A stretch of DNA of 64,000 nt from an uncultured Candidatus Saccharibacteria bacterium (GTDB taxonomy: Bacteria; Patescibacteriota; Saccharimonadia; CAILAD01; BJGX01), in NCBI GenBank assembly GCA_964512085.1, contig CAZEIU010000001.1, positions 7,647 through 71,646 of the forward strand. The letters are read 5' to 3'. Below the pieces are notes generated by a model. The model was not told the origin of the DNA. It saw nothing but the letters and a program-made list of their open reading frames with translations, and did no database searches. A program made the position numbers and the translations under genes. Below, one piece after another: positions 1-64,000 of this stretch. How positions within the stretch are numbered: the stretch's first letter is position 1; every line of letters begins with the position of its first letter.

Positions 1-394
1 CTTCGCTTCCGCCCTCGCGATCAATTATTGCTCTAACCAAGATAGCCTGATTATCGGTCAAGGTTACTCCTGGTACAGCATTATTGTTCTTTTTGATTCC
101 CAAGAATTCTTGCAGACTTGTCTGAACATAATAATTGAACACATAACTATACGAGCCAAGCTCTACGATTACTTCTAGGTTTTGGATAGCATTTTGAGAA
201 GTCTTTACTACAACTCTTGGTAGATCGAGTTCTTCACAAAGCCAACGCGCTACAAGCTCGGTATTTTGGTTAAACCCGCTCCTATGCCCTGCAATCTTAT
301 TTTTAATTTCTCTAGGTGAAAGTTTCTCAAGTTTATTTAGACATTTTCTAATTTTTCGTTCTAACACAGGTGCAGTAGGTTGGCTTTTGGCCAT
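1..394 (-). CDS. hypothetical protein, N-terminal part only (gene runs off the window start)
   Basis: ATG at complement 392-394 with GAGG-like RBS just upstream; open frame continues to position 1 (MAKSQPTAPVLERKIRK...). No recognisable motif. Confidence 0.4.
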   Translation of the reverse strand, partial: MAKSQPTAPVLERKIRKCLNKLEKLSPREIKNKIAGHRSGFNQNTELVARWLCEELDLPRVVVKTSQNAIQNLEVIVELGSYSYVFNYYVQTSLQEFLGIKKNNNAVPGVTLTDNQAILVRAIIDREGGSE

Positions 395-469
395 GCCTCG
401 CCTTTCTGGTGGTAGGTACAAACTTTCAAAATTATAACAGCTCAATACCATCAAAGTAAAGGCCAATTA

Positions 470-1354
470 TTACTTTGCCGAGAGACGTTCAATACGATTA
501 ACATTTAGTGATAGAGTTGCCTGTTTATAGCTTTCTGGGTTATTTATCTTAATCAAATTGAGCAACTTGGCTGCTTCAATATCTTCATAAACCACAGCCG
601 CAGCCTCATCAGTTACGTCTTCTAGTAGTTTAAGCGATTCTAAGACGTCTTGAGTGGCATCATCAATTTGTCTAAGTCCAAAATAAGCTTGAGCTCGAAT
701 ACCAAGTATTTGAGAGCGGCGGCGATCCATGCCTCCCTCTTCTGTCTCTACTTGATAGAGTAAATCATATGCTTCATTTGCATACTTTAGCGCCAAATTG
801 TAATTTTTTTTAACAATTTCTAATACTGCCAAATGTAAGAATGTTGTCATAATATAAAAATTATGTGGCCTTACATCGCTTTCTATAGTATGAAGGCCTT
901 TCTTAAGTTCTTTTTCGGCTAGATTATAATCTTTGAGATAAATATACATAAGCCCTATCTTTGCCTGAGTAATGCCAAGTTCGTTGAGGTTATTGTTCTT
1001 TACAAGCACTCGCTCACTCTTGTGTAGCCACTTAAGAGCAGCATTGTATTCTTTATGATAAGCCAGCATTATACCAATATCTCGTTGCACCGAGCCAACT
1101 TTGTCTAGTCGGTTGAGCCTAGCAAACCTTTCTACTGCTTCCTCATAGCACTTCATAGAGTGTGTCTTATCGTTGTTTACCTTATAAGAAACACCTGCCA
1201 TATGTATACATTCAGCAGCCTGAACATCATTGTGGTTGCCGTCTGCTAGCTTTGCAGCTTTTTTATAAATCTTGGCAGCTTCTAAGCCATGTCCGCCGTT
1301 GCGTAATTCGGTCGCTTGTTTTACAAGCTTGTCAATTTCAGTTTGCATAATCAT
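470..1354 (-). CDS. TPR-repeat protein
   Basis: 294-aa ORF with repeated ~34-aa helical units of A/Y/L pattern (AAKIYKKAAKLA..., ALKYANEAYDLL...) typical of tetratricopeptide repeats. Confidence 0.55.
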   Translation of the reverse strand: MIMQTEIDKLVKQATELRNGGHGLEAAKIYKKAAKLADGNHNDVQAAECIHMAGVSYKVNNDKTHSMKCYEEAVERFARLNRLDKVGSVQRDIGIMLAYHKEYNAALKWLHKSERVLVKNNNLNELGITQAKIGLMYIYLKDYNLAEKELKKGLHTIESDVRPHNFYIMTTFLHLAVLEIVKKNYNLALKYANEAYDLLYQVETEEGGMDRRRSQILGIRAQAYFGLRQIDDATQDVLESLKLLEDVTDEAAAVVYEDIEAAKLLNLIKINNPESYKQATLSLNVNRIERLSAK

Positions 1355-1848
1355 CTAAAATTATTAAAACTTATTGGAAACTCAAAATTTGCCTCGCGCA
1401 GTAACTGCATGGCGCTTTGCAACTCGTCTTTTTTGGGCGATGTCACTCTTACAGTCTCGCCTTGAATTTGAGTTTTTACTTTGGGCACTTTTTCGCGAAG
1501 TAAAGCCGTGATTTGCTTTGCCTTGGTTTGATCCATGCCTTTTAATAAAGGTAGAGACTTACTAGCAATCATATTATTTTGGTGCACCTCGCCCGATTTG
1601 TCTAAGAATTTTAAGCTTAAGCCAGCTTTTACAAACTTGCTTTCTATTACACTCACCATAGCCTCAAGCTTAAGTTCACTATTGGCCTCAATATCTATTT
1701 TGCTAGCGTCTTTATCGAACACCAATTTGGCGCCAGTACCAGCAAAGTCATAGCGAGTAGCAATTTCGCGCTGGGCTTGCTCGCAAGCGTTTATCATACT
1801 ACTAAGATCATATTCACTTACTACATCAAAACTTGAATCTTTTGCCAT
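1351..1848 (-). CDS. yajQ: YajQ-family (UPF0234) nucleotide-binding protein
   Basis: 165 aa; the SFDVVSE...TRYDF...QIQGETVRVTS...FPISFNNFR pattern matches the YajQ family along its whole length. Stop overlaps the downstream TPR gene start. Confidence 0.7.
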   Translation of the reverse strand: MAKDSSFDVVSEYDLSSMINACEQAQREIATRYDFAGTGAKLVFDKDASKIDIEANSELKLEAMVSVIESKFVKAGLSLKFLDKSGEVHQNNMIASKSLPLLKGMDQTKAKQITALLREKVPKVKTQIQGETVRVTSPKKDELQSAMQLLREANFEFPISFNNFR

Positions 1849-1850
1849 AA

Positions 1851-2936
1851 TTATACCCCTATAGTTTCTTTATCTTCGTCGTCAGCAACATCGTGTGGAT
1901 TCTCGTCATATTTATTTAGCGCAATATTGCAAAGAAAACTTATTAATACTGGTTTAGAAATAATAGTTTTTCTTTGTATTCCATTATTAGGGTCAACTAC
2001 TGCATAGAACCCATCCCTAGCTATTTGCCCCAAAACCGAAGGCTCTCTACTCTTATAATAAGCACTTAATGCGCTATATTCTTGGGAGAAATTAGGACTA
2101 TTACCCACCCCGTCTGTATTGGTAGGATCTACAGAAAAATCTTTTTCTGGACGCTTAAGTGTAGAGGCAAATTTCTTAACATTTTCTGTAGTCGAGATTC
2201 CACCCATCCAGTTAGAATAATAAGCTATTATAGCCATCGCATATTCTTTTGGGCTCATACCTAGAAGTTTTTCTGCACTCAAGCAAAGTTTTTTTCCATT
2301 CATATCGAATTTGAACAGACCAAACTGTTCAGCAAATTTTTTCTCGTTTTCAGTAGTGGCATTCCACATTATTTTGTCTAACACTTGTCTCTCCTGTGCG
2401 TCATATGCAAAAAGGCTGTTTGTAGATTGGTCAGATTTATAATTGGGAGCTGTGCCTGCGAAATTCCATCTCATTAATTTAGTATGTCGGACTTTATCCT
2501 TCTTACCATAAGTAAATATTTTATCTAATCTCTCATTCCACTCAATATCCTGTTCAACTTCTTCTGAAGGTAAGTCTAATTTATCAACCAAACGCATGGC
2601 CTCATCTATCTCACCTATTCTTATATAAGTAATAGCTAGTTTTATAACCTCTCTATAGCTATGAGCAATTTCTTTTTCTGGTATAAGCTCTTGAGCTAAG
2701 CGTAAGTAAAGGTGCGCCTCTGAGGTATCGGTAAGCTCCGCCATTGCCTCTTCGGCTAGCTTTTGATGTTCTGCTGCATCTATCTGCGCCCCTAGCGAGT
2801 CTTCTTGAATTTGTTTTTTTTGAGAGTCTATTATCGCATCAAGGTCACTTTTTAATCGTGCATCACTCATGCTTAAAGGAACTTCTTTGCTTCTTCTTTC
2901 GCCACCGCCGTGGTCTTCTTCATAATAAATATTCAT
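1851..2936 (-). CDS. hypothetical protein
   Basis: 361-aa ORF, acidic N-terminus, no motif recognised; tightly packed between flanking genes. Confidence 0.45.
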   Translation of the reverse strand: MNIYYEEDHGGGERRSKEVPLSMSDARLKSDLDAIIDSQKKQIQEDSLGAQIDAAEHQKLAEEAMAELTDTSEAHLYLRLAQELIPEKEIAHSYREVIKLAITYIRIGEIDEAMRLVDKLDLPSEEVEQDIEWNERLDKIFTYGKKDKVRHTKLMRWNFAGTAPNYKSDQSTNSLFAYDAQERQVLDKIMWNATTENEKKFAEQFGLFKFDMNGKKLCLSAEKLLGMSPKEYAMAIIAYYSNWMGGISTTENVKKFASTLKRPEKDFSVDPTNTDGVGNSPNFSQEYSALSAYYKSREPSVLGQIARDGFYAVVDPNNGIQRKTIISKPVLISFLCNIALNKYDENPHDVADDEDKETIGV

Positions 2937-2963
2937 AAGTTTATATTACTATATTTAAGTTTA

Positions 2964-3989
2964 TTATTTAAACTGAGTATCTTTGCTAAACTCAAGATCG
3001 TTTTTGGCTTCGCCGTTTCGGCCAAGTATACCAAGGTCTTTTTTTGCCACAGTAGAGTTGGTAATAATTACTTGAGTATTGCCTGCATTGCCAGTAGTAA
3101 GTTTAATAGAGTTTTTGGCTTTAAACAATTGAGTTGTGCCTGGCAACATTATACCTCTAAATGCATCTTGACCATCCACGGCGACTACTATCCAAGTAGC
3201 TTGATTCTCTATCTTAACTAACATCTCTACTCCTGCGACAGGCGTCGCCGATACATCAGCTACTGCTACCGGCTTATTACCTATTTCGGCGTTGACCGTC
3301 TTAGTAACCGAGGTTGATTTGCCTAGGCGATTTTTGGCCGTTACCGTTATTTGATTACTACCATTAATAAGCGCGACTCTTTCAGAAAAACTGCCATCAG
3401 AGTTGGTAAGTATTGGCGAGTTGTCTATAAATACATCAGCATCTGAGTTGGTTTGCCCAGAAATAATAATATAGTCGGTAGTAACTTTATCTTGATTGGT
3501 GTTTAAGCTTATTTTGGGTGGTGCTGCAAGTACAGCCACCTGCCAAACAAGATAACTTAGTAGCGCTACAAACAAAACTACTGTGAGGGTCACTATGAGT
3601 GATTTTGAACTAATAGCAAAACCTTTGCTCTCAATTGGCTTGAGAGAAATTTGTTTTTCTACATCAGTAGTTCTACCTGGGTGCTGAGTACTTTGATAAG
3701 CAAGGCGCTCTTTTTTGTACATATTAATAATCGGTGCCGTATCAAAGCCTAAATAATCAGCGTAGCTTTTGATATAACCGAGTGAATAAACATTGTCGGG
3801 TAAATGCTCGTAGTCGCCAGCCTCTATAAGCTCTAGATAGCGTTTTCGTACCTGAATAGACTTCTCTACTTCTTTGAGTGAATAGCCCAAGTCTTCGCGC
3901 CGCTTGGTCAGTAGCGCTGCTACTGTGAGGTCGGTTCTATCGGGAGAGTGTAATATTGATTGTTCTTTGTTATTAGACTTAGGGCTCAC
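2964..3989 (-). CDS. RodZ-like membrane protein with N-terminal HTH domain
   Basis: N-terminal HTH (LLTKRREDLGYSLKEVEKSIQVRKRYLELIEAGDYEHLP), a single TM segment (LIVTLTVVLFVALLSYLVW), and an extracytoplasmic C-terminal domain. This is the RodZ/HTH_25-DUF4115 architecture. Confidence 0.55.
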   Translation of the reverse strand: MSPKSNNKEQSILHSPDRTDLTVAALLTKRREDLGYSLKEVEKSIQVRKRYLELIEAGDYEHLPDNVYSLGYIKSYADYLGFDTAPIINMYKKERLAYQSTQHPGRTTDVEKQISLKPIESKGFAISSKSLIVTLTVVLFVALLSYLVWQVAVLAAPPKISLNTNQDKVTTDYIIISGQTNSDADVFIDNSPILTNSDGSFSERVALINGSNQITVTAKNRLGKSTSVTKTVNAEIGNKPVAVADVSATPVAGVEMLVKIENQATWIVVAVDGQDAFRGIMLPGTTQLFKAKNSIKLTTGNAGNTQVIITNSTVAKKDLGILGRNGEAKNDLEFSKDTQFK

Positions 3990-6142
3990 TGCTCACTATC
4001 TCCGGCGGCGGCAGTCAGCTCAGTAACACTACTTATTAATATCTCGCGCGGTTTACTGCCATTGGCTGGCCCTACTACACCTTTTTGTTCTAAGATATCA
4101 ATTAATTTGGCAGCTCGTGCATAACCAACGCCAAGACGTCTTTGTAACAAGCTACTCGAGCCTTTGTGCGCAGCTATTACTACTTCGGCAGCCTGCTCCC
4201 ACAAATCATCATCCATGGCATCATAGTTACCTGCACCGGCAGCTCCACCCTTGAGGTTTACAGCCTGAGTAAGAACTTCTTCGTTGTACTCTGGCTTGCG
4301 TTGATCTCTTAAGAATTGCGTAACGGCACTTACTTCGTCGTTACTAACCAACACGCCCTGTACACGCTTAGGCTTAATAAATTCTGCGCTGCTAAATAAC
4401 ATATCGCCTTTACCCAATAGCTTCTCGGCCCCACCGATATCGATTATTGTTCTAGAGTCTACTTGGCTAGCCGTAGTCAGGGCTATTCGGGTAGGTACGT
4501 TAGCTTTAATCGTACCAGTAATTACATTTACACTTGGTCTTTGAGTGGCCAAAACTAAGTGTATACCTACAGCCCGAGCCATTTGCGATATTCTCTGAAT
4601 AAGAGCTTCTACATCTTTGCCGGCCTGCATCATAAGATCGAATAACTCATCGATAACAATTACAATATAAGGCATTCTATCGACGTCTTTTTGACTATTG
4701 TACTCACCAATATCACGCTTGCCATATTCGGCCAAGAGCTTGAGTCGTCGCTCCATCTCGGCTACTGCCCACTTAAGTGCCGACACAGTTTTGTCAGATT
4801 CTGTAACTACCGGAGTAAGTAAGTGTGGTATGTCTTGGTACAAGGTCATTTCTACATGCTTAGGATCGACCAAAATAAGCTTGAGTTCGCTCGGGCTATT
4901 GCGATACAGCAAGCTAAGAAGCATGGCATTTATTGTTACCGACTTACCAGTACCAGTAGCTCCGGCTACCAATAAGTGAGGTGCTTTGGCCAGATCGTAA
5001 GTAACAATGTCACCGGCTACATCACGACCAAGTGCAAAACTAAGCTTAGACTTAAGGCCTTCGTATTCTTTAGAAAGAAATATATCTTTTACTCTCACTA
5101 CAGCACCTTTTTTGTTTGGCACCTCAATACCCACCAAACTCTTACCAGGTATTGGCGCCTCTACACGAACTTGAGTGGCTTCTAGAGCAAGGGCCAAGTT
5201 GCGGTCTAGAGCAGCGATTTTGCTTAGGTTAACACCGGTTGGTGGCTTAAGGGTGTATTGGGCAACAGTTGGGCCCACATCTACCCCATCCATCTTTACT
5301 TCATAACCAAAGTCGGCAAAAGTATCCGAAATAATTTTGGCATTAGCCTTGGCATCACCCGGGTCTGGCTGGGTTGAGGTAGATTGCAGTAAATCTACCG
5401 ATGGATACTTCCAATCTTTATCGATTGAATAAACAATTGGTTCAGCTGGCTTGTCTTTGGCCTCATTCTTGCCCTCATCGCCTATAGTACCTTTTATTGG
5501 CAACTTGGTATTGATTTGAAACTTACTATCTTTGTCGTCAACTTCATCTCTTTCTTTGCCGCCAAATAGTTTTCTAAATAAGTCTTTTATACCTGCGTTG
5601 GCGGCTATCACTATACTTATTATTAATAACATTACTAGAATAAATATTGCTACAGGCTTATTTAGTATTGGTGCCATCGCCGAATAAACTCCGTAGCCAA
5701 CTATTCCGCCGTAATTACCAATTTGCGAAATCTCTACATTTTCGGGCATAGTAATGGCTGCAATTAGAGCGCTCAAGAACACAAAAAATGCAATTGAGCC
5801 AATAAGGTTATTAAATTTGTACCCTCTTTTTACTTCAACTTCTTCTTTGTCTTTAGATTTATTCTTAGTTGTGTCTTCTACCTCGTCGGTCGTTCTAAAA
5901 AGTAAGTAGGCAGTAATAAGCAGAGCTACCGGCAATAAGTATACGGCAAGCCCAATAATAAATTGAGCAGCAGTTAAAACCCACTGGCCAAGCACACCGG
6001 CAAAGTTAAGAATAGCCAGTACAATAAATACAGTTAGCATAACCAGTACAATTGCTACAATCTCACGTACTGCATTACTACTAAGCTGTAGTTTTTTTTC
6101 ATCTGTTTTCTTGTTTTTAGAACGCGAACGCTTTTTCGCCAT
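3986..6142 (-). CDS. ftsK: DNA translocase FtsK/SpoIIIE
   Basis: N-terminal multi-TM region, linker, and a C-terminal motor domain with Walker A (VAGATGTGKSVTINAMLLSL) and a winged-helix gamma domain. 718 aa. Confidence 0.9.
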   Translation of the reverse strand: MAKKRSRSKNKKTDEKKLQLSSNAVREIVAIVLVMLTVFIVLAILNFAGVLGQWVLTAAQFIIGLAVYLLPVALLITAYLLFRTTDEVEDTTKNKSKDKEEVEVKRGYKFNNLIGSIAFFVFLSALIAAITMPENVEISQIGNYGGIVGYGVYSAMAPILNKPVAIFILVMLLIISIVIAANAGIKDLFRKLFGGKERDEVDDKDSKFQINTKLPIKGTIGDEGKNEAKDKPAEPIVYSIDKDWKYPSVDLLQSTSTQPDPGDAKANAKIISDTFADFGYEVKMDGVDVGPTVAQYTLKPPTGVNLSKIAALDRNLALALEATQVRVEAPIPGKSLVGIEVPNKKGAVVRVKDIFLSKEYEGLKSKLSFALGRDVAGDIVTYDLAKAPHLLVAGATGTGKSVTINAMLLSLLYRNSPSELKLILVDPKHVEMTLYQDIPHLLTPVVTESDKTVSALKWAVAEMERRLKLLAEYGKRDIGEYNSQKDVDRMPYIVIVIDELFDLMMQAGKDVEALIQRISQMARAVGIHLVLATQRPSVNVITGTIKANVPTRIALTTASQVDSRTIIDIGGAEKLLGKGDMLFSSAEFIKPKRVQGVLVSNDEVSAVTQFLRDQRKPEYNEEVLTQAVNLKGGAAGAGNYDAMDDDLWEQAAEVVIAAHKGSSSLLQRRLGVGYARAAKLIDILEQKGVVGPANGSKPREILISSVTELTAAAGDSEQ

Positions 6143-6285
6143 AAACTGTATTATACCCTCGAATGCTTAGTTGTGACTACTACAAAATAAGTAATTTTGC
6201 TTGGTTGATTTATTAGTATTATAGCATAGTCAAATCATAAAAACAAGACTTGTCAAATATAAGCAGTTTGATATGATTATAATTA

Positions 6286-8031
6286 ATGAAAAATATTTTT
6301 AAAATGTTTCGCTTTATACCTGGCGAAAAACTGCGTATTTTTAGCATAATTATTTTTAGTATTATCGGCGGATTAGTAAACACCGTAATACCTATACTGT
6401 TTAAAAACCTTATTAATCAAATTTCGCAAGCTACTTTACGAAATAATTTTGAGGTCGTTTACAAAATACTATTACTTATAATTGCAATATTCTTAGCTGA
6501 ACAAGTCCTTTTATTATTCAAAGAAAAGGTATCAGATACCTTTAGAATGCATGTAATGACAAAGTTAAGACTGGCTGTGTATCCTAAGATATTATCATTA
6601 GATATAGCTTACACCGAGAAACATCAGCCTGGATCAATCTTGCAAAAAATAAATCAAGGAATTGGCGATTTTGTAAATTGGATATTTAATTTGAGCGAAT
6701 GGATAGGAACACTTATTACATCGACTATTTTTATCTTAATTGTTTTATGGTACCAAAACATATGGCTTGGGCTTATATACACCTTCACTGTCGTAGTTAT
6801 GATATACATTACCAAGAAAAAAACTATTAGCCAAAAGCCATATATGAAACGTGCCAACATATTGCAAGAAAAATTCTCGGGCAAGCTTAATCAAACACTT
6901 TCTCACCTCGAAACCATCAAAACCATGTCGGCTGAAAAAATAACTTCAGTACAATTTAAAAAAACCAACGAGCAATTAAAAAATGAAAGGCTAAAACAAT
7001 TTGCTGTGCAGCGTCGCTATAATTTTTTGAGAGATTTTATTGGCGCAATAGGTGTAGGATTAGGGCTGCTAGCGACGACATATCTTATTACCAAAAAATC
7101 ATTTAGCGCTGGCGATATATTCTTGGTAGCTCTCTACTCTAGGACCCTAATGAACTCTATTCAGCCATTAGGTTTCTTAGTACAACAAACATCTGAGGTT
7201 AATTTTACCTCATCAAGACTTATTGATTTTCTTGAGACAGCACCGATAGTTTCAGATCGTGTTGAATCCGAAAAACTAGAGAAGTTGGAGTCGTTAGTAT
7301 TTAAAAACGTTACTTACGATTATCCCGATGGCAAAAAAGGTGCAGTTAGATCGGTGAGTTTTGAAATTGATTCTAGTAAGACTGTTGCTCTAGTTGGACC
7401 TTCGGGCGTTGGCAAATCTACACTTACAAAACTTATCTTAAGATTTTATACTCCAACCAAAGGACACATTGAACTCAACGGAAATGAAATTGCAAATTAT
7501 CAACAGAATAGCATAAGAGAACGAATTGGTGTTGTTATGCAAGACGTAGCTTTATTTAATTCTACAATTTTAGAAAATCTACAAATAGCCAATGCCAAAG
7601 CCTCTAAAGAACAAATTATTAATGCAGCCAAACAAGCTAATGCCGATGAGTTTATTCGCGAGCTTCCCAAGGGCTACAAGACTTTAGTTGGTGAACGTGG
7701 CGTAAAGCTTAGCGGTGGCCAAAAACAACGTATCGCTATAGCTAGGGCCATACTTAAAGATCCAGATCTTATTATTCTCGATGAAGCTACAAGTGCTTTA
7801 GATAGCGAAAGTGAAAGATTAGTACAAGATGGCTTACAAAAACTTATGAAAAACCGTAGCGCACTAGTTATTGCGCACCGCTTAAGCACCGTAATGCACG
7901 CCGATGAAATATTAGTGCTCCAAAAAGGTACCATTGTAGAACGCGGAACTCACCAAGAACTTATTAAGTATGGTGGGCTTTATAAAAAGTTATTTGAGAT
8001 GCAATCGGCAAGTGGAAAGGTTAGATTATAA
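6286..8031 (+). CDS. ABC transporter, fused permease/ATP-binding (exporter, MsbA-like)
   Basis: Six-TM N-terminal half, then an NBD with Walker A (GPSGVGKST), signature LSGGQKQRIAIARA and Walker B (IILDEATSALD). A TTGTCA...TATAAT-like promoter sits in the divergent region 6143-6285. Confidence 0.9.
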   Translation: MKNIFKMFRFIPGEKLRIFSIIIFSIIGGLVNTVIPILFKNLINQISQATLRNNFEVVYKILLLIIAIFLAEQVLLLFKEKVSDTFRMHVMTKLRLAVYPKILSLDIAYTEKHQPGSILQKINQGIGDFVNWIFNLSEWIGTLITSTIFILIVLWYQNIWLGLIYTFTVVVMIYITKKKTISQKPYMKRANILQEKFSGKLNQTLSHLETIKTMSAEKITSVQFKKTNEQLKNERLKQFAVQRRYNFLRDFIGAIGVGLGLLATTYLITKKSFSAGDIFLVALYSRTLMNSIQPLGFLVQQTSEVNFTSSRLIDFLETAPIVSDRVESEKLEKLESLVFKNVTYDYPDGKKGAVRSVSFEIDSSKTVALVGPSGVGKSTLTKLILRFYTPTKGHIELNGNEIANYQQNSIRERIGVVMQDVALFNSTILENLQIANAKASKEQIINAAKQANADEFIRELPKGYKTLVGERGVKLSGGQKQRIAIARAILKDPDLIILDEATSALDSESERLVQDGLQKLMKNRSALVIAHRLSTVMHADEILVLQKGTIVERGTHQELIKYGGLYKKLFEMQSASGKVRL

Positions 8032-8071
8032 AAACAGACTTATAAAAAATAAGTCTGCAAATTAATATTAA

Positions 8072-8440
8072 TTAGATAGTCTGTTGCTCGAGTTCGCCGG
8101 GGTTAGATATTGAGGTAGAGCTAGGCAATGCAACGGTAATTATTGTTAGCTTAGTTGCCTCTCGTCTATCTCTTTCACAAGCAAGTGCGTCTCTAAATAG
8201 ATCATCGCTTAATCTACCTTCTAGATTTAGCTCTGCATACTCATGGTCTGGATGACCACCTTCTTCGTTTACTACATGGTCGTATAGACTAGCAAATTCT
8301 TCGTCTGACATAGCATGCAAATGACAATTTAGTTCATATAGAGCTGCGTATTGTTCATCGCTATATCTACCGTTTATAAGTGGCATTCTCCCCCGCTTTT
8401 GGCTCGAAAAGGACTTGTGCGAAGCGCTTTGCTTCTGCAC
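8072..8440 (-). CDS. hypothetical protein (acidic, small)
   Basis: 122-aa ORF; true start may be the internal MPLINGRYS. No motif recognised. Confidence 0.3.
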   Translation of the reverse strand: MQKQSASHKSFSSQKRGRMPLINGRYSDEQYAALYELNCHLHAMSDEEFASLYDHVVNEEGGHPDHEYAELNLEGRLSDDLFRDALACERDRREATKLTIITVALPSSTSISNPGELEQQTI

Positions 8441-8499
8441 ACCGATACCAAGTATGCTCTTTTTGTTTCAGAATATCAATAGGCAATATTAAGAATAGA

Positions 8500-9585
8500 T
8501 CAAATTTTGATATCTAAAGGATATTTTGGGTCATAAACTCTTACCCTCTCAAAGTCGATAGGTATAAGACGAATAATTTTTACTGGTTCGCCGTTAGCAT
8601 CGTATTCAAACTCTATCATAAAGTCTTTGAGACGCCATGGTTTGTCTAAACCTACATTTCTTCGTACCTTATCAGCAATTCGCTGCATGTGTTCTTCGGC
8701 ATCTTGTTTTAAGGATTGTATTTTTGCCTCACTCAGACCTTGTTCTGATAATCTTTCAAATATTAATCTACCGCTCACACCGGGTAGTTTTTCCATTACT
8801 ATAAACCCAGGCAACCCAGAATTGGGAGTAAATATTCGCGCCAATGGTTTAGCTGATTGTATCCCCATACTACTTAGCAGTTTTAGGGCGGCATACTCAT
8901 CTAGTGGGCCGTTAGATTTACTGGGCACAATTGCTTTTACAATTACCTCTTTATTGCCCTCACTAGTTGGCAAAACCATTTCATACACTGCTTCTTGAGG
9001 ATAGGGGTCGGTAGGGTCAGCAATCTTAATCGCCGTTGCTTTTTTTTGTAAAGTCTGGCCGATGTTCTCGGATATAAAAACTTCTTCTATGTAATCAAGA
9101 CTTTTTGCATCAAGCCCAGGGTCGTGACGAATATGCAATGTTTCGCCGTTCTTAGTAACTGCTTCTTCGTCTTCTATACCCAATATATGCTCTTGGTATT
9201 GCAGTCTTTGTATCTCGCGCACAAAATAATGCCTATATAGTGCTTGTCTAATTAGTTGAAACTGAATTCGTTCTTTGGCAGAAGTACCAATGCTATATGG
9301 CTCGAGGGTAGGTTCGGCTTGGCCAGGCAGTTGTCTATAATACAAGCCAGCTGCAGTTTCGGTTGGTTTTACGTTGTACTCTATAGCATTGACTATTTCG
9401 TGTCTCTCGTCGTCATTACCTTCTAGGCCCGAAACTGTTCTATCACGCCGATTAGATGATAGTAACCTTATTTTACTATCCATTTCGGCAGTAGATATAC
9501 CTAAGATGCTCATAATATCTTGCGGAATTTGCGAAATCAATATAAGGCTTGCTGCACAAAGCCCAATTAGAGTAGTAATGTTCAT
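8500..9585 (-). CDS. hypothetical membrane-anchored protein
   Basis: 361 aa with an N-terminal signal/TM segment (MNITTLIGLCAASLILIS) and a large extracytoplasmic domain. No catalytic motif assigned with confidence. Confidence 0.45.
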   Translation of the reverse strand: MNITTLIGLCAASLILISQIPQDIMSILGISTAEMDSKIRLLSSNRRDRTVSGLEGNDDERHEIVNAIEYNVKPTETAAGLYYRQLPGQAEPTLEPYSIGTSAKERIQFQLIRQALYRHYFVREIQRLQYQEHILGIEDEEAVTKNGETLHIRHDPGLDAKSLDYIEEVFISENIGQTLQKKATAIKIADPTDPYPQEAVYEMVLPTSEGNKEVIVKAIVPSKSNGPLDEYAALKLLSSMGIQSAKPLARIFTPNSGLPGFIVMEKLPGVSGRLIFERLSEQGLSEAKIQSLKQDAEEHMQRIADKVRRNVGLDKPWRLKDFMIEFEYDANGEPVKIIRLIPIDFERVRVYDPKYPLDIKI

Positions 9586-11639
9586 TAAACCTCTATTACT
9601 ACAGGTAAGACAATAGGGTTTCGCTTAGTCACTTTGTAAAGCAAATTGCTAAGCTCATCGCGCATTCGTGCCTTTACTGCTGGTGAATTTGGTGGTGTTT
9701 TGGGGTTACGACGAGCAAAGATGTTTTTGACAATTGCTCTAGACTTATTCATAAGCTCTTCATTGTCTTTAACATATATAAAGCCTCTCGAGATAATGTC
9801 TGGGCTAGTTACCAACTTACCAGTTTTGCGATTCACGGTAGCAATTACCGTAAATATGCCATCGCTAGCCATCGCCAAACGATCTTTAAGCACAATCTCT
9901 TGTACATCGCCTATACCACTACCATCTATTAGCACCGAGCCAGTTTGTACGATTGGTCCTAGCTTGACCTCACCGTCTTTGGCCTCTAGTGTTTGACCGT
10001 TTTCGATTACAAACACATTCTCTGGCTTAACCACGCCGCTACGCTTGGCAATCTCGGAGTTGTGCACCATATGATGAACTTCACCGTGAATTGGTAAGTA
10101 GTATTTAGGTCGAACCAACTCTATCATTTCTTTAACTTCTTCATAGTAAGCATGCCCCGAGGTGTGCATAATACCTAAATCATCAAAATCTTTGGTGGCT
10201 TCTTGGTAAACATACGGCCCCCATCTAAAGATATCGTCTACCATACCCCATACCGATTTCTCATTACCAGGTATAATTGAGCTCGATAGCACTACTACAT
10301 CTGAAGGCTTGAGTTTTACATCTTTGTGTTCGCCCTGCCCCATCCGTACTAAGCCAGAGTTCTCTTCGCCTTGGTGTCCGGTAGTAAGTACGGCTACTTC
10401 ACCATCTTGATACTTACTAACATCGGCTGATTTTATCAAAACTCCAGGTGGAACTTTGACGTAGCCGAGCTTTACAGCTATCTCCATATTAGATATAAGA
10501 CTACGGCCAGCAAGAGCTAACTTACGTTTGGCTTTGTGGGCAGCATCAACAAACACCTGAATACGATCTACTTGTGAGGCAAAAGAACTAATGATTACTC
10601 TCTTATTGTAATTACGTACAAATATTTCGTCGAGAGTTTTAATAATTTCTTTCTCTGATGGACTATTGCCCACTTTTTCACAACTAGTGCTATCACACAT
10701 CAGCATTAACACACCTTCGTCGCCAAGCTCTTTGAGTCGAGTCTTGTTACTAGGCTTGCCCGAAAGTGGGTCGTCATCAAATCGCCAATCACCAGTATTT
10801 ACAATTGTGCCTACTGGAGTTTTTATAGCAATACTACATGCGTCTGGTATAGAGTGAGTAATTCGAATAAATTCTACCTGAAAAACTCCTAGCTGAATCT
10901 TTTCGCCAGAGTCTTGGTTGACGGTGCGAATTTCGGGCTTAAATGGTAGCTTGTATTCTTCTAGTTGTCGCTCTATAAATTTGGTAGTAAAGTTTGCAGC
11001 GTATATTGGTGCTGGTAGTTTAGGCAAAATAAAAGGTATGCCTCCTACATGATCCATGTGGGCGTGAGTTATAAGGTGAGCTCTAATTTTGTCTTTGCGT
11101 TCCTCTAAGTAGTGTGTGTCTGGAATAATATAGTCTATTCCGGGCATGTCTGGGCCAGGAAACATAAAGCCAAGGTCCATAACTATAATGTCGTTTTCGT
11201 ATTCTAACGCCATCATGTTTTTACCAATCTTATCTAGACCACCAAGCGGAATAATCTTGAGCTTACCGGCATCGGCTTTGCTCATACCTACTTTTTGCGG
11301 TTTTGGCTTAAAGCTGTTGCCGTTGCTGTTTTCATTAAAGCTTCCTTCAGAAAACACTGCTGGCCCTCGGTCGTAACGACGACGCATAGCGTGAGGGTTA
11401 CTGCCTCTGTGGCCACCACCCTGTCGATTCTTGTTATTAGCACCCTGTTTATTATTATTGTTGTAGCTTTTTTTATTGGGTTGCTGTTGATTGCTGTTAG
11501 GCTTTTGTTGCGACTGAGCACTTTTATTGGCGCTTTGATTAGTGTTTTGGTTGGCAGCTCGAGCTGGTTTGGCCTCTCTACCACTCAAGTCTTGAGCGGT
11601 TAGAGGGCGGCTATTTAATGATTTTTTGTTTGAATCCAT
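9585..11639 (-). CDS. rnj: ribonuclease J with ~130-aa N-terminal low-complexity (Q/N/K-rich) extension
   Basis: Metallo-beta-lactamase motif HAHMDHVGG, beta-CASP region and C-terminal domain characteristic of RNase J. The N-terminal NQ-rich tail is atypical. Confidence 0.85.
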   Translation of the reverse strand: MDSNKKSLNSRPLTAQDLSGREAKPARAANQNTNQSANKSAQSQQKPNSNQQQPNKKSYNNNNKQGANNKNRQGGGHRGSNPHAMRRRYDRGPAVFSEGSFNENSNGNSFKPKPQKVGMSKADAGKLKIIPLGGLDKIGKNMMALEYENDIIVMDLGFMFPGPDMPGIDYIIPDTHYLEERKDKIRAHLITHAHMDHVGGIPFILPKLPAPIYAANFTTKFIERQLEEYKLPFKPEIRTVNQDSGEKIQLGVFQVEFIRITHSIPDACSIAIKTPVGTIVNTGDWRFDDDPLSGKPSNKTRLKELGDEGVLMLMCDSTSCEKVGNSPSEKEIIKTLDEIFVRNYNKRVIISSFASQVDRIQVFVDAAHKAKRKLALAGRSLISNMEIAVKLGYVKVPPGVLIKSADVSKYQDGEVAVLTTGHQGEENSGLVRMGQGEHKDVKLKPSDVVVLSSSIIPGNEKSVWGMVDDIFRWGPYVYQEATKDFDDLGIMHTSGHAYYEEVKEMIELVRPKYYLPIHGEVHHMVHNSEIAKRSGVVKPENVFVIENGQTLEAKDGEVKLGPIVQTGSVLIDGSGIGDVQEIVLKDRLAMASDGIFTVIATVNRKTGKLVTSPDIISRGFIYVKDNEELMNKSRAIVKNIFARRNPKTPPNSPAVKARMRDELSNLLYKVTKRNPIVLPVVIEV

Positions 11640-11762
11640 CTTTTGGATTTTTCTCCTTTACTTGTGCTATTATTTAGCACTTTTAATTATTAGTTATGAC
11701 GTTTGTCATTCCAGCTATAGTCGAGTAATTTTCAACTACAATTGAAATAACAAACTTAAAGT

Positions 11763-12356
11763 TTATAGCTGTTTTAAGATAGTCGGGATCTTTGAGAAGT
11801 CTTCGAGCAATGTTTTGCGCATTCCCCCGTTATAGAGAGCTGCAGCCGGATGATAAAGTGGCAAAAAGACCAACTTAGATCTTTTATAAACTTTTCCGTG
11901 GGCTTCGCTTATCTTAAGTTCTGGCAAAAACACATTCATGCTGTGTCGGCCGAGAAAAACTATCAGTTTGGGCTGGATAATTTTGATTTGAGCCAAAAGG
12001 TACGGCAAGCACACCTCTATCTCTTTGGCATTGGGGTCTCGATTGTCGGGTGGTCTAAACTTAACGATATTCGTCACAAAAACGTCATCGCGACGCAATT
12101 CAATACTTTCAAGCATTTCGTCGAGAAACTTACCGCTAGCCCCTACAAATGGTCTACCCAGTTTGTCTTCTTGAGCACCTGGTGCTTCACCAATAAACAT
12201 CAATTGTGAATCTGGGTCTCCATCGCCCGGTACTGGGTTGAGACAACTTTTAGCGATTTCTAAACCGCAATCGCGAGAAATAATACTCTCTGCAATTTCG
12301 TCTAGTTTTTTCTGCTTTTCTTCTGTTGTCATATTCACCCCAGTGACGCCGACCAA
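11763..12356 (-). CDS. uracil-DNA glycosylase, family 4
   Basis: GEAPGAQEDKLGRPFVGASGKFLDEML motif block typical of family-4 UDG. 197 aa. Confidence 0.8.
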   Translation of the reverse strand: MVGVTGVNMTTEEKQKKLDEIAESIISRDCGLEIAKSCLNPVPGDGDPDSQLMFIGEAPGAQEDKLGRPFVGASGKFLDEMLESIELRRDDVFVTNIVKFRPPDNRDPNAKEIEVCLPYLLAQIKIIQPKLIVFLGRHSMNVFLPELKISEAHGKVYKRSKLVFLPLYHPAAALYNGGMRKTLLEDFSKIPTILKQL

Positions 12357-12384
12357 TTTTGTATCAGCGCGGCTGGAATGTCGA

Positions 12385-14526
12385 CTATTTATCAGCGAGT
12401 TTCTTAGATAAATTCAATCTACCTTTTTCGTCTATTTCAGTAAGTTTAACTCTAAATTCATCGCCCTCATGGGTAACGTCGTTAATGTTTTTAACATGTT
12501 CATCAGAGAACTGGCTAATATGCACCAGCCCTTCTTTACCTGGTAATATCTCTACAAAAGCTCCAAAATCCATCACTCTTACCACTCTACCGTTGTAGGT
12601 TTTGCCTACTTCGGCCTCGGCAGTAATAGATTCTATCCAATCTTTGGCGGCTTTGGCCTTAGCTTCGTCTTCTGAATATATCAAAACCAATCCTGAATCT
12701 TCAATATCAATTTCTACTCCAGTTTCGGCTGTGATTTTTTGTATCATCTCGCCACCTTTACCAATAACTTCTCTAATCTTTTCTGGGTTAATCGTAAGTT
12801 TGGTAATTCTTGGGGCGTATTGACTAACTTCGGCTCGGGGTTTGTCGATAATTTCTAGCATTTTACTCAAAATATGTTCTCTACCATCTTTGGCTTGAGC
12901 CAGAGCGTCCGACATAATTGAAGACGAAATGCCTTTTACTTTAATGTCCATTTGCAATGCGGTAATACCTTTTTGAGTACCAGCTACTTTAAAATCCATA
13001 TCGCCCGCAAAATCTTCGGCATCTTGAATATCGGTAAGAATGACGTATTTTTTAGGATTGTCGTGATCAATCATTAAGCCCATAGCTACACCAGACACCG
13101 GTGCGGCAATTGGCACTCCAGCATCCATTAAGCTCATGGTGCTACCACAAACCGAAGCCATAGAGGTAGAACCAGCACTACTAAGCATTTCGCTAACTAA
13201 TCTAATGGTGTATGGAAATTCTTCTACCTCTGGAATAACTGGCACGAGAGCTTTTTCGGCCAAATAGCCGTGTCCTACTTCGCGTCTACCAGTAGATCTA
13301 ACTGGTCGAGCTTCGCCAGTACTAAAGGGCGGAAAATTGTAATGATGCATGTATCGTTTGGTAGTATCTTGCTCCATGGTATCAATAAGCTGAGCATCTG
13401 ATACCGACCCAAGCGTAGTAACTGTAAGACCTTGAGTAGTACCCCGCGTAAACACTGCCGAGCCATGGGTGCGAGGCAAAATACCTACGCCACCAGATAT
13501 AGGTCGCACTTCTGTTAGTTTACGGTTGTCGGGTCGTTTACCTTCCTCTAATACTGCTCTACGAATTTCATTATCGATTAGTTTTTCAAAAGCAAATTTT
13601 AGTTCGCTGTGACTATATCGTGTTTTGTCGTCGTCTTCGACGTCTTCAGGTAGAGTACCTAGCTCGAGTAATACTTTTTCTTCAAGTTCGGCAATCGCTT
13701 CGTGTCGAGATTGTTTGTTCTCGTGGCGAATTCGCTCTCCAAGATCTTTTTGTAACAGTTCTTTTACGGCACTGTAAGCTTCTTCATTTGGAGTAAATAG
13801 TTCGTACTCCATAGTTTTTACTTGAGCTTTTTTTACTAACTCTTGCTGTAGTTTTATAACTGGTTGCCAGCTTTTAACAGCTAGTTCGAGCCCTTTTACT
13901 ACCTCGTCTTCGCTTACTTCGTGCGCAGCGGCTTCGACCATCATAATAGCGTCGCTTGTACCGGCTACCGTGAGATTGAGATCGCTATTCTCTTGTTCGC
14001 TTACAGTTGGGTTAACTACTAGTTTACCATCAATTTTGCCTATTCTAGCCGCAGCTACTGGGCCATCAAAAGGCGCGCCAGTAAGCATTAAGGCCGAACT
14101 TGCTGCAATTACGGCTATTGTATCTGGCTCGTGGCTCAAATCGGCACTTAGTACCGTAATCATTATCTGTACATCGTTTCTAAACCCTTTTGGAAACAAT
14201 GGTCTTATAGGTCTATCAATAAGTCGGCTATTTAAAATTGCCTGATCGCTAGGACGACCCTCGCGTTTCATAAATCTGCTACCAGATATTTTACCACTAG
14301 CATACATTCGCTCTTCGTAATCTATGAGTAACGGAAAGAAGTCAGAATCTGGTTTGGCTTGAGGTGCTACTACGGCAGTAGCAAGTAATACTGTATCACC
14401 ATAACGAACTGTTACGGCCCCGTCGGCCCTAAAGGCCAACAAACCTGTTTCTAATATAAGTTTTTTACCTGCAAACTCGGTTTCGAGTTTAATGTGTTTA
14501 CCCCCAAAAGGATGAACTATCTTCAT
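12385..14526 (-). CDS. pnp: polynucleotide phosphorylase (polyribonucleotide nucleotidyltransferase)
   Basis: Two RNase PH-like domains followed by KH (REVIGKGGEMIQKI) and S1 (GRVVRVMDFGAFVEI) domains; 713 aa. Positioned downstream of rpsO as in the canonical rpsO-pnp operon. Confidence 0.95.
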   Translation of the reverse strand: MKIVHPFGGKHIKLETEFAGKKLILETGLLAFRADGAVTVRYGDTVLLATAVVAPQAKPDSDFFPLLIDYEERMYASGKISGSRFMKREGRPSDQAILNSRLIDRPIRPLFPKGFRNDVQIMITVLSADLSHEPDTIAVIAASSALMLTGAPFDGPVAAARIGKIDGKLVVNPTVSEQENSDLNLTVAGTSDAIMMVEAAAHEVSEDEVVKGLELAVKSWQPVIKLQQELVKKAQVKTMEYELFTPNEEAYSAVKELLQKDLGERIRHENKQSRHEAIAELEEKVLLELGTLPEDVEDDDKTRYSHSELKFAFEKLIDNEIRRAVLEEGKRPDNRKLTEVRPISGGVGILPRTHGSAVFTRGTTQGLTVTTLGSVSDAQLIDTMEQDTTKRYMHHYNFPPFSTGEARPVRSTGRREVGHGYLAEKALVPVIPEVEEFPYTIRLVSEMLSSAGSTSMASVCGSTMSLMDAGVPIAAPVSGVAMGLMIDHDNPKKYVILTDIQDAEDFAGDMDFKVAGTQKGITALQMDIKVKGISSSIMSDALAQAKDGREHILSKMLEIIDKPRAEVSQYAPRITKLTINPEKIREVIGKGGEMIQKITAETGVEIDIEDSGLVLIYSEDEAKAKAAKDWIESITAEAEVGKTYNGRVVRVMDFGAFVEILPGKEGLVHISQFSDEHVKNINDVTHEGDEFRVKLTEIDEKGRLNLSKKLADK

Positions 14527-14585
14527 ATAAGTTTATATCTTTCTATATTTGTAACATATCATTTGATTGATAAGAGAGTTCATTG

Positions 14586-14618
14586 ATCAAATTTATTATG
14601 CTTTTATAATAATTTGAT
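14586..14618 (-). promoter_or_regulatory. AT-rich 13-14 bp hairpin in the rpsO-pnp intergenic leader (candidate RNase III/autoregulatory or attenuator structure)
   Basis: Inverted repeat ATCAAATTTATTAT / ATAATAATTTGAT separated by GCTTTT, within the 173-nt leader between rpsO stop and pnp start. Confidence 0.4.
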
Positions 14619-14699
14619 AAAACAACTCTACCACCAACCATCAATGTATATTTACATTATTCAATATTTTAACGATACATTAAATACTTTTGTAAGAAC

Positions 14700-14966
14700 T
14701 TAACGACGAAGTTTGAGTTTTTTGATAACTGCTTCGTAACGTTTAGGGTCTTTCTTGTTTAAGTAATCGAGCAAACGACGACGTTTACTTACCATAGCTA
14801 GTAGCCCTCTACGGCTATGATTGTCTTTTTTGTGCTCTTTGAGGTGACCAGTAAGTTCGTTTATTTTTTCGGTAAACAAAGCTATCTGCACTTCTGCAGA
14901 TCCGGTGTCTTTCTTGTGAAGACTATGTTTGGTTATTACTTTTTTCTTATGTGTAGTAGTTAACAT
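14700..14966 (-). CDS. rpsO: 30S ribosomal protein S15 (uS15)
   Basis: 88 aa; the [35 protein letters not shown]...KRY pattern is uS15. Confidence 0.9.
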
Positions 14967-14998
14967 ATTGCCTCCTAATACTAGCAGATTTTGTCATA

Positions 14999-15628
14999 TT
15001 AATCAAGTTTTATTGCATCTTTTAGGTTATAGTCGCCTATTTTGGTGCGTACAATTTTTGTACAATAAGCACCAGTACCTAAGTATTTACCAATATCTTC
15101 GGCCAAACTCCTTATATAAGTACCCGAGCTAACATCTGCGCTAAGAGACACTTTTGGGTATTTATAGTCTTTTAGTTCTAGATTGTAAATATTCACATTT
15201 CTAGGCTCAATAACTACTTTTTGGCCTTCGCGTGCCGATTTGTAAGCTCTTTTGCCATCTATTTTTATAGCACTATATTGTGGTGGAGTCTGTGAAATTT
15301 TACCTACAAACTTTTTTAGTGCTTCTTCTATCTGTTTTTTCGTTGGCTCAATGCTTGATACAGTAGTTTTTTCTCCTTCGACATCACCTGTAGTGCTGTT
15401 TTCGCCAAGACTAATATCAAACTCATAGGTTTTATCGAGTTTTAAAAACTCATCGCTTTTTTTTGTATATTCCTTACCCACCAAGACTATTAAAAGGCCT
15501 TCAGCTTGTGGATCGAGCGTACCGGCATGGCCAACTTTTTTAATGCCGCTAATCCGGCGCACTTGCGCCACCATACTAAAGCTACTGCGTCCTCGTGGTT
15601 TGTTTATGAGTTGTATTCCTGGTTTCAT
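14999..15628 (-). CDS. truB: tRNA pseudouridine(55) synthase TruB
   Basis: Catalytic motif HAGTLDPQAEGLL near the N-terminus; 209 aa (short TruB lacking long PUA extension). Confidence 0.85.
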   Translation of the reverse strand: MKPGIQLINKPRGRSSFSMVAQVRRISGIKKVGHAGTLDPQAEGLLIVLVGKEYTKKSDEFLKLDKTYEFDISLGENSTTGDVEGEKTTVSSIEPTKKQIEEALKKFVGKISQTPPQYSAIKIDGKRAYKSAREGQKVVIEPRNVNIYNLELKDYKYPKVSLSADVSSGTYIRSLAEDIGKYLGTGAYCTKIVRTKIGDYNLKDAIKLD

Positions 15629-15697
15629 CTACTGCTAAAATTACTATCTTTTAATAAACTTAGTAATAGCTCCAACTTTACTGGTTGGAGAATATTT

Positions 15698-16072
15698 TTA
15701 GATATCGTTTGAGCTACTATCCCACGCAAATGCCTTGGGGTCTTTTAGCTCATGATGTGTAGGTTCGACTTCTTCATCGGTAAGGCTAAGAACATGTTCT
15801 AGCTGTTCAAATGGGACTTCATCGCGATGAAAAGCCAGATAGTGCACGCAAAGAGAGTTTGTTTTGGTAGTAAGGCCACAAACGAAGTGATCATAATTAT
15901 CACTGGGCACACCACATTTACAAAAATGTACACCACGAAAGGCGTACTCACTAGGTATAGAGTCGCGCCAAGCGGCGGCCATACGGCGTGTGTAGATATC
16001 AATAACAGGTTCCGCCGATGCATCACCTGTTGGTTCTATCATCAATACACAGTTCGAGCTTAGATCGATCAT
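15698..16072 (-). CDS. small Cys/His-rich hypothetical protein (possible zinc-binding)
   Basis: 124 aa with the motif ...DHFVCGLTTKTNSLCVHYLAFHRDE. Codon/GC usage noticeably GC-richer than neighbours. Confidence 0.45.
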   Translation of the reverse strand: MIDLSSNCVLMIEPTGDASAEPVIDIYTRRMAAAWRDSIPSEYAFRGVHFCKCGVPSDNYDHFVCGLTTKTNSLCVHYLAFHRDEVPFEQLEHVLSLTDEEVEPTHHELKDPKAFAWDSSSNDI

Positions 16073-16224
16073 CTAGCTTCACTCCCTCTCTTGAAGTTAC
16101 AATTACCACAGGCAGTGGCAAATCAACTATATAATACCACTTTATTGAATATTATTCAAGATATTTGAGTACTAAAAAGATTTTATTTCGCCGTCTAAAA
16201 ACCGGCCTTTAAAATTGCCAATGG

Positions 16225-17253
16225 CTATTTTTCCGGGCGTGGATTTTTGAACTTTTTTAGGCTCTTCTTATCCTCGAATTCTTTGGCTTCGCTACTAGTT
16301 TCGTCTTCTAAAACTTCTTGTTTGATTATTTCTTGAGATTTATTCTCTACCAAACCTTCTTGCGAAAGCTCGATGCCTTGTTTTTTGAGTTTTTCGGCTA
16401 CTGTCTCGGTTTTTTGAGAGTTTTTTTCAAAAACATTAGCTTTGGGCTTATTTATCTCTCTCTTGTTTGTGTGGTTTTGCGAGTTGTTGTTGTGAGTAAA
16501 TAATGTTTGCACTATCTCTTGTTGCTTAGCACCGGCGCTCATCATTTGAGCAGCAATAGTTAAACTTTTGGCAGTTGTATTAGGTCCGGTAAACCCTTGT
16601 GTGGCACCCATTATACCGGCTAGCAATGCCGTAGCCACATGGTAGTCAATCATACCTTGAGCAACTGATTCAATAACACCCACAAGCATTTCACAAACAC
16701 TACCGGCTTGAGATTCTACATAATTTACGCTTCCATACAGCTCATTGCTTCGGTGAGAGTCGATATTAATAAGATGTAATCCATCGAAAATAGTTGGGTT
16801 TTCTTCTAAGATTGAGTCGATTTTTGATATTTGGCTTACACCAAGAACAATCACCAAGTCAAACTTATAAGCTCCATAGTCAAAAGTTGCATCATCGGCA
16901 GTAAAGTTACCAGCAAATGGCGAAACTATAACTTCTAAGTTGTCTTCATTTACCTCATAACGTAATTTATCTACTTCTACCTTGCTAGTGTCGAGGCGAA
17001 CAATAAAATCACGTATGCCTGTTAGATCGCGGCTAATAACTTTGGTATCGAGTATCTTAGCTACTTTGGGTAGCTCTCCTGTAGCAATGGCACTTACATT
17101 TTTGCCAGCCCGTTTAAGTATTAACTCTAAAGCGACCATGGCACTTAGCTGGTCGTTATTTAGCTGCTTACCACTTACTAGTAAGATGTGGCTGGCTTGC
17201 TTTATTAGCTCTACAGCTTGTTGTTTTGGGGTTAATTCTTGGTTCATTGGCAA
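16225..17253 (-). CDS. DHH-family phosphoesterase (NrnA-like) with K/E-rich C-terminal tail
   Basis: DHH motif region (LINIDSHRSNELYGS) and a DHHA1-like C-terminal part (GGGHVATALLAGIMGAT), followed by a ~70-aa lysine/glutamate-rich tail. Confidence 0.75.
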   Translation of the reverse strand: MPMNQELTPKQQAVELIKQASHILLVSGKQLNNDQLSAMVALELILKRAGKNVSAIATGELPKVAKILDTKVISRDLTGIRDFIVRLDTSKVEVDKLRYEVNEDNLEVIVSPFAGNFTADDATFDYGAYKFDLVIVLGVSQISKIDSILEENPTIFDGLHLINIDSHRSNELYGSVNYVESQAGSVCEMLVGVIESVAQGMIDYHVATALLAGIMGATQGFTGPNTTAKSLTIAAQMMSAGAKQQEIVQTLFTHNNNSQNHTNKREINKPKANVFEKNSQKTETVAEKLKKQGIELSQEGLVENKSQEIIKQEVLEDETSSEAKEFEDKKSLKKFKNPRPEK

Positions 17254-17391
17254 AAATTTATTATCAATGCAGTATTATACCAAAACAAAACGCTTATGTC
17301 AATACTATGTAGTACTTACCAAAACCTACAATAGTAATAAACTTTGGTAAATCCCCCACTGCCATTTAGGCAGTGAGAGAATATGTATTTG

Positions 17392-17464
17392 TGCCCCCGG
17401 TGGGATTCGAACCCACGATCTTCGGATTAAAAGTCCGCTGCCTTGCCTACTTGGCTACAGGGGC
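17392..17464 (-). tRNA. tRNA-Lys (anticodon UUU)
   Basis: Reverse complement folds as a cloverleaf: GCCCCTG acceptor stem, anticodon loop CTTTTAA (UUU), T-arm GTGGGTTCGAATCCCAC, discriminator A. CCA not encoded. Confidence 0.9.
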
Positions 17465-17509
17465 GAGTGCTCGTTTATAAGCCACGAGCTAGGCTAGTAT
17501 TAAATGAAA

Positions 17510-17881
17510 TTAGATGGTATCGTTATCGTGATTTCTTAGCATTACAGAGCCCGACCATAGCATCAGCCCAAAGCCCAGAATCATGCACAAAATCGCACCA
17601 ATCCAATTGTTAAGAGTTATGAGCACGTATGCTGCCGTCCATCCAAAGGCCGCAGAAACCATCAGCGCACTACCAAGTATTTCGTTGGAGCTACTGTGGT
17701 AGTAGTCATAAAAACCAAACACAAGCAATCCGATGAACAGAATTGAAATTCCGATCAAACAGACTATTGCAGCCATACTATCAGTAATATTCACATCGTT
17801 GGCAAAACTGCTATCAGCAGCTAGACCAACCGAAAAAATTAGTACAACAGTACCTGCAACAAACAATACGAATGACCGCAC
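17510..17881 (-). CDS. hypothetical integral membrane protein
   Basis: 123 aa, four hydrophobic segments; no motif. Confidence 0.45.
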   Translation of the reverse strand: MRSFVLFVAGTVVLIFSVGLAADSSFANDVNITDSMAAIVCLIGISILFIGLLVFGFYDYYHSSSNEILGSALMVSAAFGWTAAYVLITLNNWIGAILCMILGFGLMLWSGSVMLRNHDNDTI

Positions 17882-18027
17882 TTGGGTCTCCTGGGTGCTG
17901 GCGACAACCTGATGTTGTCACCCCACCAAAAAACATAGTTTCAAATATATTCTTTGGTAGGGGCTCAAAAAAACTTGAGCCAATAGGAATTTGGAGGCAT
18001 TCCTACAGCCTTGTTAAATGTTAAAAA

Positions 18028-18531
18028 TTAGCTAGTCAAAATTTTTGCATCTTGCCAGGAAAGATCGTCCCAGCTAGCATCAAAGTTACCCACAAAGGTA
18101 GGCTTATGCCACTCCCAGACAACATCGAACTCGTCGTCTTTGGCAAGCGCCTTGAGTCTAGCAAATGCAAACTCAGTAGCTACATCAACATTATCTTTTG
18201 GAGTAAAATGAAAAATTCTTAAAACCTTATCTCGCGTATCGGGCTCGCAATGTGCAGAGAAATTTATTACTTCATCTACAATGCGCCCTTGGGTATCAAA
18301 ACGAATACTCATACTCCAACTTGAGTACCAGCCATCCCACGTAACCTCTACCCTCATAAACTCTGGGTAGTCATCAGGAATCCCTAGCGTCTCAAGGTAA
18401 TTGTCTATTGAGATATCTTCGGGTATGCCAACACTGTCTCGCAAGACTTCAATGAACTTTTCGAACATTTCATCTCCTCCGTTCAAGGTGCGATTCGGGA
18501 AATCTTCCCAACAAAAACTTTCGAATACCAT
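18028..18531 (-). CDS. hypothetical acidic, Trp-rich protein
   Basis: 167-aa ORF, W/D/E-rich, no TM segment and no motif recognised. Confidence 0.45.
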   Translation of the reverse strand: MVFESFCWEDFPNRTLNGGDEMFEKFIEVLRDSVGIPEDISIDNYLETLGIPDDYPEFMRVEVTWDGWYSSWSMSIRFDTQGRIVDEVINFSAHCEPDTRDKVLRIFHFTPKDNVDVATEFAFARLKALAKDDEFDVVWEWHKPTFVGNFDASWDDLSWQDAKILTS

Positions 18532-18597
18532 TTTTATTCAAACTTTTTTGTTGAGATCCTTAAGGACCTCAAATAATGAGGCCCCTAAGGGGTTTTG

Positions 18598-18940
18598 TGG
18601 AGCTGGGGGGAATCGAACCCCCGTCCAGCCTTACAGAAAAATTACATCGCTACGACCATTCCCAATATTTGAGTTCTCAGCTACTCCAGCCTGGGTGGCT
18701 TGCTGAATCGTCTTTCCGAATCGTCAACCCAACTTTCTGGGTAAGTCAGCGGTCTTTGCCAGCTGTCACCTCCACTTCTGTTGCCAGGCTGTGGTAGATG
18801 GCCCCGAATCTTCGCACTCAGTGCGATTTTCGAACAACTTTGGGTTTTAGGCCGCGGTTGTTGGGGTGCCCCGTTTTACGAGTCTGAGCAACTCGGGTCG
18901 CAATATAGCTTCTGCAAGGATGTCGATACCGATCAGCCCC
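18598..18940 (-). ncRNA. ssrA: tmRNA (transfer-messenger RNA)
   Basis: Minus-strand 5' end GGGGCUGAUCGG pairs with 3' end CAGCUCCA, giving a 7-bp acceptor stem with G3:U70. T-arm GGACGGGGGUUCGAUUCCCCC immediately precedes the 3' end. ~343 nt, CCA not encoded. Internal tag frame not confidently assigned. Confidence 0.85.
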
Positions 18941-18974
18941 AATAAGTATTTTTAATCAAAAATACTTATTGGGG
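18937..18974. repeat. perfect 17-bp inverted repeat (CCCCAATAAGTATTTTT-aatc-AAAAATACTTATTGGGG) overlapping the tmRNA 5' end
   Basis: Read directly; one arm supplies the GGGG that starts mature tmRNA. Candidate operator, processing hairpin or element boundary. Confidence 0.6.
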
Positions 18975-19067
18975 CTCACCATGCACGATTCTCTACACAA
19001 TATTTTAAGGGTACTTATCGGTTTTACCCAACCAAAAACTACTTTGCACAGAGTAGACTTTGGTCGG

Positions 19068-19091
19068 GGTCTGAACCAAACGGTTCAGACC
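19068..19091. repeat. perfect 10-bp GC-rich hairpin (GGTCTGAACC-aaac-GGTTCAGACC)
   Basis: Read directly; lies between the small acidic ORF and the tmRNA promoter region. Confidence 0.6.
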
Positions 19092-19103
19092 GGTTGCCAG
19101 CAC

Positions 19104-19295
19104 TTACAGGTAGCCAGCCGACACCTTGGGGTTCTCTGGGAGGGTATCGTGTGCTTCGGCACACGCATGTCCACTCTCGTGACCCCTCAAGAAGAACTCC
19201 ATGCAGATCTCGACCGGGCTCATGCCCTCAGCAGTCATCTCGAGGATCATCTGCTCGGCAAGGTCGAACATGAGTTCCATCTCGGGATCCTCCAT
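19104..19295 (-). CDS. small acidic hypothetical protein (63 aa) with strong SD, GC-rich codon usage
   Basis: AAGGAGAG 6 nt upstream of ATG; helical acidic sequence MEDPEMELMFDLAEQMILEM...; codon usage (CTC/GAG/GGC) unlike the host background. Confidence 0.3.
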   Translation of the reverse strand: MEDPEMELMFDLAEQMILEMTAEGMSPVEICMEFFLRGHESGHACAEAHDTLPENPKVSAGYL

Positions 19296-20235
19296 TGCAC
19301 TCTCCTTCTTCTCGTCGGAAAAATAAAGGTAGAAATAGAAAAAGAGCTAAGTTCACCTCAAGCAAGGGTGAGCCTAAACTATCGCGGTTGCGATAGACGA
19401 GTCGCTCCAAAGCTACTACTCTCGTTTTAAGTTGCTCAAGTAGTATCAGCTAGAAAACCCAGCTGTGCTTGAGTGAGCATGAGAAATGGTCGTAAGGAAC
19501 ATCTCGGGACTATCCCGACAGAAACTTTCGAACTAGTTAAATGTTCAAAAACTTTTGTTGAGACCCTCCGAGACCCCAACAAAGTTGGAGCCCCGAAGGG
19601 GTGATGAGACAACACCTAGCTGTACTGAGCTTTCGCTAGATGGTTGAGCCGTCTGGTTAGGCTCAGGCATTATGTCTCCTTGCCCGGATCAGGATTTGCT
19701 GATGCATCTCAGCCTGATCAACTCTACCCTCTCTTGCGCATGCATCATTATGCACTTCGGAGCAGGATAGAGATTTTTGGGCAGCTGCGCTCAATCCGTC
19801 GGCAGACGAAGAGCGACGAGCCGCCACGAGCTTGACACTCCCTTTCGCGAACGCTTGCGGTTTCACCCGCTCACGCACCGGGGAAGGAATGTCGTCATTA
19901 AGCCACTAGGGTCCCCGGATCCAATTGTTTTACTACCCACCTCTCTCGAGGTCACCCGTTTGCGGGTGTCGGAGTATACCTCCGCAGGCTGGATCATTAC
20001 TTACCTCCCTACTGTCTGCGAGCGCTTCTGCAGAACTTCATCCTCACCCGGCGAACCGTTTTAGATGAAGCCTCCCCTGTAACGCCGGGAAGCAGATTGT
20101 CGTGGCAGCGATTTTAGCTGTAAGGCTCCCCACCTCCCATCGGCCCGATCGTGTCGAGTAGCGACGAAGAAGCTCTTACAGCAAGGTTGAGATGAGGCAG
20201 CGGTCCCGCCATGACCCTCAACCTAATTTTTTGAA

Positions 20236-20295
20236 AGCATTTGGCTTTCAGGCTCAATACAATGTTTGGTGTACTAAGCTTGAAAGCCAAATGCT
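20236..20295. repeat. long hairpin: 15-bp perfect stem (AGCATTTGGCTTTCA / TGAAAGCCAAATGCT), extendable to ~19 bp, ~21-nt loop, preceded by a T-run
   Basis: Read directly in the AT-richer core of the GC-rich island. Confidence 0.6.
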
Positions 20296-20598
20296 ATTTT
20301 GTAGGTACTACTATTTGCAATAACCATTTGCTACTGCCAAAGTCCGTAATGACATTACCAATCTGTCCACAATAATTTTTTAATATATGACACTGGCGCA
20401 TTACAGACTGTGGCAATATAGCAAAGTACAGTTTTCGTTCTAAGTGGCAACATGGGTTGCCGAACTCATCAGTGCTGGCACTACCAGCAGAACTGCCCCC
20501 TAGGGCAAAAACACTAGGGGTAGAGATCCTTCCAAGGGAAGGTTGAGCGTCATCTCTATGTGGCGCGCTGATTTTAGCTCGTGAGCTCGAGCAGTGGA

Positions 20599-20620
20599 AA
20601 TCTCTTGCGAGATTTTTTTA
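20599..20620 (+). terminator. rho-independent terminator-like hairpin (AATCTC-ttgc-GAGATT + T7)
   Basis: 6-bp stem followed by TTTTTTT on the plus strand; it closes a ~180-nt stretch (20440-20620) with at least three further short perfect hairpins. Confidence 0.4.
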
Positions 20621-20747
20621 AACAGGGCGCCACTATACCCTCGAGGTACAACACAGCTTTGTTGTGGGAGCTACCCCAGACCTTGTCTCACCGATTCTTT
20701 TTCTCTCGGTTTGACTTCTGTTGCCAGGGAGGTCAATCCCCCTCAAG

Positions 20748-20966
20748 TCACTGAGTGACTAGCTGTGGCGACCGGCGTGGGGGCACAGGCTCAACGTGGT
20801 TGTAGTCAACCTCGTCGTCTGCGAAGGACCCAAACGGGTACCCTCGCCCACAACTCGGGCAGATCCTCTGCCGAGTCGCGTCCCAGCCGGTGTACTTCAG
20901 CACCGTGTCATCTACGACACAGCGCTTCAGTTCCACCTTCTTCTTTCTCTTGGTAGGCATACACAA
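20748..20966 (-). CDS. small zinc-ribbon-like hypothetical protein (72 aa; may start at second ATG, 20960)
   Basis: MPTKRKKKVELKRCVVDD...ICPSCGRGYPFGSF...; a C-x2-C pair with a basic N-terminus; strongly GC-biased codons (CTG, GTG, GAC) foreign to this genome. Confidence 0.35.
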   Translation of the reverse strand: MCMPTKRKKKVELKRCVVDDTVLKYTGWDATRQRICPSCGRGYPFGSFADDEVDYNHVEPVPPRRSPQLVTQ

Positions 20967-21170
20967 ATCACTGTTTAAATGCTCTATGTGTGCCTACCAA
21001 TTTATTACAGGTAAAAGGTACTTTGGGTAGTATAGCAAAGAATATTATTTTTGTCAATACTTATTTACACTTTTTTTAGAGTTTGCAACTTCTTTCCTGT
21101 AGCTAATACTATATTTTGTGTTAATAACAAATATTTTTGTAAGGTTTATTAGTTTTTTTGTACGTAAAAA

Positions 21171-21188
21171 CCCGACATTAATGTCGGG
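21171..21188 (-). terminator. rho-independent terminator (CCCGACA-ttaa-TGTCGGG followed by T5 on the minus strand)
   Basis: 7-bp GC-rich stem; AAAAA on the plus strand at 21166-21170 gives a U-run in the minus sense. Terminates a minus-strand transcript coming from the GC-rich block 21240-21540. Confidence 0.5.
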
Positions 21189-21621
21189 TGATATGGTGTT
21201 GCCAGTAGTAATGGCGATATAGAGCCTTAATTACTATGGCAGAGATCGGTAATACTTACACTCCAGCTGTGTCGGTCGCGAAAGTGTCGCGCCTGCTAGA
21301 GGGAGACTTTTCTGCCGCACTGCTGTGTCTGCGTGATGAGTGACTGTGTGGCGGGTGGGTGGCCGAGAGTCTCAATCTCGACGCAATTTGGTAGGATCAA
21401 ATTCCTTCCATCCCTTTTCCTCTCCAGTGTTCAGCTGTTACCACTTGGGCCGCCCCAGGACCTTCCTGGGGCTCCTCGCTGCCCTCTCTTGAGGGCGAAG
21501 AAAGGATCGTCAGATCCCGTCCATGTATTACCCCCCCTTTAGAGAAGTGAGCGAGAACAGCTTTTACCAATATAACAGTTTAACTATTTTTTGTCAATAG
21601 TATTTGACAACAAAAAATATT

Positions 21622-22419
21622 TTACTTTTGATTCTTCCAGGCAAGTTCAAAAAGTTGTCGCAATACCCCCGCGATTTCCTTACTTTCAATAACAAGGCCT
21701 AATGCATCCTTGCCTCTATAAGTAGCAATTACAACAGCTCCTTTATAAAAGTTTAAGTCAGCCTTAATGGGTGTATCTATTTTTTTAGTTTCGCGTAAAA
21801 TTGATCTGTCGCTCTTAAGTTCGCCATTTAAATATGAATAAATTAGTTTACTAGCAATTTTCTTACGCATTCTATTTTTAGGGTTCTCAATCAATACATT
21901 TGGGTTAATTTTTAAAACTTCATCAACGTTAGTTAAAGAATATATTTCATCCCCTACCTTTGATTTACGCTTATAGTAGGAGCTAAGTACTTTAATTCCT
22001 TCTTCGCCTTTATAAAAACGCACAACTGGCGCATCGTCACCATCACTGGTAGCACGAGATACCTCTTTAAGACCTGGTAATAAGTTTTTGAGTTCATTTT
22101 TTTTGTTCATTACCTCAGTCGCCTGATTCTCTAAATATCTATCGATGGCTTCTGGTGGTTCGGCCACAAAAACGGTTTTTTTGCCTTGAGTGCTCTCGCT
22201 TACTAGCCCCATCTGAGCAAGTTCGTCGAGTATTACATAAGCTGTAGCTCGGTTTACATCGGCTTGCTCAGCGATTTTTTGTACGGCACTAGGGCCCAAA
22301 AATAATGCTGCCACGTAAACTTTGGCTTGCTTTTCGCTAAAGCCTACAGATTGGAGTTTGGCAGCTAGTTCAATTATTTGCATAAGGCTTATGCTATCAT
22401 AGTTTTGGGCTGTTGTCAA
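21622..22419 (-). CDS. TrmB-family transcriptional regulator (winged-helix HTH)
   Basis: N-terminal HTH region (MQIIELAAKLQSVGFSEKQAKVYVAALFLGPSAVQKIAEQADVNRATAYVILDELAQMGLV) typical of TrmB-like regulators, plus a C-terminal effector domain. Confidence 0.6.
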   Translation of the reverse strand: MTTAQNYDSISLMQIIELAAKLQSVGFSEKQAKVYVAALFLGPSAVQKIAEQADVNRATAYVILDELAQMGLVSESTQGKKTVFVAEPPEAIDRYLENQATEVMNKKNELKNLLPGLKEVSRATSDGDDAPVVRFYKGEEGIKVLSSYYKRKSKVGDEIYSLTNVDEVLKINPNVLIENPKNRMRKKIASKLIYSYLNGELKSDRSILRETKKIDTPIKADLNFYKGAVVIATYRGKDALGLVIESKEIAGVLRQLFELAWKNQK

Positions 22420-22492
22420 TATTTGTCAACAAAAGTTAATAGTAATAATGCTCAAAATATCGGCATTTTGCTTATGATATAATAAAATTGTT

Positions 22493-23719
22493 ATGCCTAA
22501 TACTGAAACACAAGCTAGCGAATTAGATCATGAAGTTGAGCAGCCCACTATTGACTTAACTGACGGCGTAAAGCAGACTGCACCAATTGGCGAAAAAACT
22601 CCCCTAACTGAAATAATTAAGCCCGGAAACTTCTTAGATTTCTGGATGAGGCTTAGAGATGCTGCAGAGATAAAGTACCATGATAAGCCTAAATTACAAG
22701 CAACATTTATACGTTTTTGCGAAAGTAACCACGCAAAATTACAAAATCTTCAAAAAGCAGTTGAAGGTAAACACCCTAAATACCCCCCTAGCGCTGGAGT
22801 CGCAATAGAATGGTATCAGCAACTAGGCAGTCTTAATGAACTAGTAGGTGCAGCGCCTTCCCTACTAAAAGCAGCTAAAATGATTGAGGACGACAAGGGC
22901 GCTACACTTAATCAAAAATTAACTGCATGCCAAATATATTTGGAGGCTGCAGAGAAGATAGATGAAACAGCAGACAAGTCTGGCTTACCCGACCCAACAG
23001 ATCTTAGAAACGCGACTTTGCAAAAACTCGCCCAAATTGAATTAGAAACTATCGAGAATAATCCAAAAGAAGCTCGTCTAAAGGTTGACTGTAGAGCTAT
23101 TGCATTAGATATAGCTTTTCAAAACTTTTTCAAAACATGCCGCGAACGTCACGTGCCAGATAATTTTATTGCAACAGAAACCCAAAAACTGCTAAATGAG
23201 ATTAAAAATATCTTAGAAAGTGTAGAGCAAATTTTTGAAAGCACGACTGAAAAAACAAAACTTCTTGGCTGGAGATCAGAAATAGCCCTTGCTTGTTTGG
23301 GTAAAAAAGTATTTTTGGCAAAACAAAACTGGGACGAAATATATAGCGCTCGATTAAGTACTTTGAGAGAAGATGTTCCGCATGATGGCATAAGCAAAAA
23401 TGCCGAAGTAGCTGGGCAAAATACAGAGCGCATGTCTTTTGACCTGATAGTGGGTATGGTAGAACATGTTGGTGGCAAGGTAGGTATTAAAAAGTTTCCT
23501 ATGCAAGTAAAAACTAAGATAAGAGCACCATACGAAAGTTCGGTGGCAAAGATCGCTACTGCAGATGTTCTGGGCAATGAAGGAATTGACACTATTATAT
23601 TTGCATTAACTAATGGCGGCCCAGCAATGCTGAGTAAAGTAAACTCTAACCTAGTAAGCTATTTAGAAAAGCTTGGCGGAAGATACTATAAAATTGCTGA
23701 CGCACTGTATCTAAAATAA
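22493..23719 (+). CDS. hypothetical soluble alpha-helical protein (408 aa)
   Basis: Divergently transcribed from the TrmB-like regulator; no signal peptide, no recognisable catalytic motif. Confidence 0.55.
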   Translation: MPNTETQASELDHEVEQPTIDLTDGVKQTAPIGEKTPLTEIIKPGNFLDFWMRLRDAAEIKYHDKPKLQATFIRFCESNHAKLQNLQKAVEGKHPKYPPSAGVAIEWYQQLGSLNELVGAAPSLLKAAKMIEDDKGATLNQKLTACQIYLEAAEKIDETADKSGLPDPTDLRNATLQKLAQIELETIENNPKEARLKVDCRAIALDIAFQNFFKTCRERHVPDNFIATETQKLLNEIKNILESVEQIFESTTEKTKLLGWRSEIALACLGKKVFLAKQNWDEIYSARLSTLREDVPHDGISKNAEVAGQNTERMSFDLIVGMVEHVGGKVGIKKFPMQVKTKIRAPYESSVAKIATADVLGNEGIDTIIFALTNGGPAMLSKVNSNLVSYLEKLGGRYYKIADALYLK

Positions 23720-24118
23720 AATGCTCCCCTTACAGATAACTATAAGAAGAGCAAATACTAGATAGAGTCAACAAACTCAGTAGGAGGTATTTCTGTTACA
23801 GTAATTTCTAAAATTTCACTAAGTGGGTCACTGCTTGTCTTGTCGGCTGCCTGCTCGGCTAGTTCCATCAAAAGTGGCCCAATATTTTTGATATGAGTTA
23901 CTGCATCAGTATTGATAGGTACAGACTTTCTCTCGGACACCAAAAAGCCTTTCTCTTTGCGTACAGCTCGGGTGTTTGGAGATTGTATAACATATTGTTA
24001 ATATTTGCAAGTTAAATGAGCTAGATAACTATTTACATAATCTGTAAAATTTGCTATGATAACTGCTGTTACTAATTTTTAGTATAACTCTTTCTAATAA
24101 AAGGAATAATAAAACTTA

Positions 24119-24484
24119 ATGCCTATAATTCAATCAGCTAAAAAAAGAATGAAACAAGCCGAAGCACGACGCAAATATAATGTTGCGGTAAAATCGGCTG
24201 TCAAAAAACACACCAAGGCTGTAAACGCCGAAATTGCTACAGGTGATGTTAAATCTAACCAAGCCCTAATTGCAGCTATTGCTCAAATAGACAAAGCCGT
24301 AAAAAAAGGTACCCTACACAAGCGTAACGCTGCCAGACGCAAATCTCGACTTACCCTTAGATACAACGCCGTAGCCAAACAACCTTTTGGCACCGAAAAA
24401 GCCGGAGCCAAAAAATCTCCTGCAAAGAAAGCTACTAAGCCAGCAGCCAAAAAGACTGCCAAGAAAACTACCAGCAAAAAGTAG
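24119..24484 (+). CDS. rpsT: 30S ribosomal protein S20 (bS20) with K/A-rich histone-H1-like C-terminal tail
   Basis: N-terminal core (SAKKRMKQAEARRKYNVAVKSAVKKHTKAV...ALIAAIAQIDKAVKKGTLHKRNAARRKSRL) is bS20. The C-terminus AKKSPAKKATKPAAKKTAKKTTSKK is a histone-H1-like lysine/alanine repeat tail. Confidence 0.85.
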   Translation: MPIIQSAKKRMKQAEARRKYNVAVKSAVKKHTKAVNAEIATGDVKSNQALIAAIAQIDKAVKKGTLHKRNAARRKSRLTLRYNAVAKQPFGTEKAGAKKSPAKKATKPAAKKTAKKTTSKK

Positions 24485-25462
24485 TTAGATTCTACTAAGG
24501 TTTACTATTAAACCTTCAAGACTGTCTTGCGACTCTTGTTTACCAATCTTAATATTAAAATCGGCCTCAACAATCAACCCGTAGGCCTTTTTTAATTGCG
24601 CCATACTTAGTTTTTTAACAATGTTTTGAGCTTTGGTGGCAGCATAAGGAGATGTTTTGGTTGTCTTAACCCACGCATTGCTTTTGCCTTCATTGTCTTT
24701 GGCTAGTACCAATACACGGTATTGATAAGTGATGGCGCCAAGAATTTTTTGATCGGGTTCTGATCTGGTTTTGAGACTTTCATATATCTCAATTGCTCTT
24801 TTAGGGTTACGTCGAATAATATTGTCTATCATTACAAAAACACTATAGTCAATGTTGGGTACCACTAGATCTTCTATAGATTCTGCAGTAATAGTTGAGT
24901 TGTAGTTTATAAGCTTTTGCACTTCTGAGTTGAGTTGCCACTGATCGTTACCAACTGCATCTATGAGCAAGCTTATTGTTCTATTGTCTGTATTGCCACC
25001 GGCTTGTTCTATTACTTTCTTCAACCAGCCTACTAACTGAGCAGGCGTTCGCTGTCGAAACTCTTTAGCGGTCTTTAATGAAGACATCTTTTTAAAATAC
25101 GCACTACGCTTATCTACTTCTCTATCGATCAATACTATATTAGTGGTATCAGATACAGCCTGCAAAATCTCTTCGCATTTTTCTTTACTTAGCTTGTGAG
25201 AAGCAAGGTCTCGAACAATCAGTAGCCGGCTAGTAACAAACATTGGTACTACCGCAAGAGAGTTGAGCAGATCGCTTAGTTTGCGCTCGCTCATCTCAAA
25301 TGTGTCCATATCAAAATCTCCACCGGTCTTAGTTGTGTATTGAGATTTTATTTTTCTCACTGCTTCGGCAATTTCAAAGCTATTTTCACCATAAAAGTAA
25401 AATATCATACTACTAGTATTCATTATTAATAGACTGCAAGCAAGCGCTGTACTCAACGCCAA
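24485..25462 (-). CDS. holA: DNA polymerase III delta subunit
   Basis: 325 aa; the FYGENSFEIAEAVRKIK... N-terminal region and overall length fit HolA. Adjacent to rpsT as in many bacteria. True start may be the internal MIFYFYG. Confidence 0.7.
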   Translation of the reverse strand: MALSTALACSLLIMNTSSMIFYFYGENSFEIAEAVRKIKSQYTTKTGGDFDMDTFEMSERKLSDLLNSLAVVPMFVTSRLLIVRDLASHKLSKEKCEEILQAVSDTTNIVLIDREVDKRSAYFKKMSSLKTAKEFRQRTPAQLVGWLKKVIEQAGGNTDNRTISLLIDAVGNDQWQLNSEVQKLINYNSTITAESIEDLVVPNIDYSVFVMIDNIIRRNPKRAIEIYESLKTRSEPDQKILGAITYQYRVLVLAKDNEGKSNAWVKTTKTSPYAATKAQNIVKKLSMAQLKKAYGLIVEADFNIKIGKQESQDSLEGLIVNLSRI

Positions 25463-25469
25463 CCCTTGG

Positions 25470-25772
25470 ATGTACCAGCCTGGCTGGACTCGCTGGGGCG
25501 GCAGTGCCGTACTTAAGCCTCCGGGCTCTAATGTGGCTCTTATTACTTATTACAGCGGCGGTAGTGCTGTGCAAGACTTTAATGTCGCCAATGATGCGCT
25601 GCAAGTTATGGCCGCTAGTTGCCTAAAAGACTTCGAGATCGAAAAAGAAGAGAATCCTAACTTCACTTGGATCGGTGGTCAACCGCCAAGCACTGAAAGA
25701 ATTCACCAATGGGATAGCGATAAAATAGTCGTCGATTTTGGTGCCCCTACCAGAATGCACGACGGAACTTAA
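25470..25772 (+). CDS. hypothetical protein (100 aa), GC-shifted
   Basis: ORF followed by a clean terminator (25784-25808). No motif. Confidence 0.35.
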   Translation: MYQPGWTRWGGSAVLKPPGSNVALITYYSGGSAVQDFNVANDALQVMAASCLKDFEIEKEENPNFTWIGGQPPSTERIHQWDSDKIVVDFGAPTRMHDGT

Positions 25773-25783
25773 GATAATTACTA

Positions 25784-25808
25784 CCTCAACGTAAAGTTGA
25801 GGTTTTTA
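25784..25808 (+). terminator. rho-independent terminator (CCTCAAC-gtaaa-GTTGAGG + TTTTTA)
   Basis: Read directly. Confidence 0.6.
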
Positions 25809-25813
25809 TATTT

Positions 25814-25838
25814 AAAAAGTCTCGATAGTTCGAGACTA
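25814..25838 (-). terminator. rho-independent terminator (AGTCTCGA-acta-TCGAGACT + T5 in minus sense)
   Basis: Read directly; convergent with the preceding terminator. Confidence 0.6.
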
Positions 25839-25844
25839 GTAGTA

Positions 25845-26162
25845 TTAATGCTTTACATTAAATCTTAAAATATTGTCGCTATGATAGGCATTATCGTGCA
25901 ACCTTTGGTACTCGCAATAAACAGCCAGAGTGTCGTCTACACTAAGCTCTGAAATAATTTCTAAACGTCTAGCAGATCTATGGTAAGCTTTCATCCAGCC
26001 ACAATTAGGGCAAAACGTATCGACATTATTACCAAAACCTGTACATAAGTTACCGGCGTAATGCTCGCATGGCCCACTTGGATTGAGCTGTGGGGCACGG
26101 CCATTTGCTACACACATATTATCTACCCTTGCTCTTTTTGGTACTTTTGCGTACTTCGGCAT
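25845..26162 (-). CDS. small Cys-rich protein (C-x8-C-x9-C-x2-CGW motif); alternative start at 26117 (MCVANG...)
   Basis: Track ORF MPKYAK...; contains GPCEHYAGNLCTGFGNNVDTFCPNCGWMKAYH. Its 5' region overlaps the upstream 56-aa paralog in another frame. Confidence 0.45.
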   Translation of the reverse strand: MPKYAKVPKRARVDNMCVANGRAPQLNPSGPCEHYAGNLCTGFGNNVDTFCPNCGWMKAYHRSARRLEIISELSVDDTLAVYCEYQRLHDNAYHSDNILRFNVKH

Positions 26163-26289
26163 GAGCTTTACGCATAGATTCGGAGTGATTCATTTCACTC
26201 CAACCACATGTAAGACAACGTTTGCCCTGACCTAAAAATACGGCGCAAGGACCATCTTTATCTAATTGTATTTTGCGAAATGGCCTCAT
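26119..26289 (-). CDS. small Cys-rich protein (56 aa), paralogous motif GPC-x9-C-x2-CGW
   Basis: Not in the ORF track (below 60 aa). GGAGGTGGTAT-ATG Shine-Dalgarno; MRPFRKIQLDKDGPCAVFLGQGKRCLTCGWSEMNH...; stop TAA overlaps the ATG of the downstream paralog (TAATATG). Confidence 0.45.
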   Translation of the reverse strand: MRPFRKIQLDKDGPCAVFLGQGKRCLTCGWSEMNHSESMRKAHAEVRKSTKKSKGR

Positions 26290-26334
26290 ATACCACCTCC
26301 GCTGATAGGTACGATTGAGTTTTATTATAGCACT

Positions 26335-27216
26335 TTATTTCTTGGGTAGTTTTTGGCAATAAGCACAATAGTGTGTTCCTCTACCCGCAACACGGGTCTT
26401 TTGTATTGGTTTGCCACAATTGGGGCAAGGTTTGCCATTGAGCCGAAAGACTTTGGCGAATTTAAGATAACTGCCTTTTTTGCCCTCGGCATCAACGTAG
26501 TTACGATCACTACTGCCACCTTGAGCTATACTTAGTTTCATCACCTCTCTGATAGCATTATATAATCTCTTAAGCTTAATTGTACTGATGTCTTGCACCT
26601 TTGAGGCAGGATGTATACGCGCCATAAACAAGCTTTCGTCGGCATATATATTGCCCACACCAGCAAGCACAGTTTGATCTAGTATCGCGGCTTTGATAGC
26701 AGATTTTTTGCGCTTTTGAAGTGCAGAATTAAATTGTTCGAAGGTATAAGAATCTTCTAACGGCTCGGGGCCTAACTTTTGTAAGAACACATTGTTTGTA
26801 TAAAGATCTTTGGTGGGCTCGAGCTTAATCCAGCCAAATTTTCGCTGGTCATTAAAATACAATTTGGCCCCACCTACAAAAGTAAATATCACTCTAGTAG
26901 ATCTGTTGGGTAGCTGGCTTACTAAACTATCGTTGGGGTGGCCGGCCCCAAAATGAGTATTGCCATCGTCATACACCAACTGTCCAGTCATCTTGAGATG
27001 AATAAGTAGACTATAGTCGCTACTAAGATCGATAATAATAACCTTTCCTCGTCTATCTACTTTGATAATCTTAGCGCCTATAAGGTACTTATCGATAAGT
27101 TCTTGGGAGTTTGGGAACCCTTTGGGCCAATCAAAAGTAACACTCTTAATTTGGAGATTCGGTAAAAGGCGTTGCAATCCTATTCTAACTGTTTCTACTT
27201 CTGGTAATTCGGGCAT
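26335..27216 (-). CDS. mutM: formamidopyrimidine-DNA glycosylase (Fpg/MutM)
   Basis: N-terminal MPELPEVE catalytic start, H2TH region and a C-terminal zinc finger (CPNCGKPIQKTRVAGRGTHYCAYCQ). Confidence 0.85.
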   Translation of the reverse strand: MPELPEVETVRIGLQRLLPNLQIKSVTFDWPKGFPNSQELIDKYLIGAKIIKVDRRGKVIIIDLSSDYSLLIHLKMTGQLVYDDGNTHFGAGHPNDSLVSQLPNRSTRVIFTFVGGAKLYFNDQRKFGWIKLEPTKDLYTNNVFLQKLGPEPLEDSYTFEQFNSALQKRKKSAIKAAILDQTVLAGVGNIYADESLFMARIHPASKVQDISTIKLKRLYNAIREVMKLSIAQGGSSDRNYVDAEGKKGSYLKFAKVFRLNGKPCPNCGKPIQKTRVAGRGTHYCAYCQKLPKK

Positions 27217-27294
27217 TTGCTAACATTATATACTATTGACTAAAGTTTTGTATGGTGTTAAAATTTTTAAGTTCCGCACCTTTAGCCAACAGGA

Positions 27295-27645
27295 GTGAAG
27301 TTGAAAATCGCACTTGTGGTAGATGATGAGAGAATATTGAATGTACCAGATGTAGACGAAGTAGTGCATGTTCAGTCGTCATCTGAAGCTATTGCCTATC
27401 TTCAGTCTCACCCAGTAATTCATCAGTTGTGGCTAGATCACGATCTAGGTCCAGATGATGTCATTATGAGACTGGTTGATCATATCGCCGAAGAAGCTTT
27501 CTTTGGCCGAGGCTACGATATTGACGAAATCGTAGTTCATACCATGAACCCTGTTGGTTCGGATAACATTATCCGCACACTTGAACGTTACTACCCTATT
27601 CGCAGAGCCTCGGTTCTACCCTATATTGAGAGTATTCACTCCTAA
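27295..27645 (+). CDS. standalone receiver (REC/CheY-fold)-like domain protein
   Basis: 116 aa. KIALVVDDE at the beta1 end, LWLDHDLG at the expected phospho-acceptor position, VVHTMNP at the beta4 Thr position; the conserved Lys near beta5 is not evident. No output domain. Confidence 0.45.
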   Translation: MKLKIALVVDDERILNVPDVDEVVHVQSSSEAIAYLQSHPVIHQLWLDHDLGPDDVIMRLVDHIAEEAFFGRGYDIDEIVVHTMNPVGSDNIIRTLERYYPIRRASVLPYIESIHS

Positions 27646-27653
27646 TTAATCTG

Positions 27654-27681
27654 CCCCTCGACATTATAGCGAGGGGTTTTT
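27654..27681 (+). terminator. rho-independent terminator (CCCCTCG-acattatag-CGAGGGG + T5)
   Basis: Read directly after the REC-like gene. Confidence 0.65.
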
Positions 27682-27697
27682 ACTTTGTTATTACTTA

Positions 27698-27733
27698 TTG
27701 ACTTTTTATAGTTTTTATGCTATTTTGTAATAT
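27698..27733 (+). promoter_or_regulatory. sigma70-like promoter (TTGACT-17 nt-TATTTT, overlapping TGtAATAT extended -10)
   Basis: Read directly upstream of the 74-aa membrane ORF. Confidence 0.45.
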
Positions 27734-27779
27734 GGTCTAATTGATAAATTGGGCCAAACCTTAACAGAAAGAGAGACCC

Positions 27780-28004
27780 TTGCAGAACGCCTTCGACAAT
27801 CTTTTCAAGATAATTATGGCAATGGCTGCTGTGGTGCTAGTAATGGCCTTTGTGGCTAATTACCCGGTACTGTTTGGAATCTTGATAGTTGCGATAATTT
27901 TTGTAGCTTTGTTTGTACGCGAACGGCGTCGCAATGCTGAGCTTCACACCGATAATCGTGCTCTCGAGCGTGATCTCGACCGAGCTCGCGGACGTCGCAG
28001 TTAA
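27780..28004 (+). CDS. small membrane protein (TTG start; alternative ATG downstream)
   Basis: One long hydrophobic helix (MAMAAVVLVMAFVANYPVLFGILIVAIIFVALFV) followed by a charged tail. Confidence 0.4.
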   Translation: MQNAFDNLFKIIMAMAAVVLVMAFVANYPVLFGILIVAIIFVALFVRERRRNAELHTDNRALERDLDRARGRRS

Positions 28005-28177
28005 TACAATTATTAGATACTACTACCAAGCCACCGGGGTCACTGTTAATCTCGCCAGATTATCACACCCCTTGGCTTTGGCCTCTCTTTCATTTATTAC
28101 TCTACAAATTGAGTTTGTACTGATGAGCTTCTGCTAATAAATATCGCAAAGCGAAAGTAATAAATAGTCAATAATTA

Positions 28178-28206
28178 TTGACATTTTTGTTATTATGTGA
28201 TAATAT
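28178..28206 (+). promoter_or_regulatory. near-consensus sigma70 promoter (TTGACA-17 nt-TAATAT)
   Basis: Read directly; ~40 nt upstream of the AAAGGAGAC RBS and GTG start of the next ORF. Confidence 0.55.
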
Positions 28207-28244
28207 CTTAGAGTTCCCCGCACCTCTATTCAAAGGAGACTTAG

Positions 28245-28847
28245 GTGCAAAAGCAACTTGTAAAAGTTGGGGCAGTACACGTACGATTCTTGGTAACTAC
28301 ACTACCGGCGCTTGCCAGTAATATTGAAGTCGGACATGAAACTGTTTATGACCTGACACGAAAGCTGAATAGCGCAACTGGCGTAAGTGTAATTGACTCT
28401 GACGATTCACGATCGGTCAACTGCACCAATCTGCTATCCCAGATAGAAAACGCTGGTTTTGTGCTAGTATCTGTAAGCATTCAAAAGCAGCTTTCGAACA
28501 GTAAGTTCTCTAAGGTCAAGTACGTTGTTAACTTCCACTTCGTTCCAATGGATGTTGCTATAGCACACGCACCGAACTTTAGTGAGCATAAAATTGCTAG
28601 GTCGCTTTTTAGTGAGTTTATTTCGATGAACTATTGGCATCTGATGGCCTTCGAGAACCCTGGCGAAGAAAAGCCCTGGCTTTCTATCGCCTGCAATAAC
28701 CGAGTGCAGAGGTATAAGGCTGATGACATGAGTAGACCGATTATGAAATACGATCGTGACTCTGACGGTGAAAAGGCAGGAGAGCCCTATCCCCTCCCAG
28801 CAGACTCGGTAATTACGTTCGATGGAGCATCTGTTACTCTAAATTAA
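28245..28847 (+). CDS. hypothetical protein (200 aa, GTG start)
   Basis: AAAGGAGAC RBS, own promoter and terminator; no motif recognised. Confidence 0.5.
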   Translation: MQKQLVKVGAVHVRFLVTTLPALASNIEVGHETVYDLTRKLNSATGVSVIDSDDSRSVNCTNLLSQIENAGFVLVSVSIQKQLSNSKFSKVKYVVNFHFVPMDVAIAHAPNFSEHKIARSLFSEFISMNYWHLMAFENPGEEKPWLSIACNNRVQRYKADDMSRPIMKYDRDSDGEKAGEPYPLPADSVITFDGASVTLN

Positions 28848-28864
28848 TATTTAGTGTTTTTCTG

Positions 28865-28891
28865 CCCCTCACCCATGTGGTGAGGGGTTTT
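28865..28891 (+). terminator. rho-independent terminator (CCCCTCAC-ccatgtg-GTGAGGGG + TTTT)
   Basis: Read directly. Confidence 0.65.
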
Positions 28892-28906
28892 ACCTTTTTA
28901 AAAAAA

Positions 28907-31789
28907 CTATAACTCTCCCCAATTTTTGCCAGTAGTAATTTCTACCTCTATGGGTACGGCGAATTTGTGTACCGACTCCATCTCGCTTTTTAGCAACTTA
29001 CCTATTTCGCTAGCTTGCGACTCTTTGCATTCAACTATTAATTCGTCGTGAATTTGAAGTATTAATTTGGCATCTTGAGGTAGTTTTTTGTGCACTTTTA
29101 TCATCGCTAGCTTCATCATGTCGGCCGCGGTACCTTGCAAAGGCATATTTACAGCCGCGCGCTCAGCTGCCGAACGAATAATAAAATTGTTTGATCTAAC
29201 ATCGGGGCATGGTCTTCGCCTGCCAAATAAAGTCTCGGTATAGCCTTTGTCGTGAGCAAATTTTTTAATGCTAGCTATATAGTCTGCCACTGCTTTACGA
29301 GTATTGAAATATCTGTCTATAAATTCTTTGGCTTGCTCGTAACTAAACCCAGTCGCCACCGCCAAACCATGGGTGTTCATACCATATAGCACCCCAAAAT
29401 TGATTGCTTTAGCGGCATATCGTTGTTCGGGCTTTACTTGCGACGGTTTTATATCAAACATCTCGGCTGCTGTTTGGGTATGAATGTCGGCCCCTTCTCT
29501 AAATGCATTAATCATAGGCTTGTCGCCAGCCAAATCGGCAGCTAGTCTAAGTTCTATTTGGCTATAATCGGCCGATACAAAAACATTACCTTTGTTGGCT
29601 ATAAAGGCCGTTCTAATTTCTTTGCCTACAGGAGTACGAATAGGAATATTTTGTAGGTTTGGATTGGTACTATTGAGCCTACCGGTTTGGGCTATTGTCT
29701 GATTGTAGCTAGTGTGAATTTTATTATCGCTTAGAACAAATTTTGGTAAAGCTTCAACGTAAGTCGACATTAATTTTGACAGTTCGCGATACTCAAACAA
29801 CTCATCAATAATTGGGTGCTTACCCTTAAGCTTCTCAAGCTCGCTGGCCGCTGTACTAACACCGGTTTTTATTTTTTTGAGCCCAGTAGTGTCAATTTTG
29901 AGTTCATCAAATAATATCACTTTGAGTTGTTGAGTAGAGCTAATATTAAACTGCTTACCAGCGTGTTTCCAGATAGATTTTTTAATTTGATCTAACCGGT
30001 CGCTAAATTTGGTTTGCAAAGTTTGCATGAATTTCACATCCAGCGTGACTCCTGCGATCTCCATATCGGCCAAAACTTCAATAAGTGGCCACTCAATATC
30101 TTCGGCAAGTTTGTGCAATTTTTTTGTTCCAGTTGGTTCTTGGCTAAGCTGTGTAGACAATTTTTTATATAATCGCCACGCTATATCGGCATCTTCGGCA
30201 GCATAAGGCCCAGCTACTTCAATTTCTACTTGATTAAAAGTGAGTTGTTCTTTGCCCTTTTTGCCCAATAATTCTTCGATACCTATCATTGATATGCCAA
30301 GCTCATTGTAGGCCAACTCTGAGAGAGACTGAGCTCTGCCGATGGGGTTAATTAAAAACGCCGCTATCATAGTATCAAAAACAATATTGTTCAATTTAAT
30401 GCCACAGCCATTAAAAACCTCATAGTCATATTTAAGATTGTGACCAATCTTACCGATCTTATTACTTTCTAAGATGGGTTTGAGCGAATTTAAAACATAC
30501 TCTTTATCTAATTGACCATCGGCAAGCTTAAAATTATCATACTCAGATGAAATTCCAGAAAGAAGCGAGGCTTGCAAGTGAGACGTAGAAACGCTACGTT
30601 GAACGCGAACCGTAGCTGATGACGCAGAAGTTCGCTGAGTATGAGGATTTTCTGAGGTATGACCTACGGGTATATAGTAAGCTTCGCCTTCTTTGAAACT
30701 CACCGATACTCCTACCAAGTGTGCCTCTAGAGCATTTGTGCTAGTTGTCTCGGTATCTATAGAAATTACTTTTTGCTGTTTTAAATTTGCTACGAGTTTA
30801 TTGAGTAATTCTTGGCTTGTTACTATGTGGTATTTGGCTTTTTTGAGATGTTCTCTATTGTATTTCTCGGCCTCGCTAAAACTACTGCTATCCCCATTAT
30901 TTTGTATAGGATCTTTAGTAATATCTTGGTTGGGCAACTTAGACAGCAAGCTCTTAAACTCTAGTTTGTGAAAAAGATCATAAACTTTGTTTTTATCATA
31001 CTCATGCAAAAGCGCATCACTTAACTTAAAATCTAGCTTAAGATCGAGAGCTATTTTTGAAAGCTTAAGACTTAAATAAGCATTATCTTTGTCTTTTTCG
31101 AGTTTGTTTTTTACGGCCGGTTTGAGGTTGTCGAGGTTTTTGTAAATATTATCGAGTGTTTTGTATTGTGCTACTAGCTCAGTAGCAGTTTTGTCGCCTA
31201 CTCCAGCCACTCCCGGTATGTTGTCGCTACTATCTCCTTTAAGGGCCTTGTAGACCACAAATTCATCTGGGGTAACCCCATAACGATCTTCTACAGCTTT
31301 GGCATCATAAATAACTGTATCGGTAAATCCTTTGCGCATAGTGTAGACACTCACATTTTTGTTAACCAACTGTAACTCATCCATATCGCCAGTTACAATC
31401 ACTACTTGATACTCCTTGCAGTATTGCTGTGAGAGCGTACCAATTACATCATCGGCTTCATAGCCGTTTTTTTCAATAAGTGGAATATTAAATGCTGCTA
31501 CAACATCTTTAGTAAGTGGCATTTGAGCAATCAATTCATCGGCAGTTTTCACGCGCGTGGCTTTATAATCTTTGTAGTCGTCGTGCCGAAAGGTTTTGCC
31601 AGGAGCGTCCCAGGCCACAATTGCAAAGTCGGGCTTAAGTTCGCGCAAAGCCAGCAACATCATCATGGTGAACCCATAAACTGCGTTGGTAGGTGTGCCA
31701 TCTTTAGTAGTGAGATACGGAATAGCGTGAAAACCTCTATGCAATAGAGCATGGCCGTCAAATATAACGATTTTTTTGAGTTTAGACAT
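28907..31789 (-). CDS. polA: DNA polymerase I (5'-3' exonuclease, 3'-5' exonuclease and polymerase domains)
   Basis: 960 aa; N-terminal FEN-like domain, exonuclease motif region (ISIDTETTS), polymerase motifs A/B/C (DYSQIELR, RRAAKAINFGVLYG, QIHDELIVE). Confidence 0.95.
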   Translation of the reverse strand: MSKLKKIVIFDGHALLHRGFHAIPYLTTKDGTPTNAVYGFTMMMLLALRELKPDFAIVAWDAPGKTFRHDDYKDYKATRVKTADELIAQMPLTKDVVAAFNIPLIEKNGYEADDVIGTLSQQYCKEYQVVIVTGDMDELQLVNKNVSVYTMRKGFTDTVIYDAKAVEDRYGVTPDEFVVYKALKGDSSDNIPGVAGVGDKTATELVAQYKTLDNIYKNLDNLKPAVKNKLEKDKDNAYLSLKLSKIALDLKLDFKLSDALLHEYDKNKVYDLFHKLEFKSLLSKLPNQDITKDPIQNNGDSSSFSEAEKYNREHLKKAKYHIVTSQELLNKLVANLKQQKVISIDTETTSTNALEAHLVGVSVSFKEGEAYYIPVGHTSENPHTQRTSASSATVRVQRSVSTSHLQASLLSGISSEYDNFKLADGQLDKEYVLNSLKPILESNKIGKIGHNLKYDYEVFNGCGIKLNNIVFDTMIAAFLINPIGRAQSLSELAYNELGISMIGIEELLGKKGKEQLTFNQVEIEVAGPYAAEDADIAWRLYKKLSTQLSQEPTGTKKLHKLAEDIEWPLIEVLADMEIAGVTLDVKFMQTLQTKFSDRLDQIKKSIWKHAGKQFNISSTQQLKVILFDELKIDTTGLKKIKTGVSTAASELEKLKGKHPIIDELFEYRELSKLMSTYVEALPKFVLSDNKIHTSYNQTIAQTGRLNSTNPNLQNIPIRTPVGKEIRTAFIANKGNVFVSADYSQIELRLAADLAGDKPMINAFREGADIHTQTAAEMFDIKPSQVKPEQRYAAKAINFGVLYGMNTHGLAVATGFSYEQAKEFIDRYFNTRKAVADYIASIKKFAHDKGYTETLFGRRRPCPDVRSNNFIIRSAAERAAVNMPLQGTAADMMKLAMIKVHKKLPQDAKLILQIHDELIVECKESQASEIGKLLKSEMESVHKFAVPIEVEITTGKNWGEL
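30537..30644. repeat. 108-bp in-frame insertion inside polA bounded by 10-bp terminal inverted repeats (TCATACTCAG / CTGAGTATGA), GC-enriched
   Basis: TIRs read directly; the length is a multiple of 3. It corresponds to an extra ~36-aa Ser/Thr-rich loop at a position where E. coli Pol I has a 16-aa linker between the VAH and LLKP blocks. Confidence 0.35.
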
Positions 31790-31839
31790 GATTTAATTAT
31801 AGCAAGAAAGTAGTTGCATAGTAGGTTATAATAAAAACC

Positions 31840-32208
31840 ATGCCAGAACCACAAAATACAACTGGAGTACCGCCTTTTCCGCCTGGGAATAAAGATAGGG
31901 GCGTTTCTCGTGAAGACGACGTAAATATTGGCTACGGCCCAGCCAACGAAGAAACTACTGCTGCTTTACTCAAAATTCGAGATGAGCAAGAAGCTGAAAA
32001 ACAAGGTCGGCCTTTAAGAAACCCAGACGCCAAGTCTGCACAACAAGCAGTTAATAGTAGAGAAGCTCAAATAGCTTGGCTCAATACACCAGACGGACGA
32101 AGATTTACAGAATTAACGACTAAGCTTGATAGTGGCGAGAGGCTAACTACTGAAGAATCAACCGATTTGGCTAAGATTCGCGCTCGACGAGCAAATAGAA
32201 ATTTGTAG
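31840..32208 (+). CDS. hypothetical protein (122 aa, charged/low complexity)
   Basis: ORF followed by terminator 32233-32259; no motif. Confidence 0.45.
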   Translation: MPEPQNTTGVPPFPPGNKDRGVSREDDVNIGYGPANEETTAALLKIRDEQEAEKQGRPLRNPDAKSAQQAVNSREAQIAWLNTPDGRRFTELTTKLDSGERLTTEESTDLAKIRARRANRNL

Positions 32209-32232
32209 TTAATAAATTACTACTTATTATTA

Positions 32233-32259
32233 CCCTTCACTTTTTTGGTGAAGGGTTTT
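32233..32259 (+). terminator. rho-independent terminator (CCCTTCAC-ttttttg-GTGAAGGG + TTTTA)
   Basis: Read directly. Confidence 0.6.
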
Positions 32260-33367
32260 AAGCTATATAGTCTTTGAGTCGTTTGGTATCTTTGTGCTTG
32301 CGTAACTTAGTAAGAGCTTTAGCCTCAATTTGACGTATGCGTTCGCGGGTAACACCAAATTCTTGACCAACTTCTTCTAGAGTGTGACTACGACCGTCTT
32401 CTAGGCCAAAACGCATACGTAATATTTTTTGCTCGCGAGGTGTCAGCATGCCTAGAGTGTCATCGATATGCTCTTTTAATAATTCAAATGTAGCTGCCTC
32501 GTGTGGGCTAACAGTGTCTTGATCTTCAATAAAATCACCGAGACTAGAGTCTTCGTCTTCACCTACAGTTGCATCAAGGCTAGTTGTATCTTGGCTAATC
32601 TTAAATATATGGTTAACCTTATCGACATCAATTTCCATTTCTTTGGCTATTTCTTCTGGTAACGGCTCTCGACCGAGTTCGGTAGTAAGACGTCTTTGGG
32701 TACGAATAAGTTTATTGATCGTTTCGACCATGTGTACTGGTATTCTAATAACTCTAGCTTGGTCGGCAATTGCGCGAGTAATAGCTTGACGAATCCACCA
32801 AGTAGCATAGGTACTAAACTTAAATCCTCTTTTGTAATCAAACTTTTCAACGGCTCTTAGAAGACCGGTATTACCTTCTTCTATTAAGTCTAGCAAATCT
32901 AACCCTCTACCAATGTATTTTTTGGCAATACTTACTACCAAGCGAAGGTTGGCTTCGGCCAAGGCATCTTTGGCGGCTTTATCGCCTTTTTCTATACGCT
33001 TGGCGAGCGCTACTTCTTCTTCTGCCGATATTAGAGGGATCTTACCAATCTCTCTCAAATACAAACGTACCGAGTCGTCGGCAATGTCTTTTATATAATC
33101 ATCACTTGTTGCAGCTTCGATATCTTCTTCTGGTTCAGTGTGCCAGATCATTTTGTCTTTTTGATCAACTACCTCTACACCTTGATCAATAAGAGCTGAA
33201 TACAAATCATCTAATTCTTCTACATTATTCTCAGCATCGGGCATTTCAGACATTATTTCTTGCTGCGTAATAAATCCTTTTTGTCGACCTTTGGCTACTA
33301 GCTTCTCGATTGATTTTTGTACAATCTCTTCGTCGCTAACATTGGCTGGTTCGTTTTTTTTGGGCAT
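32258..33367 (-). CDS. rpoD: RNA polymerase sigma factor RpoD (sigma-70 family, group 1)
   Basis: Regions 1.2, 2 ([37 protein letters not shown]), 3 and 4 ([20 protein letters not shown]). Confidence 0.9.
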
Positions 33368-33372
33368 AAAAT

Positions 33373-35136
33373 TTACTCCTCGTTTAGTAAGGCTTGATAT
33401 TCTTTTAATAATTTTTTGACTTTTGTAGCATTTTTTTCGGCTTCGGCGGTGGCAATTTCTCTAGTGAGTTGGCGTTTTGTCTTTTCGCGCTCTATTTTAT
33501 TCAAGCGGTGTATCTGGGTATAGGCTTCGAGCCTTGCGTCGTGTTCTGACGAATCAGAATACACGTGTTCTCCCCGTAATGAAAGTATCTTAACATAATT
33601 AGAATATTTAGGCAATGATTTGGCAATAGTATTTGCATTGGCGCCAGGATTGCTTAGTAGGTGCTCAAAAATTGGTCGATGAAGAGACGAGGTATTTGAA
33701 ATGTCTATATCGCTTAATGCCTCTCTATAATCGGTGCTCGAGAGCATAAGCTCTAAAATGAGCTGCTCTATCTTCTCGCTTTTAGATAGTTTTCTTTTGG
33801 GTTGCGAGATGTTATCTGATTGAACAGAAGCTATCTGTGGTTCTTCTGACTTATCTACTTTAGATTTGAAGTCTTTTTGTAACCTATCTCTTAAAATATT
33901 CTCTGGTGTATCGATAGCTTGAGCGAGCTTCTTAATATAGTGCTCTTTCTCTACATTGTCTTGTATCTTTGCTACAATCGGTAAGACATTTTTGGCAAAT
34001 TGTTTTTTGCCAATGGCTGTTTTTATATCGTTTTTCTTAAGTTGAGTATCAAAAATATAATCTACAATATATTTGGCACTTGTGAGTGCATTTTCCCATG
34101 CTTTTTTGTCTTTTTTAATAAGTTCGTCTGGGTCTTTGGCTCCACTGTACGACACCACCATTAATTTAATATCTAGTTCAGAACTAAGTTCTATAGTCCG
34201 CTCCGTAGCGGCCACTCCTGCCTCGTCTTGATCAAAGCACAATTTAATATTATTGGTAATTCTAGAAAGCGTTTTGAGCTGTTCAGTGCTAAGAGCCGTG
34301 CCACTAGAGGCTACAACATTTTCATAACCATAATTTGAAAGTGCTACCACATCCATATTGCCTTCTACTAAAATAACTTCGTCTTTTTTTCTAATAGCCT
34401 CTCTAGCTTGCATAAGACCATAGAGTATACTGCTTTTGTGATAAATTTGTGACTCTGCTGAATTAATATACTTAGCAGTATCTTTGCTATTAGTTAACAC
34501 TCGTGCCGAGAAGCCAACTACCCTTTTTTGAGAATCAAAAATCGGAAACATTATTCTATCTCTAAAAGCATCATATGTGCTCTCGCTACCAGATTTTTGC
34601 TTAATGACACCGGCGCTTATTAATGTGCTGGTTGAATAACCTTTGCCCAATAAAAAGTCTCTTAATTCGTTCCAGCTATCTGGGCTATAGCCCAATTTAA
34701 ACCGTTTGATGGTTTCTACTTTGAGCCCGCGCTCGTCTGTTAAATACTGTAACGCTTTTTTATTTTTTGATAACTGCAAATGGTAAAACTTCATCGACAA
34801 TTCAAGTGCATCGTAAAGTTTTGTATTAGACTGAGTGTTGCTTTTATCTTTTGGTCTGGCTTTGAGTGTTACACCGGCCCTTTTGGCCAACATTTCTAAA
34901 GCTTCTCGAAACTCAATGCCTTCTATCTGCATAATAAAAGAAAAAACATCTCCACCTTGACCAGAGCTAAAATCATGCCAAATATTTTTCTCAGAACTGA
35001 CCATAAAACTTGGTGTTTTTTCGGCTTTAAAAGGGCTAATACCTTTATAATTGCTGCCAGCTTTTTTTAAAGGCACATAGTCACCAATTATCTCTACGAT
35101 ATCTAGCTTGTTTTTTATTTCTTCTACATCGTTCAT
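33373..35136 (-). CDS. dnaG: DNA primase DnaG (zinc-binding-domain ligands all substituted)
   Basis: TOPRIM (EGNMDVVAL...) and RNA polymerase domains present. The N-terminal ZBD-equivalent [13 protein letters not shown]...[10 protein letters not shown] aligns to CPFHNEKTPSF...YHCFGCGAGG, but with C,H,C,C replaced by S,K,D,S. Track ORF extends to 35208; a start at MNDVEEI (35136) is preferred. Confidence 0.8.
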
Positions 35137-35172
35137 ATATGTAAGTATAGCGCTAATAAGTATTTTTTGTAG

Positions 35173-35202
35173 ATAAAAAGCATATCCTATGAGGATATGC
35201 TT
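35173..35202 (-). terminator. rho-independent terminator (AAGCATATCCT-cat-AGGATATGCTT + TTTTAT); the stop codon of the upstream small ORF lies in the loop
   Basis: Perfect 11-bp palindrome read directly. Confidence 0.55.
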
Positions 35203-35570
35203 GTACAACGAGCGATGCCGCTACGACAATCAATCACTTTGGTATTGCGAACTTTTGGCGTAGACGTATTGGGTTGCAAGAAAGAACTATTACGTCGCAA
35301 GAAATCACGCACAGCATGCTGGCCATGATAATGACAAATTTTACGATTGGTAACCTTCTTGCCATTTTTGCTATTCTTATGGCAGTAATCTTGAATTTCA
35401 CGAAGCGCTATGCCTTCAAGCTTACTTCTGCAACTATATTGATAGTGCGTAGGTTCGCCTAGATCAAGACGCCTTAGCACCTCTTTCACTGCATCTGCAG
35501 CGATTGCACTACACTCACGCTCACTCACCGAAGTGAACGTGTCGTCGTAATCGACTGTTGATACCGCCAT
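35187..35570 (-). CDS. small Cys/His-rich hypothetical protein (possible zinc-binding), GC-shifted
   Basis: 127 aa; motif ...DYCHKNSKNGKKVTNRKICHYHGQHAVRDF resembles the C...C-H-Y...H-RD pattern of the 15698-16072 ORF. Confidence 0.4.
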   Translation of the reverse strand: MAVSTVDYDDTFTSVSERECSAIAADAVKEVLRRLDLGEPTHYQYSCRSKLEGIALREIQDYCHKNSKNGKKVTNRKICHYHGQHAVRDFLRRNSSFLQPNTSTPKVRNTKVIDCRSGIARCTSISS

Positions 35571-35617
35571 GGTACATCCCTCTCGCTAGCGTTTGGGTAT
35601 CTATATTTATATGCTAT

Positions 35618-36187
35618 TTACAGATTTGAGTCAATGCTTTTTATTATTTTTATAAGCTCGGGAATAGTAGGAGTATTTTTGTTCAAAAAGTGACCCTTTT
35701 TATGCAAAATTATTTCTTGACCACCGAGACTACGAGATAGTTCAAGACTCTTTTCGGGCAAAACAGATTTATCATCATCGGATATAATGCTATATACTTT
35801 TTCAACTCTCGATTTAACCTTATCTATATTTGGCTGGGGTTTAAAAAACAAATCTGCGCTGCCTCTGCCCGGCGTAACAAATCCAGAAACCAGAATCAAT
35901 GCCTTGGCTTTTTCTTTGTGTGGTGCAGTGTCTCTATATTTGGATAAATAACGCAAAAGTGTGTATGTACCCAAAGAGTGGCCTAGCAGGATAGTTTGCT
36001 TATCGATGTGGTTAATGCTTCTAGAGGCAACGCCAACCCACTTACTGAGGTTTGGGATTTTTCCTACAGGCATTTGTGGAGCAACTACATCGTAGCCAAG
36101 CTTATTAGCCTGCTCTTTTAGCCAAAGCATCCAACCATGGTCTGGCCTATCTCGGTAACCATGAATAATAATTAATCTTTTTCTCAT
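35618..36187 (-). CDS. alpha/beta serine hydrolase (RBBP9/YdeN-like)
   Basis: 189 aa; IIIHGYRDRPDHGW...LLGHSLGT nucleophile-elbow motif. Size and motif order match the RBBP9/YdeN serine hydrolase family. Confidence 0.55.
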   Translation of the reverse strand: MRKRLIIIHGYRDRPDHGWMLWLKEQANKLGYDVVAPQMPVGKIPNLSKWVGVASRSINHIDKQTILLGHSLGTYTLLRYLSKYRDTAPHKEKAKALILVSGFVTPGRGSADLFFKPQPNIDKVKSRVEKVYSIISDDDKSVLPEKSLELSRSLGGQEIILHKKGHFLNKNTPTIPELIKIIKSIDSNL

Positions 36188-36249
36188 CTTTAGGGCATTA
36201 TAGCGTTGATTGATATTCTGCTCAAGTAAAATTATTATGGTTTTGATTA

Positions 36250-38223
36250 ATGAACTGTTCAGATATAGTTAATAACATGAGCTACTTTTACTTAAAACAA
36301 AAGATAGATCGAGTTAACCCCTCTACTATAACTGTAGATATTTTTGATACACTCTTGCTAAGAAAATGGCAGCCCGAGCCTTGGCGTTTTTACAAACTTG
36401 CTAAAGCTACTAGCGACATATTGAACAAGTCTGGTTTTCGAACTACCCAAATGCAAATATTTGAACTTAGAAATTATTATTCTAGTATCTTGCGTCAGGC
36501 AAATTTAGAGACCGGTTTTGATTATGAGACAAAATACGAAGATATTGTGAAAAACATTATTATTAGTTTGCAAAAAAGACAAAACATCAATGCTAGCAAA
36601 AATACAATTAAAACATTAGTAGATAAAATTAAAAATAATGAACTAGAGTTTGAGTCTAAACAACTGTATTTGAATAAAAAATTATATAAAACAATTATTC
36701 CCTACCTAAGCAAGGGTATGGACATATATTTCGTAAGCGATATGTATTTGAGCAGTCAAGACTTGTCTTTTCTTTTAAAAAAATGTGGCAGTAAACTTAT
36801 CTACAAAGGCTTAAGCTCGGCAGATGAACTTTTGGGCAAAAGTAGTTCCAGATCGTTTGTGCAGTTGCAAAAAAAATACCCAAAAATCAAGCTTACCTCT
36901 ACATTACATATTGGCGACAATAAAACCGGCGATAAACTCTACCCCTTTAGGGTAGGCGTATGTACTTATTGGCTTAGACTTCCCTTACATATAATGAAAC
37001 TTAAGATGGGCAAGATAATCTTTGGGTCTATACTCAAAACCAAAAGATATTTTTACACAATTGATCGACAAAAAAAATATATGCGTAACTCAGGTTTGTT
37101 TGAGCTAAACAAGACATCTTCTACAAAAGACACTGCTCAAAGGTTGGGCTGGCTTTTTGCACCAGCAATTATTAGATACTTAGATTTTTTGGGAACATAT
37201 AGCACTGCTAGCAATTCACAAGTGGCATTTATTACGAGTGAGAGCGAAGTATTGAACCAATTTTACGAAAAGCTAGGTTTTAAAGGTGCCAAAAAATACC
37301 CTCAATTTAGTCGTAATTTTATGATACAAGCCTATAGTTCGCTTTTAAGTAAGCAGTTTAGCTTTAATTCTATTCTAGCTATTGCCAAAAAAATATTAAG
37401 GCGCAAAACCAACTCGAGCGCACTGGCAACGTTGCAAGTTTCTCAACCGGGCAGTCACAAATGGGAGTTAGTAGGAGCAAAGAGCTCTCGTAACGAAATA
37501 GAAAAATTAAACCTAGATAGTGCCTCTAAAATTTGGCAAAAAAAATACAATGAGGCATTGCGTACTTGGAAGTCTATTTCGCACAAATCAAATCAAAAAG
37601 TAATTATCGCCGATGTAGGCTGGAACGACACTATACAAATATTGTTTCATGAAATCATTAAAGAAAACAAGTTGGATTCAAGCAAATTAACTGGTAAGTA
37701 CTTAGGTCGAACCGGAACCAATATATTTAGTTCAAATATCAGCACAAATTCACAAGGCGTAATATTTAATAGTTTGAAATCAAAGCACAATAAGTATCTA
37801 TACCAGCCAGAGGTGTGGGAGAGTTTTTTAAACAATGATAATATCGACTCCCCTACCCGAAATGATATTATAGACGGCATTAATCAAGCCTTAGAGTATT
37901 TTCAGAAGTCTCCCTTGAGTGCAGATACTTACTACCAACTTAGTAGCGATTTATTAAATAAAACATTAAAAAAACCTTGCAAACAAGTTATTGAGACTTT
38001 GGCTAGCCTAAAATTTGATTATGGCACATTAGATGAGCAAATCTGCCCGCTCGTTAATATTGGTGAAAGCAAAATAAAAGTATATTACTGGCTCTTATTT
38101 AAGAGAAGTAAGTTTAAAAATTTCTATTTTCACCAAGGTTGGAAATGGGGCTCAGCAAACTATTACAACTATAAATTTGCTTACAGAATTTGGCGATTCA
38201 AAACAAAAAAACCAAGTTTTTGA
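36250..38223 (+). CDS. large hypothetical protein with N-terminal HAD-like hydrolase motifs
   Basis: 657 aa, K/N-rich, very AT-rich codons. VDIFDTLLLRK (HAD motif I, DxDxT) and HIGDNKTGD (motif IV-like) in the first ~230 aa; the C-terminal ~400 aa are unknown. Confidence 0.5.
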   Translation: MNCSDIVNNMSYFYLKQKIDRVNPSTITVDIFDTLLLRKWQPEPWRFYKLAKATSDILNKSGFRTTQMQIFELRNYYSSILRQANLETGFDYETKYEDIVKNIIISLQKRQNINASKNTIKTLVDKIKNNELEFESKQLYLNKKLYKTIIPYLSKGMDIYFVSDMYLSSQDLSFLLKKCGSKLIYKGLSSADELLGKSSSRSFVQLQKKYPKIKLTSTLHIGDNKTGDKLYPFRVGVCTYWLRLPLHIMKLKMGKIIFGSILKTKRYFYTIDRQKKYMRNSGLFELNKTSSTKDTAQRLGWLFAPAIIRYLDFLGTYSTASNSQVAFITSESEVLNQFYEKLGFKGAKKYPQFSRNFMIQAYSSLLSKQFSFNSILAIAKKILRRKTNSSALATLQVSQPGSHKWELVGAKSSRNEIEKLNLDSASKIWQKKYNEALRTWKSISHKSNQKVIIADVGWNDTIQILFHEIIKENKLDSSKLTGKYLGRTGTNIFSSNISTNSQGVIFNSLKSKHNKYLYQPEVWESFLNNDNIDSPTRNDIIDGINQALEYFQKSPLSADTYYQLSSDLLNKTLKKPCKQVIETLASLKFDYGTLDEQICPLVNIGESKIKVYYWLLFKRSKFKNFYFHQGWKWGSANYYNYKFAYRIWRFKTKKPSF

Positions 38224-38229
38224 TTTTTA

Positions 38230-39096
38230 TTATTTATCCGGAAACAAATGTGATCTACGATAGCCAATAAGATTAGCAACATTAATAAGATCTGGAGTCA
38301 TAAATACCGCCCCAGTTGCTTCTTTGTCAGGCTTGATCGGTTTTGCTTTGTTTTTATAAAGGTTTTGCGGATTTACATCAAACTTAACCTGACCTAGTTT
38401 TTTGTGCATTTTAACTAATGTGGATTTAGATGCAGAAATTTTGTATGCGCTAGGATTACCTCCTATAGCATGTAGCGCTGTCGGCTCATTTGCTAACATG
38501 CTGGTCTCAAAATTTATACCAAGTAGACGACAAATTTGTTGCATTGTTTGTTTGGGTTTATCTAAAAACTCCTCAAACTGCACAATAATATGCGGCAGAT
38601 TGAGTTGAGCTACGGTTCGCAATGCATCGTAGTATGTATCTCGCCAGGCGTTGGCCTCTACCCATATAGGACCAATTTGTCTGTCTTTACAGCTCCGTAT
38701 ATAAGCAACTGGGCTACGAGCCAATATAATTACTTTGATATTTTTTTGTACTACATTTTTTTGAGTGGCGATTCTCAACCACTCTACGTGTTTACTACCA
38801 TCTACAATAATAGGTTTATCAATCTTTTCGGAAAGCGCCTTGTGAACATCAATAGACTCAAGAGCGTTAGTTGATTTAATTAGTGAGCGATTAAATATCT
38901 CGCATTTATTACCAGCAATAATACAATCTAAACACTCACCTGCTTCTTTATCTAGATGATATTTTTTAAAATAACCTTTTGCTCGCGACAATTCACCTAT
39001 ATATCCAACTTGCGAATGGCTATTTAGAGCCCTACCCAGCAAAGTAGAGCCGCTATATGCTGTGCCTAATATAAAAACGCTTTGTTCTAAACTCAT
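38230..39096 (-). CDS. sulfotransferase-family protein
   Basis: N-terminal P-loop-like 5'-PSB motif (ILGTAYSGSTLL) and a later RSP/R-x7-S region consistent with PAPS-dependent sulfotransferases. Confidence 0.5.
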   Translation of the reverse strand: MSLEQSVFILGTAYSGSTLLGRALNSHSQVGYIGELSRAKGYFKKYHLDKEAGECLDCIIAGNKCEIFNRSLIKSTNALESIDVHKALSEKIDKPIIVDGSKHVEWLRIATQKNVVQKNIKVIILARSPVAYIRSCKDRQIGPIWVEANAWRDTYYDALRTVAQLNLPHIIVQFEEFLDKPKQTMQQICRLLGINFETSMLANEPTALHAIGGNPSAYKISASKSTLVKMHKKLGQVKFDVNPQNLYKNKAKPIKPDKEATGAVFMTPDLINVANLIGYRRSHLFPDK

Positions 39097-39151
39097 ACTC
39101 TATAGTGTAGAGCTTAAGATCATTTCTATACAACTACTTTATTGTATTTTG

Positions 39152-40486
39152 TTACTTCCAAGTCCAGGTCGAGACAAGAGTGTCGCTGGCTTTTTTGGCG
39201 GTATCGTCATTGTAAGATGTATTTATAATAAAGCCATTAATAGTTTGGCCATCTAGTTGGTAATTTTTGTTTGCAGGTATAACTACGATTGTTTGCTGAT
39301 CTAAGCCATTTACTTTTTGTATGACTTGCTTGGCATCTACATTGTTAAGTTTTATATCATTTTGAGAAGTTATGGTACCAACCTTGGCTTGATCAACAAG
39401 AGCCTGTAGGTCTGTCACTGCAGTGGTGACGGCGGTAATAGTTATATCGTATTGCGAAACACTGCCAAACTTAGCGGCAATTTTACATTGGGTAAGTGCA
39501 AAGTTGATAGTATTGGGCGTAAATGCACCAAAACTAAAACAATCTCTATCTACTTTTTTGTAGCCATCTGGAATTGTGGCTGGCGAACTGCTCTGCTCGG
39601 TAGCCTGCTGAGTTTGTTCGACTTGTTCTTGATTGAGCTCTACTGCTGGAGTTTTTTTACTGCTTGAAGTAAGCAATAGTATTAAGCTTAAAATAACTAC
39701 AAAGCCCAATACCACTGCGCCAATAATAATAAATTTTTTCTTACTACTTTTTTGAGGTGGCATCGGTGCAGCCATACCACCAATATCTAAGTTTCCTCCA
39801 AACCCTGGTGGCACACCGGCATTATCTACAGCATTTGGCATCGGGCTCACATCTACCCCTGGCTGCATCGAACCCTGTTGTTCAAAACCAACCGGCTGAC
39901 TAGCCATAGGAGATGGCTGTGGTTGGGGTGGCAATTGATTACCACTAAGGTCTAGCATATTACTACTGGGTACCTGCAATGCAGGGTCTGGCTGTACTGG
40001 TTGAGGAGCCATAGGCTCGGCTAGTGGCGGGTTAGCAGCTGGTGCTTGCTCGTAACCGGTCATATTTGCATTGCCAGAAACTTGAGGTTGGCTATATTGG
40101 TCTGAGCCTAAGGCCGGATTAACGCCGATAGAACTAGTATCTACAGGGTTGGGCTGCATAGGAGCAGATGGCACATTTTGCATGTTTTGGGCAGGATTAA
40201 CCTGATTATCTGGCATGTTATTTATAACAGCATTATCTTGAGCTGCTACAGTCTGCCAATCTGGTTGTACAGGCGAAGATGTGTCGGTAGGATTAATGCT
40301 GGTACCCGGCATAATAGAAGGGTTCATCTGATTATCAGATGGTTGCGGCACAGACCCCCCTATTTGATTTTGTGTATTGTCTGCTTGCGGAATCGGGAAT
40401 GTGTTGTCTTGCGAGTCTTGCATATCTTTGAGTATAGTATAGCAATTTGCACTCAAAAAGGCTATGTTTTTTACTATTTTTTTCAT
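39152..40486 (-). CDS. membrane-anchored protein with long Pro/Gln-rich low-complexity N-terminal region
   Basis: ~230 aa P/Q/N-rich, then one TM helix (FIIIGAVVLGFVVILSLILLL), then a ~190-aa C-terminal globular domain. Confidence 0.5.
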   Translation of the reverse strand: MKKIVKNIAFLSANCYTILKDMQDSQDNTFPIPQADNTQNQIGGSVPQPSDNQMNPSIMPGTSINPTDTSSPVQPDWQTVAAQDNAVINNMPDNQVNPAQNMQNVPSAPMQPNPVDTSSIGVNPALGSDQYSQPQVSGNANMTGYEQAPAANPPLAEPMAPQPVQPDPALQVPSSNMLDLSGNQLPPQPQPSPMASQPVGFEQQGSMQPGVDVSPMPNAVDNAGVPPGFGGNLDIGGMAAPMPPQKSSKKKFIIIGAVVLGFVVILSLILLLTSSSKKTPAVELNQEQVEQTQQATEQSSSPATIPDGYKKVDRDCFSFGAFTPNTINFALTQCKIAAKFGSVSQYDITITAVTTAVTDLQALVDQAKVGTITSQNDIKLNNVDAKQVIQKVNGLDQQTIVVIPANKNYQLDGQTINGFIINTSYNDDTAKKASDTLVSTWTWK

Positions 40487-40522
40487 TGCTCAAAATTGAA
40501 TAGTTAGTGGTAAACTATAGCT

Positions 40523-41845
40523 ATGAGTATTAAGAATAAATTAATAAGATATGTACCAAAAACAGTGCTTGATAACTTTCATTATCCAGAGTCGATTTTT
40601 TATGCCAAAAAGTACAAAAAGCCGTCTAGCAATATGATTGTAATTGGTGTTGTGGGTAGCAAAGGCAAGACTACTACTGCCAACTTTGTATGGTCAGTAT
40701 TGACTGCTGCTGGACATATGGTGGGTCAAATTGGTACTGCCAATATTAGAATAGGTAATGACGAAAGTCCCAACCCTTGGCATATGACTATGCCGGGAGC
40801 CAAAAAAATGCAAACCCTGCTAGCCAAAATGCAAAATAAAGGCTGTAATTTTGTAGTGATGGAGGTTCCATCTGAAGCACAAACCCAATGGAGACACATT
40901 GGAATAGAATTTGATGTAATTATATTTACCGGAGTTGAGCAAGAGATAATGGCTGCCCACAGAGGAAGCATGGAAATATTGCACAAACACAATAAACGTG
41001 TGCTCTCTTCTACAGCAAATAGCTCGCAAAAAATAATTAATCATAAAAATATCGAAAAAGTTCTTATTGCTAATGCCGATAGCCCCTATATTAATGACTA
41101 CAGCCTATTTGATTTTGATCACAGACTAACATATAGCATTGATAAGCCGAGTGATTACCGAGCAACAGAACTTAAGGTAAGTTCTACAGGTACGTCTTTT
41201 AAGATTAACGGTCATAAATACCGCATTAATTTAATTGGCAATGTTAATGCTCTAAACGCTGCTGCAGCTACCTCTGTAGCTGAGGTATTTAATGTGCTAC
41301 CAGCGCAAATTCAAGAGGGCTTTAAAAACCTCAAGACAATCCCTGGGCGAATGGAAAAAATAAACTTAGGTCAAAAATTCTTAGTATTTGTCGATTATGC
41401 TCACGACCAAATTAGCCTAACAAAACTTTTAGAAACCGGTCGACAGTTAATTGATGATAAAAATAAGATAATTGTACTATTTGGCGGACAAGGCGGCGGT
41501 AGAGACATAAAGAAACGAGCTGAGATGGGCAAAATTGCCGCCAAACTTGCCGACTATGTCGTTGTGAGTGATGACGATCCTTATGATGACGACCCAATGC
41601 AGATTATTAACGACATAGCTGAAGGTGCCGAAAAATACGGCAAAGTCAAAGACAAAGATTTATTCTTAATTCAAGATAGAAGAAGAGGTATCTATAAGGC
41701 CCTTAAGTTGGCTAAGCCGGGCGATTTGGTTTTTATTGCCTGCAAAGGAGCTGATCAGCTCATGATGATTGCCAACAATAAATCAATAAAATGGGACGAT
41801 CGCGAAGTTACACGTGAGGAGTTAAGTAAAATAGTTAAAAAATAA
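40523..41845 (+). CDS. Mur ligase family protein
   Basis: ATP-binding P-loop of Mur ligases (VIGVVGSKGKTTTANFV) and a C-terminal Mur-ligase domain; exact substrate specificity not assignable. Confidence 0.65.
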   Translation: MSIKNKLIRYVPKTVLDNFHYPESIFYAKKYKKPSSNMIVIGVVGSKGKTTTANFVWSVLTAAGHMVGQIGTANIRIGNDESPNPWHMTMPGAKKMQTLLAKMQNKGCNFVVMEVPSEAQTQWRHIGIEFDVIIFTGVEQEIMAAHRGSMEILHKHNKRVLSSTANSSQKIINHKNIEKVLIANADSPYINDYSLFDFDHRLTYSIDKPSDYRATELKVSSTGTSFKINGHKYRINLIGNVNALNAAAATSVAEVFNVLPAQIQEGFKNLKTIPGRMEKINLGQKFLVFVDYAHDQISLTKLLETGRQLIDDKNKIIVLFGGQGGGRDIKKRAEMGKIAAKLADYVVVSDDDPYDDDPMQIINDIAEGAEKYGKVKDKDLFLIQDRRRGIYKALKLAKPGDLVFIACKGADQLMMIANNKSIKWDDREVTREELSKIVKK

Positions 41846-41865
41846 CTTAGTTATCAATTCAAATA

Positions 41866-42741
41866 TTATTTTATTGCTATGCTTTTTTGCTTAGCCGTAC
41901 AGTAACATTCATAAACCTTTTCGCAATCTTTGCAGCTAATAAAAAGCTTATGACAGCTTTTGTCGGCACAGTCTACAAATCTGTCGCAGGGTTTTTGGCA
42001 ATGCTCGCATTTTGCAAGAACTTCTTTGCCACTTTTAGTTTCGGTATTAGTTATCATCCGCTGGTCAAAAACAAAGTTTTTGCCCTTAAAGTAACCATTG
42101 GGGTATTTCTCTAAATACTTTACAATGCCACCATCTAGCTGACAGACGTCCTCAAAGCCTTCTTCTGTAAGCACGGCGCCGGCTTTTTCGCATCTAATAC
42201 CACCGGTACAGTAAATTAATGCTTTTTTGGTCTTATCGACCTTTAAATTCTTAACTTTTTCAGGTAGCTCAAAAAATCTTTGAGTGTTTGGCTGTATTGC
42301 TCCTTCAAACCGCCCTACCTTATACTCATAGTCGTTGCGCATATCTATTATAGTAACGTCTTCTTTCTGCTCAATAAGCTTATGAAATTCTTCTGGCGAA
42401 ATATGTTTACCGCTTTTTTTAACATCTACTTTTTTACCAAGAGTCACTATCTCGTCTCGTCGTCTAACTATCATTTTCTTAAACGGCCAATTTCCGCTAT
42501 AGCTACGTTTAAAAACAATATCACCAAATAGTGGATGAGCATCCATATATTCACGATATTTTCGTAATTGAGCTTTGGTACCAGCAACGGTTCCATTAAT
42601 GCCCTCAGAGGCAATAATAATACGCCCCTTGAGGCCTATTCCTTCACAGACTAGTTTATGTTGCATAGTCTCAAATTTGGGGTTTGGTACTTCTACAAAT
42701 TTATAATACAAAAATACATATATAGCTTTTGACATAGCCAA
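41866..42741 (-). CDS. trhO: rhodanese-domain tRNA uridine(34) hydroxylase TrhO/YceA-like (UPF0176) with Cys-rich C-terminal extension
   Basis: ASEGINGTVAG motif, rhodanese active-site Cys (YCTGGIRCEKA) and a C-terminal Cys cluster. Confidence 0.65.
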   Translation of the reverse strand: MAMSKAIYVFLYYKFVEVPNPKFETMQHKLVCEGIGLKGRIIIASEGINGTVAGTKAQLRKYREYMDAHPLFGDIVFKRSYSGNWPFKKMIVRRRDEIVTLGKKVDVKKSGKHISPEEFHKLIEQKEDVTIIDMRNDYEYKVGRFEGAIQPNTQRFFELPEKVKNLKVDKTKKALIYCTGGIRCEKAGAVLTEEGFEDVCQLDGGIVKYLEKYPNGYFKGKNFVFDQRMITNTETKSGKEVLAKCEHCQKPCDRFVDCADKSCHKLFISCKDCEKVYECYCTAKQKSIAIK

Positions 42742-42835
42742 GATTATACCAGAAAACTTAGCTTTATTGCATATATTGTAGCTATATGCTAAATTATCAC
42801 TCGGTGTACCTTAAATCCTCTCCCAAAGGAGTGAA

Positions 42836-43552
42836 GTGTCAAACAGTCACTTGCCGGTTGATAGAATTTTGGTCAAAATTTCTGGTGAATCACTTAAGGG
42901 AAGTTCTAGTGAAGTAATCGACCCCGATGAACTCAAGAGAGTTGCTCAAGACATTGCCGATGTTGTGAACAACGATACTCAAGTTGTTATCGTTGTTGGG
43001 GCGGGTAATATTTGGCGTGGAGCCAATCACCACGAGATCAACCAATCAGATGCCGACTACCTTGGTATGACAGCAACAATTATCAATGGTGGCGCGTTGG
43101 GTAGCGCTCTAAAAGGGCTTGGTGTTGAGACTCGCGTAATGACAGCATTGCCTATAGATAAAGTGTGTGAGCCATATCTTTTTAGGCGAGCGATACGACA
43201 CTTAGAAAAAGGCCGAGTGGTAATTTGCGTAGCAGGTACGGGCAACCCATTTTGCACCACAGACTTTACAGCTGCATTACGTGCTGCAGAACTAGAGTGC
43301 GATGTGATCTATATGGGTAAAAACGGCGTTGATGGTGTATACGACTCTGATCCTCGCACCAATGAAGATGCGGTGAGATTTCACGAGCTTACTTTTAGAG
43401 AAATTATTGACCGTGGACTTGAAGTTATGGACATGACAGCAATAACCCAAGCGGGCGATAAAGGTATTCCAATCGTTGTATACAATGGCAACAAGCCTGG
43501 TGCACTTAGTGAGGTTATTTACAACTCCAAACACGGAACTGTTATTCGATAA
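42836..43552 (+). CDS. pyrH: uridylate (UMP) kinase
   Basis: ILVKISGESL... and VVIVVGAGNIWRG motifs of the amino-acid-kinase family UMP kinase; 238 aa. Confidence 0.9.
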   Translation: MSNSHLPVDRILVKISGESLKGSSSEVIDPDELKRVAQDIADVVNNDTQVVIVVGAGNIWRGANHHEINQSDADYLGMTATIINGGALGSALKGLGVETRVMTALPIDKVCEPYLFRRAIRHLEKGRVVICVAGTGNPFCTTDFTAALRAAELECDVIYMGKNGVDGVYDSDPRTNEDAVRFHELTFREIIDRGLEVMDMTAITQAGDKGIPIVVYNGNKPGALSEVIYNSKHGTVIR

Positions 43553-43586
43553 AACAATCATCCTAATTCAATTTGAATTAGGATTT

Positions 43587-44000
43587 TTATTTATCTAAAT
43601 AATCTTTCATTAAACTCCAATAGTTATCCTTCCAGCCTTGCTCAATATCACTAAAGAACTCCTCTGGAACTCCTGTTTGCATAAAGTGTAATTCACAGCC
43701 GTTGTTTTTGGGCTCAAACTCGAATGTTACTGTAGACTCTACTCCTTTTGGCCAGTCGCTAGCTCGCCAAGTCTGAACTATTTTTTTATCTATTTTGATT
43801 TCGATATTTCTGCCTGTGGCATAACCATCCCACACCGAAAAGCTATCACCTATCTTTCGACTAATTTTTGCCGGTGCTCCTGTAAAACCAGCATGTTTTT
43901 TGGCGTCCATTATTAGCTCAAAAATTTGTGAGGGGCTGGCGTTAAACTCAACCGTTTGATGAATAGTCTTTGTCATAATTGCTCGGTCTTTCTTAGCCAT
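43587..44000 (-). CDS. SRPBCC-superfamily (AHSA1/polyketide-cyclase-like) protein
   Basis: 137 aa; the pattern ...ASPSQIFELIMDAKKHAGFTGAPAKI...ELHFMQTGVPEE is typical of Activator-of-Hsp90-ATPase-homolog-like START/SRPBCC folds. Confidence 0.55.
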   Translation of the reverse strand: MAKKDRAIMTKTIHQTVEFNASPSQIFELIMDAKKHAGFTGAPAKISRKIGDSFSVWDGYATGRNIEIKIDKKIVQTWRASDWPKGVESTVTFEFEPKNNGCELHFMQTGVPEEFFSDIEQGWKDNYWSLMKDYLDK

Positions 44001-44488
44001 TTTTTGATAGCTTGTAGACTCTTGTCTAGTCGGTCATCAAAGTCGGCATCGGTTAGACTCAAATTTACTTCATTAGAGTACCTTGACAAAAAATCTTGAT
44101 GATCTTGATATGTTTTATTCAAAGCATCTAATTGGTCATAGTTTTTATATTTATAGATTTCTTCAAGTTTCTTAAGACTAAAATCTAAGCTAATAACATA
44201 CAGTTCGTAATTATTATTCTTTACCAGCTCAACTATTCTCGACCACTGCCTATCAATACTAGCATCGTAAATAAAATCTATTTTTCTATCAATAATATCT
44301 TTTAATCGCTTATCTTTCTTGCTTATGTATACATCGGTAATTAATTCGCCTTCATCCTCTTGAGTTTCAACTCGCATAGAATCATTATTGAGAATTGGCA
44401 ATCTTAGATTCCAACTCAAATAGTAAGCAATAGGTGTTTTTCCGCTCCCGATAGGCCCAGCGAATGTTATGCATACATGTCTATTCAT
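43973..44488 (-). CDS. P-loop NTPase/kinase-like protein
   Basis: Walker A FAGPIGSGKTPIA near the N-terminus; 171 aa. Overlaps the downstream gene by 28 nt. Confidence 0.5.
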   Translation of the reverse strand: MNRHVCITFAGPIGSGKTPIAYYLSWNLRLPILNNDSMRVETQEDEGELITDVYISKKDKRLKDIIDRKIDFIYDASIDRQWSRIVELVKNNNYELYVISLDFSLKKLEEIYKYKNYDQLDALNKTYQDHQDFLSRYSNEVNLSLTDADFDDRLDKSLQAIKKWLRKTEQL

Positions 44489-44500
44489 AATAATATTATA

Positions 44501-44977
44501 CTACTTCGCTAAGGCAATTATCTCGGCCATATCTTCAGACCCACTCCAGCTATTTATAATTTCGCCATTGGCATCGACCTGCACAAAGGTGTTTTCGAAC
44601 GGTACATTATATTTTTTACGAAGTGTGTAGTTTTTGTCGTAATCCACACTTAGTACCGTAAAGTTGCTGGGTAACTTAGAAGTATTGTTTTTGAGCTCTT
44701 GGTCTAACTGCTTGCTAGTTTTTGACCACTTAGCGTTAAAAAACAACACCACTTTGCCATCGCTAGCTTGAGACAGTTTGCTTACATCATAGACTTCGTA
44801 AGTACCAGCCCTTTTTTGTACTTTCGATTCTTCTGACGATGCGGTACTATCTGCTTGGACTTGATTTGTTTGAGGACTATTGTTTTTATTTTTTAGTCGA
44901 TTATAGCCATAAAAAGCTACGGCAACTACTAAAGAAATAAACAATATCGTACCAATTATAATAAATACTTTTTTCAT
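44501..44977 (-). CDS. membrane-anchored thioredoxin-fold protein lacking the CxxC motif
   Basis: N-terminal TM (MKKVFIIIGTILFISLVVAVAF) and a Trx-like region (VVLFFNAKWSKTSKQL) where the WCxxC position reads AKWSKTS. Start moved to the internal ATG (44977) to avoid a 50-nt overlap. Confidence 0.45.
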   Translation of the reverse strand: MKKVFIIIGTILFISLVVAVAFYGYNRLKNKNNSPQTNQVQADSTASSEESKVQKRAGTYEVYDVSKLSQASDGKVVLFFNAKWSKTSKQLDQELKNNTSKLPSNFTVLSVDYDKNYTLRKKYNVPFENTFVQVDANGEIINSWSGSEDMAEIIALAK

Positions 44978-44981
44978 ACAG

Positions 44982-45443
44982 TTAATTTCTATTTGTTCTT
45001 GATAGTAAAAATATCTTAAGAAGTACCACAATTACCAATATAAAAACTAGCCACAAGTCTAGCGACTTAGTCAAAACCTGCACAAATATTGCCACCGATA
45101 AAATCGCCACTATGCTTAAATAAATAAATCTTTCTAGCGCAGGCATTTGTGGATGATTGCTTTGTTTTTTTAGCTTGCGCCAATGTGTAATAATAAACGC
45201 CAAAACTGCCAGCATGAATAAAGCCAAAATAGCTAGTTGAATTGGTGCAGTTGTGGCGCTATAAAAAGGCACCATAAAAAACATTCCAAGGGCAAAAATA
45301 ATTAGCCCAATTACAACTTCTGTACCAAACTTGTGTTCAGTAAGCATATCATCTTCGGCAATGTGCTTTATTTGTGTACGTTTGGCGTGATTTTGTTGTT
45401 TTTGCTCATGCTTTTTGTGACTAGCTCTGCTCATACAAATCAT
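44982..45443 (-). CDS. hypothetical integral membrane protein
   Basis: 153 aa, basic N-terminus, four hydrophobic helices. Confidence 0.45.
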   Translation of the reverse strand: MICMSRASHKKHEQKQQNHAKRTQIKHIAEDDMLTEHKFGTEVVIGLIIFALGMFFMVPFYSATTAPIQLAILALFMLAVLAFIITHWRKLKKQSNHPQMPALERFIYLSIVAILSVAIFVQVLTKSLDLWLVFILVIVVLLKIFLLSRTNRN

Positions 45444-45480
45444 TGTATCATGGATGTTTTTGTAAATTAAAAATCACTTC

Positions 45481-45945
45481 TTACTCGAAGTGATTAGTTG
45501 AATCATCAATTGCAGCTTGATTAATTCTTCGGTGATGTTCAATTTGTCGCAATATATAATTCAGCCTTCTTTTTTTAATTCCATAGAAGCTTAATAGAAC
45601 GTTGGTGGGCGCAAATAGAAAATCTCCGAGAGTTTCGATTCTTAAATCTTGCCTGTCTTCCCACTGCCCGTTTTCGTTTAAAACTCTCGGGTGGCTTAGT
45701 AGTTTTACAATGTAGTCTGACACATCATAATCAGAAAGTAAAACCTCAAGTTCTGGGCTAGTAGGTCTTGCAGCTGCGCTACCTAGTTTAGAAATTCGTT
45801 TTGGCTTTTCATTTCCTACTTGAATGTCTAGAGAGATAGCTCGGTATGGTGATTTTGCAGCATCTATACATTTCAACCCACCCTTATCAATAAAATCAAA
45901 ATAGTCATCTTCACACGCCAAAGTAAGAATCACTTTTACTGGCAT
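45481..45945 (-). CDS. hypothetical protein
   Basis: 154-aa ORF, no motif. Confidence 0.4.
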   Translation of the reverse strand: MPVKVILTLACEDDYFDFIDKGGLKCIDAAKSPYRAISLDIQVGNEKPKRISKLGSAAARPTSPELEVLLSDYDVSDYIVKLLSHPRVLNENGQWEDRQDLRIETLGDFLFAPTNVLLSFYGIKKRRLNYILRQIEHHRRINQAAIDDSTNHFE

Positions 45946-45979
45946 GCCTCTCCTCTCCTAAGAAGGTGCTGGGAGTATT

Positions 45980-46957
45980 CTACTTTTTAGATAGCAAATT
46001 GTCAATTGAGTTTATAAGTTCGGCATGGCTTTTGGCTTGCATAAGATTTGCTCTAACTTCGGCTGCATTTGCAAAACCATGCACATACATCTTTACAAAC
46101 TTTTTGAGTGGCTCAAATCTATACTCACCATTCTTACCCCAGGTTTTTTGATGCAAAAGAACGTGTTCTTTTAGTATAACCAGCATATCACTTAGATCTT
46201 TAGTCTGCTGGTTATCTGAAAACACAAATAGGTTTTGAAAAATTCCTCTACCAACCATAATACCATCTACCCCACTTTCTTTAGCGCGATCTAACCCTTC
46301 TTGTTTAGTCAATACATCGCCATTACCTACAATTATGGTGTGTGGTGAAAGTTTATTTCTAAGCTCTACGGCTTTTTTTATTTCTTGCCACTTTGCCGGC
46401 ACTTTGCTTTGGTCTTTTTTGGTGCGACCATGAACAATTAATGCATCTAGATTATGATTAAGCAAAAAACTTATCCAATTCTCAGTATCAATATTATTAA
46501 AGCCAATACGGGTTTTTACGCTCAAGGGTATCTTACCGCTTAAACCTTCTTGAGTTGCCAAAATTATCTCATTAGCTAGAGGTTGGTTTTCTATTAATGC
46601 CGAGCAGGCGCCTTTTTTGATTATTTCTTTTACTGGACAACCCATATTGATATCTACGCCATCAAAACCAAGCTCAACCATATCTTGAGCCATTTTGTAG
46701 TAGTGTTGAGGCTCTATACCCCAAATTTGTGCAATTAATGGCTTCTCGGCAGGTGTCTTCTTTAGTCTTTTGGCGATAGCTTTTTTACCGGGGCTACACC
46801 ACCCGTCGGCATTAGCAAATTCTGTCATCATCAAATCAGCCGGTGCATGTTTTACAACTATTTGTCGAAAAACCGTATCTGTCACATCGTCCATAGGTGC
46901 CAGCACAAAGAACGGCTTCTTAGATTCTTGTAATTTTTGCCAAATATTATTACTCAT
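45980..46957 (-). CDS. dus: tRNA-dihydrouridine synthase
   Basis: FVLAPMDDVTDTVFRQIV FMN-binding TIM-barrel start, catalytic Cys region (INMGCPVKEIIKKGACSAL); 325 aa. Confidence 0.85.
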   Translation of the reverse strand: MSNNIWQKLQESKKPFFVLAPMDDVTDTVFRQIVVKHAPADLMMTEFANADGWCSPGKKAIAKRLKKTPAEKPLIAQIWGIEPQHYYKMAQDMVELGFDGVDINMGCPVKEIIKKGACSALIENQPLANEIILATQEGLSGKIPLSVKTRIGFNNIDTENWISFLLNHNLDALIVHGRTKKDQSKVPAKWQEIKKAVELRNKLSPHTIIVGNGDVLTKQEGLDRAKESGVDGIMVGRGIFQNLFVFSDNQQTKDLSDMLVILKEHVLLHQKTWGKNGEYRFEPLKKFVKMYVHGFANAAEVRANLMQAKSHAELINSIDNLLSKK

Positions 46958-47036
46958 AACTTGAGATGTGATTATAGCGAAAAATTGTATAAATTTCTAG
47001 TCACTAATAAGCATAGATTGCGTTATAATAAAATCA

Positions 47037-48512
47037 ATGTCAAAAAAAGAAGTTTCTCCCCAACCAGATTTTGTATACGACCCTGAAAAGCATAAACCCC
47101 AGAGCACTACAAAAGAGCTTCGTAAGTCAGATTTTGTTTTTGACCCTAAAGACCCTGATTCTTCTTCTCACTTAAGTAATGATTTTTCTGATCTACAACC
47201 ACCAGCCAAACCACGTTGGCGCAAAGTTATGAAAGTAATACTAATTATACTCGGAGTATTGGGTATAATAGCTGCAGCCATAGGATTATATCTATATCTA
47301 ACGGCTGGTAAAATATCCACCAACCCATTTGGTTTTGGCAAGCTCAAAGGCGAGGCCGATGGTAGAGTTAATATTTTGCTATTAGGCATTGGTGACCCAG
47401 GCCATGCTGGAGAAACTTTGGCTGACACCAACATGGTAGTTAGTATCAATACAAAAACCAACCCTGCCCAAGTGGCAATGGTTAGCCTCCCGAGAGATTT
47501 GCAAGTCAAGATAGATGGTGATGGCGAAGGCAAATTAAATGAGGCTCATGCTTTTGGAGAGCAACAAAACCCGCCCAATGGCATAGCTACTAGCCAAAAA
47601 ACAATCGAAGAAACTTTGGGAATACCTATTCACTATTATGTTCGAGCTAACTTCTCGGGCCTAAAAGAAGCCGTTGATGCGGTGGGTGGCGTTGATATCA
47701 ATGTACAAGACGCATTAATCGATCCCGAATATCCTTGCGAAAAAAATGAAGGTAAGAGTTGCGGACTCAAAATAATGCCTGGTCAACAACATATGGATGG
47801 CGCTACAGCTCTTAAGTATGCTCGATGTCGTAAAGGTACCTGTGGTGACGATTTTGGACGCGCTTTGCGCCAACAAGAAGTTTTAACAGCCGTTAGGGAT
47901 AAAGTCTTGAGCCTACAAACTCTTTCTAATCCAAGCAAAGTGAGTCAACTCATTAGCACTGCAAGCAACAATATAAAAACCGATTTGAGCCTAAACAATA
48001 TACAAAGATTGCAGCAACTAACAAAAGATACTAATAAAAACGATTTTGTAAATGTTGTGTTCTCCCTCAAGCCTAATGGCTTCTTAGTATCTAGCAAGAC
48101 ATCTAGCAATTTATTGCCAGCCGGTGGAAGTTTTGAAGACATCCAAAAATTTGTCGCCAATATATTTACCTTGGGACCAATCTGGAAAGAAGACTCTAAT
48201 ATGACTATTCTCAATGGCACTTCTACTGTCGGGTTAAGTCTCAAATTTGAAAAATATCTATCAGCAAACGCTATTCCCATAACTGTTGAGAGTATCGGTA
48301 ATGCCGAGACCAAAGACTACACTACATCACAAATTATTGACTATACCGGTAGCACCAAACCAAATACGGCAAAGTACTTAGCTGATTTACTCGGCGTACA
48401 AGTCACCCAGCCCGCGCAACCAGTCAAAAACCCTGTTGTAGATTTTGAAGTAATATTGGGCACCGATTACGTTACCAAAACTACTTCTGCTGCTACTAGC
48501 GACACGCAATAA
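47037..48512 (+). CDS. LytR-CpsA-Psr (LCP) family protein
   Basis: Cytoplasmic N-terminus, TM helix and an LCP domain (VNILLLGIGD...DTNMVVSINT...VSLPRDLQVKI). C-terminal LytR_C-like region. Confidence 0.8.
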   Translation: MSKKEVSPQPDFVYDPEKHKPQSTTKELRKSDFVFDPKDPDSSSHLSNDFSDLQPPAKPRWRKVMKVILIILGVLGIIAAAIGLYLYLTAGKISTNPFGFGKLKGEADGRVNILLLGIGDPGHAGETLADTNMVVSINTKTNPAQVAMVSLPRDLQVKIDGDGEGKLNEAHAFGEQQNPPNGIATSQKTIEETLGIPIHYYVRANFSGLKEAVDAVGGVDINVQDALIDPEYPCEKNEGKSCGLKIMPGQQHMDGATALKYARCRKGTCGDDFGRALRQQEVLTAVRDKVLSLQTLSNPSKVSQLISTASNNIKTDLSLNNIQRLQQLTKDTNKNDFVNVVFSLKPNGFLVSSKTSSNLLPAGGSFEDIQKFVANIFTLGPIWKEDSNMTILNGTSTVGLSLKFEKYLSANAIPITVESIGNAETKDYTTSQIIDYTGSTKPNTAKYLADLLGVQVTQPAQPVKNPVVDFEVILGTDYVTKTTSAATSDTQ

Positions 48513-48542
48513 AAACCACTATCTTTTGATAGTGGTAGGTAA

Positions 48543-48749
48543 TTACTCTTGGGTACTTGGTTGAACCCAATAGTCATCAAATTGCCAGCCGGCCAATTGG
48601 TCATTCTCAAATTGTCTTTTTTGTCTACGAGTAAGTTGTCTGTTTTTATTCTTATTAATGCGTCGGGTATCGGCTTGAGGCGCCCGACAGATTGTTACTA
48701 CAATAATAGTTAGTACAACCACAACGGCAGTAAAAAGATATTTTCTCAC
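48543..48749 (-). CDS. small secreted/signal-anchored basic peptide (68 aa)
   Basis: N-terminal signal-like segment MRKYLFTAVVVVLTIIVVTICRA, then an R/K/Q-rich tail. Confidence 0.3.
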   Translation of the reverse strand: MRKYLFTAVVVVLTIIVVTICRAPQADTRRINKNKNRQLTRRQKRQFENDQLAGWQFDDYWVQPSTQE

Positions 48750-48834
48750 CGCTTCTCCTCTCGCGAAGGCTTATTTTGCCCTGCGTGAATTGCAAATGTA
48801 GATTACCATTAATTGGGCAATACTACAAGAAAAG

Positions 48835-49473
48835 CTACATTTTATAAATTGGATTCTTAACAAAGAAGCAGAGCCAAGTAATACTTTTTGAGGTATTAGC
48901 TCTATCTGGGGTGGTTTTTCGATAAAATCTAACTACCCTAAGATTAGATCTAGTTAGATACTCTACAAACTCTTCATATTGCCAAAAAGCAAAGAACCTT
49001 GGTGGCAAGTGTTCTTGACCAAGATTAGTTACGAATTCTTCACCTTCGCCTTGTTTGAGAGAAATAAACCCAACCGAACCAGGTTTGAGGCATCGTCCTA
49101 TTTCATTTAAAACCCCGTTCATTTCTATCTTTGGAATATGCAATAAACTTGCCGCACACCAAAAAGCATCAAAACTACAGTCTTTAAAAGGTAGAAATTG
49201 CATATTAGCTTGAGCCAGTCGTTGCCGATTGGCATTTCGGCGCGTTTGCTCTAAGAACCCTCTACTAATATCTATGGCGAAGTAGTTAGTTAAGTCTCCA
49301 AAAAACCGAGCCTCGGCTCCTACACCACACCCTATTTCAAGTAAGCTATTAATATCTTTCATTTTCGTTAAACGTTTTGCAGCATACAGCCAAAAATCAG
49401 ATGTTGGCATTCTAAAATCTTCAGCTGTTAGCTCATAATACTCACGAGTAGAGTCGGTATCGACCATTGACAC
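48835..49473 (-). CDS. class I SAM-dependent methyltransferase
   Basis: Motif I LLEIGCGVGAEARFF and downstream motif II/III spacing typical of Rossmann-fold MTases. Confidence 0.7.
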   Translation of the reverse strand: MSMVDTDSTREYYELTAEDFRMPTSDFWLYAAKRLTKMKDINSLLEIGCGVGAEARFFGDLTNYFAIDISRGFLEQTRRNANRQRLAQANMQFLPFKDCSFDAFWCAASLLHIPKIEMNGVLNEIGRCLKPGSVGFISLKQGEGEEFVTNLGQEHLPPRFFAFWQYEEFVEYLTRSNLRVVRFYRKTTPDRANTSKSITWLCFFVKNPIYKM

Positions 49474-49534
49474 CTCGCTTGTTTAGGTACAACAGGTAAT
49501 TGATTATAAATTATTATGGTCGCAAAGTAAAAGC

Positions 49535-50281
49535 TTAAGCGCTACCTTGCAAGAACTCTTTGCGTTGTTTTTCTTCAAACCGTTCTATAGCATAGCGAAG
49601 CATCGTACGGGGCATAGTTTTGTATCGATCGTTCTCTAATAAAAAAGCTTCTTCTTTCTCTAAGCTCACCCTCTTGCCCACTTCACGCAACATCCAGCCG
49701 ACAGCTTTTTGTATTAAGTCGTGCCCATCATTTATAAGTAGTTTGGCAATTTCAAAAGTCATCTCAGATTTACCATCATAAATAAATGCAAAAGTAGCAA
49801 TAATAGCGATTCTTCTCTCCCATAAGTTGTTAGACTTGGCTAGTTTAGTTAAAACATTGCTGTCTTTATTATTTTGCAATAAGTAGCCTCCAACTATATA
49901 GCCTGCCGAAGAATCAACTATGTCCCAGTTATTAATATATTTAGTGTGAGATAAATAAAAATCATATATTTGTTTTTTGGTTAGAGTGTCGGCTTTTTTA
50001 AATTTATCTACCAATATAATAACGGCAGTAAGTCTATACTCATGCTCTTTGCTAAGTATAAGTTTCTCGACTTCGTTTAATTCTAGATTATGAAATTGCT
50101 TTGCTACTTTTCGCTGATTGGGTACACTTACACCAATAAAAACATCACCATAGCCATATTGACCCTCGTTGGTCTTAAAAAACCACGCACTCGACTCAGC
50201 GCGTATAGGGTCGGCTAATTTATTTAGCTCTTGTTTTAGTTGCGCTGTGGTTACTTTCTGCCCCACTTTATTGCGCTCCAA
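49535..50281 (-). CDS. DNA alkylation repair protein (AlkD/AlkC-like HEAT-repeat glycosylase family)
   Basis: 248 aa all-helical protein with the characteristic ...AESSAWFFKT...GYGDVFIGVSVPNQR... start of the DNA_alkylation family. Confidence 0.6.
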   Translation of the reverse strand: MERNKVGQKVTTAQLKQELNKLADPIRAESSAWFFKTNEGQYGYGDVFIGVSVPNQRKVAKQFHNLELNEVEKLILSKEHEYRLTAVIILVDKFKKADTLTKKQIYDFYLSHTKYINNWDIVDSSAGYIVGGYLLQNNKDSNVLTKLAKSNNLWERRIAIIATFAFIYDGKSEMTFEIAKLLINDGHDLIQKAVGWMLREVGKRVSLEKEEAFLLENDRYKTMPRTMLRYAIERFEEKQRKEFLQGSA

Positions 50282-50475
50282 ATTCTTTCATGAAAATAGT
50301 ATATTATAGTGCCAGTTACTGCAGTTATACCGGTAATGGCGGCGGCATCATAAAACCTACCAGTCTCAAAAAAAGTAACTAAAAACACCGATATTACTAT
50401 CACTACTCTATAGGTAATAGACTTAACTATAGAGCGAGCATGAGTTTCGCTGTGCCGAATCTTAACTTTTTTCAT
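50251..50475 (-). CDS. small membrane protein (two TM helices)
   Basis: 74 aa; overlaps the upstream gene by 31 nt. Confidence 0.4.
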   Translation of the reverse strand: MKKVKIRHSETHARSIVKSITYRVVIVISVFLVTFFETGRFYDAAAITGITAVTGTIIYYFHERIWSAIKWGRK

Positions 50476-50502
50476 TATAATTATTATACATTGTTTGGTA
50501 AG

Positions 50503-50530
50503 TAAAAACCCTCGCAGTTATCCGCGAGGG
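50503..50530 (-). terminator. rho-independent terminator (CCCTCGC-agttatcc-GCGAGGG + T5 in minus sense)
   Basis: Read directly downstream of the 49-aa ORF. Confidence 0.55.
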
Positions 50531-50538
50531 CAATAATA

Positions 50539-50688
50539 TTAAGGTGACGCTCGAGACGGAACGTGCTCTTTATCGTCTAGTCTTAACAATTCATGGGTAC
50601 ATCTATCTAATTCTTGCCTAAGCCTTTCTATGTTATTGCGCAAGCATTGTTTTCTATATTCAATAGCATCTTGCGAATCTGGGCTCAT
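50539..50688 (-). CDS. unlisted small ORF (49 aa, coiled-coil-like: MSPDSQDAIEYRKQCLRNNIERLRQELDRCTHELLRLDDKEHVPSRASP)
   Basis: Below the ORF-track threshold. AAAGGA RBS 6 nt upstream of ATG, putative TTGCAA-17-TAGAAT promoter upstream, and flanked by terminators on both sides. Confidence 0.4.
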   Translation of the reverse strand: MSPDSQDAIEYRKQCLRNNIERLRQELDRCTHELLRLDDKEHVPSRASP

Positions 50689-50758
50689 TGTTGATCCTTT
50701 CGTGTTCCAGATACGAGGATTTTTAAGATTCTACTCCTTTGCAGTAGTTTTTGCAAGT

Positions 50759-50785
50759 AAAAAACCTCTAGCCGTTTGCTAGAGG
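50759..50785 (-). terminator. rho-independent terminator (CCTCTAG-ccgtttg-CTAGAGG + T-run in minus sense)
   Basis: Read directly, immediately after the EEP-family gene stop. Confidence 0.55.
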
Positions 50786-50793
50786 CAAAATAG

Positions 50794-51633
50794 TTATATG
50801 TGCAGCTCATAAACAAGCGGGCGATGGTCTGAAGGTCCTGAATCTAAAATGCCCGAACTAATAACTTGAATGTAATTACTTGCGAACGCAAAATCAATTC
50901 TTCTACCGAGCATATTTGGCACAAAACGTGGCCCAATCCAAGTGGGAGCACTCATCTCGGGCCCCAGTGGATTTAATACGTTAGACAATGATTTTATTAT
51001 TCTTGTAGAATTCTTAGCATTGAAGTCTCCTGCTAAAAATACTGGGTGAGGATGTTCAGACAGCCACGACAAGAGTGTAGCACTCTCGTTATCGATCAAA
51101 GTTGCATTTGTTCTTAGCGGTAGTCTATAAGACAAATGTACATTTGCAAAAGTCACTTTTTGACCAGACTCTGTGGTTACGGTGCCGTACACAAGTACTC
51201 TTCTGCTACCAAGACCATTCTTGCCCAACGCTCTTCCGCCTTGACTCAATACAATATAACCAAATTCTATCGAATACTTACTGTAAAGGATTGATCCCTC
51301 AGATATAGTGCCGTATCTTTTAGTCTCACGTCTGCGGGTTTCGATAAACATAAAAGACATTAAACGGTGCAATGCAATTTGATAAGGTATTGTGTTGCCA
51401 GTAATTGTACTATGCTCTTCTAAGAATCTAGTGCGCACAACTACCTCTTGAAGCATCAAAAAATCACAGTCAAAGTCGTCGCTAAGTAATCTCGGGATAA
51501 GTTTTTCATCGCCAGCCCGCCACCAAACGTTCCAATTTATCAATTTTAGAGGCCTATTGGTTGGAATCTTAAATCTATCACCGGGATCGTCGGATCTTAC
51601 CGCTCTCCAATGAGATTCTTCTTCTAAAAGCAA
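50794..51633 (-). CDS. endonuclease/exonuclease/phosphatase (EEP) family protein
   Basis: MLQEV...; GDFNAKN...; SDHRP catalytic motifs in EEP order; 279 aa. Confidence 0.7.
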   Translation of the reverse strand: MLLEEESHWRAVRSDDPGDRFKIPTNRPLKLINWNVWWRAGDEKLIPRLLSDDFDCDFLMLQEVVVRTRFLEEHSTITGNTIPYQIALHRLMSFMFIETRRRETKRYGTISEGSILYSKYSIEFGYIVLSQGGRALGKNGLGSRRVLVYGTVTTESGQKVTFANVHLSYRLPLRTNATLIDNESATLLSWLSEHPHPVFLAGDFNAKNSTRIIKSLSNVLNPLGPEMSAPTWIGPRFVPNMLGRRIDFAFASNYIQVISSGILDSGPSDHRPLVYELHI

Positions 51634-52312
51634 AGTTTTCTCCTCTTCTATAAGGTGCTAAGACAGGTGTTATTATATTGAATAATTATTTTTTTACAAG
51701 TAAAAAGCCTCAAACTGTCGTTCGAGGCTATATTATAGGTAATGATTACCAAATATTTAGAATGATAAACGCTATACCGGTAAAGAGCGATAAAAGGCCA
51801 ATAATCATTAGTAGCATACCAAACTTCTCTGCAAACTTTCCTCTATGCGATTCTCGCGATGCCATATCTGTTCCACCCAAAAAAGCCAATAAGCCGCACA
51901 CAACAGCAAGTACATCGTATGGCACGTTCGCTCTCTCCTTGTCTCAACGCTTTTGAAATTACCAAGAGGATTATACTTATAATAACGTTTTTTTGCAATA
52001 AAATTATTCTTAGTTATAAATCGAAAGGTTGCATTAAACAAATATCGCAACAGCTCCCGCTAAGAGTAAAATTATGCCCGTTACTTGAATCGATCTAGCC
52101 ATAAAGTTAGTAGCTTTGTCGCTACTATGTTTTTCATAATATAAAGAACCTACTACTAATGTAAAAGCTCCCAACGCGAACATTACGAACTCGTTTTTCA
52201 CTTCTCTACCTCAATCTTTCGACGAAAAGTTCCATGCAATAATAGCATAATATAATAATTCTGTAAATAATTAACATGACAATTTTCGCTTTTTGTTTGC
52301 TATAATAATATT

Positions 52313-53515
52313 ATGAAGCAACAAGACGAGTTTACACCTTTAGCCGAGAGCTTGCGACCTCAAAAGCTTAGCGAAGTTATTGGGCAAAAACATCTTTTAG
52401 CCAAAGATAAGTTTTTACACAACATACTTAGCAATAAGAAACCTGTGAGTATGATCTTATGGGGCCCTCCAGGATCGGGCAAAACAACAATCGCCAGAAT
52501 AATTGGTCACAACAAAGATTATGAGTACACCGAAATTTCGGCAGTAACTTCGGGTTTAAGCGATGTAAAATGCGTTATTATTGATGCCAAAGCTATGCAG
52601 AGATTGGGTAAAAAAACAGTGTTATTTGTAGATGAAATACATAGGTTCAATAAGGCTCAGCAAGATGCATTTTTGCCTCACGTAGAGAATGGTACGATCG
52701 TTCTTATTGGTGCTACTACCGAAAACCCTAGCTTTGAGGTTATTAGCCCGCTACTGTCACGCACTCGTGTTGTCGTACTAGAGAGTCTCACCAAAAAAGA
52801 TATCACAACTCTTTTAAAGAGAGCTCAAAAACACATTGCGCCCAAATCATTAAACAAAGACTCGCTAGCATTACTTGCAGAATTATCTGGTGGTGATGCT
52901 CGTATGGCAATTAATGGCTTGGAGCTCGCTGCACAGCTTAGCCCCAAAGAGATAACTACAGAGCGCGTAAAGCAAGCCATGCTTACTGCGGGCAAGCAAA
53001 CTGCCAAATACGACAAAGGTGGCGAATATCATTACAATATTATTTCTGCTTACATAAAATCTATGAGGGGTGGTGATATAGATGCCACATTGTACTATCT
53101 TGCCCGTATGATAAATGGCGGCGAAGATCCTAAATTTATCGCCCGACGAAATATTGTATTTGCTAGCGAAGATATTGGCCTTGCCGCACCTGCTGCACTC
53201 AACTTAGCAGTTTCTACATTTTTAACAGTAGAGCGAGTTGGTTCGCCAGAGTGTAATTATGCTCTGTTTGAATGCGCTATTGTTCTAGCTAAGAGTAAGA
53301 AATCTCGTGCTGTAACCGATGCGATGAACAAAGCTTTTGATATAGCCAGCAAATATCCAGATACTGCTGTACCATTACATTTACGAAATGCTCCTACCAA
53401 ATTAATGAAAGATTTGGGCTACCAAAAAGGAACCAAGTGGGAGTCTGGTTTTAAACACTCCAAGGGCTTTATGCCGAGCGAATTAAAAGATATCAATATT
53501 TTTAAAAACCAATAG
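52313..53515 (+). CDS. rarA: replication-associated recombination protein A (MgsA/RarA AAA+ ATPase)
   Basis: Walker A ILWGPPGSGKTTIARII, Walker B VLFVDEIHRFNKAQQD, a sensor region and a C-terminal MgsA_C-like helical domain. Confidence 0.9.
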   Translation: MKQQDEFTPLAESLRPQKLSEVIGQKHLLAKDKFLHNILSNKKPVSMILWGPPGSGKTTIARIIGHNKDYEYTEISAVTSGLSDVKCVIIDAKAMQRLGKKTVLFVDEIHRFNKAQQDAFLPHVENGTIVLIGATTENPSFEVISPLLSRTRVVVLESLTKKDITTLLKRAQKHIAPKSLNKDSLALLAELSGGDARMAINGLELAAQLSPKEITTERVKQAMLTAGKQTAKYDKGGEYHYNIISAYIKSMRGGDIDATLYYLARMINGGEDPKFIARRNIVFASEDIGLAAPAALNLAVSTFLTVERVGSPECNYALFECAIVLAKSKKSRAVTDAMNKAFDIASKYPDTAVPLHLRNAPTKLMKDLGYQKGTKWESGFKHSKGFMPSELKDINIFKNQ

Positions 53516-54041
53516 AGCTATATTGCGCAACGTTTTTAGACACTGTCTCTAAGAAAGGTTGTATATTTTTTATTAGCTCAACTGTAGCTTTGGTTTGCAA
53601 AACTGAGCCGTCAGATTTTTTTATGGTAATAGTTCGTGTTTGTCCGCCAAGCAATTCGGGTTGGCCGGCACTATTATTGGCATTTATAGAGCCTTGTACG
53701 TCGTTTTTATAATAACTATCTACAATGTTTTGATAACCCGACTTGGTAAGACTACAAGGTTGGCTACCGTTTTGATTTACACTGCCCGAAACCACAATAC
53801 TGCAGCCATTGTTTTGCAATGTAAGTGTTTTGGTAGATTGAAACTCGGGCGTAACTGGGCCCGTGCTCGTACTAAACTCAATGCTAGATATAGAGCTGTA
53901 TTTGGTTTTATTAGAATATATTGAGTAAAGAATGAGCCCAACCACAAGCAAGGCAATTAGCACTACTGCAATTATCGTTATTCGTTTGTTGCGTTTATAG
54001 TTGTCGTAAGTTTGCAAATTACTATAACGAGATTTATTCAT
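53502..54041 (-). CDS. hypothetical membrane-anchored protein
   Basis: 179 aa with N-terminal TM (ITIIAVVLIALLVVGLILYSI) and an extracytoplasmic Ser/Thr-rich domain. Confidence 0.45.
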   Translation of the reverse strand: MNKSRYSNLQTYDNYKRNKRITIIAVVLIALLVVGLILYSIYSNKTKYSSISSIEFSTSTGPVTPEFQSTKTLTLQNNGCSIVVSGSVNQNGSQPCSLTKSGYQNIVDSYYKNDVQGSINANNSAGQPELLGGQTRTITIKKSDGSVLQTKATVELIKNIQPFLETVSKNVAQYSSIGF

Positions 54042-54084
54042 AAATTAATAATATCACTTTTATATTTGCTATAATACAAAACTA

Positions 54085-54807
54085 ATGAAAACAACAATTG
54101 GCTTAATAGGCTACGGTGATTTTGGCCGGTTAATAATAAAATTTCTGAGCAAAGACCACGATTTTGAAGTCTTTAGTCGATCTGCCAAAGAAAGCAATAC
54201 AAAATCTGTAAGTTTTGTAAGTTTAAACAAGTGCGTAAATAACAAGTATATTATTTTGGCTACACCGTTATCGGCATACAAAAAAATATTACAACAAATT
54301 AGTAAGAGTGCACCAAAGAATGCCGTTGTTATAGATGTTTGTTCTGTAAAAGTCGAGCCACAACGCTTGGCCAAAAAATACTTGCGTAGCGATATTGGTT
54401 TTATCGGTACTCATCCTCTCTTTGGTCCGCAGTCGGCTACTAATAGCCTTAAAAATCACAAGATTGTAATTTGTACTCAAAACAAAACTAGTTTTGCAAA
54501 CAATTTAGAAAGCTACTTATCTAAATTAGGCCTAAAAGTAATTCACTTGACCGCCCAAGAACACGATAAACAGATGGCCGAGGTTCAGGCGCTTACTTTT
54601 TTTGTAGCTAGAGGTCTTATGAATACCCATTTACACAAGAACATTCTTACTACCCCTTCATTTAAGAAGTTATTAGATCTTGCCGAGCTCGAATCTCATC
54701 ATTCAGATGCGTTATTTAATACTATCCAAACAGGCAACCCTTATGCCAAAACTGCAAGAAACAAGTTTATCGCCATGCTCAAACAGCTTAATAAAAAAAT
54801 AAAATAA
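54085..54807 (+). CDS. prephenate/arogenate dehydrogenase-like NAD(P)-binding protein
   Basis: Rossmann motif IGLIGYGDFGRL and the TyrA-like block ...IDVCSVKVEP...GTHPLFGP. Confidence 0.6.
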   Translation: MKTTIGLIGYGDFGRLIIKFLSKDHDFEVFSRSAKESNTKSVSFVSLNKCVNNKYIILATPLSAYKKILQQISKSAPKNAVVIDVCSVKVEPQRLAKKYLRSDIGFIGTHPLFGPQSATNSLKNHKIVICTQNKTSFANNLESYLSKLGLKVIHLTAQEHDKQMAEVQALTFFVARGLMNTHLHKNILTTPSFKKLLDLAELESHHSDALFNTIQTGNPYAKTARNKFIAMLKQLNKKIK

Positions 54808-54823
54808 GGAGTATAATAGATTT

Positions 54824-55195
54824 ATGAATTCAAATAAAATAACCACTCTAGTAATAGGTCTTTTACTTATAGCAATTTCATTTATTATTCTTATTGGGTT
54901 ACTTGCCAAACTCGATGCCACCTCGCAAATTCTAGATTACTGGCCTGCGGTACTTATTTTTATTGGAGTACTAGCCATGAGCGGTAAAAACACAAGTAGC
55001 TACGGCGTAGCCTTAGGGCTAATATTTTTAGGCATCTTTGGCGCTTTGCGACGCATTGGTGCTATGCAAACTCCTACCGGACAAGCCTTAGTAGCTCTAT
55101 TTGTAGGTTTTGGAGGAATTGTAATGCTAGTAATGTTGGTCTCAAGACCAAAAAAATCGACTTCTAATCAACCCATAAACCGGTCGGATAGATAG
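54824..55195 (+). CDS. hypothetical integral membrane protein
   Basis: 123 aa, four hydrophobic helices. Confidence 0.4.
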   Translation: MNSNKITTLVIGLLLIAISFIILIGLLAKLDATSQILDYWPAVLIFIGVLAMSGKNTSSYGVALGLIFLGIFGALRRIGAMQTPTGQALVALFVGFGGIVMLVMLVSRPKKSTSNQPINRSDR

Positions 55196-55510
55196 CTATT
55201 TCTTACTAAGTTTTTTCTGCAAATTTTTGTGGCGTTTTTGTAGGCGCTTACTATAGTTTACGGCCAAGTTATTTACAAAGAACAAGAATATAGAAATACC
55301 AATTACTATATAGACCATAGTAAATATCTTAGTTATATCTGTGGTTGGCACCAAGTTTCCATACCCAACGGTCGCTAGAGTTACTACGCAAAAAAACAGC
55401 GAATCTATAAATCGCCACTTCTCAAAATGCATATAAAATATTGTACCTATAAAAAGTAGCAAGAATACTACCAAGAACAAATATCTGTTTTTTACATGAG
55501 CGTTTACCAT
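55196..55510 (-). CDS. minimal two-TM potassium channel (pore-loop with TVGYG selectivity filter)
   Basis: 104 aa: TM1 - pore helix - TLATVGYGNLVP - TM2; no cytoplasmic domains. Confidence 0.6.
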   Translation of the reverse strand: MVNAHVKNRYLFLVVFLLLFIGTIFYMHFEKWRFIDSLFFCVVTLATVGYGNLVPTTDITKIFTMVYIVIGISIFLFFVNNLAVNYSKRLQKRHKNLQKKLSKK

Positions 55511-55543
55511 TTTTTTATTATAGCAAATATTATTTACAATAAC

Positions 55544-55801
55544 CTACACGAATATATTAATAATGGCTATTATAGCTACTATAGCCATTACAGCATTCAC
55601 AATAGCAGTCTGATGAGTCCTTTTAAAAAGCGATATTGTTATTAAGCATACTGCACCAATTAAATTGAGCACATGAAACAACAATGCATCGACATTAGTA
55701 ACTTTTAAAACTAAAAGTATGTAAGCAAGAATAATTAAGATAGCGCCTAGCCAACCAACAACTTCAAAAAGTACTTTTCTGTCTCTTTTACTTAATTTCA
55801 T
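55544..55801 (-). CDS. small membrane protein
   Basis: 85 aa, three hydrophobic helices. Confidence 0.35.
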   Translation of the reverse strand: MKLSKRDRKVLFEVVGWLGAILIILAYILLVLKVTNVDALLFHVLNLIGAVCLITISLFKRTHQTAIVNAVMAIVAIIAIINIFV

Positions 55802-57054
55802 TAGATCTTCATTTCTTTAAATGCCCAAATCAATACCTCTAGCATATCACTGTAGCTAATATTCTTACTTGGGCTGTATAAATAAAGTACGTTATCTACA
55901 ACCTCAATATTTATCTCAAACTCTAAGCCGTAAATTCTCTCCATAAAGTTTGTTGCCAGCAGCTCAAAGCTAGTGGCTTGATCTTGATTGGCCGCCCAAA
56001 CAGCAAATTTCTTATTAAACTCAACGCTCTCGGTCTCAATCTTATTTAGGCCCTTAGCTTTGGGCTTAAAACCATACCAACTTTTTTCTGTTACTAAGAT
56101 ATCGTCGTAGCTTTTGGGCAAAATTGCTTGGGCTACTGCAAAAGGCTGCATACCTACGCCAGCCCTTGGCTCATAGCTATAAAACTCCACAATAATGTCT
56201 TTATAATAACCAATAACATGGTTATTGATATCGGCATTGCCAAACCCAGCAGGACCAAATATCGCACCCCTACTTGGCATCATAAGCCAGCCAAAATCTG
56301 GGTCATAATAAAAATTATTCGCGCTAGCAAACTCAGCTATCGAAGTGTCGTATTTTGATGCGTCGGCAGTAGTTTGATCAATTTTGTCTAATACATACTT
56401 ATTTTTTACTTTTACAAAGCTCCAGATTTCTGAAAAAGTACTATTATCAGCGTAAATAGTCTTATTCTCTTTATTATCAATTAACTTGTCTTGCGAGCTG
56501 GCAGTAATAAAAACACTAAAACCTTCATCGTATTGGTTATTTTTTAGTAAGAACACACTACTAATCTTTACGTTTTCCATCTTGTTTTGTCGTTCGTAAT
56601 TTTTGAGTACATTGAGTTCTAACACCATCTTTTTGTAATAATCACTCGAGGTAAACTTCTCGATCGAGCCTAGATCAAAATTAGACCAAGCCGATTGAAA
56701 AGCCAAAAATACCTCACGCGACCTTCGAGCCAGTTTTTTCTCTTCTTCGCTACCATCTTTTTCTGGATCGATATAGCCTGCAGGCACACTTGTAGCCGTA
56801 CTATATTTGCCCTTGCTCAGTTTGAGCACCAACACCACAAATAAAATTGGTACGCCAGCAAATAGCAAAATAAAAAACAATGTCCAATACCATGGGCCAT
56901 CGATACTGCCCGACGAACCGGCACTACTACGACTATAAGAGGAGCTACTTGAATGGCTACTACTCGAGCTAGAGTGACCACCGCTACTTGAGCTTCCGCC
57001 TCCTCCCGCACGGGCTAAATACCATGTATTATTGTTTTTTATCAGCTCATGCAT
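55801..57054 (-). CDS. hypothetical membrane protein with Ser/Gly-rich low-complexity N-terminus
   Basis: GGGGSSSSGGHSSSSSSHSSSSSYSRSS... then TM helix (WTLFFILLFAGVPILFVVLVL) and a ~330-aa C-terminal domain. Confidence 0.45.
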   Translation of the reverse strand: MHELIKNNNTWYLARAGGGGSSSSGGHSSSSSSHSSSSSYSRSSAGSSGSIDGPWYWTLFFILLFAGVPILFVVLVLKLSKGKYSTATSVPAGYIDPEKDGSEEEKKLARRSREVFLAFQSAWSNFDLGSIEKFTSSDYYKKMVLELNVLKNYERQNKMENVKISSVFLLKNNQYDEGFSVFITASSQDKLIDNKENKTIYADNSTFSEIWSFVKVKNKYVLDKIDQTTADASKYDTSIAEFASANNFYYDPDFGWLMMPSRGAIFGPAGFGNADINNHVIGYYKDIIVEFYSYEPRAGVGMQPFAVAQAILPKSYDDILVTEKSWYGFKPKAKGLNKIETESVEFNKKFAVWAANQDQATSFELLATNFMERIYGLEFEINIEVVDNVLYLYSPSKNISYSDMLEVLIWAFKEMKI

Positions 57055-57106
57055 AATTATTTATTATAACAGCGCACCATACAAAACAAACTATCTTAAA
57101 ATTACA

Positions 57107-57541
57107 TTACTTGGCTATTTTGTTGAGTTTGTGTTGAAAATACAACGTAGTAATAAGGTAGGGGATATAATATGTAGAAACCAGCGCCACTATTCCAATT
57201 GGGTCGACATAACTAATATTGGCTTGTTGCCCTGTTAGTAAATAAACCAATCCCACATATACAGCGAGTAATATTAGAGGTAAAAAGAAGGCTAAACCTA
57301 CAGAAATATCACCCTTAGTAGCTTTATTGAGTGACTTGCTCAATCTATACCACCACCACAAATTAATTGGCGAAATAAAAAACCATAAGTACAGTGGTAC
57401 ATTGGGCTCTCGTTTGTTTATTACGTTGAGCTCAGTTTTTGTGACGTAATACCAGTAAAACTCATAAAGACCAAAAGTAACGATGTTTAATAGAACAATA
57501 ATTGGTAGTGATCTATGTCTCATATTATTAGCATACTCCAA
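57107..57541 (-). CDS. hypothetical integral membrane protein
   Basis: 144 aa, W/Y-rich TM helices. Confidence 0.4.
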   Translation of the reverse strand: MEYANNMRHRSLPIIVLLNIVTFGLYEFYWYYVTKTELNVINKREPNVPLYLWFFISPINLWWWYRLSKSLNKATKGDISVGLAFFLPLILLAVYVGLVYLLTGQQANISYVDPIGIVALVSTYYIPYLITTLYFQHKLNKIAK

Positions 57542-58007
57542 GATTACGCTTATGCAAATACTGTTGATGATATTCTTCGGCCTGCCAAAACGTAGTTGCT
57601 GGCACTACTTGAGTAACTACCTTGTTTTTGTATTTTTTAGACTTATTTAGTGCTTTTATTCTTGCCTCAGCTTCTTTCTTTTGATTATCGTTGTGGTAAA
57701 ACACCACGCTTCTATAGTTATAACCCACATCTAAGCCCTGCCTGTTTAGCTGGGTTGGGTCATGATTCTCAAAAAATATGTCAAGCAGCTCTTTGTAGCT
57801 TATCTTATTAGCATCAAACTCTACCCTCACAGTTTCGGCATGGCCAGTTGTATGAGAACAGACTTGCTCATAGGTAGGGTTGTCTACGTGCCCACCCTCG
57901 TAACCAACGGTGGTTTTTAATACCCCTTTGGTATTACGAAAAACTTCTTCTACTCCCCAAAAACATCCACCACCAAAGTCAGCTATTTGAGATTGTATTT
58001 TATTCAC
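57528..58007 (-). CDS. msrA: peptide methionine sulfoxide reductase MsrA
   Basis: Catalytic GGGCFWGVEEVF motif at the N-terminus; 159 aa. Confidence 0.9.
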   Translation of the reverse strand: MNKIQSQIADFGGGCFWGVEEVFRNTKGVLKTTVGYEGGHVDNPTYEQVCSHTTGHAETVRVEFDANKISYKELLDIFFENHDPTQLNRQGLDVGYNYRSVVFYHNDNQKKEAEARIKALNKSKKYKNKVVTQVVPATTFWQAEEYHQQYLHKRNLGVC

Positions 58008-58557
58008 TAAAGTCTCCTTTGGGCAACGGTTTGATATTGATATTTCTAATTTGATTTACAGAAACTAATGTTCTAAGTATGCTCAACCCATGGTCTTTTG
58101 TAGTGTTGATTTGCTTAAAAGTATCACCATCTACAAAAAAGACCTGCACACCATACTCAAGCATTGCCTCCAACCCAGAATCAAAAACTTTTTTCGATAT
58201 AGGCATTACTGACACTCTACTCGTCCATTCATCGTTAGCGCCACCCCTAATTTCATTAATAAAACTATCACTTGGCAACTTATAGATGGCTCCACCCTTG
58301 TCTTGACCTTCAAATCTACTTTTATCTGATATTATCATTGTCTGAACGTCATTAAAAGCGCTTTTTTGTGTCCAACTATCGTCGGTTTTTACTATAAAAC
58401 AAGCCGCCGAATCTACATGTGGAGTTGCAAAAACTACCGGTCCCTCGCTAGAGTCTCTCACTTGCTCGGCACGAGGTTCAAAAACCGTAATCTTTTTATT
58501 CTCCGAGGCATGGTACAAATATTCTGGTTTATTCATTGGTAACTTTTTGGGCGTCAA
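58000..58557 (-). CDS. hypothetical protein
   Basis: 185-aa ORF overlapping msrA by 8 nt and the upstream gene by 29 nt (operonic). Confidence 0.45.
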   Translation of the reverse strand: MTPKKLPMNKPEYLYHASENKKITVFEPRAEQVRDSSEGPVVFATPHVDSAACFIVKTDDSWTQKSAFNDVQTMIISDKSRFEGQDKGGAIYKLPSDSFINEIRGGANDEWTSRVSVMPISKKVFDSGLEAMLEYGVQVFFVDGDTFKQINTTKDHGLSILRTLVSVNQIRNINIKPLPKGDFSE

Positions 58558-58846
58558 AATGTTCTCTTAAGCTCGCGAGCCTTTTCTCAAATAATTGCTC
58601 GGCGTCGACACTAAACAAATTAGCCAATCTGTAGCCGTGAGCCAACAAATCTGGTATTGCTTCATTGATCACTTTTTCTTGTTCGGCCGAGTCGGTGTGA
58701 TCATATACATCCGTATACTCACCAATTTTTCCTAGTAATTTGTTTAAATGACCAACTATATGATGAATGTTGTCTATTTTTGGCTTATCATACAAATCCC
58801 AATACTTTTTGTCGTACTGTTCGATTTCTTTTTGAAGTTTGTTCAT
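58529..58846 (-). CDS. hypothetical small helical protein (weak MazG-like/NTP-PPase resemblance)
   Basis: 105 aa all-helical; lacks clear EExGE motifs, so the assignment is tentative. Confidence 0.3.
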   Translation of the reverse strand: MNKLQKEIEQYDKKYWDLYDKPKIDNIHHIVGHLNKLLGKIGEYTDVYDHTDSAEQEKVINEAIPDLLAHGYRLANLFSVDAEQLFEKRLASLREHFDAQKVTNE

Positions 58847-58905
58847 TATTTAATTATATAACAAACTAATTTGCTACAATAAATATATAAACAAGGATAA
58901 ATTAT

Positions 58906-59577
58906 ATGGTATTAAAAGCAATAATACTTAATTGCACACTCAAAAAATCACCTCGCAAATCAAACACCGAGGCGCTAATAGACAAGGCTGTTGCAGAGTA
59001 TCAAAAACTAGGCGTAGAAACTGAGGTAGTAAGAGTAATTGACTACAATATTCCATTTGGAATCAATTCTGACGAGGGTGATGGCGACGAGTGGCCCAAA
59101 ATAAACGACAAGATTAAAGACGCCAATATACTTATTATTGGTAGCCCGATATGGTTTGGTGTGCGTGGCTCAGTTACGCAAATGGTAATGGAGCGGTTAA
59201 GCGGTGGCTACGACGAAGCCAATGAACAAAATGGTCAATTTCCTCTTTATAACAAAGTAGGCGCTACTATTGTTACTGGCAATGAAGACGGCGCTCACAA
59301 CGTGGCTGCCAACACCTTATTTAATCTCACTCACCTTGGCGCTACTATTGCACCGAACTCTGATAGCTACTGGGTAGGTGATGCTGGCCCGGGCCCAAGC
59401 TACATAGAGATAGGCCAAGATCATCTTTATACCAATAGAACCGTTTTGTATTTGGTACACAACACAGTCTATATGGCCAACTTGCTAGCCAACAATCCTA
59501 TTGATACCAACCTCAAAGAGCTAGATGAACAAGCCAAGAGTATTAGCAAAGACACCAAAAAACATATTCGTGAGTAA
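58906..59577 (+). CDS. flavodoxin-like fold NAD(P)H-dependent oxidoreductase
   Basis: ILNCTLKKSP...ILIIGSPIWFG motifs typical of NADPH-dependent FMN reductase / ArsH-like flavoproteins. Confidence 0.65.
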   Translation: MVLKAIILNCTLKKSPRKSNTEALIDKAVAEYQKLGVETEVVRVIDYNIPFGINSDEGDGDEWPKINDKIKDANILIIGSPIWFGVRGSVTQMVMERLSGGYDEANEQNGQFPLYNKVGATIVTGNEDGAHNVAANTLFNLTHLGATIAPNSDSYWVGDAGPGPSYIEIGQDHLYTNRTVLYLVHNTVYMANLLANNPIDTNLKELDEQAKSISKDTKKHIRE

Positions 59578-60168
59578 CTATCTTATATTAACTTTTGCAA
59601 CTTTTCTTCTACCATAAAAGTACAACAACAATTCTCCGGCTGTTCCAGATATAGTAACCACTTTGTTGCGTTTATTAAAGCGTAGTTTTATTACCTCTTC
59701 GGTTTGAGAGTTTACAAAATCAACATTGCCAATATCACTTACCAAATTTTTTCTAATTTTTGACATACTTTTTAGGCTTTTCCATAAGATGCTATTATCT
59801 TGATTGCTAGGTTTTGGTCGACTCATGCTTAATGCTCCACGTAAAAAATCCTCGTTGTGCACCCAAAACTCAGCTGTGTTTACACTTGCTGGCATGTACC
59901 ATGGATATTTTTTAAGCTTACGCAATATATAATCATGACCATGCGATTTTACTCGTTCTATTCTTTTATCGTGAAGCTTTTGCAAACTCGGTACCACTAA
60001 GCCAATTCCTCCAATTAAACTTCGTTCACGAGTTACTAAATGTGCAGCCAAGTCTTCTACCATCCAGCCTGCGCACAACGTTTTGGCGCCCCATTGTTCT
60101 GGCTTGAGATTCTTAAGCAGATTATAAGTAAACTGCCGCTCAGATTTTACAAATTGTTTATTTGTCAT
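59578..60168 (-). CDS. DinB/YfiT-like (DinB_2) helical-bundle protein
   Basis: 196 aa; the segment ...WGAKTLCAGWMVEDLAAHLV... resembles DinB_2 / maleylpyruvate-isomerase N-terminal domain. Confidence 0.4.
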   Translation of the reverse strand: MTNKQFVKSERQFTYNLLKNLKPEQWGAKTLCAGWMVEDLAAHLVTRERSLIGGIGLVVPSLQKLHDKRIERVKSHGHDYILRKLKKYPWYMPASVNTAEFWVHNEDFLRGALSMSRPKPSNQDNSILWKSLKSMSKIRKNLVSDIGNVDFVNSQTEEVIKLRFNKRNKVVTISGTAGELLLYFYGRRKVAKVNIR

Positions 60169-60202
60169 AATGTTATTCTACATGTAGTGATACAATAAAC
60201 CT

Positions 60203-60580
60203 ATGAACAAAGAAGATTTGAAGAAAAAGTTAGACCCTCTTGCCTATGAGGTTACTCAAAATAAAGCTACAGAGGAGCCTTTTACTGGCAAGTATGTAAA
60301 CGAACATGCCGATGGCAGTTATCATTGTGTAGTCTGTGGCCAAAAACTGTTTGAAAGTGGTACCAAGTTCGATAGCGGTAGTGGTTGGCCAAGTTTTGAC
60401 GACGCTGTGCCTGGGTCTGTAAAGTTGTTGCCAGACAATTCACACAGCATGCAACGAACTGAAGTAATTTGTAGTAAATGTGGGGCTCATCTTGGTCATC
60501 TGTTTGATGATGGGCCAAAAGAAACTACCGGGCAAAGATATTGTATTAACTCTTGCGCTCTAGATTTAAAAAATAAATAG
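60203..60580 (+). CDS. msrB: peptide methionine sulfoxide reductase MsrB
   Basis: Two CxxC zinc pairs (CVVCGQ..., CSKCGAHLGHLF) and the catalytic region GWPSF...; 125 aa. Confidence 0.9.
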   Translation: MNKEDLKKKLDPLAYEVTQNKATEEPFTGKYVNEHADGSYHCVVCGQKLFESGTKFDSGSGWPSFDDAVPGSVKLLPDNSHSMQRTEVICSKCGAHLGHLFDDGPKETTGQRYCINSCALDLKNK

Positions 60581-60585
60581 TAAAA

Positions 60586-60993
60586 CTAATATTTAATATT
60601 TTGATCTTTTAATTGATCAACAAACGGTTTACTTTTGAGATATTTAAGAGTTTGTAACCCAACAGTGTTTGCAGCAACAAGATTGTCACTTAAATCGTCG
60701 ACAAACAAAACTTCTTGAGTTTTTAGTTCTAGGCCATTTACAACGGTTTCGTATATACCTGGGTCGGTTTTGGCAAGGCCAAGCTCTGCAGTAGTTTTAA
60801 CAAAAGTAAAATACTTATCTATATTTCTTTTTTTAAACCATTCTTCTAGATCAGAGTTTACTGCCGACAAAACTCCAAAACCAATTTTTCGATAGTTGGT
60901 TTTTGCAAAATCAATAATATCTAAGTTTAGCTCATCTTTGTTGGCAAAATACAAAACGTTATAAAAATCTAAGATAACAAATTTTATTTTCAT
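60586..60993 (-). CDS. HAD-like hydrolase (short)
   Basis: MKIKFVILDFYNVL (motif I-like) and FVDDLSDNL (motif IV). Start placed at MKIK so that it overlaps the pepF stop by 4 nt (ATGA). Confidence 0.45.
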   Translation of the reverse strand: MKIKFVILDFYNVLYFANKDELNLDIIDFAKTNYRKIGFGVLSAVNSDLEEWFKKRNIDKYFTFVKTTAELGLAKTDPGIYETVVNGLELKTQEVLFVDDLSDNLVAANTVGLQTLKYLKSKPFVDQLKDQNIKY

Positions 60994-62780
60994 AGTGTTT
61001 CTAGTTGCGTTTGCCACTGCTTAATTATTTCAAAACTACTGTTCCAAAAGTTTGCGTCTTCTATATCCACACCTACCTCGCTTAGTATTTTTGCTGGCTC
61101 TTGTGATCCACCAGCAGTCAATATTTTTTCTAACTTAGGTATAAAACTTTGACCTTCTTTTTTGTACATTCCATACAAAGACAAACTAAGTAATTCACCA
61201 AAATTATATGCATAGCAATAAAAAGGCGTTTGATGAATGTGAGGTATATAAGCCCATTCGTGTCTAAACATTTTATCGACTTCTACGCTATCACCGTATT
61301 GTTCGGCAAGAGTATCGAGCCACAACTGTGAAATTTCTGGCTCGGTGGCACCTTTGGCAAAAAGATTATGGGCATTAATCTCAAACTTAATAAAGTAGTT
61401 TTGACGAATTATGCTTGCATAGCTATCGGCAATCTTGCTCGCCAAAAGGTATTTTTTTTGTTCTACATCGGTAGTTGTTTTTAGTAACCTCTCAAATAAA
61501 ATCATTTCTCCAAATGTTGAGGCCGTTTCGGCAAGCGGTAAAGTAGCGTGTTGAGCCGAGATAGTATGTTGCTCGGCATAGATAGAATGTATGCCATGAC
61601 CAAACTCATGCGCAATAGTACTCACATCTCTACTTTTGCCTGCAAAGTTTAATAGAATATATGGCTTAATACTTGGAGCAACCGTAACACAAAAGGCGCC
61701 ATCTCTTTTGCTACTGCTTGGATGTGAATCAACATGATTTGCGTCAACTATTTGCTTGGCTTTATCGGCAAAATCCTGACTAAAATCAGTGTAAGATTCA
61801 AGCACCAAATTTAATGCCGACTGGTAGTCAAACTGCATTTTGTCCTCTCCAATAGGTGCATAAATATCAAAGCGTGTGAGTTTATCTAAGCCAAGATATT
61901 TGGCTTTGTATCGAAAGAAGTTCTGAAAAATATCTACATTATTCTCGCAAACGTGCATAAGAGTTTCTATTGCCTTGTCTGTTACATCATTGGCCGCATT
62001 TCGCATACTTATAGGCGATTCATAGCCTCTAAGCCTAGCTGTATAATCCCAATCTTTGGCAATTGCCTGATATATAATAAATAGTTTTTCAATATTTTTT
62101 GTAAATTGCTCGCTTCGGGCTCTATAGGCTTCGGCCCTCACGGCTGGGTCGGGCGAATCTGTGAGAGCGTTTATTTCTGCTAGAGTTTCTTTAATTTGTT
62201 TTTTCTGTCCAGGTAAGCGCAAATGAAACTCAAATTCGGTTGTAATAATATCTCTTAAATCATTGATTACAGAAACACCATTTACACTTTTACCCAGCAA
62301 AATATTCTCAGACTTGTCATCTAAGCTGTATTTAGCGAGCTTACGACCGCGATGCAGAGCATACTGTAAATCTCCAGCACTAGCAAAGAGTCGTTCTGCG
62401 TTTTGGTCATCTAGGATGTCTTTGCCTTCTACTGCTAATCCTTTGCGCCATGAATTAATTTTTTGGAGCTTCTCAGAGGCAAACATGTCTAGGTCATTAA
62501 CTAAATTCTTGAGTTTAGTTGCTTCTGAGTCTTTGGTGTTTGTCGACTCCATTAGATATGAACGGCACTCAAGCCTAGCCATACCTTCGGTAATATCATC
62601 TATTTGCCGTAAAAGACTACTAAAGTCTTCTGTAGACATGTCTTTATTGACAGTTGCATCAAAAAACTCTTCTAGCTTATCAACTTTTTGTTTGATTTCA
62701 TCATAAAGTACTGGCCACTTCTCAAGAGAAATAATTTCATCTAAGTTCCAGCTCTTAACTAGAGATTTTGTTTTTTTCAT
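60990..62780 (-). CDS. pepF: oligoendopeptidase F (M3B family)
   Basis: HEFGHGIH zinc-binding motif and M3-family length (596 aa). Confidence 0.85.
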   Translation of the reverse strand: MKKTKSLVKSWNLDEIISLEKWPVLYDEIKQKVDKLEEFFDATVNKDMSTEDFSSLLRQIDDITEGMARLECRSYLMESTNTKDSEATKLKNLVNDLDMFASEKLQKINSWRKGLAVEGKDILDDQNAERLFASAGDLQYALHRGRKLAKYSLDDKSENILLGKSVNGVSVINDLRDIITTEFEFHLRLPGQKKQIKETLAEINALTDSPDPAVRAEAYRARSEQFTKNIEKLFIIYQAIAKDWDYTARLRGYESPISMRNAANDVTDKAIETLMHVCENNVDIFQNFFRYKAKYLGLDKLTRFDIYAPIGEDKMQFDYQSALNLVLESYTDFSQDFADKAKQIVDANHVDSHPSSSKRDGAFCVTVAPSIKPYILLNFAGKSRDVSTIAHEFGHGIHSIYAEQHTISAQHATLPLAETASTFGEMILFERLLKTTTDVEQKKYLLASKIADSYASIIRQNYFIKFEINAHNLFAKGATEPEISQLWLDTLAEQYGDSVEVDKMFRHEWAYIPHIHQTPFYCYAYNFGELLSLSLYGMYKKEGQSFIPKLEKILTAGGSQEPAKILSEVGVDIEDANFWNSSFEIIKQWQTQLETL

Positions 62781-62829
62781 GTCTACTATTGTAACTCAAA
62801 ATTCAATTCTTAGTTACCTTAAAAACAAA

Positions 62830-63969
62830 CTAGCGTACCGACTTATAGCCACCAGGTACACCATTTTGGCTGTATACAATTTGCCATAGCTGTAGACCAC
62901 GAGCTCTAAACTTAGCAGCGCAGACCAATAAATAGAATTCCCACATGCGTCTGAATCTTTCATCATATTTGTCGTGATCAAGTTTGGGGTAAGATTTTTG
63001 AAAATTGTCGTTCCACGCCATTAGAGTAGGGTCATAATTAGCCCCCATATTGTGCCAGTCTTCCATTACAAACTTACCTTCGGTAGCAGTAGCAATTTGC
63101 TTAATAGAAGGCAATACGCCACCCGGAAAAATATATTTATCTATCCATGGATCGGTAGCCGTAACACTTTTGTTGCCCCCAATGGTATGCAATATAAACA
63201 AACCATCGTCTTTTAATAGACTCTTCATTTTACTCAAGAATTTTTCATAGTTCTTGGGGCCAATGTGTTCCATTACTCCAATTGCGGCAATTCTATCAAA
63301 CTTGGTTTTGCCCGAATAATCTTGATAGGTAGTAAGAATAGGCTTCACCTTGAGGCCTTTGGCGTGTTGTTTTATATAATCAATCTGCTCGTGTGCGGGA
63401 GTAAAGCAGACAACCTCGCAACCATATTTTTTAGCCATGTGCATTGCAAGTCCACCCCAGCCACAGCCCACATCGAGTACTTTCATGCCTTTTTTGAGGT
63501 TTAGTTTTTCGCAAATCAAATCATACTTGTCTGTCTGGGCTTGATCTAAATTTTTTGCTCCTCTATCCCAATAAGCACAGGTATAGGCCATAGTTTTGCC
63601 AAGCATCGGTTCGTATAAGTCATTACCAATATCATAATGGCTTTGGGCATTCTTATAAGCTTTTTTGCCAATTTGATGATTCTTAAGTTTAGCTCCAACA
63701 TAAAATGCGGCCAGCTTAAGCTTGATAGCAGAAGATAATTTTTTATCTACATCGACACTAAAGGCCTTATAAAACATTTTGTCGAGTTTTTTTACTCTCC
63801 ACCAACCATCCATGTAGCTCTCGCCCACCCCCATACTGCCTTCTGCAAAAATACGTTCATATAGTCTCTCGTCCAATACTTTAATATCGTGGTCGCGAGT
63901 TCCATTTATCTTAATATCTGCATAATTCAAAAGCTGTTGAGCTTTCTTCTTGTGTTCTGAACTTGCCAT
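62830..63969 (-). CDS. cfa: cyclopropane-fatty-acyl-phospholipid synthase
   Basis: SAM-binding motif VLDVGCGWGGLAMHMAKKYG and CFA-synthase N-terminal region; 379 aa. Confidence 0.85.
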   Translation of the reverse strand: MASSEHKKKAQQLLNYADIKINGTRDHDIKVLDERLYERIFAEGSMGVGESYMDGWWRVKKLDKMFYKAFSVDVDKKLSSAIKLKLAAFYVGAKLKNHQIGKKAYKNAQSHYDIGNDLYEPMLGKTMAYTCAYWDRGAKNLDQAQTDKYDLICEKLNLKKGMKVLDVGCGWGGLAMHMAKKYGCEVVCFTPAHEQIDYIKQHAKGLKVKPILTTYQDYSGKTKFDRIAAIGVMEHIGPKNYEKFLSKMKSLLKDDGLFILHTIGGNKSVTATDPWIDKYIFPGGVLPSIKQIATATEGKFVMEDWHNMGANYDPTLMAWNDNFQKSYPKLDHDKYDERFRRMWEFYLLVCAAKFRARGLQLWQIVYSQNGVPGGYKSVR

Positions 63970-64000
63970 ACTATCCTCTTTTTACTGTTTTTTGATAAAG

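Follow-up and report, generated by a model that had tools for sequence, protein, structure and literature searches.

A hammerhead ribozyme motif behind a small membrane-protein gene in the variable mutM–polA gap of a Saccharibacteria genome

Between mutM and polA of a Saccharibacteria genome lie three short genes that run against both neighbours; do they form one system, or do they merely share a site? The DNA analysed here, referred to as the window, is a stretch of 64,000 nucleotides from an uncultured Candidatus Saccharibacteria bacterium (assembly GCA_964512085.1, contig CAZEIU010000001.1, positions 7,647–71,646 of the forward strand), of which window positions 27,217–28,906 were examined in detail. 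The conserved left flank is mutM (26335–27216, − strand), encoding formamidopyrimidine-DNA glycosylase (Pfam Fapy_DNA_glyco, H2TH and zf-FPG; 269 bits with NCBIfam PRK01103), with best matches of 79–80% identity in Saccharibacteria MAGs. The conserved right flank is polA (28907–31789, − strand), encoding DNA polymerase I (Pfam DNA_pol_A, 5_3_exonuc_N and DNA_pol_A_exo1). The order dnaG–rpoD–polA–gap–mutM–holA–rpsT is kept across 80 Saccharibacteria loci, and it is the gap that varies, in its contents and, among relatives, in its size (0.5–5 kb).

The comparison set comprised about 170 related loci (L numbers below), and gene occurrence in Saccharibacteria was scanned in 82 sequences, namely 81 loci and the window; contig L171 gave no further information, its sequence being identical (100%) to that of the window. 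A check of the open reading frames found three genes where they had been predicted, all on the + strand and opposite to mutM and polA: a receiver-like gene (cREC), a gene for a 74-residue membrane protein (tm74) and orf200. They are accessory and not housekeeping genes, as had been proposed: of the 82 sequences, 4 have cREC, 4 have orf200 and 3 have a member of the 74-aa family. Codon usage is atypical for tm74 and orf200, and PADLOC returned no defence-system match for any of the three proteins of the window. The original prediction went on to describe them as one horizontally acquired mini-cassette, which is not what synteny shows: across the related loci the three combine differently and have separate histories, cREC diverging like holA in a constant slot, orf200 homologues occurring elsewhere without cREC, and tm74 with its ribozyme being absent from the closest relative, L081, and located on the other side of mutM in L091. 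We favour, with a probability of roughly 0.6, the reading that the gap is a variable accessory islet of three independently transcribed genes, not one system, in which tm74 and a hammerhead ribozyme form a unit capable of folding back on its own ribosome-binding site.

Each gene has a promoter-like site of its own on the + strand. P1 (27236–27264; TTGACT-17-TAAAAT with a TG extension; 10 of 12 matches in a promoter scan), which had not been listed before, is located ahead of cREC in the 84-bp divergent spacer beside mutM. The two sites that had been listed are both present, each with a TG: P2 (27698–27726; TTGACT-17-TATTTT) ahead of tm74 and P3 (28178–28206; TTGACA-17-TAATAT) ahead of orf200. 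P3 is a partial direct repeat of P2 (repeat D2, 21 nt, 81% identical, 480 bp apart); P2 aligns with the sole promoter of L081, which resembles the 5′ half of P2 fused to the 3′ half of P3. Shared by P1, P2, P3 and the orthologous promoter of a relative is the pattern TATTGAC...TG-n-TAxxAT, and promoter-like sites are only mildly enriched as a class (16 versus 9.8 ± 3.4 in shuffles). From the position of P2, we infer a transcription start for tm74 at about 27733–27736. Terminators had been predicted to bracket each gene, and two of them are in place on the + strand. The cREC gene is followed by an 8-bp G+C stem and UUUUU (27653–27681; ΔG −15.0, z −3.2), overlooked by a consensus scan because of its 9-nt loop, and orf200 by a 10-bp stem and U tract convergent with the end of polA (28864–28888; ΔG −20.3, z −4.1) and kept in L081. 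No canonical terminator is found 3′ of the 74-aa gene, where a strong hairpin (28026–28081) is followed by the hammerhead ribozyme.

The first gene encodes a receiver-like protein of the cREC family. Translation more likely starts at TTG 27301 (27301–27645, + strand, 114 aa) than at GTG 27295, so that the gene itself stands as predicted and its 116-aa length probably does not: the TTG has AGGAG 5 nt upstream, and 114 aa is also the length of the orthologue P0002 of L081. The suggestion that the protein might belong to the cyclic-phosphate-processing receivers was borne out by Pfam, with PF20274 scoring 59.9 bits against a cut-off of 27 (E 4e-16, profile positions 2–88 of 88); orthologues P0001 and P0002 likewise carry PF20274. 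The protein has a receiver-like Rossmannoid fold, with helix 1 absent from the model. In an alignment of four Saccharibacteria and three phage sequences, D8, D9, D46, H47 and D48 are invariant and family-specific His, Asn and Arg residues are conserved, but there is no invariant Lys, the phage homologues ending before strand 5; the retained acidic pair and acceptor Asp and the missing Lys are thus as originally read.

The protein resembles the described members of PF20274 (Iyer, Anantharaman, Krishnan, Burroughs and Aravind 2021, PMC7824862; 2022, PMC9503650) in its above-threshold score, REC-like fold, Asp pair, Asp at the acceptor position, lack of a nearby histidine kinase and mostly phage relatives. 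It differs in being a solo chromosomal gene of a CPR host that has none of the partners RNA ligase, Nudix, sirtuin, 2H and KptA; what recurs with it in its clade is a small Fic protein, with a CCA-adding enzyme close by. For the family at large, too, phosphoesterase activity towards cyclic phosphates is a prediction (PMC9503650). By extension from that literature the window protein may act on 2′,3′-cyclic phosphate RNA ends or on cyclic ADP-ribose phosphate, a prediction weakly anchored at this locus because the usual RNA-repair and NAD-related partners are missing from the window: RNA ligase, Nudix, sirtuin, 2H and KptA are absent from its neighbours (mutM, tm74, orf200 and polA) and from the top neighbours of the closest cREC relatives. 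Among the 130 immediate neighbours of the 80 closest metagenomic relatives there is no dominant partner. Two loose parallels to RNA repair were seen, a CCA-adding enzyme with an HD domain within the polA–mutM gap of L001–L004 and L091, and a cREC relative of Streptomyces phage Mildred21 that lies within a cluster of tRNA and tmRNA genes, with the gene for an RNA ligase 2.6 kb downstream of it.

A cREC gene of the mutM–polA type is limited to the window, L081, L171, L001, L003 and L091, and is divergent from mutM in every case. Its divergence is close to that of neighbouring core genes (for example, 59% versus 58% for holA) and its slot is constant, as would be expected if it was acquired once, long ago, and has since been inherited vertically. 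Phages supply most relatives of the protein (24 phage records, besides 77 viral contigs); identity to viral or phage sequences peaks at 37–43%, which does not support a recent phage origin.

Lying 3′ of cREC in L001, L003 and L091 is a gene for a Fic protein of 171–175 aa, and a Fic gene is also near or precedes cREC in the distant, phage-like L169. In L001 the cREC stop overlaps the Fic start. The Fic domain was confirmed with PF02661 (35.2 bits) and with PADLOC (SoFic and PDC-S04). A Fic gene normally follows cREC in this small clade, and the window lineage has lost it. The cREC gene could, then, be the surviving half of a toxin–antidote-like pair, in which cREC would undo or limit the nucleotidylation of a target by Fic, and would now be an orphan with little current function. 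The recurrent adjacency and the Pfam and PADLOC support for the domain speak for such a pair, but Fic is an immediate neighbour in only 2 of the 80 metagenomic relatives, and neither PMC7824862 nor PMC9503650 mentions a Fic partner or offers biochemical precedent for the pairing. Moreover, the cREC proteins of the window and L081 share 82% identity and keep every motif residue, and such strong conservation in a Fic-less lineage argues for continued selection. We regard the orphan explanation as unlikely and retain the reading of three independent genes. Comparison with relatives suggests that the interval is what remains of a larger region, once home to cREC–Fic, orf200, a membrane peptide and a CCA-adding enzyme, rather than an insertion.

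The third gene, orf200 (28245–28847, + strand, 200 aa; GTG start with AAGGAG 5 nt upstream), belongs to an uncharacterised family of about 200 aa from CPR-type contigs. It has no Pfam match, and its confident predicted fold has no structural neighbour among solved structures. Within the clade of the window it always abuts polA, and in L081 the homologous orf198 directly follows cREC under a single promoter. Distant homologues have unrelated neighbours, such as GroEL, S1 and glutaredoxin genes, and no cREC; a link between orf200 and cREC was rejected on these grounds.

Between cREC and orf200 is tm74 (27780–28004, + strand, TTG start), encoding a protein with a conserved MQxxFDNLxK N-terminus, about 37 hydrophobic residues and an Arg-rich tail. 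It had been described as a single-helix peptide; the hydrophobic stretch is interrupted by N-Y-P and, as read from the sequence, would accommodate two short helices rather than one. Homologues are found in L003, L091 and L022 (HMM E 1e-36 to 6e-25), and the small membrane proteins of L042 and L054 give weak reciprocal matches (E 2e-5 to 0.03). No Pfam, NCBIfam or PADLOC family was assigned to tm74, and its matches to LapA, holin and spanin models are weak and non-significant. Together with the ribozyme behind it, tm74 makes up a separate unit of about 480 bp, with the order promoter, small membrane gene, structured spacer, C/U-rich tract and type III hammerhead. Membrane gene, spacer, tract and hammerhead recur together in four Saccharibacteria loci, the four known units deriving from two pairs of related genomes, and on a common strand the distance from gene to hammerhead is 88 nt in the window, 93 nt in L091, 134 nt in L042 and 133 nt in L054. 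The tm74 homologues of L003 and L022 have no ribozyme in descriptor and covariance-model scans. The spacer of the window folds into a 3′-UTR hairpin (28026–28081, + strand; ΔG −23.5, z −4.3), and the equivalent spacers of the three other units are likewise structured (z −3.5 to −8.1).

The hammerhead (28092–28165, + strand) had escaped the original prediction. Its three helices of 7, 4(+3) and 9 bp surround the core, with helix III open: helix III is formed by 28092–28100 with 28157–28165, helix I by 28103–28119 and helix II by 28127–28152, and the core elements are CUGAUGA (28120–28126) and GAAA (28153–28156). All core positions (C3 U4 G5 A6 N7 G8 A9, G12 A13 A14 and H17) are complete, U28101 and C28102 are present, and cleavage is predicted between C28102 and U28103. 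Like the bacterial and prophage hammerheads that flank single genes (Perreault et al. 2011, PMC3088659), it has a canonical core and a three-helix junction and lies between two same-strand genes, where cleavage would split a longer transcript into single-gene RNAs. It differs from them in its Saccharibacteria host, in the lack of an integrase or prophage context, and in being tied to a small membrane-protein gene with a tract complementary to the gene's own ribosome-binding site directly 5′ of the ribozyme. In our literature search, no paper was found linking hammerheads to Saccharibacteria.

That tract (28080–28091, + strand), C/U-rich and resembling an anti-Shine–Dalgarno sequence, is complementary to the ribosome-binding region of tm74. 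The pairing segments of the 5′ UTR (27741–27776, + strand; inverted repeat I2) comprise UGAUAAAU (27742–27749) and the ribosome-binding purine run GAAAGAGAG (27767–27775), and the 5′–3′ RNA duplex of the window has a ΔG of −19.2, compared with −9.3 ± 3.1 for 41 other ribosome-binding regions. In 4 of 4 units the unit's own C/U tract is complementary to its own ribosome-binding region (ΔG −19 to −29), outdoing 40–41 of 41 other such regions. When tracts and 5′ regions were exchanged between units, the own pairing was best or at most 0.6 kcal/mol off, the exception being the L054 5′ region with the L042 3′ tract (−26.2 versus −25.6). Between L042 and L054 there is a compensatory change, GGAAGGGG/CCCCUUCC against GGAAAGGG/CCCUUUCC. 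Any C/U tract pairs to some extent with purine-rich ribosome-binding sites. In a sliding-window control the tract before the ribozyme ranked in the top 0.1–3% of windows but not first (z −1.9 to −3.7), that of the analysed DNA being in the top 2.2% of 5915 windows within ±3 kb; because of this control, a claim of unique pairing was weakened to one of a rank in the top 0.1–3%, and the fold-back signal at each locus is moderate.

A scheme for the unit follows from its arrangement. Transcription would pass through the structured spacer into the hammerhead, which would cut after C28102 and leave a tm74 mRNA with a 2′,3′-cyclic phosphate end, separated from orf200. The freed 3′ tail, comprising the C/U tract and the 5′ strand of helix III, could then pair with the 5′ UTR and ribosome-binding site and keep the mRNA translationally silent. 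We infer that the ribozyme would in this way set the 3′ end of the tm74 mRNA and enable the silencing fold-back. For comparison we take type I toxin mRNAs, presumably the closest parallel, such as those of hok/sok of plasmid R1 and aapA1/IsoA1 of Helicobacter pylori. These encode small hydrophobic proteins, the extreme 3′ end of the mRNA pairs with the 5′ end and ribosome-binding site, and this 3′ end results from a terminator followed by exonuclease trimming. The tm74 unit is similar in its small hydrophobic protein and structured mRNA with a 3′ end able to pair with the 5′ end and ribosome-binding site, but its 3′ end would come from a ribozyme, and the protein, with 74 aa and a long charged tail, is larger than most type I toxins. 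No convincing antisense antitoxin RNA was found near tm74, the nearby − strand promoter-like sites being weak (9 of 12 matches, 28203–28174).

Could cREC act on the end that the hammerhead would make? The three genes and the ribozyme might then be one conflict or RNA-end-processing module: the hammerhead would place a 2′,3′-cyclic phosphate on the mRNA of a membrane toxin, cREC would open it, 3′ trimming of the opened end would remove the fold-back and turn translation on, and orf200 would be an accessory or immunity factor. The end chemistry of hammerheads is indeed the predicted cREC substrate (PMC7824862, PMC9503650), all elements lie on the same strand within 1.6 kb, and cREC adjoins tm74 in the window and L003 and is within about 1.5 kb of it in L091. 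The parts are nevertheless found apart. L042 and L054 have the membrane gene and hammerhead with no cREC within 10 kb, L081 has cREC and orf198 without tm74 or hammerhead, L003 has cREC and tm74 without hammerhead, and relatives of orf200 occur without either partner; in the window, each gene has a separate promoter and two have their own terminator, and PADLOC gives no match. A hammerhead accompanies cREC in just one of the 80 metagenomic loci, L091, and a general cREC–hammerhead link was rejected on this count. A single module is therefore distinctly improbable, and the separate tm74–ribozyme unit in an islet of independent genes is the reading carried forward.

Within that islet, the ribozyme itself might be an inactive motif, arisen by chance or decayed, with the 28026–28081 hairpin terminating tm74. 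Consistent with this, the site scores 23.0 bits with Rfam RF00008, below the gathering score of 48.5, helix II is bulged with an 11-nt loop, the stems are A+U-rich, and a U/C-rich stretch lies 3′ of the hairpin. At gathering thresholds Rfam reported only tmRNA and tRNAs in the window and five relatives, and the compact hammerhead candidates of L002 and L003 likewise fall under the threshold. Against it, the core nucleotides are all intact, including the invariant pairs A15.1–U16.1 and G10.1–C11.1, and the tail of the hairpin is no canonical U tract. A strict descriptor (core CUGAUGA) had no match in 400 random 64-kb sequences (25.6 Mb), and a relaxed one (core CUGANGA, all three topologies) had 2 in 150 random sequences. 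An independent covariance model, built from four other Saccharibacteria loci only, found the window site at 37.5 bits (E ~5e-6). In an alignment of eight hammerheads, 99.2% of cells pair, as opposed to 33–41% in slid controls, and 13 of 17 pairs show compensatory change. The same gene-to-ribozyme arrangement is repeated in three other loci. A chance or decayed motif is accordingly very improbable; the 28092–28165 motif is a well-formed hammerhead whose arrangement recurs in four loci. A ‘type I’ hammerhead at 28115–28200 reuses the same core and was discarded as an artefact of the relaxed descriptor.

That the 114-aa protein is an ordinary CheY-like single-domain response regulator (PF00072), phosphorylated by a histidine kinase encoded elsewhere, is scarcely credible: it shares with CheY a (βα)5-like fold, an acidic pocket and the conserved Asp positions, but cREC_REC is its sole Pfam match, with no Response_reg hit even at E ≤ 1, it lacks the conserved Lys and, in the model, helix 1, its phage homologues lack strand 5, the family-specific His, Asn and Arg are kept, its relatives are chiefly in phages, and no histidine kinase gene lies in the mutM–polA interval and the 25 commonest Pfam families in the neighbour set (59 in all) include no kinase family.

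The variable islet thus bears on several families. To the cREC family, whose activity is predicted, it contributes a lineage that is chromosomal rather than phage-borne and has Fic as a recurrent partner, and the orf200 family of CPR-type contigs adds a confident predicted fold of about 200 aa that matches nothing solved. It is a long shot that the membrane-gene–hammerhead unit represents a novel kind of toxin-like mRNA that silences itself and whose cyclic-phosphate end would be opened by the adjacent cREC, with trimming then turning translation on; were this true, bacterial hammerheads would have a defined job and the cREC family a natural substrate. Hundreds of bacterial hammerheads have been on record since 2011 without a clear role, and here one is linked to a specific type of gene and to a tract complementary to its ribosome-binding site. 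Almost nothing is known of gene regulation in the ultrasmall, epibiotic Saccharibacteria, and a ribozyme that would define an mRNA 3′ end, with that end silencing translation, is a concrete model open to mutational test.

Between mutM (26335–27216, − strand; Pfam and NCBIfam) on the left and polA (28907–31789, − strand; Pfam) on the right are three open reading frames, all on the + strand: cREC (27301–27645), tm74 (27780–28004) and orf200 (28245–28847). Each is preceded by a ribosome-binding site and by a consensus-like promoter that carries a TG extension; the promoter scan placed the promoters at 27236–27264 (P1), 27698–27726 (P2) and 28178–28206 (P3), all +, P1 being an addition to the two sites of the original prediction, both of which hold. 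The pattern TATTGAC...TG-n-TAxxAT is common to the three and to the orthologous promoter of the related locus L081, although promoter-like sites as a class are only mildly enriched (16 versus 9.8 ± 3.4). Terminators at 27653–27681 (+; dG −15.0, z −3.2) and 28864–28888 (+; dG −20.3, z −4.1) fold well, and ORF calls, promoter scan and folding together reproduce the predicted layout of three genes opposed to their neighbours with promoters and terminators. The first gene, put at 116 aa, stands with a corrected start, probably TTG 27301, giving 114 aa as in its L081 ortholog P0002. The 74-aa product of tm74 is a membrane protein as described, with hydrophobic residues sufficient for two membrane helices instead of the single one proposed. 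The window derives from a Candidatus Saccharibacteria (TM7) genome, and its MutM is 79–80% identical to MutM of Saccharibacteria MAGs.

The orf200 product belongs to an orphan family without a Pfam entry (99 clusters in an exhaustive profile search, nearly all of 150–230 aa), with conserved motifs including N138-P139, S147, R153 and D172. As had been guessed, cREC belongs to the cyclic-phosphate-processing receivers, a known family whose activity is predicted computationally, and adds a new member to it. This family, defined computationally by Iyer et al., is never accompanied by histidine kinases; its associations are with RNA ligases, Nudix, sirtuin, 2H and KptA, and its predicted reaction is the opening of 2',3'-cyclic phosphates or cyclic ADP-ribose phosphate (PMC7824862, PMC9503650). 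Aligned with three Saccharibacteria orthologs and three phage homologs, the window protein shares invariant D8, D9, R11, D46, H47, D48, H80, N83, P84 and R96 and no conserved Lys; the phage proteins stop short of strand 5. The usual partners are absent at the window locus, and no partner dominated when the 130 genes directly flanking cREC in its 80 closest metagenomic relatives were assigned to Pfam families (DUF1653, 4; SUKH, 3; Fic, 2). Phage relatives (24 phage records, 77 viral contigs) are 33–43% identical, and in Streptomyces phage Mildred21 the homolog is part of a tRNA/tmRNA cluster, and an RNA ligase gene follows 2.6 kb downstream. In the phage database the nearest cultured-phage homologs belong to phages that infect Streptomyces (17 records), Gordonia (5) and Bacillus (2); Saccharibacteria usually have Actinobacteria as hosts (PMC10633639), a correspondence that may or may not be coincidence.

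The order dnaG-rpoD-polA-[gap]-mutM-holA-rpsT is kept across 80 Saccharibacteria loci; the gap, ~0.5 to 5 kb long with varying contents, is a hotspot rather than an insertion site. HMM scans of 81 loci plus the window found cREC, always divergent from mutM, in the window, L081, L001 and L003; orf200, always convergent with polA, in the window, L081, L001 and L004; and the 74-aa family, in varying positions, in the window, L003 and L022. A metagenome scan added L091, which carries all three. This patchy distribution marks the genes as accessory, not housekeeping, in line with the original prediction; its single three-gene cassette is not supported, the genes being distributed differently among relatives and L081 lacking the membrane-gene unit. 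Identity of cREC to L001 and L003 (59%) is close to that of holA (58%) and dnaG (62%), which is consistent with vertical descent in a small clade.

Directly after cREC in L001 (7917–8444, −), L003 (8557–9072, −) and L091 (6515–7030, +) is a 171–175-aa Fic-motif protein (Pfam Fic, 35 bits), and another adjoins cREC on the distant phage-like contig L169 (3414–3908, +); together these span 164–175 aa and carry the motif HPFxDGNGRVG. The pairing is not mentioned in PMC7824862 or PMC9503650. In L001, L003 and L091 the same gap holds a CCA-adding enzyme (PolyA_pol head plus HD domain), also present in the gaps of L002 and L004 (for example, L001 6415–7869). Both genes are missing from the window and L081 gaps, so the window arrangement looks like what remains of a larger ancestral region; the CCA-adding enzyme, found nowhere within the 64-kb window, was relocated or lost in this lineage. 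In L081 (3935–4138, +) and L001 (8836–9030, −) the gene immediately before cREC, in the same orientation, encodes a different small membrane peptide (64–67 aa); small membrane peptides therefore keep recurring next to cREC in the clade. Adjoining mutM are Cys-rich proteins without a Pfam family (window 25845–26162, L001 9229–9864 and L002 5146–5781, all −); for the window ORF (105 aa) tblastn gave a weak match, 38% identical, at L002 7004–7213, separate from the 211-aa Cys-rich ORF of L002.

Downstream of tm74 is a type III hammerhead, detected by the Rfam scan as a sub-threshold Hammerhead_3 match (28098–28159, 23 bits) and complete on direct reading: a 9-bp helix III (28092–28100 with 28157–28165), predicted cleavage site U28101, C28102, helix I hairpin (28103–28119), CUGAUGA core (28120–28126), helix II (28127–28152) and GAAA (28153–28156), all on the + strand. 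A strict-core descriptor matched this site and one other in the window and nothing in 400 random 64-kb sequences; a relaxed descriptor gave 2 matches per 150 × 64 kb. A covariance model derived solely from four hammerheads at other loci, the window site excluded, scored it at 37.5 bits (E ~5e-6 in 1.5 Mb). In an eight-sequence alignment 99.2% of cells pair, against only 33–41% in slid controls, with compensatory change in 13 of 17 pairs and invariant A15.1-U16.1 and G10.1-C11.1 pairs. Bacterial hammerheads flanking single genes are known, with function stated to be unclear (PMC3088659); a literature search found no paper joining hammerheads and Saccharibacteria.

The other strict match is a second type III hammerhead at 20428–20496 (−), with counterparts in L001 (15771–15820, +) and L003 (16165–16216, +), scoring 27.7 bits with Rfam and 39–73 bits with a covariance model built for the analysis. 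In all three it shares the strand of the tmRNA gene and precedes that gene by ~1.1–1.5 kb, a synteny that suggests a conserved role near ssrA. Around it, 19430–21620 is ~2.2 kb without a convincing ORF (raised G+C, 0.45–0.53 versus 0.39 for the window), between tmRNA (18595–18940, −) and a TrmB-like regulator. At E≤1 Rfam gave only the hammerhead there and a weak, apparently spurious mir-81 match; the region could be a large non-coding RNA of a new kind or a mobile-element remnant. In L002 a compact hammerhead (11381–11436, +) lies 109 nt beyond a 261-aa ORF, with a canonical terminator directly behind it; small membrane genes are therefore not the only genes that hammerheads accompany in these genomes.

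At four loci a small membrane-protein gene is closely followed by a hammerhead on its own strand, 88 (window), 93 (L091), 134 (L042) and 133 nt (L054) after the stop codon. The L091 unit is on the opposite side of mutM; those of L042 and L054, whose MutM is ~60% identical, are within the gap, and their proteins (reciprocal HMM matches to tm74 at E 2e-5 to 0.03) would at best be distant relatives of tm74. The spacers of the four units have strong secondary structure (z −3.5 to −8.1) with a C/U-rich tract at the end, and none resembles a canonical terminator. Relative to L081 the window has ~480 bp extra (tm74, hairpin and hammerhead) between two promoter copies, and the single L081 promoter resembles a fusion of P2 (5' half) with P3 (3' half), which fits gain or loss of the unit through recombination between promoter repeats. 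Elsewhere in the window, a ~75-aa ORF (48546–48770, −) weakly matching the tm74 HMM (E 0.006) could be a paralog; no hammerhead was found beside it.

Two segments, the C/U tract and the helix III strand on its 5' side, could base-pair with the 5' UTR and ribosome-binding site of their own gene; in the window, CUCUCUUUC (28082–28090) pairs with GAAAGAGAG (27767–27775), and AUUUAUUA (28092–28099) with UGAUAAAU (27742–27749). Duplex dG is −19.2 (window), −20.5 (L091), −25.6 (L042) and −29.4 kcal/mol (L054), against means of about −6.5 to −9.5 for 41 other RBS regions, of which one was as good for L091 and none for the rest. Across units, each own pairing is the best or ≤0.6 kcal/mol from it, and the L042 and L054 segments show compensatory change. 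A sliding-window control (±3 kb) places the tract in the top 0.1–3% of windows, less favourable than the RBS comparison. The pairing is suggestive of a fold-back of the 3' tract onto the 5' UTR. Transcription from P2 would run on into the ribozyme, and self-cleavage after C28102 would give the mRNA a fixed 3' end bearing a 2',3'-cyclic phosphate and detach the tm74 mRNA from orf200; the freed 3' tail could then pair with the 5' end, masking the ribosome-binding site. In hok and aapA1 mRNAs a 3' tail pairs with the 5' end, hiding the ribosome-binding site, and the proposed tm74 fold-back would be similar. A literature search found no natural link between hammerheads and type I toxins.

The cyclic phosphate that the hammerhead would make is the type of end that cREC is predicted to open, which makes functional coupling of the two a tempting idea; however, the unit occurs without cREC in L042 and L054, L081 has cREC and orf198, its orf200 counterpart, without the unit, and just one of the 80 metagenomic cREC loci, L091, carries a hammerhead. 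Such coupling is thus unlikely, and the evidence does not support it. The unit of membrane gene, hammerhead and putative fold-back is a variation on known kinds, and is the most interesting element of the interval.
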